From Octopus vulgaris (taxonomy: Eukaryota): a DNA stretch of 64,000 nt. The notes beneath the pieces are model-generated. The model had not been told where the DNA came from. It saw only the letters and a program-made list of their open reading frames with translations, and searched no databases. Below are positions 1 to 64,000 of this stretch, piece after piece. The number at the start of each line of letters is the position of its first letter. The stretch's first letter is position 1. A program made the position numbers and the translations under genes. The stretch is from positions 12,772,001 through 12,836,000 of the forward strand of contig OX597814.1 in NCBI GenBank assembly GCA_951406725.2, in the 5' to 3' direction.

Positions 1-370
1 CCATCACCGAATTTTGGATCTAAAATCCCTACATTGATGAACCATTGATCTACGAGATAATGCCCTAGTTAATGTATTGACTAAGAGATAAGCGTAACAG
101 TTTCTTGGTTAACTTGATAATCTACTCTTTAAGGTGTGTCCATGAAGTTGCCTATTTGAGATCGCTGGGCATGGCACTAATATGAAAATAAAAATCTATC
201 TGAAACTGATTTCATCACAACTAGAAGTGGCCACACTGGGTAAAATGGAACGTCTTGTCTGTAACTCGACCAAAGGTCTGTTTAATCGGAACTGACGCAA
301 CAATAAACAAAAACAACAACGTCAACTGCGACAACAACAGCCACAACTATATATTATTGGGTGCTTATTA

Positions 371-602
371 TAAGGCGGTGAGCTGGCAGAAACGTTAGCA
401 CGCTGGTCGAAATGCGTAGCCGTATTTCGTCTGCCGCTACGTTCTGAGTTCAAATTCCGCCAGGGTCGACTTTGCCTTTCATCCTTTCGGGGTCGATAAA
501 TTAAGTACCAGTTACGCACTGGGGTCGATGTAATCGACTTAATTCATTTGTCTGTCTTTGTTTGTCCTCTCTGTGTGTAGCCCCTTGTGGATAGTAAAAA
601 AA
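371..602 (+). mobile_element. tRNA-derived SINE, family A, full length with TSD
   Basis: tRNA-like head (ggcggtgagctggcagaa...gagttcaaattcc), central cctttcatcctttcggggtcgataaattaagtaccag domain, tail tagccccttgtgg. 19-bp TSD tatatattattgggtgctt at 348-366 and 605-623. Several copies elsewhere in the window. Confidence 0.9.
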
Positions 603-660
603 CATATATATTATTGGGTGCTTTTTTGTTATTTCACTCATTTTAAGGCTAACATTGATT

Positions 661-1200
661 TTAACTTATTGGTGCTACGGTTCCGAGGCTGAACACGGAA
701 TGTTGTTTCTTCCGCCTTAGCTTTGACTGAGGGGATCCATGATTTGCAGAATTGCAGTACACTTTTAAATAGGTAATGGAATGACCCATTGTATGAAGTG
801 GGTGATGATGGGTTGACCTGACATACATAGTAGAGTAACAGGAAAATGTCGGGATATGCGATGCCCGGCTAGTAGGTGGTGTATTTTTCTCTATGCATAA
901 TGCACCGCAATTTTGTAGATGATGCAATGTCAGAAAATGGAAGATGTACAGTAGAATTCTCGGGAAATATGGTGATGATTGCAGAGTTCTTATTGCTGAG
1001 ACAACTTTTGCATCGTGTATGAGTTTAAATAAAAGTGCCTGTGTGTGTTTAGCTGGGTGCTGTTGAATTTTTAACAATCTGTTTGCTGTAGATCCTATCA
1101 TATTTCAAGTAGAAAAGAGGTGATACTAGACAGATAAGGGCGATTATGGAGTTGAAATTTGGAGCTCGTAGATGAATTTGCTTCAGTGGGTGTTGAAAGG
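661..1200 (-). mobile_element. Decayed Penelope-like GIY-YIG endonuclease 3' remnant
   Basis: Minus translation ends KLRRKKQHSVFSLGTVAP, resembling the PLE C-terminal 'EQxLIFxLGTLAP' motif. CGALCIE resembles CxxxYIGE. Confidence 0.55.
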
Positions 1201-1210
1201 TGGATGTTGA

Positions 1211-1212
1211 GT

Positions 1213-1285
<73 letters not shown>
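1211..1285. repeat. (GA)n microsatellite
   Basis: Direct inspection. Confidence 0.95.
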
Positions 1286-1288
<3 letters not shown>

Positions 1289-1579
1289 ACGAAAGAGGTT
1301 GAGAGAGTGAAAGAGTTTCCAAAAACCTACTCCAAAATCCACTTAAATTTAGTAAAGCATATACAGTCGTCACTAACAGCGATACAGACATCATACTGAA
1401 TGCAACGATAATTCGTATTCGGTGAAAAAGAATGAGGATGAGTTATTTGGTGTCTAGAAGTAATACGTAACAAAAACCGGGCATGATATAAATTAGATGA
1501 AGAAAAATTATGCACAATATTTAGTCATCTTAAATTAAAAACTACAATTAGCACTAAAAGTTAATTTGTAAGACGTTAG

Positions 1580-2680
1580 TATGAATATAGGTCGTCTTCC
1601 TCCTTCCTCTCCTGGTTCTGCCTTCCATTGGTTGCCAGAGAACTAACATTGTTAGCAATCTCATCGGCATGTCCGGTTCAGTGTCCAGCTAGCCTCATCT
1701 TTCTATGCTGTATCTTCAATGTTACTTTTGGTAGTTCCTGGTATATGTCGGTGTTTGTTGTATGACTCGTCCAGGAGACATGGAGTGCCATTCTTATCAT
1801 CCTCATATAACAACCGTTCAACTGTTTCTTCAATGATTTAGTGAGCTTTCACGTTTCAGTCTCGTATAACAACCTTTCAACTGTTTCTTCAATGATTTAG
1901 TGAGCTTTCATGTTTCAGTCTCGTATACAAACAGAGTTCATTGTTGTCAGAAACAAACTAACCTTTAATTTCCTTGCTAACTTTAAACTCTATACATTTC
2001 TCAATTTATGGCATGCGCTCCTGGCAAGAACTTTCTTTGCTACGATGTATTTTTCAGTACTTTGTGTCCATGCACCAAGGTATTTGAAATTCGCTGACAC
2101 AGGAATTTCGTGGTTGAATACTTGCAGCTCTGTTTACTTTGCGCTGTAGTACAATCCTACCTTTTCCGATTCCAGCTCTAATCTGCTCAGCACCTCTTGT
2201 GCATGATTTGTCCTCTCTGTTAGTAATGCCAGGTTATCAGTATAGTTTAGGTCAGTTAGTGTTACTGCTCGATGCCGTCTAATTTTTTCCTATGCAGTTT
2301 GAATCCCAGTTCCTCTTGCTCTCGTACGTTCTATGCATTAAATAGTCCAGAACGATGTCGAAGAGTTGCTAGCGTGTCACCTTGTAATACTCCGGCTTTG
2401 ACTTCAAAGTATTCCGTCTCTCCACCAGGAGTGATGACTTTCGTTCTGGTGTTCTGTTCTCATACAGCTTATTTATTGCTCTCAGAATTCTTGGTGGAAT
2501 ATCATATGCTTTAAGTATTTTCATCATCATCATTTCTCTATGTACAGGATCAAAAGCCTTTTTTAAAGTCTACGTAGATAATGATGGCCTTTCTGTTATG
2601 GTTCTTAACTCACTCTAACAGACTTCTAAGTGCGACAGTGGGTGATGTTGTTGACCGTCCTGATCTGAATACATTTGCTA
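1580..2680 (-). mobile_element. RTE-clade LINE reverse transcriptase remnant
   Basis: Minus-strand frames give VDFKKAFDPVHREMMMKILKAY, GVLQGDTLA and a degenerate YADD region (DLNYTDNLA), with stops and frameshifts. Internal ~50-bp tandem duplication at ~1805-1925. Confidence 0.75.
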
Positions 2681-2919
2681 GAGGATACTGATATGGAAGG
2701 GGCACAGGAGCTGAGGATCATTGTGGAAGATCAAGATGAATGGGTAAAACGTGTAGAAACAGTCTTGAGGCGTCCTGACCGACGACCTAGATAGATAGAT
2801 TGATAAATAAATAGATGGATAGATTACTGTGAACCTAAGTACAAACAAATTTAAACCTATCATAAACCAGACCTTGCCGGTGGCTCTAAACATCCAACGT
2901 CGATAATCCAACGATTGGT

Positions 2920-3500
2920 TAACAGTATTAGTAGATATATTTCCAACCTATCCGCTGATGAATCTACTTTCAAAATGCCATCCCCATATTAAATTGTCTC
3001 ATTAGAAAGTTTAAATTTCATTACTTGTATTATCTATAATGAACAAAACACAGACATGCTAAAACGTCATAGATAGAGAAAATACTACGGTATAATCTCC
3101 CATACTGCCTGAATGTGGCTACAATTACAGCTACGAATTTTTTAAAACTCATATCTACCCACCTCTCATACTCACATAAATACCACAAGATCTATAGAAA
3201 TACAGTCAAAGGTAGCTATAGCCTCCTTCGAAACATAGGACCGATGATTTTCAATTGTACAATACCAAAATTGAGAATACCCCCCATCACAAAGACCTAT
3301 ATATGTAGATCTCCGGAAAACTATAACTGCTCCCTGAACAATAGGAGCCTGGTAAAAGAAACAAAGTAGAAAGCCTACCTCACCTACTTGAACAGAACAA
3401 GAAAGGCGTAATTTGTAATGAAGGAAAACATCTGCAAGGAGAGATGTACACAGCATTTGGCTTCATTGAAAAATCTCATAAATGCACATATAGTCAAATG
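2920..3500 (+). mobile_element. Decayed Penelope-like RT-thumb/endonuclease fragment
   Basis: YNLPYCLNVATITATNFLKLISTHL..HKYHKI and NCSLNN resemble the PLE WFNPP..NVxTNI..FLxLI region. Frameshifted. Confidence 0.55.
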
Positions 3501-3726
3501 TGTGTGTGTGTGTGTGTGTGTGTGTATTAGCAACGTTAAACTGCTGCCATGTCTGGGGAGCGAGCACACACCACCGAGCGGAACCAGAGCTAGGGTGGCA
3601 GGAGTTGCCTTCATCTGCAATAGACATCGAGTGCGAGAGCCACACTAAGTAAACCAGTTGAAGGTTAAATGGCAATATCATCGTCTCTTAGAGGACAGCT
3701 ACGTTAAAGTGGCCATAAATAGTACC

Positions 3727-3945
<219 letters not shown>

Positions 3946-4253
3946 TCAGAATAAGCAACAAAATGACTCCGGTAATTTGGTATGATCGTTTCGTACTTCA
4001 TCATTTTATTGAATGTTGTAAGTATTACAACATTTTTTAAATGCTGAGTACTCATCAGCCAATTATAGAGGTTTTCCATTAATACAAACATTTTCCTATC
4101 AAGTGGCAACATTATAGAGAAGGTAGATATATGGACAAAGATGTGGATTTAAATTTTAAGAACATTTGAGGTAGTAGAACCCATCAACTGACTGACTAAG
4201 ATTCGGTTGCTCCAGACTACTGTAAGATTCTGAGAGGGAAGAATAAGTGGGAA

Positions 4254-4300
<47 letters not shown>

Positions 4301-4301
<1 letters not shown>

Positions 4302-5304
4302 TTCAACATTTCCCCTTTTCAAGAATTGAACATACTTGGTGTATACGTTGTCTCTGATATGCTAGCTGACTTCATGTGGGCGCGCGTGCTGTAGAAATAT
4401 TTCCAATAATGTTTGTAAATGCATGATTAATCATGCACTCATTGCTTGCTGTAATTATTTTAATCTCATTCGGTCTTATATTTCTTGATTTTAATAAATT
4501 TGTTTATGTCGCCGCGTAAATGTCTAAATTTCGTGTTTTAATCGTCTCTACCTATGATTACAAATAGATTACTTATAAACGTTTTAAGATGCAGCTATCT
4601 TCTATGTGCAATGGTATTTTAAAAGATTTTTTTGTAATATTTGTTTGATGTTCTCTGAGACTGTTATCACGCTCATCATGAAATGAGTTTTCAAATTTGT
4701 CAATGTTTATGCTTTTATCATTCATGTTCTTTAACTTTTGGCTTAGTAATATGACTTTAATAATCTTCTGAAGGTTGTAAATTCATATATTTTTCTATGT
4801 AAATATCTCTGCAGTCTGTAAATGAAAGTTAGCACTGAGTTTGAGGAGTGCATATTTTAATAATTTTCTGAATGTACCTCGTAAAATGAATCATGTTATT
4901 TTATGTAATGCACAACAAGAACTATTATGGTTAAGGCACAGACATTTTTTTAATGAATTTCTTTCTTTAACTATATGATTTCGAGGGTCTGTCTTTCCAA
5001 TCTCATATTTCTGTGCGTATTTGCCGTTCTATCGATTTCTATTGGAATTTTGTTCAACACTTTTTCTTTCTTTTATTTTTGCTGCTATATGGAGATATTG
5101 TGTGTTCGTTTATACGGGAAATAGCTTAGTGTCTTCAAGTTTTATCATTTCTATTATTTTAGAGATTTCCTATAATGTAATGGTTGTTTTACAGTCAGTT
5201 TGAAACTATAGAATTTCTAAATTCATTTTCAACATTACCCCTTTTCATGAATTGAACATATTTGGTGTATACGTTGTCTCTCATATACTAGCTGAATTCA
5301 TGTG
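4301..5304 (-). mobile_element. Decayed non-LTR (R4/Dong-like) ORF fragment bracketed by a ~78-bp diverged direct repeat
   Basis: 4301-4378 resembles 5227-5304. The interior minus strand gives RRLKHEI..HLRGDINK, like the R4-type 'RRLExKIxxLRxD' motif. Confidence 0.35.
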
Positions 5305-5755
5305 AACTTCCAATCACATTTTTTTTTATCGTTTGCTACATACGCTAGTAGTCACGTGCTGATTGATTTGTTGCGTTCGTGTTTTTCGCCATTAGGTTTT
5401 AGTGTCAGTAGCCATGTTTGTTTTAGTCGCAGTTCAAGTCACCATTTTAGGTGGTGATTGGACTTGAGCAAGTATTATATATACCTGTTACGTTAGACGT
5501 AAATTTTACCTGAACTATATAACGAAATATAATTATCGAAAGAATTACATCATTATAAGAATGAACGCAGAATGTATTGGATAAAGAGATATCTAAACAA
5601 GAAAGCTAAGTACCGTGCTAATAGCACTTAGATCAATGTTGATATCTTCTCTTAGATATCGCGATCAAATATGGTGCCGTCGTATGTCAGTGCAAAATAA
5701 TATGTCCTTGAATACTTGTATATATATTCATAAATATTTCTTTTATTGATTTCAG

Positions 5756-5952
5756 GTTGGCAGAAATGTGCAAATGATTTGAGATGTTCTTCTAATTGTG
5801 TTCAACTTTATGTTGTACTCTATAATTACCGATGCGGTGTACACACATGTGAACATTTTGCAAGAACATTTAACGGTGGACCAGAAAATTGTCAAGAAGA
5901 TTCTACATTGCCCTATTGGCGGAAAATTTCGAAATGTCTCAAATCCCAGTGA
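5756..5952 (+). CDS. Terminal coding exon of an invertebrate-type (i-type/destabilase) lysozyme
   Basis: WQKCANDLRCSSNCVQLY...CEHFARTFNGGPENCQEDSTLPYWRKISKC matches the i-type lysozyme C-terminal pattern (WxxCxxDxxCSxxCVxxY...CExFARxHNGGPxGC...TxxYW). Acceptor ttttattgatttcag ends at 5755, TGA at 5950-5952, AATAAA at ~6105. Upstream exons not found. Confidence 0.85.
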
Positions 5953-6164
5953 GAGAATTTATTCGATAAATTTCAATGAGATACGTATTTTGCCATTATA
6001 TCTAATACTTACAAAAAAGAAATACTAAAAAACAAGGAATAATGGCGGTGCCCCAGCATGGCCACAGCTCATGAGCTGAAACTGGAAAAATCAAAATCAA
6101 AATCAAATAAAAACAATTCTGAGTAATAAGCTTTTTTTGTGTTTATTAAAAGAAACAAAATTCA

Positions 6165-6307
6165 TTTCTTCTTCTTCTTCTTCTTCTTCTTCTTCTTCTT
6201 CTTCTTCTTCTTCTTCTTCTTCTTCTCCTCCTCCTTCTACCCCTCCTTCTTATTCTCCCCTCCTCCTTCTACCCCTCCTTCTTATTCTCTTCCTCCTCCT
6301 CCTCCTT

Positions 6308-6368
<61 letters not shown>

Positions 6369-6380
6369 TTATTAATTATT
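6165..6380. repeat. Compound (CTT)n/(CCT)n/(ATT)n microsatellite
   Basis: Direct inspection. Confidence 0.9.
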
Positions 6381-6383
6381 AAT

Positions 6384-6631
6384 GCAGCGAACTGGTAGAA
6401 TACTTAGTACGCCGTGCAAAATGCTAAGCGGCGTTTTGTGGGTCCTTAGGTTCTGAGTTCAAATTCCAGCGATGTCAGCTTTGCCTTTCATCCTTTCAGG
6501 GTTGATAAATTAAGCACCAGTCAAGTACTGGTCTCGATGAGATCGGCCATCCCCCTCCTTTCAAATTCCAGATTTTGTGCCTATAGTAGAAAGGATTATC
6601 ATCATCATCATCATCATCATCATCACCATTG

Positions 6632-6684
<53 letters not shown>

Positions 6685-7080
6685 GTTAAGGCTGTGAGCT
6701 GGCAGAATCGTTATCACACTGGACGAAATGTTGAGCGGTATTTCACTTGTCGCTACGTTTTGCGTTCAAATTCCCACGAGGTCGACTTTGCCTTTCATCC
6801 TTTCGGGATCGATAAAATATGTAGCGGTTGAAAACTGGGGTCGATGTAGCAAAAGTTTGAAATAATAATTACTATTATTGTTATTGGCGAGTTGGTCGTA
6901 GGTGGCGAGTTGGCAGGATCGTTAGTACGTCGGGCGAAATACTTAGCGGTATTTTGCCCATTGTTACGTTCTGAGTTCAAATTCTGCCGAGGTCGACTTC
7001 GCCTTTCATCCTTCTGGGGTCGATGGATTAAGTACCAGTGAAACACTGCAGTCGATGTAATTGACTTAATCCCCTTCCCC
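6384..7080 (+). mobile_element. Three tandem family-A SINE copies (~6384-6597, ~6687-6850, ~6899-7080)
   Basis: Each has the tRNA-like head and the gcctttcatcctt..gtcgata core seen at 371-602. They are separated by trinucleotide or AT-rich spacers. Confidence 0.85.
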
Positions 7081-7762
7081 CATTCTGCCCTTGTCTCCTA
7101 ATCCCTATACAATAACACCATACACCTAAAACACCAGTTGCTGACGTCACTAAACCAACGAAAATTTACCTCCGATCAGAACCAGACCCTCAGGAAAAAC
7201 TGAGAGTGACACCTGAAGAAATTCGACCAGCCGGAACGGTTGATGATCACTCCCTATAGGGAAGTCAAAGAAGCAGAACGCCAAACTTGATCAAAACAAA
7301 CAAAAAACGTTCTGTTTCAAATTAAAGTGACGTCACGAGACCTACTAACAACCAACCAGCCAACCAAAACACCAATGCCAAAACAAAATCTATTTTTTGA
7401 CCAAAAACATCCACCAAAAGAATAAGACGACATCATAATTAAAACGAACCAAAGATTCATAACCTTCCGTCTCAATAAATCACTATCGTCCCTGAAACTT
7501 CCATTTTATAGTTACTGCGGATTACTTCAAGTTAACTTTCCTCCTACACCTCAATCCTTGGATCTTATATATATATATATATACATATATACACAAACAC
7601 ACTCGCTCACACACACACACATCATTGACACATACACACACGCACCTTCATGTGGGATCACTATCACTTTATGATCTTTCTTCCAACCTCAAACTTATCT
7701 TCTAAGCAGTCACCATGCTTGATCGCTAAATCTACAGTTTGTAAAATTCTCTCACTGTTTTT

Positions 7763-7798
7763 CTTTCTGTTGAAGGGCGTAGGCTTGAAATGTAAAAG
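7763..7798 (+). ncRNA. Minimal hammerhead-like motif (variant core CUGUUGA) in a PLE terminal repeat fragment (~7640-7890)
   Basis: cttt CTGTTGA a gggc-gtag-gctt GAAA tg TA aaag: stem I cttt/aaag and stem II pair. Homologues at 49803 and 62501. Confidence 0.5.
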
Positions 7799-7922
7799 GT
7801 GTTTTCATTTTCTCTAGCATCAAACTAGTACATCTGCTTGTTGTTCATACGCATGTCTTCGCCTTTTGTGATTCTTAAATTTCTACTACACCCCGCCCCT
7901 AACACACACACATATATATGCA

Positions 7923-7971
<49 letters not shown>

Positions 7972-9054
7972 GCATACATACATACATACATACATACATA
8001 CATACATACATAATCAAATCTATGTTACCAAAGTACATATCTGAAATATGCACATATTCAAATACATCGAATGCATCGTTTTGATATTCTTCCCGTATAT
8101 AAATCTAGTGAATAAACTTGAATGGAAAGATCTAGCGGTTGAGGCCAAGTCAGCGTTATGGAACCAGTTTATAAATATTCCATTTATTTTCTATACTCGG
8201 CTTAGACGGGTCACCACAAATCAAATTGGAAATCTATTTAACTTCGGGAATTCCTAGCCCTGCAGTTATGCCAGCATGTATTTCCAAACTAAAATAATTT
8301 CTTCAGGAACAGAGGCTCTCTCAATCGGCTCAGACTGGGAGGTATTGCATACATCCGTTCCATTTCCGTTGTGTTCTCTTTTCATTTGAAGAATAATCAA
8401 TTTTCATTTGCATACTCTTTAGTAGTTCCTCTATACAGATGTCAATATTTCGTATCTCTTTTTTATTTATATCGGGCTCTCACCTCATTGTATGCAGAAT
8501 GGCTATATTCTATCTAAATCACAAATATAATTATGGCCTCAGGCTCTACTAGAATTTTCTGTCTATTCACTATTTATATCGAAATTTCGTCTTGTATTCG
8601 CATATCTGTTATCTTATTTCGTAGGAATGAATTGTTTAATCGTAATGTTATTTTTGTATCATTTAAGGAAGCAATAAAATTTTTGTAATCTTTAAGACAT
8701 TGATTTCCATTGTTTTCAATTTCAAAGGGAAAAGTGTGATGACATTTAAATTTAAGCAACGAATTCAAGCTTGTATGCAGTAATAATCATGATCGGGAAA
8801 AATTGACAACCAATGTTCTGTATTAATTTGCAAATATGCAACATTATAGTAAAAAATATTTTAAACTAAGAAAGGTTGCGACATACCGGTATTATATTGG
8901 TACACTATATTGTCACGCCACACATTTTGGAATAGAGATATTTAAAATAAACGGAGCAATCTGGTTTGCATTCTACACTCTTGCATTCTTCAAATTTAAT
9001 TTATCAATTACATTATCTATTTGTACATATATTTCTCCAAAGTATAACATTTTG

Positions 9055-9200
9055 GCGCAGGCATGACTGTGTGGTACGAAACTTGCGTCCCAGCCACGTG
9101 GTTCCGCATTCAGTCCTACTGCGGGGTACGTTGAACAAGTCTCTTCTGCTAAGGTCTGAGGCCGACCAAAGCCTTGTGAGTGGATTTGGTAGACGGAAAC
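9055..9200 (+). mobile_element. Family-B SINE 5' half (interrupted by a Penelope insertion)
   Basis: Matches the 5' half of the SINE at 21193-21643. The 3' half lies at ~11580-11740. Confidence 0.8.
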
Positions 9201-9210
9201 ACACACACAA

Positions 9211-9241
<31 letters not shown>

Positions 9242-9418
9242 GATAAGAAAGTTTGTTTGGTAAAGCACGTGGGTGAATATATAAGAAAATAGTAAAGTGT
9301 GAAAAAACGACAGAAGGCTTAAATGTTAAAAGATATATATATTTGTGTCAAAATGTCTGGAGAATATTGGAAAAATTTTTTTTCCTTTCCTTAAAATGAC
9401 ATAATTTTAAAATTTTTA

Positions 9419-9458
9419 AAGAAATTACCGGTTTCGCGTGTAGCTTTTCAAATTTCTT
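9419..9458 (-). ncRNA. Minimal type-I hammerhead ribozyme motif, U3-A8 variant (mirror copy)
   Basis: Exact reverse complement of 11306-11345. Confidence 0.7.
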
Positions 9459-9594
9459 GTGACGTTATGTTTATATTGCATGGATTTATCGTTGTTTTTA
9501 TTTCCAGGAGATTTCTAAATAAGGGGAGGTAGTGAGTGATTTTTCCGGTGTAAGGGGAGATAATCGCTTAAAAAATTTTTTTCCCATTTCCTTG

Positions 9595-10231
9595 TTAATT
9601 TCTCTGTGTCAGTATGTTCGGATGGTTGAGTCTGGGTTTGTACTTTTCAATGAAGAATGTTTCCTTGTTCAGTCTCATTTGTGTTGATGATCCGAAAGCA
9701 CATTGGTAAAATGGGAAGATTAAAAATTGTGGCAGTAGTTGCTTTGCGCATTTCTCAATGTGCTCACTAAAAGGTATCATTCTATATTCTGGGAATGCAA
9801 TCTGTTGTCGATGCAGTGTGCATCTGCGCCTGAGTGATAGTCCCGTGGAACCCACGTAGTCTTGGTGGCAGCCCGAGCATTTAATAACATAAATTATGTT
9901 TTCAGAGGCACAAGTAAAGTTAGATTTGATCTTAAATTTCTGTCCTTCTTTAAAGAAGAATTCTGATCCTTCCAATAGGTTAGGACATGTTGCACAGTTC
10001 GATCTACCACATTTTTTTACTTTTGCATCCGTAATTTTAGAAGACAATTTTGCCTTTGTGAGAATCTTTTTAAGTGATTTAGGCTGTTTGTAGCTTTTAA
10101 TGATTTGGTGTATGTTTAGAATTTCCCTTAATTTTGGGTTTTTATGAAGTATTGGTAAATTCTGGGTGATGATGGTGAAGGCTTCTTTGTTTCTGGGGTT
10201 GTATGTAGATATGTAAGGTAGTATTTTCGGG
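9595..10231 (-). CDS. Inverted duplicate of the Penelope GIY-YIG endonuclease coding region (partial)
   Basis: Translation identical to the C-terminal part of ORF 10375-11169 (PKILPY...NIIYVIKCSGCHQDYVGST...). Confidence 0.75.
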
Positions 10232-11169
10232 TTAAAAAAATTAACCTTAAAATAGAAACAGACATTTTTTACAAAGCCACAGACGCCAAACAATACCTTC
10301 TTTTTAATTCATGCCACCCAAGACACACTAAAACAAACATACCCTTCAACCTTGCAAGAAGGATATGCACAATAGTGTCAGAACAAAATACCAGGAACTT
10401 TAGACTGCAAGAACTCAAAAACACCCTAATTGACAGACATTACCCAGCTCAACTCATAGAGGATGGGATCAGACGTGCAACAGAAATCAACATAGAAACT
10501 TTAAGAAAAGTTCAACACAACAACACACCTTCCCCGAAAATACTACCTTACATATCTACATACAACCCCAGAAACAAAGAAGCCTTCACCATCATCACCC
10601 AGAATTTACCAATACTTCATAAAAACCCAAAATTAAGGGAAATTCTAAACATACACCAAATCATTAAAAGCTACAAACAGCCTAAATCACTTAAAAAGAT
10701 TCTCACAAAGGCAAAATTGTCTTCTAAAATTACGGATGCAAAAGTAAAAAAATGTGGTAGATCGAACTGTGCAACATGTCCTAACCTATTGGAAGGATCA
10801 GAATTCTTCTTTAAAGAAGGACAGAAATTTAAGATCAAATCTAACTTTACTTGTGCCTCTGAAAACATAATTTATGTTATTAAATGCTCGGGCTGCCACC
10901 AAGACTACGTGGGTTCCACGGGACTATCACTCAGGCGCAGATGCACACTGCATCGACAACAGATTGCATTCCCAGAATATAGAATGATACCTTTTAGTGA
11001 GCACATTGAGAAATGCGCAAAGCAACTACTGCCACAATTTTTAATCTTCCCATTTTACCAATGTGCTTTCGGATCATCAACACAAATGAGACTGAACAAG
11101 GAAACATTCTTCATTGAAAAGTACAAACCCAGACTCAACCATCCGAACATACTGACACAGAGAAATTAA
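10231..11169 (+). CDS. Penelope-like ORF, 5'-truncated: RT thumb + GIY-YIG endonuclease
   Basis: Open frame from 10231: IETDIFYKATDAKQYLLFNSCHPRHTKTNIPFNLARR (PLE thumb), CGRSNCATC, then NIIYVIKCSGCHQDYVGST (GIY-YIG) and a C-terminal E..FI...P.LN. No stops. Confidence 0.9.
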   Translation, partial: VKKINLKIETDIFYKATDAKQYLLFNSCHPRHTKTNIPFNLARRICTIVSEQNTRNFRLQELKNTLIDRHYPAQLIEDGIRRATEINIETLRKVQHNNTPSPKILPYISTYNPRNKEAFTIITQNLPILHKNPKLREILNIHQIIKSYKQPKSLKKILTKAKLSSKITDAKVKKCGRSNCATCPNLLEGSEFFFKEGQKFKIKSNFTCASENIIYVIKCSGCHQDYVGSTGLSLRRRCTLHRQQIAFPEYRMIPFSEHIEKCAKQLLPQFLIFPFYQCAFGSSTQMRLNKETFFIEKYKPRLNHPNILTQRN

Positions 11170-11305
11170 CAAGGAAATGGGAAAAAAATTTTTTAAGCGA
11201 TTATCTCCCCTACACCGGAAAAAATCACTCACTACCTCCCCTTATTTAGAAATCTCCTGGAAATAAAAACAACGATAAATCCATGCAATATAAACATAAC
11301 GTCAC

Positions 11306-11345
11306 AAGAAATTTGAAAAGCTACACGCGAAACCGGTAATTTCTT
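11306..11345 (+). ncRNA. Minimal type-I hammerhead ribozyme motif, U3-A8 variant
   Basis: aagaaat TTGAAAA gc-tacac-gc GAAA ccgg TA atttctt: 7-bp stem I, 2-bp stem II, palindromic stem III (ACCGGT), GUA cleavage triplet. Lies in the PLE 3' region. Confidence 0.72.
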
Positions 11346-11498
11346 TAAAAATTTTAAAATTATGTCATTTTAAGGAAAGGAAAAAAATTTTTCCAATATT
11401 CTCCAGACATTTTGACACAAATATATATATCTTTTAACATTTAAGCCTTCTGTCGTTTTTTCACACTTTACTATTTTCTTATATATATATATATATAT

Positions 11499-11540
<42 letters not shown>

Positions 11541-11579
11541 ATATATATATATATATATATATTTGTGTGTGTGTGTGTT

Positions 11580-11740
11580 TGTCACTGTAGCATAGTGGTT
11601 CGCCAAAAGAGACGATAGAATAAATACTAGGATTACAAAGAAAAGTCCTGGGGTAGATTTCTTCGACTAACACACTTTAAAGCGGTGCACTACTTGACTC
11701 CAGTCAAATTACTGGAACAAGTAAAATAATAAAAGAATAA
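11580..11740 (+). mobile_element. Family-B SINE 3' half
   Basis: Matches 21500-21640 (gtggttcg..gatagaataaatactagg..acaagtaaaa). Confidence 0.75.
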
Positions 11741-12559
11741 CGTATTAAATTATTTTTGCATTAGTTATTTGGGAGTTGAAAAGTGCCTTGTTTCTTCTGA
11801 TATTAGTAGCGAAAGATTAATTGAAAGACGTAATATTTATCCACACTTAAACGTGGATGTCCCGTTAGAACAAGCTATACTGCGGTAAACACTATGAGAG
11901 AAACTCTTATACTGGGTTTTTGTAGAGATAAATATTATGTCTCAGTATTAAAACGACCTATGCCGTTTACATATCACTTAAAAGATATACACGCAAATAT
12001 TTGAAACGAGCCGATCCTTGGCAATAAACATCATCAATTAGAAATCGAATTTTGAAAATATTACATACTTACATACCTGCGTTGTTTTATCTCAAAATCA
12101 CTACCCAACGGACAGAATAGTTGAAGAGTCACTTGTGTCTGAACTGAAATTATGTATTCATATTGCTACTCAATAGTCTCAAGGAGAAGGCATTCACGTA
12201 ATGAATAAAGTGATTGCCTGAAAAATGATTTTTAATGACAACACCACTTCTATTAAATTAATGCTTGGTAGATTACAGATACCCGATTAAACATTAATGC
12301 CATACAATTTAATTCTTCCCGATTATCAAATACAAACATTTTATTTTGTAGAAATAAAGTTAAAATCTTTACACTTCTTAAATTACGCAAAACCTCACTT
12401 TTTGGTATTGTTAAATGGCAATGATTGCATTACATCAATTAAGAATTCTTTGTATTGAAACATACGGTATGTAATACAGTAAGAATTTTCTTGTCCATAC
12501 ATAGAACCATAAATGGTTAAATAAATGACATTTAGTAAAATTTAATCGTTAAAATGCTT

Positions 12560-13040
12560 ACCAGAAATTTCCAAATGTTTGACAAAATATCACAGGTTTT
12601 TGCTTAGACGCTTTTCTTACAATGGGACACTATTCAAATCTGTCACCAACATTAATGAGTGTGATGTACAAAGGAATATTTCCGGAAACGTGAAATCTAT
12701 CCATCCGGCTCCTATCCATGTATAAATGTTTGCAACCCCCAAAACACCACCTGTACTGCAACAAGTATCCAAGTATCTATAGTAACTGACTGATCATCGA
12801 ATTCCCAAAAACCTTATTTGGCAATCTTCTCAGAACCACATTGCCACCTATTGAATCCAAAGTGACTAGAGGCGGTGTAAAACGTTCGTTCAGCAGGATC
12901 GGAAAAGCTGGTTTGGCTGATGGCTGCTACATCTAAATTTAGTGACCCCAATTCGTATAGAATTTCCAGACACTTTGCCAGAAAACAGTTATTCAAAAAC
13001 AACGACGTTGTTCTAATTATGGTTGCCCCAACGTTTAAAC
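12560..13040 (-). mobile_element. Decayed L1/Tx1-type APE endonuclease fragment
   Basis: Minus translation ELGSLNLDVAAISQT (APE 'DIxxLQET' motif) followed by VANIYT..EIFLCTSHSLMLVTDLNSV (degenerate 'IYAP...GDFN'). Confidence 0.5.
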
Positions 13041-14296
13041 TTGTTTGACCTCATCATAAACTTACAGAAACAATGACTCACCATAAAATAAAATCGCATG
13101 ATAATCACGGAGTGAAATAAAAAGATTTACAAAATATTCTTTCATCATGAAAATTATCCATGAAAACCAATGTAAAACATTATAAATTATGTACAATATT
13201 CAAGATTAAAAAACATATTTTTATCACAGATAAATATCTTTATGGAAACTATTCGTGATTAAAAATCAAATCTGCATTTATCAAATAATGTATCAATAAT
13301 TATATATATTGATAAGATTCTAAACGCATTTTCTGTAATAAATGTCTATCATTGTTAATGATAAAGAAAGTGATATTTGATTCATTTTATGAATGGAAAC
13401 ACAAACTCTCACTTTTATCATCCCTCCAATTCGAAATTGCGGAATAGTCTTAGCAGTAGATTGAGTTTTCTATTTTGTTAAAAATATTAAGGGATTTCTT
13501 TTATTTATGCAAATGCCTAGTTGCGTGCTATGTAAATGTAAATAGCGTATAATAAATACACTACGAGCATTTAAAACTAGCTCATTTACGATATAACTGA
13601 AAAACGAGAAGACCATAAAACCCTACAAATGAAGACATGTTTTATATAATGTGCTAAAATCTAGAGAAATAGACAATGATACGGGTTGCGTTAATAGTAA
13701 AATTCAAATAAAGAAAAGGATAACTTTTTATATAAGACCGTTTATTTGACTGAAGTATATCTTTCTTAAGACATGTACTGATGACCAGTATGTGTATTAA
13801 GGTGAACCACAGTATCCAATGATATTAAATGTATTATGTTTATTTAACAGAATTATATGGTTAAATCTATATTCGCCCTTATCGGAACAGTGAAATGCAA
13901 CGAAAAATTTTCGGCAGCTGCTCTAATATTTATATTTTCAGGTGTAGCGTTTTCATTACCCTAGCAGTGTATGCCACTAAAGCTTTATATTTGAGCTACG
14001 CATTTGCCTTGAGATCTGCTTCTATTTGTATCAATGTTTATAACAAATTAAGTTTTATATTTATAATTTCTATTTCAACATAGAGCAGAGAAACCATTCC
14101 TTAAGGTACGTCATTGCTGCAATGTCTTCAAAATGAAATTATTTTTGGGTTGGTTTTATAGATGAGTAATCCCTTATCTGGAATATTTCATCTACTTGTC
14201 ATTTCGCGGCAATCTCGTGAGACATCGAAATTTTCTGCAAACTGTAGGAACTTTATATAAATCAAACTGTGCTCCAAATCCATTTCAGTACTACAT

Positions 14297-14341
<45 letters not shown>

Positions 14342-15714
14342 GTCAACTCATCTTAATGAAATGGTTTATAATTGTGAATGTACACAGTTGAATATAAAAA
14401 TTAAAAAAAACGACTTGCAAAATGATTTTCCGAGATATCCAACTAAAATGTGTACGCAAAAAGTGCTATTCAAGCTTTCTCTGTTTATATCGCCTTGCAG
14501 ACGTGTTAAATCTTCTTTCAACTTTTCGTAAAATTCTCCACAGACTGTTATTCAAAAGATGTATACACAAAGCATTACAAAGCATACAAAATGATTTTTT
14601 AAATGAAAGTTGACAAATCTCGGTGCATAGCAATCATTGCTGGTACGTTATGAAAAGCAACTGATATATTGTCTCCAATACTTCTCGAAAGACGTGAAAA
14701 TCGTTTTAAATATCGAGAAAGCCTTGAGATACTTCGCAAAGAGAAATTAATGAACAATGAATTTTTACCGAGAATACAGTATCCTACAAATATGTAAGAA
14801 TTTCCAATTATTGGCTCATCCAGGTGAATATTTGAGAGTACACTGGAAAATGGGTATACATCCTAATATTAAAAAAATAGGGTTAACGCTCGTTGACTCA
14901 TTTAACATATCGATAACACTGTAGAGATTATGAATCACAATTCATCACTTTCAATAACATAATAATTATAGAATTTTTGAGAGAACTCTATGCTCCTGCT
15001 CTGTTAACATATTAATAAGTTAGTGTGCTCTTAGGAACTCCTTATAAAAGGCAGCATTTTCACATATGATAAATATTAATGAGTCTGCTGCAACAAGGCT
15101 TACGATGGATAAAGAATAATAACAAAATGACAAGTTTATTAATTGAGAAAATGTACAGTAGCTTAACTAGATGACGAATTTGGTAAGGATGTTGAAAGTT
15201 CCAAAATACTTGATCATAAATGCTGTGTTTGTTATTGGTTTTGAATAAGCCATTGGGCAGTTGAACACCACAGCTGTCGATACTATGTAGCTTATCTTCC
15301 AAGCAGCTATGTATAAGTGTATACACATATCTATGTATGCGCATATATCTATGTTTGTGTGTATGTATATCAACGTAATTAGGTAGCTGTATATTCATGA
15401 GCAAAAATGTTTTAACTCTATATGTTCACACTCGGCTTGTTTTGTGCACGGATTTTGCAAAGTCATATAATATGATACACGAAATCCTTTTAGACCATTG
15501 AGAAACATGGGTATCTTTGTTTCTTAAATAATTGCTGTCTATTTCATCATTTATATAACATTTTCTGAGTGCATCCACATGTCTCAGATCTTTTCTAGAA
15601 TTTAATCAAGCACTATAGATGATGTTGCAGAAACTATATTATCAGCTACTGATTTAATTTGCGTAGCGACACTCCAGGTTTTATAGATATCATCCCCACC
15701 TGACAATCCCCTTC

Positions 15715-15807
<93 letters not shown>

Positions 15808-15820
15808 TATGTGTGTGTGT

Positions 15821-15866
<46 letters not shown>

Positions 15867-17087
15867 ATATTTTTTGAAAGGGACTGGGGTAGATTTTGTT
15901 ATTTTACTTGGTGGCTATATCAGCTCGATTGTGGGAATATAATAATGATATTGATAAAAGCATTTATTGAAAGATTTGTAAAGCTTACTTCTATAACTCG
16001 TAAAGACATATATTAAATGGCGCAGTCGAGATGCTAGTTTTGTGTTTATGGTTGTTTTCATAGGATGGGAGAAGGGAGAAGCGTACGCTCAAACACAAAA
16101 CCAGATCCGAATTCTTATGAGTGAACTCGTTTGAAGTAATGGAAGAAGTAAATATCATGGATTACATCTACCGTATAAGAGAAAACGGTTCCCTCGACAG
16201 GTATCAAGAGACAGCTGATGATTATCAGAATATATACTTCAAATTTCAAAAAGCTATGAGATACCAAACGTGTCCTGGAGTAGGCTTGAAAGTAAAACTT
16301 CATAGCTGTGAAATAAAATTGTCTATCACACAGATAAGAGGGTGTCATTTATGTTGTGTTCTATATTTTTTGACAATATGGTAATTCGGCAAAGTCATTC
16401 TTCATATTGGTTAAATTGTTAGAAAATAATTTGAAGACAGCCCAAAAGAATTTACATGTAAGGATGTTGTTACAACTACCATTTGAATCAATAATCTGCG
16501 AGTGCATCTTCCAAACGTTTCACTCCCAATAGAGATAGTAATATAAAACTATTGTTTTCTAAATATTTTATATTTTATCTCACAATAGAAAATGATTTCT
16601 TCTGAGGGAAGACAGGATGTGTTTGGTGCCGTTTATTATTTTTGTAATTTCGATATACAAAGATAGTCTAATATCCCGCAAAGAACGAGAAAAACACAAG
16701 AACAAAATATCGATTTGTTGTTGATTCCGTACTTGCATGATTTATAGATCAGGTGTTGCGCAATGCAATACCAAACTTCGTTATTTTCCACGATTTATAA
16801 ATACCCGCTGACAACCTAGGAATCCAGGATGAATACTTTTACTTTGTACAGGAATATGTCAATGGCAATCCGATACCGATATTATGATAAAATTCGTGCA
16901 TACAATATTTGACATTATTAGAAATAATATTCAACGGGATTGACGTGCACAATAGAAGTGTTTGGTACTGGTTTGATCCTCCCAAATTTTTCTATTTGCA
17001 AAAAGGACAGATTCGTTTCCCATCAATATTATCGATAATAATCTCGGAAAACCTGTTTTGTTGTATATTCAAACATTTCCGCGTGCA

Positions 17088-17473
17088 TCTGCTTTAAATA
17101 GTAAACGGCAGTTTGTCTGTGTGTGTTTCTGTGTGTCTGTTTGGTTGTACCCTCACTCTGACCACGGCTTTCAACCGATTCTGTTGATACTTGACACACA
17201 CATAGCCCAATGTCATAATTCAAAACTAACGCAGCGAAAATTTTGAAAAGTTCCCCCAGTTCTGAAAAAGATCGATAAATTCGACATGGGGTCAACAATC
17301 AAAAACACAAACCACAGATGGTCTAGGGGACGCAACTCGACCTTTTTAACTATCAAAAAAAATTTTACCATAATTTTTTTCCCATTTTTTCCTATTTTTT
17401 GGCTATAACTCTCTAAAAATGCTTTATAGTTATTTCCCTTACAAACCCGAGCAACGCCGGGCGATACTGCTAG
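17088..17473 (+). mobile_element. Non-autonomous Helitron
   Basis: 5' TC after A, 3' hairpin (cccgagcaacgccggg) then CTAG followed by T, no TSD. Near-identical copies at 23021 and 61169. Confidence 0.8.
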
Positions 17474-17525
17474 TATGCTTTAAATAGAAAAGAAAAATTC
17501 CAAAAGTAGCCCAAGAAATTGAATT

Positions 17526-17720
17526 TTGTTATTTGTTTTTACTTGTTTTAGTAATTTGACTATGGCCATACTACAGCACCGCATTCACGTGTTTCTATCA
17601 AACAATTCGATCCCAGGCCTCACTTTAAAGACTAGCACTTATTATATCGGTCTTTTTGCCGAACCGCTAGTTCGCGAGGACGTAAACACACCAGCATTCG
17701 TTGTCAAGCGATGAGGGAGA
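17526..17720 (-). mobile_element. Family-B SINE 3' fragment
   Basis: Similar to the corresponding part of the minus-strand copy at 36133-36563. Confidence 0.65.
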
Positions 17721-18043
17721 AACAAGCACAAAGACACTCACATACGCACGCACGCGCGTGCACGCACACGCACAGGCACAACACACATCTACACATACCT
17801 ACTCACACACATGCACATACATACACATATACATTTATATGTGTGTACAGGACGTCACCAATAACAAAAATAAAACACCACTGGAAAATAGGAAAACTAA
17901 AAGAAGTAGCACGTATTTTAGGACACAGCAACGTCCTAAGATGATAGAGGGCAGATATGAATAACAAATGGGAACCGGTATTAAGGAACGATAAAGAAAT
18001 ATTAGATTTATAAGCCTTAAAATTCACTACATACTTGCCCACG

Positions 18044-18099
18044 GGCATATGGCGTAGTGGTTAAGAGCGTGGGCTACTAACTCAAGATTCCGAGTAATA

Positions 18100-18130
<31 letters not shown>

Positions 18131-18250
18131 TAATAATGACAATAATAACAACAACAACAACAACAACATCGAAAAATACCTTAAGAATGAGAAATCAGGT
18201 TTGAAATTTCCCCAATACACCTGATGAAACGTTGTTTTAACAACAATGTA
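18044..18250 (+). mobile_element. tRNA-headed repeat with microsatellite linker and a collapsed hammerhead-like motif
   Basis: ggcatatggcgtagtggttaagagcgtgggctactaactcaagattccgagt (A-box and partial B-box), (AAT)/(AAC)n, then acacCTGATGAAACgttg. Confidence 0.5.
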
Positions 18251-18264
18251 AACAGTGATAACAA

Positions 18265-18750
18265 CAAAAAAATCAAACATCCTGTCAACATCATGGTGTT
18301 TGGAGTGATCACTAGTGATGGCGACGTTATTCTTCCTTTCCTCTTCCCACAAGGCTTCAGTCTCAACACGGAGATAGTTCTGCTGGAAGACCCTATGTGC
18401 ACCATACTACACAATCAGGAGAACCCAGACAATTTCTGCAACTACATTACCCCTAACATCTGGCCACCTAACCCCCCCCCCCCAGATTGCAACCCTCTTG
18501 ATTATTATGTGTGTGGCGAAGATGAACTGAATTGTAGCATTCAACAACTTAAACAAAGAGACTATCCAGAGGAGCTACAAAAGATTCCAAAGTCGTCTGG
18601 AGGCCGTGGTTGAAGGCAATGGCGATTTTATTGAATACATTTCCTCTTTAGTACTTCAAAATATTTTAATGGTACATATATCTGTTAAAATGAGATGTCA
18701 GCGCTATTTTCATTTTTGCGTAATTCTGACAATTTATCAAGCGCACCATA
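18265..18750 (+). mobile_element. Tc1/mariner (maT/DD37D-like) transposase remnant with internal deletions
   Basis: KHPVNIMVFGVITSDGDV and WPPN..PDCNPLDYYV motifs. A related copy is at 48850-49270. Confidence 0.75.
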
Positions 18751-18820
18751 TATATGTGTGTGTGTGTAAGTGTGTTTGCGTAGATAGAGACACACAAACA
18801 CACGTATATACACCTCTCTC

Positions 18821-18900
<80 letters not shown>

Positions 18901-19741
18901 TATATCTATCTAAATTTTATTTTTGTTTTTATGGTATGATAAAATAAGTTTTACAATAAACTGAAGAGTGCAAATTTATCTTTCTTTAACAAGAATAGCA
19001 ATAACAATGACTTCGAAGTTTCGGCCTGCCAAGCTGTCATGTGGAGTCAGAAAAAGAAAGTGATATTGAGAGGGTTGAGAGGGACTGAGGCTGTAAATTC
19101 TTTTCCTATAAAAATGTTCTACATTAGGAAACTCTTGGGCAAATCAAACATTGTGATGTTATGTATGGCATTTATGCTTCTTTAGTCCATAGCATGCATC
19201 AAGACAAGTGCTAATTCAAGCATACTGACATAAGAGATCCAACTCTCTGATTATATATACACAGGCCACAAATATGGTATATAATATTGAAGTTCATACG
19301 AGTCCCTGACCGGTTGACTAAGTTACGAAAATTTCTCATATAACAGAGGCAATCTATTCTAAAATTGTATTAGAATAAATTACAATATATACAGCATGAA
19401 ATGTTGTTTATCAACATCAAATAGAAATTGCTTCAAATATCATACACAATATGCAATTTTTAGTACAAATATAGAGGTTATAAACAGTTTGACCCAATCT
19501 GCCATAAACAGATTTATGAAAAACGGCATTGGTTGTCAGCATTGATATTTCATGTGGAATTCTTGGGAAAAAAGAATAACTCGGTGCTTTACATGTAAAT
19601 TACACTAATCATGAAATTTCCCACGCTTATGTTGATGAAAGTTTTACTCCTGATATTGAATATTTTGCCAATTAAAAAAAGTATTAGATCGTCAAGTATG
19701 AAATTTGTAGAAAAGAAAAAAAACGTTTACTAATGTTTTAT

Positions 19742-20880
19742 AAATACAAGGAATAATTTCATTCATCAAATTATGCACCCGTATTGTCAATACACTTTTA
19801 CCATTTCAGCGGTGGTTTTCCAGGATCTGTAGAAGCCTGGCAATATAGAGTCAATAAAATCTTGGAAGACCTGTTTTACAGCATCGTCGGAATTAAATCA
19901 TTTTTTCTATTAAAAAGTTATCCAAATTCTGGAAGAAGTGGTAGTCAGTGGGGGCAAGATCAGATATGGTGGAAGAGGGAGAACTTCCAACTCCAACTCC
20001 TGTAGTTTTACTAATGTCATTTTTGCAATGTGATGTCTAGCGTTGTCTTGCAATGAAATAGGAGTGGATCTGTTGACTAATCTAGACTGCTTTTTGTAAG
20101 CTTCTGCATCATTTGGTCCAGTCGTCATAACGGATCACACCTGCGCCAGACCACCAAGCACACATCGGCTTCTGTTGATGAATTTTGTTTTTCGGACTGT
20201 GATTCGATGGCTCGTCTTTGTCCAACCATTGTGCTGAACGTTTACAGCTGTTATGTAGGATTCATTTCGCATCACATGTTACAATGCAATTCAAAAATAA
20301 TTCATTTTTTGTGACGAGAAAGTAGCATAATGCAGGCTTCCAACCCCTGCTATTTCTGATTTTCATTGAGTTCATGTGAAACCCACTTATCCAACTTTTT
20401 CACTTTACCGATTTGAACTAGGTCCGCTAATATTGTTTGTTTGATAATACCAAACAACAACGATGATTCACGTGCACTTTGAGAAGGATCTGACTCGACG
20501 GTGGCTTCCAGTTCGTCATTATCCACCTTTGTTTCAGGTCGACCGTGTTGCTCATTTCTGAGGTCAAATTTACCAGAACGAAACTTTGCAAACCAATTTG
20601 ATACTGTCTGCTGTGTAATAGCATTAGAATGAAATATTCCATTAATATTCCGAGCTCTCTGTGATACTGTATTTCCAAGAAAGAATTCACAATTCAAAAC
20701 TGTACGGATTTCCGACTTATCCATCTCGAACCCAGCAAATGACGATTTATAAATTTATATAAAGCGCAAAATGAGGTAGAATTAAGAAATAAATGTGTCA
20801 GCTTTCTAACCAAAAACTAAAGTCAAAATATAATAATGGCGCAAAATGAGCAGCTGTCAAAGTTTACCTCATACCTTACT
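19742..20880 (-). mobile_element. Mariner transposon fossil
   Basis: N-terminal HTH (WFAKFRSGKFDL..GRP), WVSHEL (WVPHEL motif), LQDNARHH and degenerate PPYSPDLAP. Frameshifts and deletion. Boundaries approximate. Confidence 0.85.
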
Positions 20881-21192
20881 ACAAATGTTATACTTGACGA
20901 CGTAATATTTGTATCATAATTTGCTACTCAATGCAAAACGCAGTTATTTCATTCAAATGGTCAGGTCGAAAAATTTACCAAATTTAAGTGGATTATGAGA
21001 TTTAGGAACCGTATTGTTTCAAGCCAATTATAAAGATCGAATAAGTATACAGGAGACTATTAAATATTATATTAAATATAGCTTCTTTCAATGAAAAGAG
21101 TTCCCTTTTCATTGACATAAAAAAATTATACGACGAAGCCACAAAAACCGCACAATTTACATCGAAACTTCAGAGAAAAGGAACATGACATA

Positions 21193-21355
21193 GGCGTAGG
21201 AGTGACTGTGTGGTAAGTATCTTTCTTACCAATCACACGGTTCCGGGTTCAGTCCCACTGTGTGGCAACTTGGGCAAGTGTCTTCTACTATAGCCTCGGG
21301 CCGAACAAAGCCTTGTGAGTGGATTTGGTAGACGGAAATTGGAAGAAGCACGTCG

Positions 21356-21389
<34 letters not shown>

Positions 21390-21643
21390 TGTATGTATGT
21401 ATGTATGTATGCATGTGTGTGTCTGTCTTTGTTGTTTGTATGTCTGTGTTTGCCCTCCCAACATCGCTTGACAACCGATGGTGGTGTGCTTACGTCTCCG
21501 TAACGTAGCGGTTCGGCAAGAGACCGATGGAACAAGTACTAGGCTTACAAAGAATAAGTCCTGGAGTCTATTTGCTCGACTAAAGGAGGTGCTCCAGAAT
21601 AATCACAGTCAAATAACTGAAACAAGTAAAAGAGTAAGAGAGT
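21193..21643 (+). mobile_element. Family-B tRNA-derived SINE, full length
   Basis: ggcgtaggagtgactgtgtggtaag head, ggttcagtcc B-box, internal (TATG)n, tail (agtaaaag). 8-bp TSD atgacata at 21185-21192 and 21644-21651. Confidence 0.88.
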
Positions 21644-22167
21644 ATGACATAACTCTACAGGTCATGCAAATCTTATCGCGAAAAATTCACCAAATAAAAA
21701 CAAAGTGCATCGAAAAATCAGTTGGTATTAAACATTACCATCTTTTTAGCAATCTATAATGCACAAAGGCTACGAATATATTAAAATTACATTCGAAAGT
21801 GAGCTATCTTTCGTAATGAAAAAAAAAATTAATGTATCCCATTCATTACTGTCCATTAGTCTCTATCCACTTATCCTTTTCTATGTAAAATGCATCCAAA
21901 ACATATGAAAGGTCGGACTCGAATTATTTTATCATCCTGTCGAGATACTTAGTGTCAAAGATTACAATAAATTTTAATGACCACATGATAAATGTGAGTG
22001 CGGTGTCAAAATCACTTCTATATACTAGAAACTTTTGTTCAACAAGAAAATTAAGATAGATGTGTGAAACATGTGAAAGCGGCCATTGGACAGGCGATAC
22101 GAGAAAACCACATTTTATTACAGACATAGAAATCTGTATTTCAAGAATTAATATTTAACTGAAGAAC

Positions 22168-22380
22168 GTGGCGGAAAGCTGGTAGAATCGCCAAATCGCC
22201 GGGCAAAATATTTAACAGCATTTAGTTCGTCTTTATATTCCGAGATGAAATCGTGCCGAGGCTGGTTTTGTCTTTCATCTTCTTGAGGTCGATAAAATAA
22301 GTACCAGATAAACACCGGCGTCAATGTAATAAACTTACCTTACCCCGGAATTACTTGCTTTGCGTCGAAATATGACCTCA
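22168..22380 (+). mobile_element. Old family-A SINE
   Basis: Degenerate head and tctttcatctt..ggtcgataaaataagtaccag core. Confidence 0.7.
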
Positions 22381-22672
22381 ATATTTAACATACGAATAAG
22401 ATAAAACTTGTCAAAATTGTCAGAACACTGCTTAAATAAATACCAAAGTAAGCACATCAGTTATAGTTGCAGATTCTCAAATAAAATTTATTTGCAGTAT
22501 ATTGAGGCTGGGGTGTTAATCTGACATAATATACTGTACTGTTATAGCGTATAATGAAAATAATCCCCTTCAACATATAATCTCCCAAGGAGAATCATCT
22601 GTACATTGAAATACTCAAATAACTAGATAAAATCATATGGAAATGTATGCAGGGATATATATAGCATGCATA

Positions 22673-22905
22673 AAATGCGGCGAGCTGGCAGAAACGTTAG
22701 CACGCCGGGCGAAATGCGTAGCCGTATTTCGCCTGTCGTTACGTTGTGAGTTCAAATTTCGCCGAAGTCGACTTTGCCTTTCATCCTTTCGGGGTCGATA
22801 AATTAAGTACCAGTTACGCACCGGGGTCGCTGTAAACGACTTAATCCCTTTGTCTGTCCTTGTTTGTCCCCTCTATGTTTAGCCCCTTGTGGGCAATAAA
22901 GAAAT
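22673..22905 (+). mobile_element. Family-A SINE, full length with TSD
   Basis: 18-bp TSD atatatatagcatgcata at 22655-22672 and 22904-22921. Tail tagccccttgtgggcaataaagaaata. Confidence 0.92.
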
Positions 22906-23020
22906 ATATATAGCATGCATACACCGGAATGGATACCTAAATATTTCAATGGAAACAAGCACATTCCTTAACATTTTTACTATGGATATAGAAACTATAG
23001 CAGGTTGAATATATACTTTA

Positions 23021-23403
23021 CTAGCAGTATCGCCCGGCGTTGCTCAGGTTTGTAAGGAAAATAACTATAAAGCATTTTTAGAGAGTTATAGCCAAAAAAT
23101 AGCCAAAAAATGGAAAAAAAATGATGGTAAATTTTTTTGAGAGTTAAAAAAGGTGGAGTTGCGTCCCCTAGACGGTCTGTGGTTTGGGTTTCTGATTCTC
23201 GACCCCATGTCGAATTTATCGATTTTTTTCAGAACTGGGGGAACTTTTCAAAATTTTCGCTGCGTTAGTTTTGAATTATGACATTGGGCTATGTGTGTGT
23301 CAAGTTTCATCAGAATCGGTTGAAAGCCGTGGTCAGGGTGAGGGTACGAGAAAACAGACACACAGAAAACGCACAGACAAACTGCCGTTTATATAGAGAG
23401 AGA
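23021..23403 (-). mobile_element. Non-autonomous Helitron
   Basis: Reverse complement of 17088-17473. Termini are A|TC...CTAG|T. Confidence 0.82.
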
Positions 23404-24772
23404 TATGTAATCGAGTACTTTTTGCATAACTTAATTATTGAACACAACAGAATGAAAAAGCACTGTAGTTCGTGATGTTGCATAATGTTAGACTTTCAAA
23501 ACGTAGGAAAAAACATGGTTCACCTAAATCAAAGCTAAATTATTTCCCTGAAATCCTACTGTACATCATTCCACCAGAAAGCTGTATGCACCTTGATACT
23601 GGAAACATACGAATGCTATTCAAGTAATACAGAAATGAACAACGTTGTAACAACCTGAAACAATATTTATAACAACATTGTTCAACAAATTCAAAAATAA
23701 ACATACAAGATGTAAATAAATTAATGAAACAATAGTCAGTATAAATAGTGTATGGAGCACACATTAGATAAACTATAAAATCTTTTAAGTTAAAGCATTG
23801 AATAATTCCAAATCGGATGTTGAACTTTTTATCAATTATGATTATTCTCAGGAATATAACGGCATTATAATTCAGAGTGAGGCATTGGTTGAGGTCGAGA
23901 ATTTCTTGAAATTTTATAAATTTTAAATGAAATTATGAAAAGCTCGTCAACAACACACTAGAACGAACACAGTCTTGAACGCATGCTAAAAAATGTCATA
24001 TATATATATATAGATATATCGTGTGTATATATATTTGACACACACACACGCACAAACACACACACGCACACACACACGCACACACATTAATAGCCACATA
24101 TACACATGTCGAAACCTCACACACATGGACATACCCGTACACATCATAGACACAGTCACACAATGAAGACGCACAGATATTTTTGTATATACATCGCTCT
24201 TGATAGTACGGAGCGGCTAATTAGTCCTGCATTAAAATATGCAGTTACAAGATATTTATCAGATTTTATACGGGAGGCTATTAGTCTTCAAACACAGCTT
24301 TTGCACACTTTTATCAATAATTCATTTTCCATATTAATAAATATATCAAATGTGTCCTTATATATACATGAAAAAGTTAGGAAAAGAGATTTTAGCATAA
24401 TCTCCGTTTGCCGAGTCTCTATATGCCAGAAATACTTCGTTAACGCATCCATTTGAAGATGTACTCATCTGCTCTTCGGCAGATGGTATGCACGTGGGTG
24501 AGTTTGACAACACTGAAGATTAATTTCGCTCAGATTTCAAAACTTGCTTTAATCTACTAGGAATTGCTTTGCACGGATTTAATATTTGACCGATAAAATA
24601 TATTCAACAATATTGTTTAGTTGTAGATGAGTGCGTGTGTTAAGGAGTTTGTTTCCAAAGCACATGGTTCCGAGTGCAGTCCCACAGCGTAACACCTTGG
24701 GTATATGTCCTCTATAATAGCTCAATTGGATTTGGTAAGATACACCCGTCCTATACATACACGCACATATTT

Positions 24773-24821
<49 letters not shown>

Positions 24822-24907
24822 TGAGAGAGATACATATATACATACGTACACATATACATATATACATATATATATATATATATCTGTGTGTGTATATATA
24901 TATATAT

Positions 24908-24949
24908 ACTAGCATTAAAGATCCGTCGTTGCCGGGTCATAGTGCTAGT
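24908..24949. mobile_element. Tiny palindromic Helitron-end-like element
   Basis: actagca...gatccgtcgttgccgggtc...tgctagt: a hairpin with CTAG at both ends, in a TA-rich context. Confidence 0.4.
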
Positions 24950-25528
24950 GCATGTATATATGTGTATATATATGTGTACATATTACATGCACATCTATAT
25001 ATATACATCTTCAGATAAAATACAAAATACAAAGTGATATCTTGATATCGCTAGTGATAACAATACTCAAAATAAATAACAGACTGGAATTGTTAGCCCG
25101 TCTCTTGTAATTTCGATCAATTGTATCTTGTCCTCCCTCTTGTATAGAAGTGTGGCTACAATCCAGCCTACCTCAACTTCGGGGGGGGTCATTTAAATTT
25201 TTTATCCGGCACGTCCTACGTCCCAGATATAAAGGTAAAAATAAAATATTTCCACTTTGCAAGTTCGAGTCGAGTACTCCCTTGCGCGCACCGTTGACTC
25301 GAACCTTGCTTCTATTGAGGCAAATTTACTGCCTCTTTCATAGTAGCACCAAGACACTTTTCGAAGGTGCTTTCCTCCATGTTATTTCTTTATTACCCAC
25401 CAGGGGCTACGAAGAATGGCGGACATAACAAAACATGGGGGACATAGAACAATATGATTAAATTTATGAGCAAATGAAAATGAAAAATGATAATATGAAA
25501 GCGATGCTAACGGCCCCCTCCGCCAGCA

Positions 25529-26902
25529 TCACTTACCTGTCCTTTTGATTTCACTGTCACCTGAATGTTCATTCCCAATACGAAGACCATCCATATCCAT
25601 TCTTACTCCGAAACTGTCCTCCATATATTCCACGAATTCATCGCTCATTCTTGTATCTTTCACCTCCCAATTCTCCCTTTCACACCTCAACACAAACTCA
25701 TCTATATTCTTCTTTTCCAGCACTGCATATCTGGTCCCATCCATTTCATACCATTCATACTCCTCCATTACCCTTTCAACCTCTTTCTGTTCCGTCACAA
25801 TATAAATGTTCGGCCTGGGTTCGTTTTCAAACTCTTGTCTGTCTGTATTATTATTTTTCTTTTGTTTTCTTGTTGGAGGGGAGCGGGTGGGTTCACTGTC
25901 TGCAGGGGAAGGATGGGACTCCAAGGGTATGGGTGGTGTCGGGGTGGGTTGGGGCTTCGCACAGTTTTTCTTTTTCCTTCTTTTTCTCTTTGTTCCCCCT
26001 TCTTTCCACTCTTGTTGCATCTCCTCTTCTTCTGTCGTTTCCTTCTCTGTTTGTTTCTGTTTATTTTCTTCCTCTCCTGAGGCTTCCTCAACGCTTTCCT
26101 TTTCTTTTTCCTTTGGTGGGGGAGGGCAGTAGGCTCTTATGTGACCCCTTTGGCCACACTTGTAGCACCTGGGCGCCCTACCCTCCACCCACACTCTCAT
26201 AATAATATTTCCAGTTTTTATGCTGTCCGTAATCCTCTCTATAACATCCGCCTCCGCTTGAATGTTCATAACTAGTGTGGCACCTCTCACGCCTTCATAC
26301 TTCATAATGGCGTGGAGGATGTCCACTTTATCTTCATTTCCTTTTATAACCGCAGCCGTTATTAATTCGCCCTCTAGGTGTGGAGGTATTCCCTCCACCC
26401 TAATTCTGGTTGTCCGCCTATTCAGATACGAGGGTAACAAGTAAATCTTTTCTGTACTCACCACCTTGGCTGCTACATTCCTGGCTGCTTTTTCGCTTTT
26501 AAATTGCACCGTTATCGTTCCGTATTGTAATCCTTTTGTCATGTACACAATTTCCTCTCCTGTCTGCTTGAGAGCCTCTTCAATTGCTTCCATGTTGATT
26601 ACTTCCATCTTTCTACCTCCATTCATAAATACTTTATATTTAATGGTTCTACGATGGAACCAGTCTCCGCGCCCTACTGGATGCAGCAGCTCGACTTCAC
26701 CGTTCTCGTCCTCCTTCACAAACTCCTGGAGGCCCGCCAACTTAGCCAGGTCTATCTCTCTTTCCGTTGACTTCTTCGTTACACCTGCGTAGGTGCCTTC
26801 CATCTTTTTCACCGCCAACTCCTCCTCAGATGTCGATACTTCCGTCGAAATTTCAGAGTAAATTCTCCCTTCCATCTCCTCCGCTTGATGGAGGCGGCTC
26901 AT
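25529..26902 (-). CDS. L1/Tx1-type ORF1 (gag-like) protein with CCHC zinc knuckle, unit A (457 aa from ATG 26902)
   Basis: Intact ORF with TYAGVTKK, RIRVEGIPP (RRM-like), RVWVEGRAPRCYKCGQRGHIRAYC (CX2CX4HX4C) and a basic NLS-like KRKRRKKK. The first 40 codons of the track ORF are UTR or neighbouring-unit sequence. Confidence 0.85.
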   Translation of the reverse strand: MSRLHQAEEMEGRIYSEISTEVSTSEEELAVKKMEGTYAGVTKKSTEREIDLAKLAGLQEFVKEDENGEVELLHPVGRGDWFHRRTIKYKVFMNGGRKMEVINMEAIEEALKQTGEEIVYMTKGLQYGTITVQFKSEKAARNVAAKVVSTEKIYLLPSYLNRRTTRIRVEGIPPHLEGELITAAVIKGNEDKVDILHAIMKYEGVRGATLVMNIQAEADVIERITDSIKTGNIIMRVWVEGRAPRCYKCGQRGHIRAYCPPPPKEKEKESVEEASGEEENKQKQTEKETTEEEEMQQEWKEGGTKRKRRKKKNCAKPQPTPTPPIPLESHPSPADSEPTRSPPTRKQKKNNNTDRQEFENEPRPNIYIVTEQKEVERVMEEYEWYEMDGTRYAVLEKKNIDEFVLRCERENWEVKDTRMSDEFVEYMEDSFGVRMDMDGLRIGNEHSGDSEIKRTGK

Positions 26903-27113
26903 AGTCGCCTCCGACCGAAAAACGGCCGCCAAAACAGAAAAAGTGTAACGCGCTGAACGAGCTGATTTTTTATTACCCACTAAGGGGCGACACAGAGGGG
27001 GACAACAAAGACATGGGGACATAGAACATTATAATTAAACTTTATGAACATGTATTGTTAAACGAAAAAAAATGATAAAATGAAAGCGATACCAACGGCC
27101 CCGTCCGTCAGCA

Positions 27114-28527
27114 TCACTTACCTGTCCTTTGTTTTTCATAGTCACTTGAATGTTCTTTGCCAATACGAATAAATTCCATATCCATTCTTACTCCGAAATA
27201 CTCATTCATATTTTCCACGAATTCATCGCTCATTCTTATATCTTTCACCTCCCAATTCTCCCTTTCACACCTCCCCATAAACTCACCTATGTTCTTCTTT
27301 TCAATCACAGCATACCTAGTCTCTCCAACATCATACCGTTTATACTCTTCCATTAGACTTTTAACTTCCCTCTGTTCAGTCATAGTACAAATGTACGGCC
27401 TGGGTTCGATTTCAATCTCTTGTGTGTGTGTATTCTTTTTTTTTTTGTTTTCTTGTTGGGGGGGAGCGGGTGGGTTCAATGTCTGCATGGATAGGGTGGG
27501 ACTCAGAGGGTGTGGGAGGTTTTGGGGTAGATTGGAGTTCCATATTTTCTTTTTTTCCACATATTCTTCTCTTCCTCTTACTTCCAGCTTCCTTCCATTT
27601 CTGTGTATTCTCTTCCTCTGTTTCCTTCTCCTCTGGTTTCTGCTTCTCTCTCTCTGGTTCGGGATCCATTTCTTTCCCTGGGGGAGGGCAGAAGGCTCTT
27701 ATGTGACCCCTCAGGCCACACTTGTAACAACGTGGAGCCCTGCCCTCCACCCACACTCTCATGATCACTTCTCCCAGTCTGATGCTTTCCGTCAGGTCCA
27801 CCAGTACCTCGGTCTCTGCCTGTACGTTCAGCTCCACTGTTACGCCTCTCCAGCCCTCGGACTTAACCGAGGCATGGAGAATATCCACTTCGTCCTCGTG
27901 GCCGCTGATCACAGCCGCCACAATCCATTCTGCCTCCACGTTTGGTGGCACTCCCTCCACCCTTATTCGTGTATTCCTCCTGTTTAAATACGTAGGTAAC
28001 AGTGTTACCTTTTCCGACTTCACCGCCTTCGCTGCCATCTTCCTCGCTACAGATTCACTTTTAAAGTGCACAACTACGGTCCCGTACTTGGATCCTCGAG
28101 TCAGAAAATTTATTTCCTCCTCAGTTCTTCGCAGGGCTTCCTCTATCCATTCCATGGTTACAACTTCTACCCTCTTCCTTTCGTTTGCGAACACCCTGTA
28201 AACAATGGTCCTCTTATCATACCATTCTTTTCTCCTGGGTGTCGGTGATAGTTCCACCTCACCGCTTTCCTTTTTCATGTATTTCTGGTAACTTGGCAAC
28301 TTGGCCATGTCGACCCCTTTCTCTTCCGCCTTCTTGGTTACACCGGCATAGGTATAACCCAGCTTCTGATCCATTTTCCTCACTGCTATTTCTAGCTCCT
28401 CCTCAGATGTAGACAAGTCTGATAAAGACTCGAAAACTCCAGCCTCTTCCTCCATCAGCTTCACTGCAATTGCCTGTTCCAGTTCCTCATCCGTCGTGGA
28501 CAAGTCCGTTAGAGACTCATAGTCCAT
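27114..28527 (-). pseudogene. ORF1 (gag-like), unit B, frameshifted near the C-terminus
   Basis: 371-aa ORF (27412-28527) with CYKCGLRGHIRAFC. The C-terminus continues in another frame (27114-27560) after an indel in the T-tract near 27435. Confidence 0.85.
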
Positions 28528-28841
28528 TTCCTTCTGTCTGACAGACCGAAAACGGCCGCCAAAACAGAAAAAGTGTAACGCGCTGAACGAGCGAAACGCG
28601 AAACCGCGTCAACGCCGTTCAGAATTTCCACAACAACAACAACGCTTTTTGTTCTTTTTTACCGAATTTCAGGAGCCGAAAAAACCACATATTTCTTTAT
28701 TACCCACTAAGGGGCTACGAAGAGTGGTGGACATAACAAAACATGGGGACATAGAACATTATAATTAAACTTTATGAAAATGAATTGTTAAACGAAAAAA
28801 TGATAAAATGAAAGCGATACCAACGGCCCCGTCCGTCAGCA

Positions 28842-30188
28842 TCACTTACCTGTCCTTTGTTTTTCATAGTCACTTGAATGTTCTTTGTCAATACGAATAA
28901 ATTCCATATCCATTCTTACTCCGAAATACTCATCCATATTTTCCACGAATTCATCGCTCATTCTTATATCTTTCACCTCCCAATTCTCCCTTTCACACCT
29001 CCCCATAAACTCACCTATGTTCTTCTTTTCAATCACAGCATACCTAGTCTCTCCAACATCATACCATTTATACTCTTCCATTAGACTTTTAACTTCCCTC
29101 TGTTCAGTCATAGTACAAATGTACGGCCTGGGTTCGATTTCAATCTCTTGTGTGTGTGTCTTCTTTTTTTTCTTTTGTTTTCTTGTTGGGGGGGAGCGGG
29201 TGGGTTCAATGTCTGCATGGATAGGGTGGGACTCAGAGGGTGTGGGAGGTTTTGGGGTAGATTGGAGATCCATATTATTTTCTTTTTTTCCACATATTCT
29301 TCTCTTCCTCTTACTTCCAGCTTCCTTCCATTTCTGTGTATTCTCTTCCTCTGTTTCCTTCTCCTCTGGTTTCTGCTTCTCTCTCTCTGGTTCGGGATCC
29401 ATTTCTTTCCCTGGGGGAGGGCAGAAGGCTCTTATGTGACCCCTCAGGCCACACTTGTAACAACGTGGAGCCCTGCCCTCCACCCACACTCTCATGATCA
29501 CTTCTCCCAGTCTGATGCTTTCCGTCAGGTCCACCAGTACCTCGGTCTCTGCCTGTACGTTCAGCTCCACTGTTACGCCTCTCCAGCCCTCGGACTTAAC
29601 CGAGGCATGGAGAATATCCACTTCGTCCTCGTGGCCGCTGATCACAGCCGCCACAATCCATTCTGCCTCCACGTTTGGTGGCACTCCCTCCACCCTTATT
29701 CGTGTAATCCTCCTGTTTAAATACGTAGGTAACAGTGTTACCTTTTCCGACTTCACCGCCTTCGCTGCCATCTTCCTCGCTGCCGATTCACTTTTAAAGT
29801 GCACAACTACGGTCCCGTACTTGGATCCTCGAGTCAGAAAATGTATTTCCTCCTCAGTTCTTCGCAGGGCTTCCTCTATCCATTCCATGGATACAACTTC
29901 TACCCTCTTCCTTTCGTTTGCGCACACCCTGTAAACAATGGTCCTCTTATCATACCATTCTTTTCTCCTGGGTGTCGGTGACAGCTCCACCTCACCGCCT
30001 TCCCCCCTCATGCATTTCTGGTAACTCGGCAACCTGGCCACGTCGACCCCCCTCTCCTCCGCCCTCCTGGCCACACCGGCACAGGTACAACCCAGCCTCC
30101 CCTCCAACTCCCTCGCTGCCACATCCAGCTCCCTCTCAGACACAGGCAAGTCTGATAAAGACTCAAAAACTCCAGCCCCCTCCTCCAT
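28842..30188 (-). CDS. ORF1 (gag-like), unit C, open frame with an A-to-G hypermutated N-terminus
   Basis: Nearly identical to unit B over 28842-29980. The original ATG (MDY in unit B) is now GTG. The next surviving ATG is at 30188 (448 aa). Confidence 0.75.
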   Translation of the reverse strand: MEEGAGVFESLSDLPVSERELDVAARELEGRLGCTCAGVARRAEERGVDVARLPSYQKCMRGEGGEVELSPTPRRKEWYDKRTIVYRVCANERKRVEVVSMEWIEEALRRTEEEIHFLTRGSKYGTVVVHFKSESAARKMAAKAVKSEKVTLLPTYLNRRITRIRVEGVPPNVEAEWIVAAVISGHEDEVDILHASVKSEGWRGVTVELNVQAETEVLVDLTESIRLGEVIMRVWVEGRAPRCYKCGLRGHIRAFCPPPGKEMDPEPEREKQKPEEKETEEENTQKWKEAGSKRKRRICGKKENNMDLQSTPKPPTPSESHPIHADIEPTRSPPTRKQKKKKKTHTQEIEIEPRPYICTMTEQREVKSLMEEYKWYDVGETRYAVIEKKNIGEFMGRCERENWEVKDIRMSDEFVENMDEYFGVRMDMEFIRIDKEHSSDYEKQRTGK

Positions 30189-30779
30189 CAGCCTCACCGC
30201 AATTGCCCGCTCCAGCTCCCCATCCGTCGTGGACAAGTCTGTCAGCGACTCACAGTCCACTTCCCTCCGTCCGACAGACCGAAAACGGCCGCCAAAACAG
30301 AAAAAGTGCAACGCGCCGAACGAGCGAAACGCGAAACCGCGCCAACGCCGTTCAGAACCTCCACAACAACAACAACGCCTTCTGCTCCCTCCCACCGAAT
30401 TTCAGGAGCCGAAAAAACCCGACCTTTTTTCTCTACATTGTATACTTTATAGACAATAGTCTTTTCTTTAATTTAATTTTTTATTATCCATCTGGACTAT
30501 TCCATTTCTGCACGCTAATTTTAAAAAAAATTTATTCCCATTCATGTGAAACCACTTATTCAAGTTCAAGTCATTGATGCAATTTTATACCAATTGCTAT
30601 TTTTATATTTGTTTATGTTACGATTATATTATGCTTTAGTTTGATTTTAATTATTACTTACTACATATAATTCAATTGTTATTATTATTTTTATTGTTAA
30701 AGTGAAAGTATCTGACATAAAATAGAGAAATGTTTTTGTTTCACTTTCAACACGTAATACTGAAATAGTGGAGAAGATA

Positions 30780-30957
30780 TGATATTGCTATGGGCTCGCT
30801 CTAGGCAAGAAGTTGAACATTTTTTTGCCCATGAAACTACATGGATCCTAAGTAAGGCATGTGTAAAATTTGAATGAAATTGGTTGTGTAGTTCTCAAGT
30901 TTTAGGGAAACACACAGACAGACAGACACACATTCTCAGTTTTATATATATAAAGAT
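30780..30957 (-). mobile_element. Helitron-like 5' fragment (second family)
   Basis: Minus strand a|tctttatatatataaaactgagaatgtgtgtctgtctg, same architecture as the 5' end of 17088-17473. Confidence 0.45.
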
Positions 30958-30980
30958 ATATATATATATATATTTAGAGA

Positions 30981-31337
30981 GAGAGAAAGTCGTCAGTCTG
31001 GAAAAAAATTATTGTTTTAATTTCTTCATTATTTATTAGCGCTTTCGTTCCTTTCTCGAACTTGTGAAATTAAATATTTAAATGTCCAAACAGTTTGTTC
31101 ATTTATATAAAACATGTTTTTTGGGAGTGTTGGTTAGAAGAAGAGAACATTGTTTTTGTTTTTGGAGTGAGCTTCCTTGACAAACCCACTCCAATACAAT
31201 GGTAAATGACTTAAAGAAATGAATGATGAACAGAAATGGAATCCCCTTTTTCTTTCTTCCTCTCTCTGAGCCCTCTCTCTCTCTCTCTCTGTGCCTCTCT
31301 CTCTTTCTATCTATCAGCCTATCTACCTACCTATATT

Positions 31338-31408
<71 letters not shown>

Positions 31409-31613
31409 CCATTGTCATGGAACCACGCCCCCCAAAACAAAATCAATGTTCTCTTCTAAACAAAACCCCTAAAACATATGTTTTATGTAATTGCACACGC
31501 TGTTTGTACATTCACAAAATTTTTTTGACAAGTTCGCGAAACGAGCGAAAGCGCTAATAACAATGAAGAAATAAAAAAGATTATTTTTTCCAAGATTCTG
31601 ACGACTCTTTTCT
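30981..31613. mobile_element. Diverged inverted pair of PLE-like terminal repeats around a (CTAT)n spacer
   Basis: ~30981-31210 is the imperfect reverse complement of ~31405-31613. Both arms contain a hammerhead-like motif. Confidence 0.7.
31520..31560 (+). ncRNA. Hammerhead-like motif, U3-A8 variant (second family)
   Basis: TTGACAA gttcg-cgaaa-cgagc GAAA gcgc TA ataa: 5-bp stem II and palindromic stem III AGCGCT. Stem I is degenerate. Confidence 0.55.
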
Positions 31614-31680
31614 CAATACTCAATTTCTGTACAGCGCACCTAACAGACACACACACACACTCTTTGTCTGTCTGTCTGTC

Positions 31681-31736
<56 letters not shown>

Positions 31737-31754
31737 CATACATACATATATATA

Positions 31755-31830
<76 letters not shown>

Positions 31831-32149
31831 TGTTTGTGTTACAATTTAGAACAAACAGCAAGTTGTCATTATGGTGCTCGGAGTTTCGAATGTCGGAGCG
31901 AAGAGTTCCGATACATTCTCGTCGGCTATTAATGGCAGTATACGTTATGAAAAACCGTTGAATAAAAGGGGAGTTACTCTAATAGGTAGAAAAAGAAAAC
32001 AGAAAAAAGATTAAAAAGATACACGCAACCATATTCTCACAAAACAGACATAAAACTGCGTTCATAACGTCTACATACGTACATACTCACACAAACATCT
32101 ATACGTACAAGCACATACACACATATCTACACACAGATGCACGCACACT

Positions 32150-32194
<45 letters not shown>

Positions 32195-32908
32195 GTGTAC
32201 GGAAATTTATCCTCATATACACATGGGTGTTTGCGTGCATACACATAACAATACATATATATTTTGACATATATGTGTCAGTAAACCAACTTGCTTAGTG
32301 TGGAAGAGGTAGAAGACGTACCCGACTGGAATGTTTTGTGTAATGTGGTTCGTCGCCGAGGTTCGCATCGAATGGTCACATCGCCATATTTACACCGACT
32401 GCCGTCGTTGAGAACTTCACACTGATTGTTTACGCCGCCAACTGATACCACGTGTTCCCTCACCAGTTCAAATCGTCCACCTCACAACAAAGACGCACAA
32501 AAATAAAACGGACAGTACTACTCACTCTCCAGACCTTTTTCGATCCGACAGATGTATGCAACACTTATAACTAATAAATTCTTAAGAGTAAATGCTTTAA
32601 TCATACAGGAAATAATACTTGAACTTATAGGGTTTTTCTCGTTTGCCGCTTCTGGGGACGTTTTTTTTTCTCCCCACTTGGATCCAATTACACTGTTATC
32701 TCTTGATGCTTATCTTGGTTCACTACTCCCTCTCGTTATTCTTCCTTACAGTGATTATCTAGCTCTTGCAGTTCTCATTGGTCTTCCTAAGTGCCTTCGT
32801 CAATAAATTTGTCAACCTCTTAGTGGGGTCCCAGCTGAACTGGCCAGGCCTATAAAACTTCCACAGACCGTTTAAATACACGATCTTAAGATGAGAAATC
32901 TTTCTTCC

Positions 32909-32964
32909 TAGTCTTCCCATGAACAGATAGTCTTCCCATGAACAGGTAGTCTTCCCATGAACAG
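32909..32964. repeat. 19-bp tandem repeat x3 (tagtcttcccatgaacagR)
   Basis: Direct inspection. Confidence 0.85.
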
Positions 32965-35900
32965 ATGAACAGAGAGTTTCACCTCGTGGCCCAACTTCAG
33001 CGTTGCAGATGTATAGCCAGTAGACTCATGCGGTGCGAAACAATATGCCATCAACAAAGCGGTTAAGTTAAAATCCTATACCATGTTTTGTATTTTGGCT
33101 GTGTAATCTTTCAAAACCCGTCCACTCTCCGTCATTTTACTTGAAACTCTTGCAAAAAAGATTCCAGTTCAGAATTGTAGCGTTTCAGCTCAAATCGAAT
33201 TTGTTTCATTATCTCGTATTTCTTTCATATTGTACTGCATTCTTCTTTAAATCTTCTGCGAATTTTCCGTGAATTGAGAAGCTTCTTTAATTCAATTTAA
33301 TTCAACCACAGCGTAATGATTTCCATCCTCAAAATACTGAAGTTTCATTTCAAATCTTGTGAGTTGGAAGACATTTCCTCTTCCATAACAGCAATCCCAT
33401 TACGCATGTTGCGCTTTATCACATCCCGTTCGTAGTTTATCTCTAAGATAGTCGCATTTAGTTCGTTAATTTCCTGGATCAGCTGAAATTTATTTTCTGA
33501 CACTCGGCTTTTGTTACTGTTCATCGAAGACACATGCTATTTTAGCTTCATTTTCTTTCATTAAAATATCTGTATTGTAGTTCAAGCTCTTCCTATCACG
33601 TTCCTGCAAATACTGTGTATGCTTTTCTGTAACTTCATGGACATTTTTTAGTATCATCTACAAAGTTCTAATGGACATTTTGCAATTCTAACTCTATATT
33701 CCTTTTATTTCTCAAATATCTTTCCATGTTGACTTCTCTCTCAGAACGTACGATTTCACGGAAATGGACCTTTACATTTAGCTTTACAATCATGACATTG
33801 AGAAGAGATTTCACATCATTTTCATCTTCATCTCTGACTGCTTTGCCAACATCTTCCAACAAGTCATCAACGCCCTTCTGTAAATGACTGATGTTCTTGT
33901 TTTTAAGCACAAACTTTGACGAAATCTTTATCTAGAATTCCATTTTCCACAGTTTCCTGAGCATTTCCCCCCACGTCCACCAGGGTTCGTCCCATCATAA
34001 TTCTTGCCTTCTTTCTGCATTGTTTGTCGGGCTCCACTGTCACCAGGCAGCCATCAAATGAGTCACTCACATTCCACTGCAACATAGATCTCGGAAGGCT
34101 CTCATATCACCACAAGTAGTGGTCCGCTTTACCATCTCGACACGGACTGATCTTCCTTGCACGCAAAGCTTCATGGCACAGAAGTCCAACTGACACCTCA
34201 TGGACGCCAAGTAGTCCAGACCCAAGAGTCAAGGGTTCTCCATCGCCACTACATAGACAGGAAGCACGACCTCTTGTCATGCAACTTCAATCGAGACAGC
34301 AACCGGTCCCCTCATTTCAGTATGGTGCCTGGTAACACCAAACAACTGCTGTCATGAATCTGGTAGGTCTCGATGCTGTAACATCTAAGATCTCACAAAG
34401 GTCTGCTCCGAGGACAAATCAGTCACAAAGGGACACCTGTGGGCATCAATCCTCTCTGGGATTGACGCCCAGCATTCTCACAATTCTACGGCCCCCATTC
34501 TCTCATAAAATTCATTCACTTTTATGATGTCAACTTCAGTCCTTTTACATACTCTCATAGGTGGGGTTTCTCTGGTTTACTCGGCGGGCCGTTGCCCCTT
34601 AATACCAGCCCCTTCTAGTTTCCCGACTCACCTTTATCTTTTGTTATCTTCTTACTCGCTTTTCTTGCAGGGCTGTGAAAACTTCGATGTCTTTTTTTAC
34701 CACGTGTCCAGCACTCTTTCCTAAATGTAAAATTTCTACTATCGTCTCGCTTTTCTTCTCTTTTTAGGCTGTAACAATCTTGCCCCTTGTGTTCTAACTT
34801 TCCACAGTACTAGAAAATTCCTCCAACCATCTCTTGCGCTTTCTTCTTCTAACAGCCACTTCTTTTATGTCCTATCTCCTCGAAATGCCAACAACTTTCA
34901 TCTTCCTGCTTCACGTAATTGCCCAGTTCTTTCTTTGAATCCGGAACTGTGGCCCACTTGGAATCTTCCTGAGCGAGACCTTACATATGATTCTAATTCC
35001 AGAGCTCTAGTCAGAGTCTCTTGCATAGTATTTATTTGTGCCTATTTACTTGAAATTCGAGCTCTTCACAGCCCAGAGCATCAATAAACTGGACTTTCAG
35101 AACAAGAGCCAAGAGGTCAGGTGTTGCCGTAGGGTATACCTCACGTGTCACGATATCCAGGTTCTGGGCAAGCAGCTGTAGTGATTCCCTTCTTGCCTTC
35201 TACATTTCGCTCTGAGACATAGCACCATATCGTCCCTGTAACACTTTAACTAGTGAAAAATAAACAGCTTCTGCCTGTCACTGACAGCGTGTCTCAGCAC
35301 CTCTAGTGCATCGCCCTTTAGACTAGTGGCAAGCTGAACTGCTGTTTGCCCATCGACCCACCCATTTTAGTCAGCCAGCAGTTCAAACTGGACACGATAG
35401 GACTCCCGTGACGCATTGCCGTCAAAGTTTTATTGGGAAACCTTATTGCGGCCTTCCACTTCATTGGATCGAGGTCTAAATACTGAAACCTCACGATTCA
35501 GTCCAGTATCCAAAACTGCCTATTTACCACCTGCAGGAACACTCATTCCCGTAATAAGAGCAACTCGAGAGATTTGGCAATTTTCAAAATCCAGCACATG
35601 TCCACCATTTCCACAGTCACTGCAAACCATCATGAGGCTCATCAGAAGAAAACTATCCTACGGCCTTCATTCTCTCATTAAATATTTTCAACTTGTTCAT
35701 CTACATATTGCTTGCACCACGTAATATCATCATTCACCTCATGTCTGAACTACTGTAATCATTCTCGTACTTTTTCTTGAACTGTTTTGGTTCTTCTTGC
35801 AACTTCTGTTGATCCTTCATTCTTCTCATGCATTTGCTCAACTGCCTACGCCTTCTGCTCTTCTTTAAACTCAGTCAGTCTAACACTTTGGTCTTTTAAT

Positions 35901-36132
35901 ACATTCGTGGTCGCAGCCAGAGACATCTTTTGCTTCCCAGACTTTTTCTTTGTATGCACACCTTCAATTCCATGACGAATAATTGACCTACTGCTGCAAT
36001 AAAAAACCCACTTCAGATACGAAATGTTGCAAAATGCGGCCTCCTGATACGAACACGGCTCCAGCAATCAAGTAGCTGGGAAACTACAGCCCAGCAAGCC
36101 AGCTTGTTTAGAGTAGAAGAATTACTCATGCC

Positions 36133-36345
36133 TCTTTTACTCTTTTACTCTTAAACTTGTTTCAGTCATTTGACTGCGGCCATGGTGGAGCACCGCCTTT
36201 AGTCGAGCAAATCGACCCCGGGACGTATTCTTTGTAAGCCCAGTACTTATTCTATCGGTCTCTTTTGCCGAACCGCTAAGTGACGGGGACGTAAACACAC
36301 CAGCATCGGTTGTCAAGCAATGCTAGGGGGACAAACACAGACACA

Positions 36346-36376
<31 letters not shown>

Positions 36377-36563
36377 TTATATATATATATACATATATAC
36401 GACAGGCTTCTTTTAGTTTCCGTCTACCAAATCCACTCACAAGGCATTGGTCGGCCCGGGGCTATAGCAGAAGACACTTGCCCAAGATTCCACGCAGTGG
36501 GACTGAACCCGGAACCATGTGGTTGGTAGGCAAGCTACTTACCACACAGCCACTCCTGCGCCT
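36133..36563 (-). mobile_element. Family-B SINE, full length
   Basis: Reverse complement of 21193-21643. Confidence 0.88.
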
Positions 36564-37025
36564 ATGTTACACAAAACATCCACCTGGCTGGATGTTTTGT
36601 GTAACGTGGTTTTTTTATCGCCCCGGTTCACTGCGATTCGTCACATCGTATCATTACACCATCTTCATTACCAACTTCATAATATCTGTTTACGTTGCCA
36701 GGTGATAGCATACGTTTCCACATCAGTTCAATTTGTTTAACTGACAGCAAGAATGTACAAAACAGAAAAATCTGTGAGCATGCTTGAAATCTGTCACATG
36801 ATCAAATAACGTTGTTTATCCTTTGTAACAATATATATATATTATTTGTAAATAGTAAGGGGTTACTCCAAAAATTTACCGGTTTGCTCTCAGGTATTCA
36901 AAATAGGTTATTCAACAGTTAATATATAAATCCAATAATATTCTCATAAGAATTAAAAGTAGCGCTATTGCACATGGTAATAGTACTTATTATACATACA
37001 TGCATAGATAGATATATAGATAGAC

Positions 37026-37067
<42 letters not shown>

Positions 37068-37509
37068 GTAGATAGATAGATACACATATATACACATATA
37101 TATACGCACACACACACACACACACCCATATATGTATATAAATAAACGTGTGTGAAAGCATGCGTTTATTTTTGCATTTATGAATGTCTGTATGGATGTT
37201 TGTGTATATATGTGTGTGTGTGTGTGTGTGTGTGCCAAATTTGTGTTTGTCCACTATCACGCTTGACAACCATTATTTAGTAGTTCGGTAGTAAATGGTA
37301 CCGAACTAGAATGAGTAATGGGTTGATTCACTTGCCTAAATTCAATCAAAGCGGTGCCCGAGCGTAGCTGCAGTCCAAAGACTGAAACAAATAAACATGT
37401 AACAGATAAACACGTATCTGTGTGCAGGAATGTATCTATCTATCCTCCTGTTACTCTCTCTTTTTCTCTCCCTCACTCACTCTCATTCTCTCTTTCTCTT
37501 TCTCTCTCT

Positions 37510-37806
<297 letters not shown>

Positions 37807-38384
37807 AGTATGTACGTATTATATGTCGGATACAATAGCACACTCAACCAAATTAATAGGGCCAGTATATTCCTATTTTCTCAAATAATATATTTCTGAT
37901 TAAAGCATATATTTCGTCAGAATGTTACCATCGTTTTCGAGTCAAATATTGCTACAAGGCGGTATAGATGTTTCTTCAGACAACCTGGCCAGTGACATAT
38001 ATATGCTCCTCAGCACATATTCAGTGATAGCAAATGCATAGGACAATATATTTTGATGGTATTTTGTGGGTGATGATCTAATGCAAAAAGGAAGGGAGAA
38101 AGGAATCCGTTATTCAATAATGTTTCATGTTAAACTTTGAAATGCAGAAGAACTAAAATCCATCGGTGAAAGATGTTAATGATAGTTTGAATGGCAACCA
38201 TAATGACCATGTTAAAACAAATACAATATTGACGATGACAGATATCATTAATAAAAGGGTTACCCCTGCGTGCTACCTTATTTACATGCTGTTAGTTATA
38301 GCTTTATTTGCTTCGAGATTCGCCGTTCCCATATGTATATGCACATACATACATACATGCATACATACACACACACACACATAC

Positions 38385-39095
38385 ATTGTTGTTGGTATCC
38401 TTTATTGTCTCGGGAGACAATGGAGTTGCGCATAAAATAATCTAGTCTGGCTTTTACATTTCATGTCCTCATACATCTTCTGTGGCTGTGTAGTCCTCTC
38501 CTGGATAAACACTCCATCTGGCAGGTGCCGCAAATGTAGCGAAGACATTGCCTGGTTGTTTGTAATGTCATAGTTTCTTGTAGACGTCTTTTCTTGTCTT
38601 TCCATTTGTCTTATCTCCCTCATCCACTCCTTTGTATTCCCTCTTTTACGGTACGTCGTCAATCTCCACGGTTGCCGTAAACTGCTTCCCAGTTGAGAAT
38701 ATTGATGTCGCAGGCCTTCATGCCCCTTTTGCAAACATCCTTGTATCGTAGGCACGGTCTTACCACAGACCTAGTGCTGCTAGCAAGCTCTCCGTTGAGT
38801 ATGTCCTTGGGGATTCTGCCATCTACCATACGGCTGTTACATGCCTTTGAGACATCAGATGATGGAGTGTTTCTCCACAGTAGAGGTGATGGGAAACTGT
38901 TCAATCTCTCGCATCTTGCTAAGACGAAAATCAGAAGCGTCCTGATCAAGGAGATGCTATTTGCTGATGATGCCGCTCTGGTACCATACACAGAAGAAGC
39001 ACTACAAAGGCTCATCAACTGTTTTGAGCAAGCATGTAGCGACTTTGGTTTAGTTATCAGCCTGAAGAAGACCAACATCATGGGTCAAACTACAT
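38385..39095. mobile_element. RTE/BovB-like LINE, truncated with 5' inversion
   Basis: Minus 38385-38832 gives MVDGRIPKDILNGELA..RPCLRYKDVCK and a (caa)n tail. Plus 38833-39095 gives DGKLFNL..EMLFADDAAL..FGLVISLKKT (RT core). Confidence 0.85.
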
Positions 39096-39666
39096 CGGAC
39101 ATCCTATATATGCATACATTTACACACATATATACTGAAAACATGTATAAATATATAGGAAGCAAAACAAAACATGAGCAGTTGTGTATAAGATTGTATA
39201 CGAGATGTTAACTGTATCTTGTTTTCTGCATATATACTGCGCAACACCCGAAAGCGGTTTTAGCTACAAAGTATACAATTACACTGCAGAGATGGTAATA
39301 CGCAAAGAATTCTCAATCAGGGTTATTTATCACACAGTTCAAGTTTTAATATGCTCTGTGCAAAAATGATATATGTATACATGTGTGCGTGCGCATTCGA
39401 AACGATATGATGGCGTGTGTGGGGTGTGTTATATGTGGTGTGAAGAAGGCCAAAATTTTGATTGACGGAGGATAGTGTATAAAGGATTCGAGCTAGTGAT
39501 AGTTCACTGTATGGAGATAGCCATGTGTGAAGTGTGTATCTTGTGTGTGTGTATCGTTCCCTAGTTCAAAAGTGTTCACGTTCATGTGTGCATTTATAAA
39601 TAAGCTGATTCCAATTGAAGAGGGTACAAAATATTGTTTTTTTTTTATTCCGCTACAATATATGTG

Positions 39667-40040
39667 GAAGCGCTCCGTCGGTTACGACGATGAGGGTTCC
39701 GGTTGATCCGACCAATGGAACAGCCTGCTCGTGAAATTAACGTGGCTGAGCACTCCACAGACACGTGTACCCTTAACGTAGTTCTCGGGGATATTCAGCG
39801 TGACACAGAGAGTGACAAGGCCGGCCCTTTGAAATACAGGTACAACAGAAACAGGAAGTAAGAGTGAGAGAAAGTTGTGGTGAAAGAGTACAGCAGGGAT
39901 CACCACCATCCCTGCCGGAGCCTCGTGGAGCTTTAGGTGTTTTCGCTCAATAAACACTCACAACGCCCGGTCTGGGAATCGAAACCACGATCCTACGACC
40001 GCGAGTCCACTGCCCTAACCACTGGGCCATTCCGCCTCCG
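39667..40040 (-). mobile_element. tRNA-derived SINE, family C
   Basis: Minus head ggaggcggaatggcccagtggttagggcagtggactcgcggtcgtaggatcgtggtttcgattccc (A and B boxes). Confidence 0.8.
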
Positions 40041-40150
40041 CTATGATATACAATGGAACTACTACTAAACCACTAAATGAATACGTTCGAATCTTATAAT
40101 AAAGATAGTTTCTTTATTTATATGTATATTTTGTTCTGTTAAAGAATATA

Positions 40151-40236
<86 letters not shown>

Positions 40237-40240
40237 TATG

Positions 40241-40271
<31 letters not shown>

Positions 40272-40274
<3 letters not shown>

Positions 40275-40733
40275 TTGAAAAATGCGCAAAGCAATTATTA
40301 CCACAATTTAGACTAAACAAGGAAACATTCTTCATTGAAAAGTACAAGCCCAGACTTAACCATGCCAACATACTGATACAGAGAAATTCACACCAAGGGA
40401 AAGGAAAAAAATTTAAAAATTTTAAGCGATTATCTCCCTTACACCGGAAGAAATCACTCATTACCTCCCCTTATTTAGAACTCTTTTGAACATGAACATA
40501 AAGATAACTCTGTTCAAGATAAACATAACGTCGTAAGAAATTTGAAAAGCTAAACGCGAAACCGGTCTTTCTTCAAAACTATGTTATTATAAGAAAAAAT
40601 TTTTTAATATTCTTCAGACATATTGACGCAAATATATATATTTTTTAACCTTTAAGCCTTCTGTAGTTGTTTTCACTTTTTACTATTTTCTATATATTCA
40701 ACCATGTTCTTTCACAAACCAACTCTCTTATCT
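40272..40733 (+). mobile_element. 3' fragment of the same Penelope family as 9241-11487
   Basis: [30 protein letters not shown] plus 3' UTR. Hammerhead homologue at 40535-40573 with a GUC triplet and a 1-nt stem I defect. Confidence 0.85.
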
Positions 40734-41719
40734 ATCTATATATATATATATATAGAAGGTTGATTTTGTAGAAAATCTAATAAATATAGGAAGAATAATA
40801 ATTATATAAATTAGTATGTAATTTAATATAAATCTGCTATAAGTATTTGAATCAACAGTATAATTTTGCTTCAAGCTCGAAATATAGATTAATTGAACGA
40901 AGAAAGGAAAACACGAAGACATATTCTACACAGAATAAATATCTCTATCGAAGTCAGTCGTATAAATTATGACATACATTAGCGCGTGTGTTATAAACTT
41001 ACTCGATTTGAAAGCAGAATGCATTGAGTGAAATACTCGCTGTTTATGGTTCATTATTGAGAATTTATCAACCATTTCTTTTTTTATTTTTAAACGTCAT
41101 AACTCTTATAAGCGCCAAAGTTATTTGATTGTAATAATTAAACTTGTAACCTATAGTTGCTGTGACGTCAAAATTTTGTGCAACAATTCTATATTTCATT
41201 ATTTCATACTACAATTATAATAGCTCTAGATTGGTTAGATTCCTTGTTTGTTTCGTCTTTGACTAATTAATTCAACTGTATACTGTGCTATACTGCTATT
41301 GGTCGAATGCATTCTTGACCTTTGGCATGTTGTTATCATTTGCCCAAACAGATCATTCGCAAACTTTCCAACTGATTATTTCTGGAATTTTCTGTTTGTT
41401 CGGTTGACTCCCAGCAACAGACTATGACGTCAAACGAGTGAGATTTGTTGGAAACGAACATCATTATTGTTACTAACGAAAACAGACGAATGGCTTCTCA
41501 CAGCGTCCAAATTATGGATTCGCGCACAGTGTCATATTTATAGACACTCACGCACGCACAAATAACACGCACGCGCACACTCAACACGCCAATATATCTG
41601 CGTGTGTAGGAGCGTGTGTTTGCGTAAGATAGTATAGATATAATACCTCTGGCATATTCGTGTGCTTAAAAAGTTCGCTTCGCAAATGAGTTAATAAATT
41701 TGATTATATATATATATAT

Positions 41720-42065
41720 GCTGAGCTGAGCTGAGATCCCCTTCGGTCATGACTGACCATGGGATTGCACCGAGAAAGTCACCCTCCCAGGCACAAGTCC
41801 AGGCAAGGTTGTTTATGGAAGACCAGCAGTCGCCCATGCATATCGGCGTCCCCTCTCCATGCCACCAGTGTTATCCAAGGGAAAGGCAAAGGGGCTGATA
41901 CAGCTTGGCACCTGTGACGTCGCAACTCATTTCTACGGCTGAGTGAACTGGAGCAACGTGATATAAAGTGTTTTGCTCAAGAACACAACACGCAGCCCGG
42001 TCCGGGTTTCGAACTCACATCCCGATTGTAAGCTCAACGCTCTAACCAATGAGTCATGCGCCTTG
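41720..42065 (-). mobile_element. tRNA-derived SINE, family D
   Basis: Minus head aaggcgcatgactcattggttagagcgttgagcttacaatcgggatgtgagttcgaaacccgg, with a short (ctcag)n tail. Confidence 0.78.
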
Positions 42066-42094
42066 ACACACACAAACACACACACATATATATA

Positions 42095-42483
42095 TATTCA
42101 TATAAATACAGTGTACATTTAAACACATGAGATGACAATCATAGGAGACCTAGCATGCTAGAAGGAGTAACCAAAATCCAAACCACTATTAGGGATAAAT
42201 TTCAAAGGGAATGAAAAATAAAAATATTTATCTCCTGGACCATGGTTTCGAACTGTAAATTAGCAAATAAAGTAATTTCCTAGGCGGAGCTCTCTTCAGC
42301 AGGGACTCCAAGATTAACAAATAAATACGGAGAAATACAGTATATGCCGCGTTCTTATATCATAATTTTTCAAGTCCACCGCACATGCTAGGTCACTAGT
42401 AGTAAAAAATAAAAATTTCTAAAACTTTTTCCAACCCTGATGGTCACCTAAGTGTTTAAATGTACACTGCATTTATATGAATA
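42095..42483. repeat. Inverted repeat (42095-42141 / 42438-42483) enclosing a hammerhead motif; PLE-like terminal structure
   Basis: tattcatataaatacagtgtacatttaaacac pairs with gtgtttaaatgtacactgcatttatatgaata. Inner pair gacctagcatg / catgctaggtc. Confidence 0.75.
42234..42303 (-). ncRNA. Type-I hammerhead ribozyme with canonical core
   Basis: Minus strand: cctg CTGAAGA gagct-[33 nt]-agttc GAAA ccatgg TC cagg. Stem I cctg/cagg, stem II 5 bp, palindromic stem III ACCATGGT, GUC cleavage site. Confidence 0.8.
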
Positions 42484-42695
42484 ATACATAGTCTATTGAC
42501 TAGTTGCCTACATACCAAGGCCAATAGTATTTAAAACAATGTTTCTAAAATTTTTTCCTACCCTGATATTTATTAATTATTGATAATTTTTGGCAAATTT
42601 TCGAAGAAATGCCGGCATTATTTTTACTTGCTGCCGATAAAAAACTGCGCTTGCGTGCTGGATTTGGAATAATTATGATATACAAACACGAGGCA

Positions 42696-42896
42696 CTTTT
42701 AGTGCCTTATAATTTAACACACCGGTAAAACTTCCACTTATTTCTTTCTTTACTTTCCTAAAATTTTCGTTGCGTCTTGCAACAGTTTCAATTGTTTTGA
42801 AAAGTTTGATGGACGCAACGAAAATCTTAGAAAAGTAAGGGAGGAAATAAGTGGAAATCTTACCGGTGAGTGTGTTAAATTATAAGGCACTAAAAG
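42696..42896. repeat. ~200-bp imperfect fold-back (inverted repeat)
   Basis: cttttagtgccttataatttaacac...attttcgttgcgtc pairs with gacgcaacgaaaat...gtgttaaattataaggcactaaaag. Confidence 0.85.
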
Positions 42897-42978
42897 GGAA
42901 TGGCTCTCCCCAGACACAACAGTATATGCTTCAATATATGAACTCACATACAGAATTATGCACACAAATACTCAAACC

Positions 42979-43023
<45 letters not shown>

Positions 43024-43117
43024 ATCCAAACCAGAAAACACAAACAAACACAACAACACGAGGACGTGGAACAAATGTAGTATTATTGGTCGCTCAGGAA
43101 AGAAGGGAAGAAGGAGG

Positions 43118-43152
43118 GTTTAAAGTTTCGAGCGGAGCTCTTCGTCGGAAAC
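43118..43152 (-). ncRNA. Hammerhead-like motif (variant core CCGACGA) in a PLE terminal fragment (~43020-43220)
   Basis: Minus strand: gttt CCGACGA a gagc-tcc-gctc GAAA ct TT aaac. Confidence 0.45.
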
Positions 43153-43233
43153 ATAGGAGAAGGAAAGATCCCGAGAAGGGAAGACAGAGGAAAAAATCGC
43201 CAACGGTACACACGAGGTCACACACACACACAA

Positions 43234-43354
<121 letters not shown>

Positions 43355-43359
43355 GAATA

Positions 43360-46050
<2,691 letters not shown>

Positions 46051-47556
46051 CATATTAGCTTCCCAATAATTAGTAGAAATGGTGCTTCACATACGCACTC
46101 ATAAAAAGCGTTTTTTTTCTTTTTTACATACTCTCACAATTTCCGATACTGCGCTGAGAATTGAGTGGTAAAACAAACACATTATATAGTAAATTTTCAT
46201 CGAACTATGATTTGTGTGTACTCGTACTATTATGAAGAATTAATATAGATCATAATTACAGAAATAATAGATAGAATATATAACATAAATAATGAGCATA
46301 TCCTCAAGGAATACAGAAAATCTAAGAATTCCATATATATAATACACATCGGTTTATAGCACTGCCACGTTAAAAGAAATGTTGGAAAATACGTGAATTT
46401 TAATTGGTTCAGTTCTTAAATTGTACATAGTTTATCGACACCTGTAGGATGAATAGAAATTGAATCCGTCGAAATTTTAATTCAGAATGCAAAAGTGCAT
46501 TTTTGTCTATGTTCTATTATTTATGTGAGAAAAAAATATTGCTTGACATTATACATATCTTTAGCTTAGTGACGGTGACGTATGTGATGAATATACTTTA
46601 CAAATTACATGTTTATTTGTATTAATTTCGGTTATCTCGGTAGCGACCTCTCACGGCGAACATCCGAAGAATGGCGATTAATTTGACATATTGAAATAAA
46701 GTAAGAAATAAATTGGTTTCTTCATCAATTTCAAGCATTTGTATCACCTAAGTGTTTGATCCACTATATAGCCTATTCCTTGTATTAGCTGATAAGCAGT
46801 AATTTAAATGTACATGTTTCATTCATATAAACTTCAGATGTATCAAACGTGAAGCCGTATATAACAAAGGTGACATCTTAATTTGGTTACAGTGCATCTG
46901 ATGGGCTTCAGCATAGTTTGTGTGTATCAAATCTCATTCACGAGACAAGTGTTGTAATTCCTGACTATAACAGATATACCAGTGAATTATAAACACGCCC
47001 TCGTCTAGCGATATCTATACTAAAAATTTCGAGAAGAAAATGAAATTACAGTATCACCGATAAGGTCAGGCTAATTTGGCAATAACAGTAAATGAAACCA
47101 TTGGTCATATTAACATCGTAAAAGAAATATCATCTGATTTATAACCATCACTGTAATTCTCCATGAAACGCAACAAGATTAGTTGAATGAAATAAAACTT
47201 TAAACTATTTTCCCGTCATTTCTGATAAATATTTATTACATGAGTTTAACGAAAATAAATTTGATTAGAAATCAGTAGACACTTTGAAACAAATTGAAAT
47301 GTGTTCAGTGTAATTCCATTTGCTAATCCAAGGATAAATAAAATAAGTGCTCAGTAAAATAATTAGCATGCATTTTTCTATTTAAAAATTAGCTATTCAA
47401 TTTCAAGCATTAAATTTATATTTTTGTAAATCTAATCCATCTCTAACATATAAAAGATTCAATCCTTGCCAATATGTCATTTTACCTCCTATCTTAGCCA
47501 CACAGAAATAAGCATGCACACAAATTCGCAGATACACACACACAGACACACACACA

Positions 47557-47597
<41 letters not shown>

Positions 47598-47964
47598 CAA
47601 ACACAAGAGTAACACATATACACACAATTGTTCTATATTAACGTCTAAAAAGCACAGCTGGAGAAAATTAATTTAAGGCAGGACAACGCAATGAAATCAA
47701 TACTTAAAATACGGTGAAAATATTTCTTTAAATCATGGTATATTTGTCTTTAATTCTATTTGTAATTCCAGTACGTTTTCACATCACTTCTGAGGCGAAT
47801 TTTATAGGCAAGTGTGGCTGTGTGGTAATAATCTGCTTCCCAAACACTTTATTCTGTGTTCAAACCCATAGTGCGTCTCATAATGTGCAAGTGACTTCTA
47901 CATCAACGCGCTGTGGGTATACACACACACTCACACACGCACACACACATACGCACACATATAT

Positions 47965-48430
47965 ATAGGATGAGCCGTAATGATGGGACAAATTTTAAGT
48001 ACTAGTATCTTAGATAAAGAGACATAAAATACCAATTATATGTATTACATAACTGATATACATATTATCGATGATTTTACTATTTTCTACAGTTAGTTGG
48101 TGTTGGTGGTCCTCATAATGCCAAGGGGTTCAAAAGAAGTCGTAGCATTCTTCACCAGCCAAAGATATTATGCAGTGGAATCATACTTCACCAGCCACAG
48201 AAAATTCCGACAGCATTTTGAAAAGCGACAGGCACCATCCTGAAAGGTGATCCTGCGTGTTGTTACAAACTTCCGTGAGACAGGCGATACGGAGAAGAAA
48301 ATTCCTTGGGTCGACTTGAACATCTTGTAGTGCTGAGAACTGCCAAAGTTTAGGGAACGCTAATCAACAAAGCCTCTCGTAGTTCACGCATCGATTGACT
48401 CAACAGTCGAAACTTTCGCGAACCAACATC
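47965..48430 (+). mobile_element. Tc1/IS630-like transposon 5' remnant
   Basis: Begins after a TA run. HTH-like RVVTNFRETGDT fragment with stops. Confidence 0.45.
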
Positions 48431-48479
48431 AGAATGATACATATATGATACATCCAGTGTAACAATTGCTTCCGCCAGA

Positions 48480-48810
48480 TAAGGAGCAAATAAATACTTT
48501 TAGTGATTGGTTTGACAATATGAGCTGTGATTCTGAAGCAGGTCTGCAATCTCTTGTATCAGCATTTGACTCAGCTTTTGATGATTTTGGCTTGACTATC
48601 AACTTAAAAAAGAAACAAGCAGATCTAAGGAAGAATGTTACGATCGAGAAGGTGAATGACAATGACCTTTTTGTGTGCACAGGTTGTGACAGACCATGCT
48701 TTTATTTTGCTAGGCTCAAATCTCATTTGTGAACCCATGGAAAACGAACTACCAACTGATGTGATGTGGTCGCAGACCTTGTCTCACTGCCATGAGAGGA
48801 TTTTCCTGAT
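48480..48810 (+). mobile_element. RTE LINE fragments
   Basis: SEAGLQSLVSAFDSAFDDFGLTINLKK joined to a C-terminal FVCTGCDRPC...LKSH zinc finger. Confidence 0.65.
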
Positions 48811-48849
48811 TGTGTGGCATGTTGTAGTCATGTTGCCACCAAAATCTTC

Positions 48850-49265
48850 TTGCCAACCAAAGTCTTGACGCAGAGTAGCACTACCACCTCCAGGCACTTG
48901 ATGTAGGCCATCCTGTTGAGTGTGACGCCGTGTTGGAAGCTGAATGGAGGCATAACATCGCCATCATTAGTGATCACTCTAAACACCATGATGTTGACTG
49001 GATGTTTGATTTTTATCACTCTGCGCACATGTCCTCAGATTTACACCCAAACACTCTGAAATGTTCGTATTGGAGCTTCTAGCGCGAATGCGAAGCAGTA
49101 CAGCATTCCAAATTGCTGGTAGGGTGAATTGCGTCATGGTGGGGTCTTTCTCACAGATGGTACCCGACTGACCCTACTATACTATGTAGTCAACAAAATC
49201 AAAAACAAACAATGCGCATGCGCTTAATTTAATATGTAATACGGTGACAATTTACCTATCACACG

Positions 49266-49270
<5 letters not shown>
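48850..49270 (-). mobile_element. Tc1/mariner (maT-like) remnant with terminal sequence
   Basis: KHPVNIMVFRVITNDGDVMPPF. End sequence tgacaatttacctatcacacgctgta resembles 18727-18750. Confidence 0.7.
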
Positions 49271-49315
<45 letters not shown>

Positions 49316-49317
49316 CA

Positions 49318-49923
49318 AGCAGTCGATCTATTTGCGGGTGCCTGCCAGCGCGCTGTGGACCGGTTAAAATTTTCCAGGCGTCCCCGTCACCTAAACATCT
49401 CCCCAGCCAAACTCTCGGCCCTTCAATATCTCCGACGCCGTACTGACATCATCATAAAACCGGCCGACATGGGTGGAGCCGTCGTGGCGTATCGCCCGGA
49501 CCTCTACAAGCTCTCCGCCATCTTCAAGACACTTCCTTCTACTGCCTACTGCCCTCTTACCCCACGGTCAGCTACCAAAAACTGTGTCCTCCACTGTCTT
49601 TGACCTCATTTCCTCCTCCCGTCTCCCCCACTGCCTCCAACCTCATTGTCCACATATCTCATCCCCCACGATTTACTTCCTCCCCAACACCCACAACCCT
49701 AGCAACCCTGGCCGCTCCATTGTGTCGGCCTGCAACTGCACCATTCACCATGATACACCACTACACATTCTTTATTTTCTTTCCTTGTTTCTTTCTGCGT
49801 TCCTTTCTGTGGAAGAGCGTAGGGTCGAAACGTTAAAAACTCTTCCACTTCCCGAGCGTTATACTAATACATCTGTTTGTTGTCTACACCACCCGTTTCG
49901 CCTTTTGTTTTTTGGTGAATTTT

Positions 49924-49927
<4 letters not shown>
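49318..49927 (+). mobile_element. Penelope-like RT N-terminal fragment fused to a terminal repeat with a hammerhead-like motif (49803-49838)
   Basis: LRRRTDIIIKPADMGGAVV (KPADKGG motif), PTIYFLPNTHNPSNPGRSIVS, then ttt CTGTGGA a gagc-gtag-ggtc GAAA cg TT aaa. Confidence 0.8.
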
Positions 49928-50012
<85 letters not shown>

Positions 50013-51328
50013 CATTAAGATTATAAGAAATGAATTAAAACGGGAATTTTTAATGCTGTTGATGTATCATGCAAATTACTCACAACATTTTTTATAATCA
50101 TAATAAAATTGTGGTAAACACAGGTTTTTATAAGTATCATAAATCGAGAGAAACATTTTTTTTTCTATAAGTAAGGAGAATAGCATGAAAATGATTGTTT
50201 AGGATTGTGTACTACAGGGTCTATTGTTTGTGATTTATATCAACTTAAAGCAAAATATTGATTTAAAGGTAATAAGCAGATGTTAGAGTTGGACGAACAT
50301 TTAAATGCGATCAAATGACCCACAATTCCATATAAACACAATATCCTTCTGTTTCAGACCCATAACGTGAAAGTTTACCGTCTTGCGTTTGCGTAATCTG
50401 TCTCAAAACACGTATGATTAGTTAATGTTTTCAAAGGTTGCTCTTAATTTTGCAAACAAGCAGATGATTTATTACATGACTTTAGCAGTAGAATATGAAG
50501 ATAAAAGAAATTCAATGATTGGTTGGCCCAGTGTTTAACTTCACTTGCGTTATCTAATTTAAGGCTTTTATAAAGCCCTCTAATACACACGTTACGTTAT
50601 CTAATTCAAATTTTTTATAAAACTCTCTAATAAACACATTACGTTTTAGAATTTACTTTAAAATAACAGACTGTAATGCTAATCCTTCTGGAAGTGTTAT
50701 ATGAACATACTACTAATATAAAGAAATTTGAATTCTGAAACCTTCATTGACGTAAATATTACGTCTATGACGTTACGATAACATAATTAAATTAACAACT
50801 GTTCTTCTCGAATTTTGTAAAATATGAAAAAAATGGTGAGAAAAGAATCGTTTATAAGAAATATTAGAATTAAAGATAATAGAAAGTAAAACACAATAAA
50901 TAACATATGTGAAATTTAAGCAGAAAAGGAGGGGCATAGAGTGTTAAAAAGGGAAGAGCTAACGAAAGAACAGAGAACATTTTTAAAATGTAGAAATAAT
51001 TGCCATTCAATAAAAATGTGATATGTGCTCAATAACAGAGAATTATCTTTTAATGCCATCTTGAAACAATTTAAATTCTATGAAATCCCCTGCTATCCCA
51101 AAGAGCATATTAGACTGTATAGTCGTTCACAGAATAATTTCATAATCGATGTTGGAAATTATAAAACTGCAAAGCAACAATCAAGCATTGATCTTTCTAG
51201 ATATACAGGGAATAAAATACAAAAGTGCTCTTAATGGAAAACCCGCAAGGCGGAAATGTATTGTGAATGCAGAGTGAATTATATGGTGTATACACTATTT
51301 ATACGATGATAATGAAGAGGGCAATAAT

Positions 51329-51590
51329 GGAAGAACGAGAAGAAGAAGAAAAAGAAGTAGTAGTAGAAGAAGAAGAAGAAGAAGAAGAAGAAGAAGAAGA
51401 AGACGAAGAAAAAGAAGAAGAAAAAGAAGAAAAAGAAGAAAAAGAAGAAGACAAAGAAAAAGAAGAAGAAGACGAAGAAAAAGAAGAAAAAGAAGAAAAA
51501 GAAGAAGAAGAAGAAGAGGAAGAAGAAAAAGAAGAAGAAGACGAAGAAGAAAAAGAAGAAGAAGAAGAAGGAAAAGAAGAAGAAGAAGAG
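51329..51590. repeat. (GAA)n degenerate microsatellite
   Basis: Direct inspection. Confidence 0.9.
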
Positions 51591-51599
51591 CAAAAGCTA

Positions 51600-52520
51600 T
51601 AAAACAAATTAAATCCAAATTAAAACTAGAACAGCAACGGACCTTGATAAAACGATGTCAAGAAAAGCCCCTTCATTGCAAATTCTGGGTTGAACTAAAC
51701 GCAAAAGAAGTAGAGAAACATCCCAGCAATTGTTGAGAAACAGAGACTCAAAGAGAGACCCAAAGCAGAGACTGAAGGATTTTTAATTGCAGCACAAGAC
51801 CAAAGCCCCCCCCCCACCAGAAATTACTAAAAACATATAATGAAAAGAAACATAACAAGTAACTTCAAAATATGTGGAGATGGACAAGAAAAATAAATCA
51901 TTATCTCTGTCTGTCCAGTACTGGCTAAGATGGAATATATTCACAGACACGACAGAATTGGGACCTATATACACTGGAAGTTATGCCAACACTATGGAAT
52001 GACAACAGAAAAAAGATGGTATAAGCACAAGCTAGAAAAGGTCACAGAAAACGAAAAAGCAACCATATTGTGGGATATGCGTCTACATGCAGATAGAGAA
52101 ATGAAGGCCAATATGCCAGATATAGTTGTCAGAGATCAAGGAGAAAAAATGCCATCTAATTGATGTATTAGTGCCAGCAGATGACAACGTTTCTCTAAAA
52201 GAAATGGAGAAACTTTCAAAATACAAAGATCTGTAAATAGAGGTAACTCGAATGTGGCGTCTAAAAACAGAAACAAATCCTATCATAGTGGACGCATTTG
52301 GTATGATAAAAAATATTCAGACAAATGCACAACAAACACACCAGTACTTACAAATATATACAACATACAGAAAATTGCACTACTGGTCACTACACGCATC
52401 ATACGCAAAACACTTTCAATACAGTAACTATAAGAGCATCACAGCAAACCACAGCATATACCCAAAGCACACAGAGCTGCACTCGGTAGTGAAATGAAAG
52501 CACCTTATAAAAATAAAACT
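51600..52520 (+). mobile_element. R4/Dong-like non-LTR element 3' portion (restriction-like endonuclease)
   Basis: ETEGFLIAAQDQ, HRHDRIGTYIHWKLC, ILWDM, ANMPDIVVRD and KLSKYKDL. Frameshifted, followed by (AAT)n. Confidence 0.8.
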
Positions 52521-52523
52521 AGT

Positions 52524-52724
<201 letters not shown>

Positions 52725-52759
52725 CAGATATGTCCATTAGCTGTTGTGCGGTAAAGCAA

Positions 52760-53130
52760 AGCTCGAGAGAGCCGAAAAATTATATGAACACAAGCCTGAG
52801 GGAGTAGTGTAAAAAGAGCATTACAAAGTGTTTGACGTGCAGTGTGACAAAATCATAGAGGATGAACTACCAGATATCGTATTCATCCATAAAGATGAAA
52901 AAGAATTAAAGATAACAGATATTGCAATACCAGGCGATTCGTGGGTGAAATATGAGGAAAGAGAAAAGAGTGAGAAATACCAGCCTGTTATGGGCCATAA
53001 GGAATGGTGATACCGATGGTAATTAGGAGCTTTTTCTCAGAGTTTTGAATATAAAAGAGTTGCTGTCAGGCTCGAGGTGATCCAGAAGACGGCTTTGTTG
53101 GATACAACTCGTATTCTATTGTCTCTTTGA
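52760..53130 (+). mobile_element. Second, older R4-like endonuclease fragment
   Basis: YEHKPEGVV, VQCDKIIEDELPDIVFIHK..ITDIAIPGD..EREKSEKYQP. Confidence 0.65.
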
Positions 53131-53297
53131 GACATAGGAGAAGGTACAACTTGAAACCTTTAGGGATTTGTTGTTGCCTCTTTTCAAGTAAAGAATAACT
53201 GGTAATTAAGAACTATCCGAGAGGCTTTCAGAATAACAACAGCAACAATAACAACAACAATAACAATAACAACATCAACAACAACAATAATAATAAC

Positions 53298-53392
<95 letters not shown>

Positions 53393-53879
53393 TAATAATA
53401 ATAATGTGGATAAACCGAGGACGTTTAACACAAAGAAAACCGGGGACGATTTAACGTGTGAGAGCGATAAAACACTGCTCCGAAATCTATCCAAAAACAT
53501 CGGAAATTACAACAAGAAATGGAACCTAAAATAACTGACAAATTTTGGACGATATCCAAGTAATACTCATTTATATTAATTTCTATTTTCTAAATGAAAT
53601 GATTTATTTTAACTCTGTGTCATCTCCATCACTCGCATAACATGTGTAAACCGCGATCCACTTTACGATCCAATCAACATCAGACCATTTTCGACCCCAA
53701 CCAGCATACACAAAAAATGAAAATTAAATTAAATAATACCCATATTATTCAACCCAAGGATAACAAAGAGGAAAATGTACTTTAAAGTTGTTACACAAAA
53801 ACTACGAAAAGCTACACGCACAAAAAGATTTAACACAAGAAATGAATGAACCGGTACCCTACGAAAATGATTACCATCA

Positions 53880-54850
53880 AAAATAAAGGGCCGGGCGTTA
53901 TTCCTCATGTCCTCAAAAAGCATAAATGGACACGCGATGAATATATTTCAATCCTACACGCTTATTTCACAGCTGTGCTCTACCCACACAACATATACAC
54001 ATGATATCTGGAAGAGAAATAACCAGGATAAAGATTTGGATACAGCAATGAACCCAAATATACTAACAAACACACGGAGATATATTCTCAAGACAAAACG
54101 AAATTATCAGAAATAGAACACTTAAAAAGAATAATACATCACGAAGACATAGATACTAACCACAGAGCAACAACGAATGTGAAATATGAAGGCGACGTAG
54201 CATGTCCAAGTAAAACGAAGTAAAGAACGAAAGGCAACAAACCCAGACTGTAAGAATCTATAACGAACAAAATGCACAAAGCAGAACACCACAGACAAAA
54301 ATATGAACGGTAGGGAACACTAAACAAATCTAAAACAGTGAGGGTGAAACTAATGATTATGACCCTCTAAAAATGAGCACAATCAAAAATTGAAACCCAC
54401 AGATCTCATTATGGATCACCGATGATACCTCCTAAAAAATAAAATTGATAACAAAGACATCAATAATAACCCGGCCGTTACAGAACTAATAACAATAGAA
54501 ACAGATGTCAATATCATCAGGCTAAATGATATAATATATGCAACAGCCTATGAGGCCAAAAAGGTAGCTGGATACCCACTAAAACCCATCCAAGCTGGAG
54601 TATCACCATCCAAACAAACCTTGAGCATAAATAATATCCAGCAGAAAATAGACAAGAACAGAAAGGATCTGTAAATCCTTAATGAAACTAGTAGAAAATC
54701 AGCACTATTTTGCAACAAAAGAGAAGAAAAATGCTACATAAATATAAAATTACAGGACAAAGCACACCTTTGGTAAAAGAACAGCTAAAGCAAGATATCC
54801 ACGCCAAAACACAGAGAAAAAGAAGAAAAATGTGTTTAACTTTTATACAG
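53880..54850 (+). mobile_element. R4/Dong-like non-LTR element N-terminal remnant
   Basis: HKWTRDEYISILHAYFTA, DIIYATAYEA and IQQKIDKNRKDL motifs, with stops. Confidence 0.55.
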
Positions 54851-55539
54851 CTGGTCAATCCCTTCAATAGAAAGTGATTCTTGGCTTTTAGAAATGGCAA
54901 ACCCAGGTGGTTACTCCAAGGAGGGTAGATGTTATTTTTCAAAAAATTGTCTGGATTTCTGTTAACCATTGTTTTGTAAGTGTGTGTGTGTGTGTGTGTT
55001 CGTGTGTGTGTAGGTGTCTGTGTATCTGAAAAGAGTGTCAATGGAAAAGAGAAAGAAAGAAAGAAGGAAGAGAGAAAGAAGAAAAATGTGTTGACATCTT
55101 TACAGCTGGTCCCTTGGAATGAGAGTGTTTTAGCTTGTCCATATGCAGCTAAACACCTTTTCTCTAAATATTACTAGTTATGAGAATAGATACATTCAAA
55201 TGTGAATAGATACATTCAAATGCGAATAACCGTTATAACATCATTATATTTTCTTAATGCACATGCACAAGTATACATGCTATTGTTTTTTCTCCAGATA
55301 TCGACATAAATATATAAGTAATTATTTATAAACTTAATTCATTTAATAAAATTTTAAATATATATTATCAAAACTCCCATAGATTATATCCAATAGATAC
55401 TTGAATATAATGTGGAATTATATATATACATATTTTCAATTATGCCTATCTTTATTTATATTTTATACATCTATAGTTTTGTTTTTTGTATGATAATTTT
55501 AGCATATACATACACCCCATATATACATACAGGGAAAGA

Positions 55540-57300
55540 GAAAAAATGAAAAAACTTAGATTTGTTTTACATGACTAAAGAATATATTAGAATCATCATA
55601 GTAAAATTATTTTACAATATTATACAAAATAAGATTTTAACTTCCAGCATAATATAATCGGTTTCGCTGATGCTTTTCAAATGTTTGAGTGTTGGATATA
55701 ATTTGGAGTTAGAGCTTTTGTTTGCTAAGGGAGATAATTCGTAACCAAGGTGTTTTTCAGTAGAGGGTAGGTAAATCTGTAAATTTTAATATCGAATTGG
55801 ATTTGATTCTAGCTTATATCAATATTATATTCAATAGATGGGGGTAAATCATTCCTTTTCAATATGGGTTTATATTTATTTCTGGCTTATATTTTTCGAT
55901 AACTGAGACCTCTTTATTTAGTCGCATTTGGTGATGAAGTCCAAATAGCAAATTGATATAATGGGAAAAGTAGGAATTGTGGTTGCACTTGTTCTGAATA
56001 TCTGTCAATGTGTTCACTGATAAATATCTGATGTTTGGGGGGAAGATATATGTTGTTTGTGTACTGTACATCTTCATCTGAGAGACGTTCCTGTAGACAC
56101 TATAGAGTTTTTATGGCAGCCCGAACACCTGATTACATAAATGAGGTTTTCAGAGGCGCAAGTGATTTTGTGATTTTATTTTGAATATTTGCCCTTGTCT
56201 AAAACAGAATTGTTATCCTTCCAAAAGATTGGGACATGTTCCGCAGGTAGAATGCGGTCGTCAGTTAGGACGACCGCATTGTTATATTCTTGCATCTGTT
56301 TATCTTGGGAATAATTTTAATTTTGTGAGGATCTTCTTTAATGTCTTTGGTTGTTTACTGCTTTTAATGATTTCATGAGTACGTAGTATTTCCTTGAAAA
56401 AAAAAGTATATAAACGGATATTTTTTTTCCAAAACCAAAGACGTTAAACAATATATATTATTTAGCTGATGTCACTCGAGATATATCAAATCAAATATCC
56501 GCTTGCAAGAAGAATTTTCACCATAGTGTCCGAAAAAAGTACCAGAGAGCTCAAATTGCAAGACCTTGAAAACGTACTCATGGAGAGACACTACCAAATT
56601 CAACTCATAAATGATGGGATTAAACGTGCACAATCGATTGGCATAAAAACATTAAGCAATTCGAACACAATAACACACCTACTTTGAAAACACTACCTTA
56701 TGTATCCACATGCAACCCCAGAAAGAAAGAAGCATTTCACATCATTCTATAATACTCTATAAGGACCCCAAACTGAGGGAAATTCTACCTTATCAGATGT
56801 GCAGAACAACTACAACCACAATTCCCAATGTTCCAATTATATCATCTTGCTATTTGGACCTCAACAAAGTGCGACTAAATAACCAGGTCTCATTTATCGA
56901 AACACATAAGCCAGAATTGAACATAAACCCATATTGAAAAGTAAAGATTTATCCCATCTATTGAATATAATTCTGATATAAGTCAGAATCAAATACAAAT
57001 CAATATTAACATTTAAAGATTTACCTACCCTGTACTGAAATATACTTTGGTTACCAAATATCCCCTCTAGCAAACATACTTTCTAACTTCAACTTGTATG
57101 AAATTCTCAAACTTTTGAAAGCGTTAGCGAAACCGGTTATATTATGTTGGAAGAAAAAATATTAGTTTGTATAAAATTATATAATACTTTTACTATGATG
57201 ACTCTAATATATTCTTTAGTTATGTAAAACAAATCTTGTGTTTTTTTTTATCTTTTCTATTTCCATTTATATAAAAACACGTGGAATAAACAACAATATT
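55540..57300. mobile_element. Older Penelope-like copy (related to 9241-11487) with inverted arms
   Basis: Minus arm ~55540-56395 (MRLNKEVSVIEKYKPEIN) and plus arm ~56400-57300 (PLARRIFTIVSEK..LMERHY). Degenerate hammerheads at ~55651-55686 and ~57110-57143. Confidence 0.82.
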
Positions 57301-59474
57301 TTCTCATATATATATATATATATCTCATATATATATATATATACCATTCAAATACACACACGCTGACAATATGTACATAGTACACACACACTCATACACT
57401 CACGCATATATGTATATATACATACATATAGACATACATAAAAATTATACGCACCGAAACTTTCTTCTGAGCGTTTGTGTTGAGAATTCAGTGTCCCCTT
57501 CTGTAGCTTTTGTATAACACTGTTTTGCACAAATTGTACAATTATTACACAAATGTGGAAATGTATTCCAAATTATTTTGTATTTTAAAATAGAACGTTT
57601 TTTCATATTTCGGCTTTTCAATCGCTTCGCCAATATAACAGAAATTGATATATTCAAACAATTCGAAAAATCAACCTTATGCTCTGAAATCAGAGTCCAA
57701 CGAGGACACTTTTCCTGTATTTCCTTTCATTCCCTTTAAATATATTATTAGTCATATACTAAAATTGATTCTTCTCATTCCGGGATGAGACGATCCGCCG
57801 TCCCTCTTTGGACATTGGCGACTTTACACGACCGAATCGATAATGGATAACAGTACGTTTTGGCTCTGCAAGCAAGCGTATACACACGCGCGAGAAGAAG
57901 TACGGACTCAATGCGCCTGGGATAGATAGGCATTAACATGTATTAATTGAACACAATTGGCATAAACACATCATCTCTTCACGTACACAAAAAGCGAAAT
58001 ATGCTTCCACATGTAAAGTCAGAGGAAGAGGGAAGGTGAGAAAGGGAGAGAAAATGAGAAACAAGAGAGAAACATTTAAATATCTGATGTCATTTAAGTC
58101 AACGTCGAATGAACGACGTCAGGACATTTCTACTAAAATTCATCGTACTCTCCACTTTCTGCAACTCATTTTGTAGGTCCGTCTGTTTTGCTATTGTTTG
58201 TAATATGCTCTCGTATGAACGAGAGAGCTGTGTGCTCCACGTTGTGTATTAATGCCTACGATACCATGATGTTACTCCTACCAGTCATTAAAGGGCTTGA
58301 AACTAAAAGACAAGGGAAATATCTCTACAGATGGTGCTTTTGAAATATTATATGCAACGCGCCTTAATTTATATGATAAAAATCTCTGACTAAATGAAAA
58401 CATTGTTTGCGATTCACTTTTGCATCATAATCCTGGTATTTAAAATGCTGACCTATATCGTGATGAATTGCATATATTTGAGACTATTCCCTTTTATAGT
58501 GATGTGTCTGCATAAAATATTAAATAAATGTTGCCTTTTATAGTTACGTGAACACAGATATTACGTATTAAGTATTCATAGGCATTAATAAAGCGTTAGT
58601 GATAAAATATTCTGGTATGTTGTTCAATCCTTATAATCATTATGCATAATTATGCGCTGACAGAGGAGCTTTTATGCTATGTTCAACCAGCTAGAAACAG
58701 CAGCCATATTATTTAATAAAGTGTTTCCGTCCGTCTAAAAGAGAAATAGTATATTCGTTTGTGTAGGCATAATTTTACTCTGCGTAAAATACGTTTCGTA
58801 TTATAGCAGCAACGCATTTGCCAATAGATCTGTTCCGATAAGTGAAGTCCCGATGCTAAGCAACATCAATAGAAGCAACAACAGCAAAAACAGGAATGAC
58901 AGTGACCAAAAACATCAACTTGAATATCTTAGGCTTTCACTTATATAATATATATAAGATTTTTTCATTCCTTTCAGAGAATATTAAGGACAATTTATTG
59001 TATTCGTGTCTTTGTGAGTTAATCACTCCATCTGCTTCGTACTCATCTGAAGTGCTATAAAACAGCGCTATATCTATGAATATTTATCAAGTTGTAATAT
59101 ATTTCGCAATAAATACCTGGGGATATTGGAATACGCTGCGTTGGTATATTTAACTTTTTGCTTCACTGCTATACATGATAGTGAAACTCGCCAAATCACA
59201 CATATCTAAATGATAAATAACTTTAAACAAATTAGTAAGGTGAAAGATAGTTCATTAAGCTATTGAATTCTATACAGACAGAAAAAGAAATGCAGAAGTA
59301 ATTTTCTATGGTGATTAATCCGACTGTTTGACTTCATTTTCACCCCAAGATGCTTTCAGACAAAATCTGAACATCTGATAAAAACGATGGTCCATTTCCA
59401 GTATCCCTAGAAAACGTTAATGGTAATTTCAAATCTGTGTTTTTGAGACAGGTAGAAATTATCCTGTCTAAAAC

Positions 59475-59488
59475 ATGATAATAATAAC

Positions 59489-59550
<62 letters not shown>

Positions 59551-59567
59551 TAATAATAAAAATAATA

Positions 59568-59660
<93 letters not shown>
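59475..59660. repeat. (AAT)n microsatellite
   Basis: Direct inspection. Confidence 0.95.
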
Positions 59661-59661
<1 letters not shown>

Positions 59662-59793
59662 ACAAGAATGTAAAAAGCTTTGAGTAATAGTTTGAGTAGA
59701 ATGGAAGAGCTATAATGTATGTTTTAGTACATATTATGTAGCGTATATTGCTTTACATTTTCCGCGAAAGACGACAGATAAAAATTTGAAGTA

Positions 59794-60996
59794 TAGGGTT
59801 GACAAGTAAGTTCCCGCCGTTTTTTTTAATATTGGAATTTATTGCGTTTTTTAAATTTTAGAATCTATTTTCTTTCCAGAATTCTATTTTTGAATCATTT
59901 TGGAATCTATATTGTGATTTTTTTTCTAGTAAATTTTAGTTAATTTTTCTTTATTTTCAGATGATTTAAATGGAATGTCAAGTTAAGAAAACAGAACATT
60001 TTCCACACCTTCTTTTTGTATTTAATAAAGGTTCTAAGGCTGCAAAAGCTGCTCGCGACATTTTTTCTGCGTATGGAGAGGGTGCCACAGTGAAAGAACC
60101 GCTCGTGATTGGTATGCCAAGTTCAAAAACGGAAATTTTTACCTCAAAGACGCACCTAGATTTGGCCGTCCAGTTGTCTTCGATGAAGAGCAATTAAACC
60201 AGCTTTTGCACGAAAATTCTCGTCAAACGACAAGGGAAATGGCAGAGAAAAGGAAATGCTCCTACACTGCTATAGAGCGGCATCTTCACTCGATGTGAAA
60301 GGTTCAGAAGTATGGAGCATGGGTTCCGCATGCTTTAAGTGCCAATGACAAAAATCAACGAGCCACAACCTCCTCTGGTTTGCTTGCTTGACACCGCTCA
60401 ACTAATGTACACATGCAACGATTTTTTTAACAAATCGTTACTAGCGACGAGAAATGGTGCCTGTACATCAACATAAAGCTGTGTAAGGAATGTCCTAACC
60501 CCGGTAAACAAGCGATACCGCACGTGAAACAAGATCTTCATCCGCGTAAAACCACGTTGTGCGTATGGTGGAACTGGGAAGGGATTATATATGAATTGCA
60601 TGAACGGAAACAAACGGTCAGCGCAGAAGTCTATGTTCAACAGATGGAAGAACTCAACAAGACTTTTCATGAGAAAACACCTAATCGTCAGCATGGAGTT
60701 CTGCTGCACGACAATGCCCGCCCTCATATCGCCAATATGACCAAGCAAGCCATTCAAACGCATGGCCGGGTAGTGCTGCCACACCTGCCGTACTCTCCTG
60801 TTTGGTACCAATAGATTTCCACCTCTTTCGATCTCTTTCAAATGCTATGCGCGGAGTTACGTTCAATATTGATGCAGAATTGAGAGCTTGGTTGAATCAA
60901 TTTTTCGAGTCGAAATTGGGTGATTTCTATCAACGAGGTATTGAAAATCTTGTTGAACGTTGGAAAAAAGTCGTAAACTACAAGGGTAAGTATTAA
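59794..60996 (+). mobile_element. Mariner transposon fossil
   Basis: TA followed by a TIR-like gggttgacaagtaagttcccgccgtttt. HTH, WVPHAL, IVTSDEKW, LLHDNARPH, PYSP and GIENLVERWKKVV motifs, with frameshifts and stops. No 3' TIR seen. Confidence 0.9.
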
Positions 60997-61168
60997 ATAT
61001 ACCGATTCGGTAATAACGGAATTTTTTAGAAATTTCTGTCGGCTTGCTTCGAGACGCGTACTTATAGTGATGAATTATATGTTGTTATTAACGATTTAAG
61101 CCTATTTTCGGCATATTTGACATTGGAATTTTTTTCTTTTTCCCTTGATTATAAGTTATATATATATA

Positions 61169-61540
61169 CTAGCAGTATCGCCCGACGTTGCTCGGGTTTG
61201 TAAGGGAAATAACTATAAAGCATTTTTAGAGAGTTATAGCCAAAAAATGGAAAAAAAATTATGGTAAATTTTTTTAGTTAAAAAGGTCGAGTTGCGTCCC
61301 CTAGACAGTCTGTGGTTTGTGTTTCTGATTCTCGACCCCATGTCGAATTTATCGATATTTTTCAGAACTGGGGGAACTTTTCAAAATTTTCGCTGCGTTA
61401 GTTTTGAATTATGACATTGGGCTATGTGTGTGTCAAGTTTCATCAGAATCGGTTGAAAGCCGTGGTCAGGGTGAGGGTACAACCTGACAGACACACAGAA
61501 ACACACACAGACAAACTGCCGTTTATATATAGAGAGAAGA
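61169..61540 (-). mobile_element. Non-autonomous Helitron
   Basis: Near-identical to 23021-23403, with CTAG/TC termini. Confidence 0.82.
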
Positions 61541-61552
61541 TATATATACATA

Positions 61553-61673
61553 CTTTATTGAATAGCAGCAGAAATGCCACAAAAATGTTTCAGGTGCCCG
61601 TTCGTCAAACGAACAGGAACGTGAAACTCTGAGTAACAGTTTTTGTGATATTTCTGCTGCTATTCAATAAAGC
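61553..61673. repeat. Short inverted repeat with two broken hammerhead halves at the centre (PLE terminal remnant)
   Basis: ctttattgaatagcagcagaaat..caaaaa pairs with tttttg..atttctgctgctattcaataaag. Centre: ACGA aca-ggaa-cgt GAAA ctctgag TA acag. Confidence 0.7.
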
Positions 61674-61749
61674 ATATTACTCAACTTCTGGTATTCGAGT
61701 ACTGTTTTTCAACGTTGTTTCGCATTTATCTGCTTACTCCTGTATGTGT

Positions 61750-62632
61750 TCGGATTGTCCTTGCACAGGGGCCATCCGGACTCCCATTTCGGCCATGAAG
61801 AGGGATTAATCGTGTCTCTTCGCTACTTTGCGCCACATGGGCTCAACTCTCGTCCCCTCTTTATCTAACATCCTCTCTACTCCTCTCTCCCTCTCACACC
61901 TACTTTCTCCCACCCACCTCTCCTCTCTTGCTCCGACTCCTACTCTTCTCTTCACTCCTACTCTCCTCTCTTCTCTGCACTCCTACCCACCTTCTCCCTT
62001 CTCCCTCTCCCTTCATCTTCACCCCTCCCTCGTAACACTACCTCACACAATCCAGCCCCACCTTCCCTATCCATCCCATCCAACCCCACCCATTTCCCTT
62101 CCACCCACTCCCACATACCCAACCTCTACCCCTACCCTCAGCCTACCCACATATCACACTTCTACCCCACTCTCAGCCTAACCCACATCCCACCCTTGCT
62201 TTCCACACCACTACACCATGCACCACCATACCACACAACACCACATCACATCACCATGCACACACTAACACTGACCCCTTCCCAGTCCCACATCCACACA
62301 CCTACACATACACACACGCACAAGTCAAGGTCACCAGCCCTCTTCCACGCGCACATACATACTCACCTTCGTTTTGGGCCCACCAATTATCTCCCCTTCT
62401 TCCTAGTCCACCTGTGTGACCCCTCTATTCGGCATTCGCCATGATAGATCGCTAGCCACTATACATTCTTTATTTTCTCTCCTTGTTTCTTTCCTTGTTC
62501 CTTTCTATGGAAGAGCGTTGGCTCGAAACATTAAAGACTTTATCACTTCCCGACCGTTAAACTAATACACCTCTTTGTCGTCTACACTTCCTGTCTTCGC
62601 CTTTTGTTTTTTTTTTTTGTGAATTCTCCCTA
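61750..62632 (+). mobile_element. Penelope-like 3' end and terminal repeat, with a hammerhead-like motif at 62501-62536
   Basis: HEEGLIVSLRYFAPHGLN (PLE endonuclease C-terminus), C-rich 3' UTR, terminal repeat homologous to 49750-49927. Confidence 0.7.
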
Positions 62633-62989
62633 TATATATGTATATATACATACGCACACGCAATAAAACATAAACAAAGATTTCAATGTTCGTTATATAT
62701 ATATATAAGAAAAATAAGGCAAATTAGAAAGTGCTAAAATAATTTCATCGTGAAGTACATTTTAGTACCAGATTCAGTTTTTACGGTTTTCTCAGCTTAG
62801 AGTAAATCATAAAAACAATTAAATTGCGGAAAAATTAAATGAATGAAATGATTTAAAAACATTTTTCATGGTTTTGAAATGCAAGGGACATTTTCCTTTC
62901 TGCCTATCTCTGTCTCTCTTTTTGGACTCTTGTGAGGAGTTGGTGGCAGGTAGCAATTGGTAGTAATCCTGGAGAAGGTCTAACGAATG

Positions 62990-63772
62990 GGACCTTTGTC
63001 TGAACGTGTCAAAGTGCTGTCATCTGCCTGTTGGCTCCTCTCCTGCAACTCAATTTGATTTCGAGCTGGGTCGTCTGCTGCTGGAGAGGACTGACCAGGT
63101 AAAGGACCTGGGTATCTTGGTGGACTCCTCCTTTTCGCCTTCGGCCCAGTGCGTCCGTGCTGCCAACAAATCACGCGGAGTTCTGTTTTTGATTCGACGA
63201 TCATTCGGAATGCTCACAGCAGCCATATTCCTACCGCTCTATGTCACGCTGGTGAGACCCATATTGGAGTACGGGATTCAAGCCTCTTCTCCTTATCTTC
63301 TCAAAAGAGTCCGGAAGGTGGCTACTCGCATGGTTCTTGGCCTCAAGCATTTGTCTTATGAAGAAGGGCTGAAGACGCTCGACCTTTGTTCTCTAGAAAA
63401 ACGACGACGCCGTGGTGATCTCATTCTCGCTCACAACATCATAAGCGGAAAATGTAACCTCTCGAAAGAGCTGTTCTTCACTCCTGCTCCAGAGCGTCGG
63501 CTGCGGGGTCACTACGAAAAACTCTATCTGCGACGATTTCATCTCAATCGAAGGAGAAGAGCTCTCTCCGTCCGGGTTGAGGATCCGTGGAATAAGCTGC
63601 CGGACGAGATAGTGAAGATGCCGACGACCCCTCGGTTGAAAGTCTCTCTTGAACAGAAATGGCCTGAACTCTTTGCATGAACACCTTCCCCGTTCATAAC
63701 TCCATGTCCCCCTACATGGCCTTGCTTTTTGCTTTTTGAGCCAAATAATTAACTCAATTAACTTAAACTTAA
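62990..63772 (+). mobile_element. CR1-like LINE 3' fragment (RT C-terminus and 3' UTR)
   Basis: VKDLGILVDSSF, LYVTLVRPILEYG, LSYEEGLKTLDLCSLEKRRRRGDLI, RLRGH and WNKLP motifs, ending in a short aattaact-type tail. Confidence 0.9.
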
Positions 63773-64000
63773 TATTTGATATGAGTTCTTGGATTTGATT
63801 GTTTAAGCAGCAGTGATAGTTGAGAAAGGAGGTGGTGACGAAGAAGAAGAAGAAGAAGAGAAAGAACAATAAAAATGCGGGTGTGTTATGACAGTAGTAC
63901 GATGTTGGTGGAATCCTCTTCAATGGTCAAGTGAACTAAATGTTACCTGTTGTGGTTGTAATAGTAGTGAATCAATTCATGGGTAGTAACTGTTCTGATT

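Follow-up and report, generated by a model that had tools for sequence, protein, structure and literature searches.

A dense A>G tract in a non-autonomous retroposon unit of Octopus vulgaris, probably the retroposed copy of an ADAR-hyper-edited transcript

In this study, which was based on a 64,000-nt stretch of the Octopus vulgaris genome (G000:C1:12772001-12836000, referred to as the window) and on a search of the 2.8-Gb, 227-contig assembly, we describe a retroposon unit, unit C, whose 5' end carries dense A>G changes on the sense strand of the element. Judging from the sequence evidence, it is highly likely that unit C is the retroposed copy of a sense transcript that was hyper-edited by ADAR in a long duplex and then written into the chromosome by a borrowed reverse transcriptase (RT). 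That the tract originated in ADAR-edited RNA, whichever of the two write-back routes considered below was taken, appears more probable still. The retroposition of an edited transcript had been proposed in an earlier note on this DNA, and the proposal is supported by the depletion of changes after a 5' G, the marks of target-primed retroposition, a signal found only on the sense strand and its recurrence in other copies. The term "genomically fixed" that the note used stands in so far as the changes are written into this genome assembly; "fixed" had to be corrected, as the wording is too strong for a population. The features are collected in Table 1.

Table 1. Coordinates of the edited tract, the three units of the array and the interrupted host repeat in the window
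Feature	Position	Strand	Remark
A>G hyper-edited tract	29982..30393	-	57/120 A read G, no other substitution vs closest sister
Unit C, 5'-most unit of the array: non-LTR retroposon of the B type, 1.7 kb, full length, ORF1 only	28693..30419	-	
ORF1 of unit C, open, 472 codons counted from GTG in place of ATG	28842..30260	-	CCHC knuckle seen in C itself
Upstream in-frame stop TGA, TGG in C	30342..30344	-	
3' tail of unit C, motif GCCCCT(N1-2)GTGGGTAATAAA	28693..28750	-	24,231 genome occurrences
Unit B, unedited B-type, ORF frameshifted at T-run near 27440	26966..28686	-	
Unit A, 5'-truncated A-type, 3'-most of the array	25386..26965	-	~75% alike to B over 3' 1.1 kb
Host repeat half (~1.05-kb repeat), upstream of unit C, unedited	30420..30957	.	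0/98 family-A sites G
Host repeat, other half, ACTAG start	24908..25385	.	~7 nt between halves of empty site missing at insertion

When units B and C were realigned globally (B 27000-28700 with C 28720-30440), the tract, which covers unit positions 27-438 (~410 nt), showed 57 T>C changes on the plus strand and 11 other substitutions in 412 columns containing 120 T in B, exactly the count that had been made by hand. The reported near-identity of both units over 28842-29980 also held, with one T>C among 404 T (1134 columns; Fisher p=4e-41 vs the tract). A comparison of unit C with its closest sister among the fetched copies (G000:C8:56783947-56785670) revealed 57 of 120 A that read G, no other substitution and one gap, and the 11 non-A>G differences from B are therefore ordinary family polymorphisms. 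Scored against the per-site letter counts of the family, unit positions 27-438 of C contain 55 rare A>G and zero rare changes of any other kind. The ends of the tract are sharp: editing begins 27 nt inside the unit and the adjoining host DNA is spared, with no G at any of the 98 family-A sites in the 200 nt of host repeat next to C and at none of the 69 next A within the unit. The 39 next-best genome matches to the 5' region of B are 96-99% alike, while those to the tract of C reach only 85-89%, and most family copies carry A; it follows that C is the derived copy, as had been suggested, and that A is the family state. Within the coding region, both changes described earlier were seen in C, i.e., the ATG of B (28527) has become GTG (30260) and an upstream in-frame TGA has become TGG, which extends the open frame to 519 aa compared with 499 aa in most intact copies. 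Although 29 of the 93 first codons of C differ from B, the frame stays open.

[quoted passage not shown] As had been observed, A after a 5' G were mostly spared: only 5/41 of them were changed against B compared with 52/77 of the remaining A (p=6e-9), and 2/39 against the closest sister compared with 55/81 for the rest (p=1e-11). In the latter comparison, the changed fractions were 12/15 after U, 35/47 after A and 8/19 after C, and this order (U,A > C > G) is the one reported for all of the metazoans examined in PMC9989829. A preference for a 3' G was found against B (24/37, p=0.018), yet it reached only p=0.07 against the sister. RTs can place dG opposite dT, and skewed dNTP pools favour such errors. 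Misincorporation of this kind, for example in second-strand synthesis, would also be bound to the element and specific to one strand, and it would accommodate the mild 3'-G preference; it does not, however, predict the avoidance of a 5' G (2/39 here and 14/305 in the other copies described below) or a rate of 47% that falls to 0/69 at the next A. Hot sites, among them unit positions 155, 159, 353, 412-416 and 438, also recur between copies, as 68 of the 87 sites of 11 other copies (without C3:20071451) were changed in C, and we consider misincorporation extremely unlikely.

Further A>G-clustered copies, for which the earlier note had suggested a scan, were found in the family. B-type pieces from the pooled loci (544.5 kb in 54 segments) were scored against the per-site letter counts, and a cluster was called, in all 12 substitution classes, at five or more changes per 200 nt of which at least 70% belonged to one class. 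Of 188 B-type pieces from 53 segments, a set that is biased upward by 30 loci retrieved with C as the query, 18 contained A>G clusters; none had a cluster of G>A, T>C or C>T, and one had a T>G cluster. The 18 pieces are spread over 11 contigs and follow the strand of the element on both chromosome strands. In the 17 clustered pieces other than C, A with a 5' G were again spared (14/305 vs 218/631, p=8e-28), the changed fractions being 141/339 after A, 57/148 after U, 20/144 after C and 14/305 after G, and a 3' G was preferred (87/268, p=8e-4). Their tracts differ in place, e.g., 155-577, 715-882, 1165-1404 or 1282-1499, and in background haplotype. An older copy at C1:106898092, one of 10 pieces in a later set, was compared with its tandem neighbour; 48 A>G and 11 other changes separate the two, with 3/53 changed after a 5' G.

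A null built from the 170 unclustered pieces gave a mean of 0.5 and a maximum of 3 clusters in 300 draws compared with the 18 observed. When the edited changes were kept in the pool, the shuffle reached a mean of 6.9 and a maximum of 12 clusters, so some of the small clusters are less secure. On C1-C10:43.7 Mb, clusters were found in 9 of 124 pieces, C included, and roughly 7-10% of the sampled B-type pieces were probably edited and retroposed independently. In 14 further pieces that were picked by protein similarity, no A>G cluster was found, and the single T>C cluster consisted of five changes in a variant tail. No A>G clusters were detected in A-type (0/36 and 0/15) or D-type pieces (0/11) or in halves of the host repeat (0/58); these sets together contained two G>A clusters and one A>T cluster. 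The difference between A- and D-type pieces (0/62) and B-type pieces (18/188) was significant (p=0.008), and perhaps only B-type units have an antisense partner, hence the lack of A- and D-type clusters. Along the B-type unit (positions 20-1700), the 1000 nt at the 5' end had a rate of rare A>G per A site ~2-3x higher than the 700 nt at the 3' end. In unclustered B-type pieces, A>G sites were likewise depleted after a 5' G (16/182 compared with 67/361, p=0.002; p=0.4 for T>C as the control), which suggests that more B-type copies may have been lightly edited than are clustered.

The polarity of the clusters bears on the deamination of DNA. Editing by an APOBEC, which would leave sense G>A clusters, was rejected, as there were 0/188 of these and the polarity is A>G. 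It is also conceivable that the substrate of ADAR, or of a different deaminase, was DNA, either within an RNA:DNA hybrid, on its DNA strand, or in an R-loop at the locus; ADARs were indeed reported to act in vitro on the DNA of DNA:RNA hybrids (PMC12925331). Deamination of the first-strand cDNA, or of the template strand in a sense R-loop, would, however, appear as T>C on the sense strand, whereas 18 A>G and no T>C clusters were found in the 188 pieces, and the host DNA beside the tract is untouched, which makes this explanation very unlikely.

Equally improbable, in our estimation, is an artefact of assembly, base-calling or polishing, or a contamination of the assembly with cDNA. Mismatch clusters have been documented for Sanger traces, where they were of the G-to-A type (PMC2873906), but errors would not follow the strand of the element, spare A after a G, halt at the element's 5' end and recur in 18 pieces on 11 contigs. 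Read-level data were taken from Logan contigs, in which four runs were compared at 96% likeness; among the runs listed, none was on record as RNA. Run X1, which is DNA by guess and may be the source sample of the assembly, contained a 76-nt contig over 29977-30052 that differs from C in two letters, compared with six mismatches for the best other fetched copy and 13 for most unedited copies. A run outside the assembly file accordingly holds a near-identical edited stretch, which supports the existence of real edited alleles outside that file, unphased to the C locus; the X1 contigs are short and no raw read spanning C was seen, which leaves some room for the artefact. The 76-nt contig carries the edits of C and an extra T>C at 30015 that was absent in 157 fetched copies; it may represent either another edited copy or a site that was reverted in the assembly. 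Runs X10, X12 and X2 lacked cover over part or all of the tract and, being contigs, were uninformative. The depth of X1 bins was rejected as a proof of the alleles of C: other copies reach part of every bin (31 nt, 1 mismatch), so only the 76-nt record is informative.

The structure of the units shows that they are non-autonomous non-LTR retroposons that travel through RNA. Each unit is 1.6-1.8 kb long and has one ORF, for which Pfam gave a weak zf-CCHC knuckle alone, below the cut-off, while the Atlas neighbours of the ORF1 protein were CCHC and ZCCHC3-like proteins. The model of the unit-A protein (27-sequence alignment; pLDDT ~90 for residues 50-260) had tandem-RRM proteins as its best PDB matches, and because the protein of unit A is homologous (59% identical), tandem RRM-like domains are predicted for ORF1 of C as well. 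No capsid fold was among the PDB fold matches listed for this model, and the PDB sequence matches to Gag covered the knuckle only. Neither an LTR pair nor pol was present in the units, which sets them apart from retroviruses and LTR elements, and having no ORF2 with endonuclease and RT, they do not belong to the autonomous LINEs of the L1/Tx1 clade either. No RT was found in any unit and no RT-like ORF upstream of 17 further unit tails. Solo copies are 3'-anchored and 5'-truncated. Direct repeats of 13-25 nt, i.e., target-site duplications (TSDs), flank 10 of 12 solo copies, with a spacing that fits the piece in eight of them, a count made without a shuffled control; repeats of 18 and 11 nt were seen by eye at C22 and C31.

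An RT could be supplied through the 3' tail of the unit. Of the 24,231 occurrences of the tail motif, 20 loci were sampled, and in all of them it ended a SINE or a 5'-truncated SINE. Shared 3' tails are the way in which SINEs borrow the RT of LINEs, as described in PMC4824008. A LINE partner that encodes RT was not found at these 20 tail loci, which were all SINEs among the matches listed, or at the 17 unit-tail loci. The SINE that shares the tail (L141-L160) is ~230 nt long, has a tRNA-like head by eye, with no tRNA predicted by ARAGORN in six SINE loci, and is flanked by 16-18-nt TSDs; it also builds 184-nt tandem arrays through self-insertion. Its middle part may resemble the MetaSINE domain.

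At least three types of ORF1-only units (A, B and D) occur in head-to-tail arrays of up to 14 units, for example at C2:138.77-138.79 Mb, C14:37.73-37.75 Mb and C8:32.27-32.28 Mb, and the genome contains 428 unit tails and 172 B/A-type 5' motifs. Many arrays, including that at 24908-30957 of the window, are inserted at a single fixed position in a ~1.05-kb host repeat, of which 404 empty copies were found; in the host repeat, the target shows a short deletion rather than a TSD. Arrays appear to grow by the addition of new units at the 5' end of older ones, via a microhomology of 1-3 nt. The host repeat, both in the window and in the empty copies, has an ACTAG start and a GACA microsatellite, and it may be HINE/Helentron-like. 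Elements of that kind have an ACTAG start, a subterminal inverted repeat and palindrome and a 3' microsatellite, and they make no TSD. HAL1-like elements are non-autonomous non-LTR elements with an ORF1 and no RT, and Tx1L inserts into Tx1D. The units resemble these systems in having an ORF1 without RT and a preference for another repeat as the target, and they differ in their head-to-tail arrays and in at least three ORF1 types that share the tail of a SINE. No description of an ORF1-only head-to-tail array system was found among the literature matches listed.

Based on these features, the following sequence of events can be proposed. A B-type unit would have been transcribed on its sense strand, and ~410 nt at the 5' end of the transcript would have entered a long RNA duplex, whose partner was most likely antisense RNA that came from a different copy, 97-99% identical, and paired in trans. 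ADAR would then have deaminated about half of the adenosines of the tract with its usual neighbour preference, a step whose signature is visible in the DNA and which suggests the enzyme. An RT provided in trans by a LINE would have recognised the 3' tail common to the unit and the SINE, begun synthesis within the host repeat, at the array's 5' junction, and read I as G, and there is a hint that it may have switched from unedited onto edited RNA between unit positions 297 and 497. The copy would finally have entered a heritable lineage, as the chromosome-scale assembly and the older edited copies suggest.

Alternatively, an edited cDNA could have replaced the 5' part of an existing unit by RNA-templated gene conversion, a route that involves the same enzyme and RNA step. 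Unit C is a mosaic that follows the haplotype of C2:138.77 Mb to unit position 484 and another from 497, and the switch interval of 297-497 contains the end of the tract at 438. Among 16 tract 3' ends, six were located inside a switch interval compared with 3.2 expected, which agrees with gene conversion and can be read as no more than a hint of a template switch at tract ends. Mosaics are, however, usual in the family, and template switching in the course of retroposition explains them equally well; moreover, the 5' end of the unit is also where the tract starts, and the host flank is spared. Gene conversion is therefore regarded as improbable compared with direct retroposition of the edited transcript. 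B-type units in general are mosaics of a few haplotypes with a median of two switches per long unit, which indicates frequent template switching or gene conversion.

In the case of the duplex, an antisense or inverted partner, for which the earlier note had suggested a search, was not found: there was none in the window, and 0/59 fetched segments carried the tract region in both orientations. An intramolecular hairpin as the substrate of ADAR is not supported, as the longest helix predicted in the unit RNA had 14 bp and edited and unedited A were paired alike (28/57 vs 27/63), although the predicted folding of the 5' 991 nt of the unit was better than that of 20 shuffled sequences (z -3.67). 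Because no cis duplex was found and the places of the tracts vary, pairing in trans with an antisense RNA is the likeliest arrangement. An array with an internal inversion (G000:C1:74677001-74686000, L063) has unit positions 783-1721 in both orientations, which lie outside the tract region; it could supply dsRNA in cis for the 3' half of the unit. The window itself has two inverted repeat pairs that are unrelated to the units, 30981-31183 with 31412-31614 (78% alike) and 55524-56004 with 56794-57273 (83%). Genes of the A_deamin family (PF02137 over the cut-off) were found at four loci of the genome; this family is not limited to ADAR.

The edited copies look like dead ends so far, to judge from the sequences that were compared. 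No A>G cluster marked a lineage of several units, and the variants common to many copies comprised 34 A>G and 34 G>A. The idea of a route by which RNA edits diversify DNA is thus far unsupported, with zero edited tracts seen in daughter copies. A common ancestry was considered for C and the copy at C3:20071451, in which 19/19 of the tract sites of the latter were changed in C (p ~0.009 at 78% average overlap), and was rejected because their backgrounds differ at 15 tract sites and at 16 in the next 460 nt. A steep hierarchy of sites fits this overlap better than shared ancestry.

Several known systems resemble that of the octopus in part. Retroviruses with ADAR-type clustered A>G, in which nearly half of the A were changed, have been reported (PMC12925331) and are likewise reverse-transcribing elements. 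These cases are exogenous and were edited in U3 or in an inverted repeat, as described there, whereas the family of unit C is endogenous, non-autonomous and non-LTR, with no inverted repeat found and many independently edited copies. In one mouse provirus, an excess of A>G was described without the ADAR context (PMC12548423). Knisbacher and Levanon compared sister copies of endogenous LTR elements and found scars of APOBEC editing that are also strand-biased, clustered and context-dependent (PMC4866542). Those are G>A changes on the cDNA of vertebrate LTR elements; the octopus element is non-LTR, and its changes are A>G that most likely arose on RNA. As presented in that report, the screen was confined to LTRs and to G-to-A changes, A-to-G alignments were removed by a filter, and invertebrates were at noise level. 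Hyper-editing in metazoan transcriptomes has the same neighbour preference, has young repeats as its main target and has sense-antisense pairing as a documented substrate (PMC9989829; squid repeats in PMC9068888). In these accounts it is described in RNA only, whereas the edits in octopus stand in genomic DNA, and the anti-transposon role of ADAR in cephalopods is called "yet unexplored" (PMC9068888). Human L1 is another case in which ADAR meets the RNA of a non-LTR retroelement: in a cell assay, the restriction of L1 by ADAR1 was independent of editing, with zero edits in >2.5 kb of L1 RNA (PMC5224506). A report of ADAR-edited endogenous non-LTR copies was not found in the accessible full text of the literature searched, for which the supplements of PMC4866542 on other mismatch classes may matter. 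ADAR-type A>G in retroviral sequences is already known, and what is added here is the frequency at the level of a family, the control by strand and the link between editing and heritable change.

A-to-I editing is commonly treated as transient. In this family, edited RNA appears to have been written into chromosomes repeatedly through retroposition. The sequence evidence suggests that ADAR meets RNA that is competent for retroposition in cells whose DNA is inherited, which the human L1 assay, as described in PMC5224506, did not show. Whether ADAR restricts or diversifies retrotransposons in vivo becomes testable from assemblies alone, and bursts of A>G can inflate the age estimates of young repeats. 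It is feasible, and to our minds slightly short of an even chance, that ADAR is a routine and heritable mutator of non-LTR retroelements in this lineage; several percent of the new insertions of an active family would then be hyper-edited, partly via RT switching, and the same scar would be expected genome-wide in LINEs and SINEs. If this reading is true, it would provide an adenosine counterpart to the editing of ERVs by APOBEC, and the scars would serve as fossils of the activity of ADAR in the germline.
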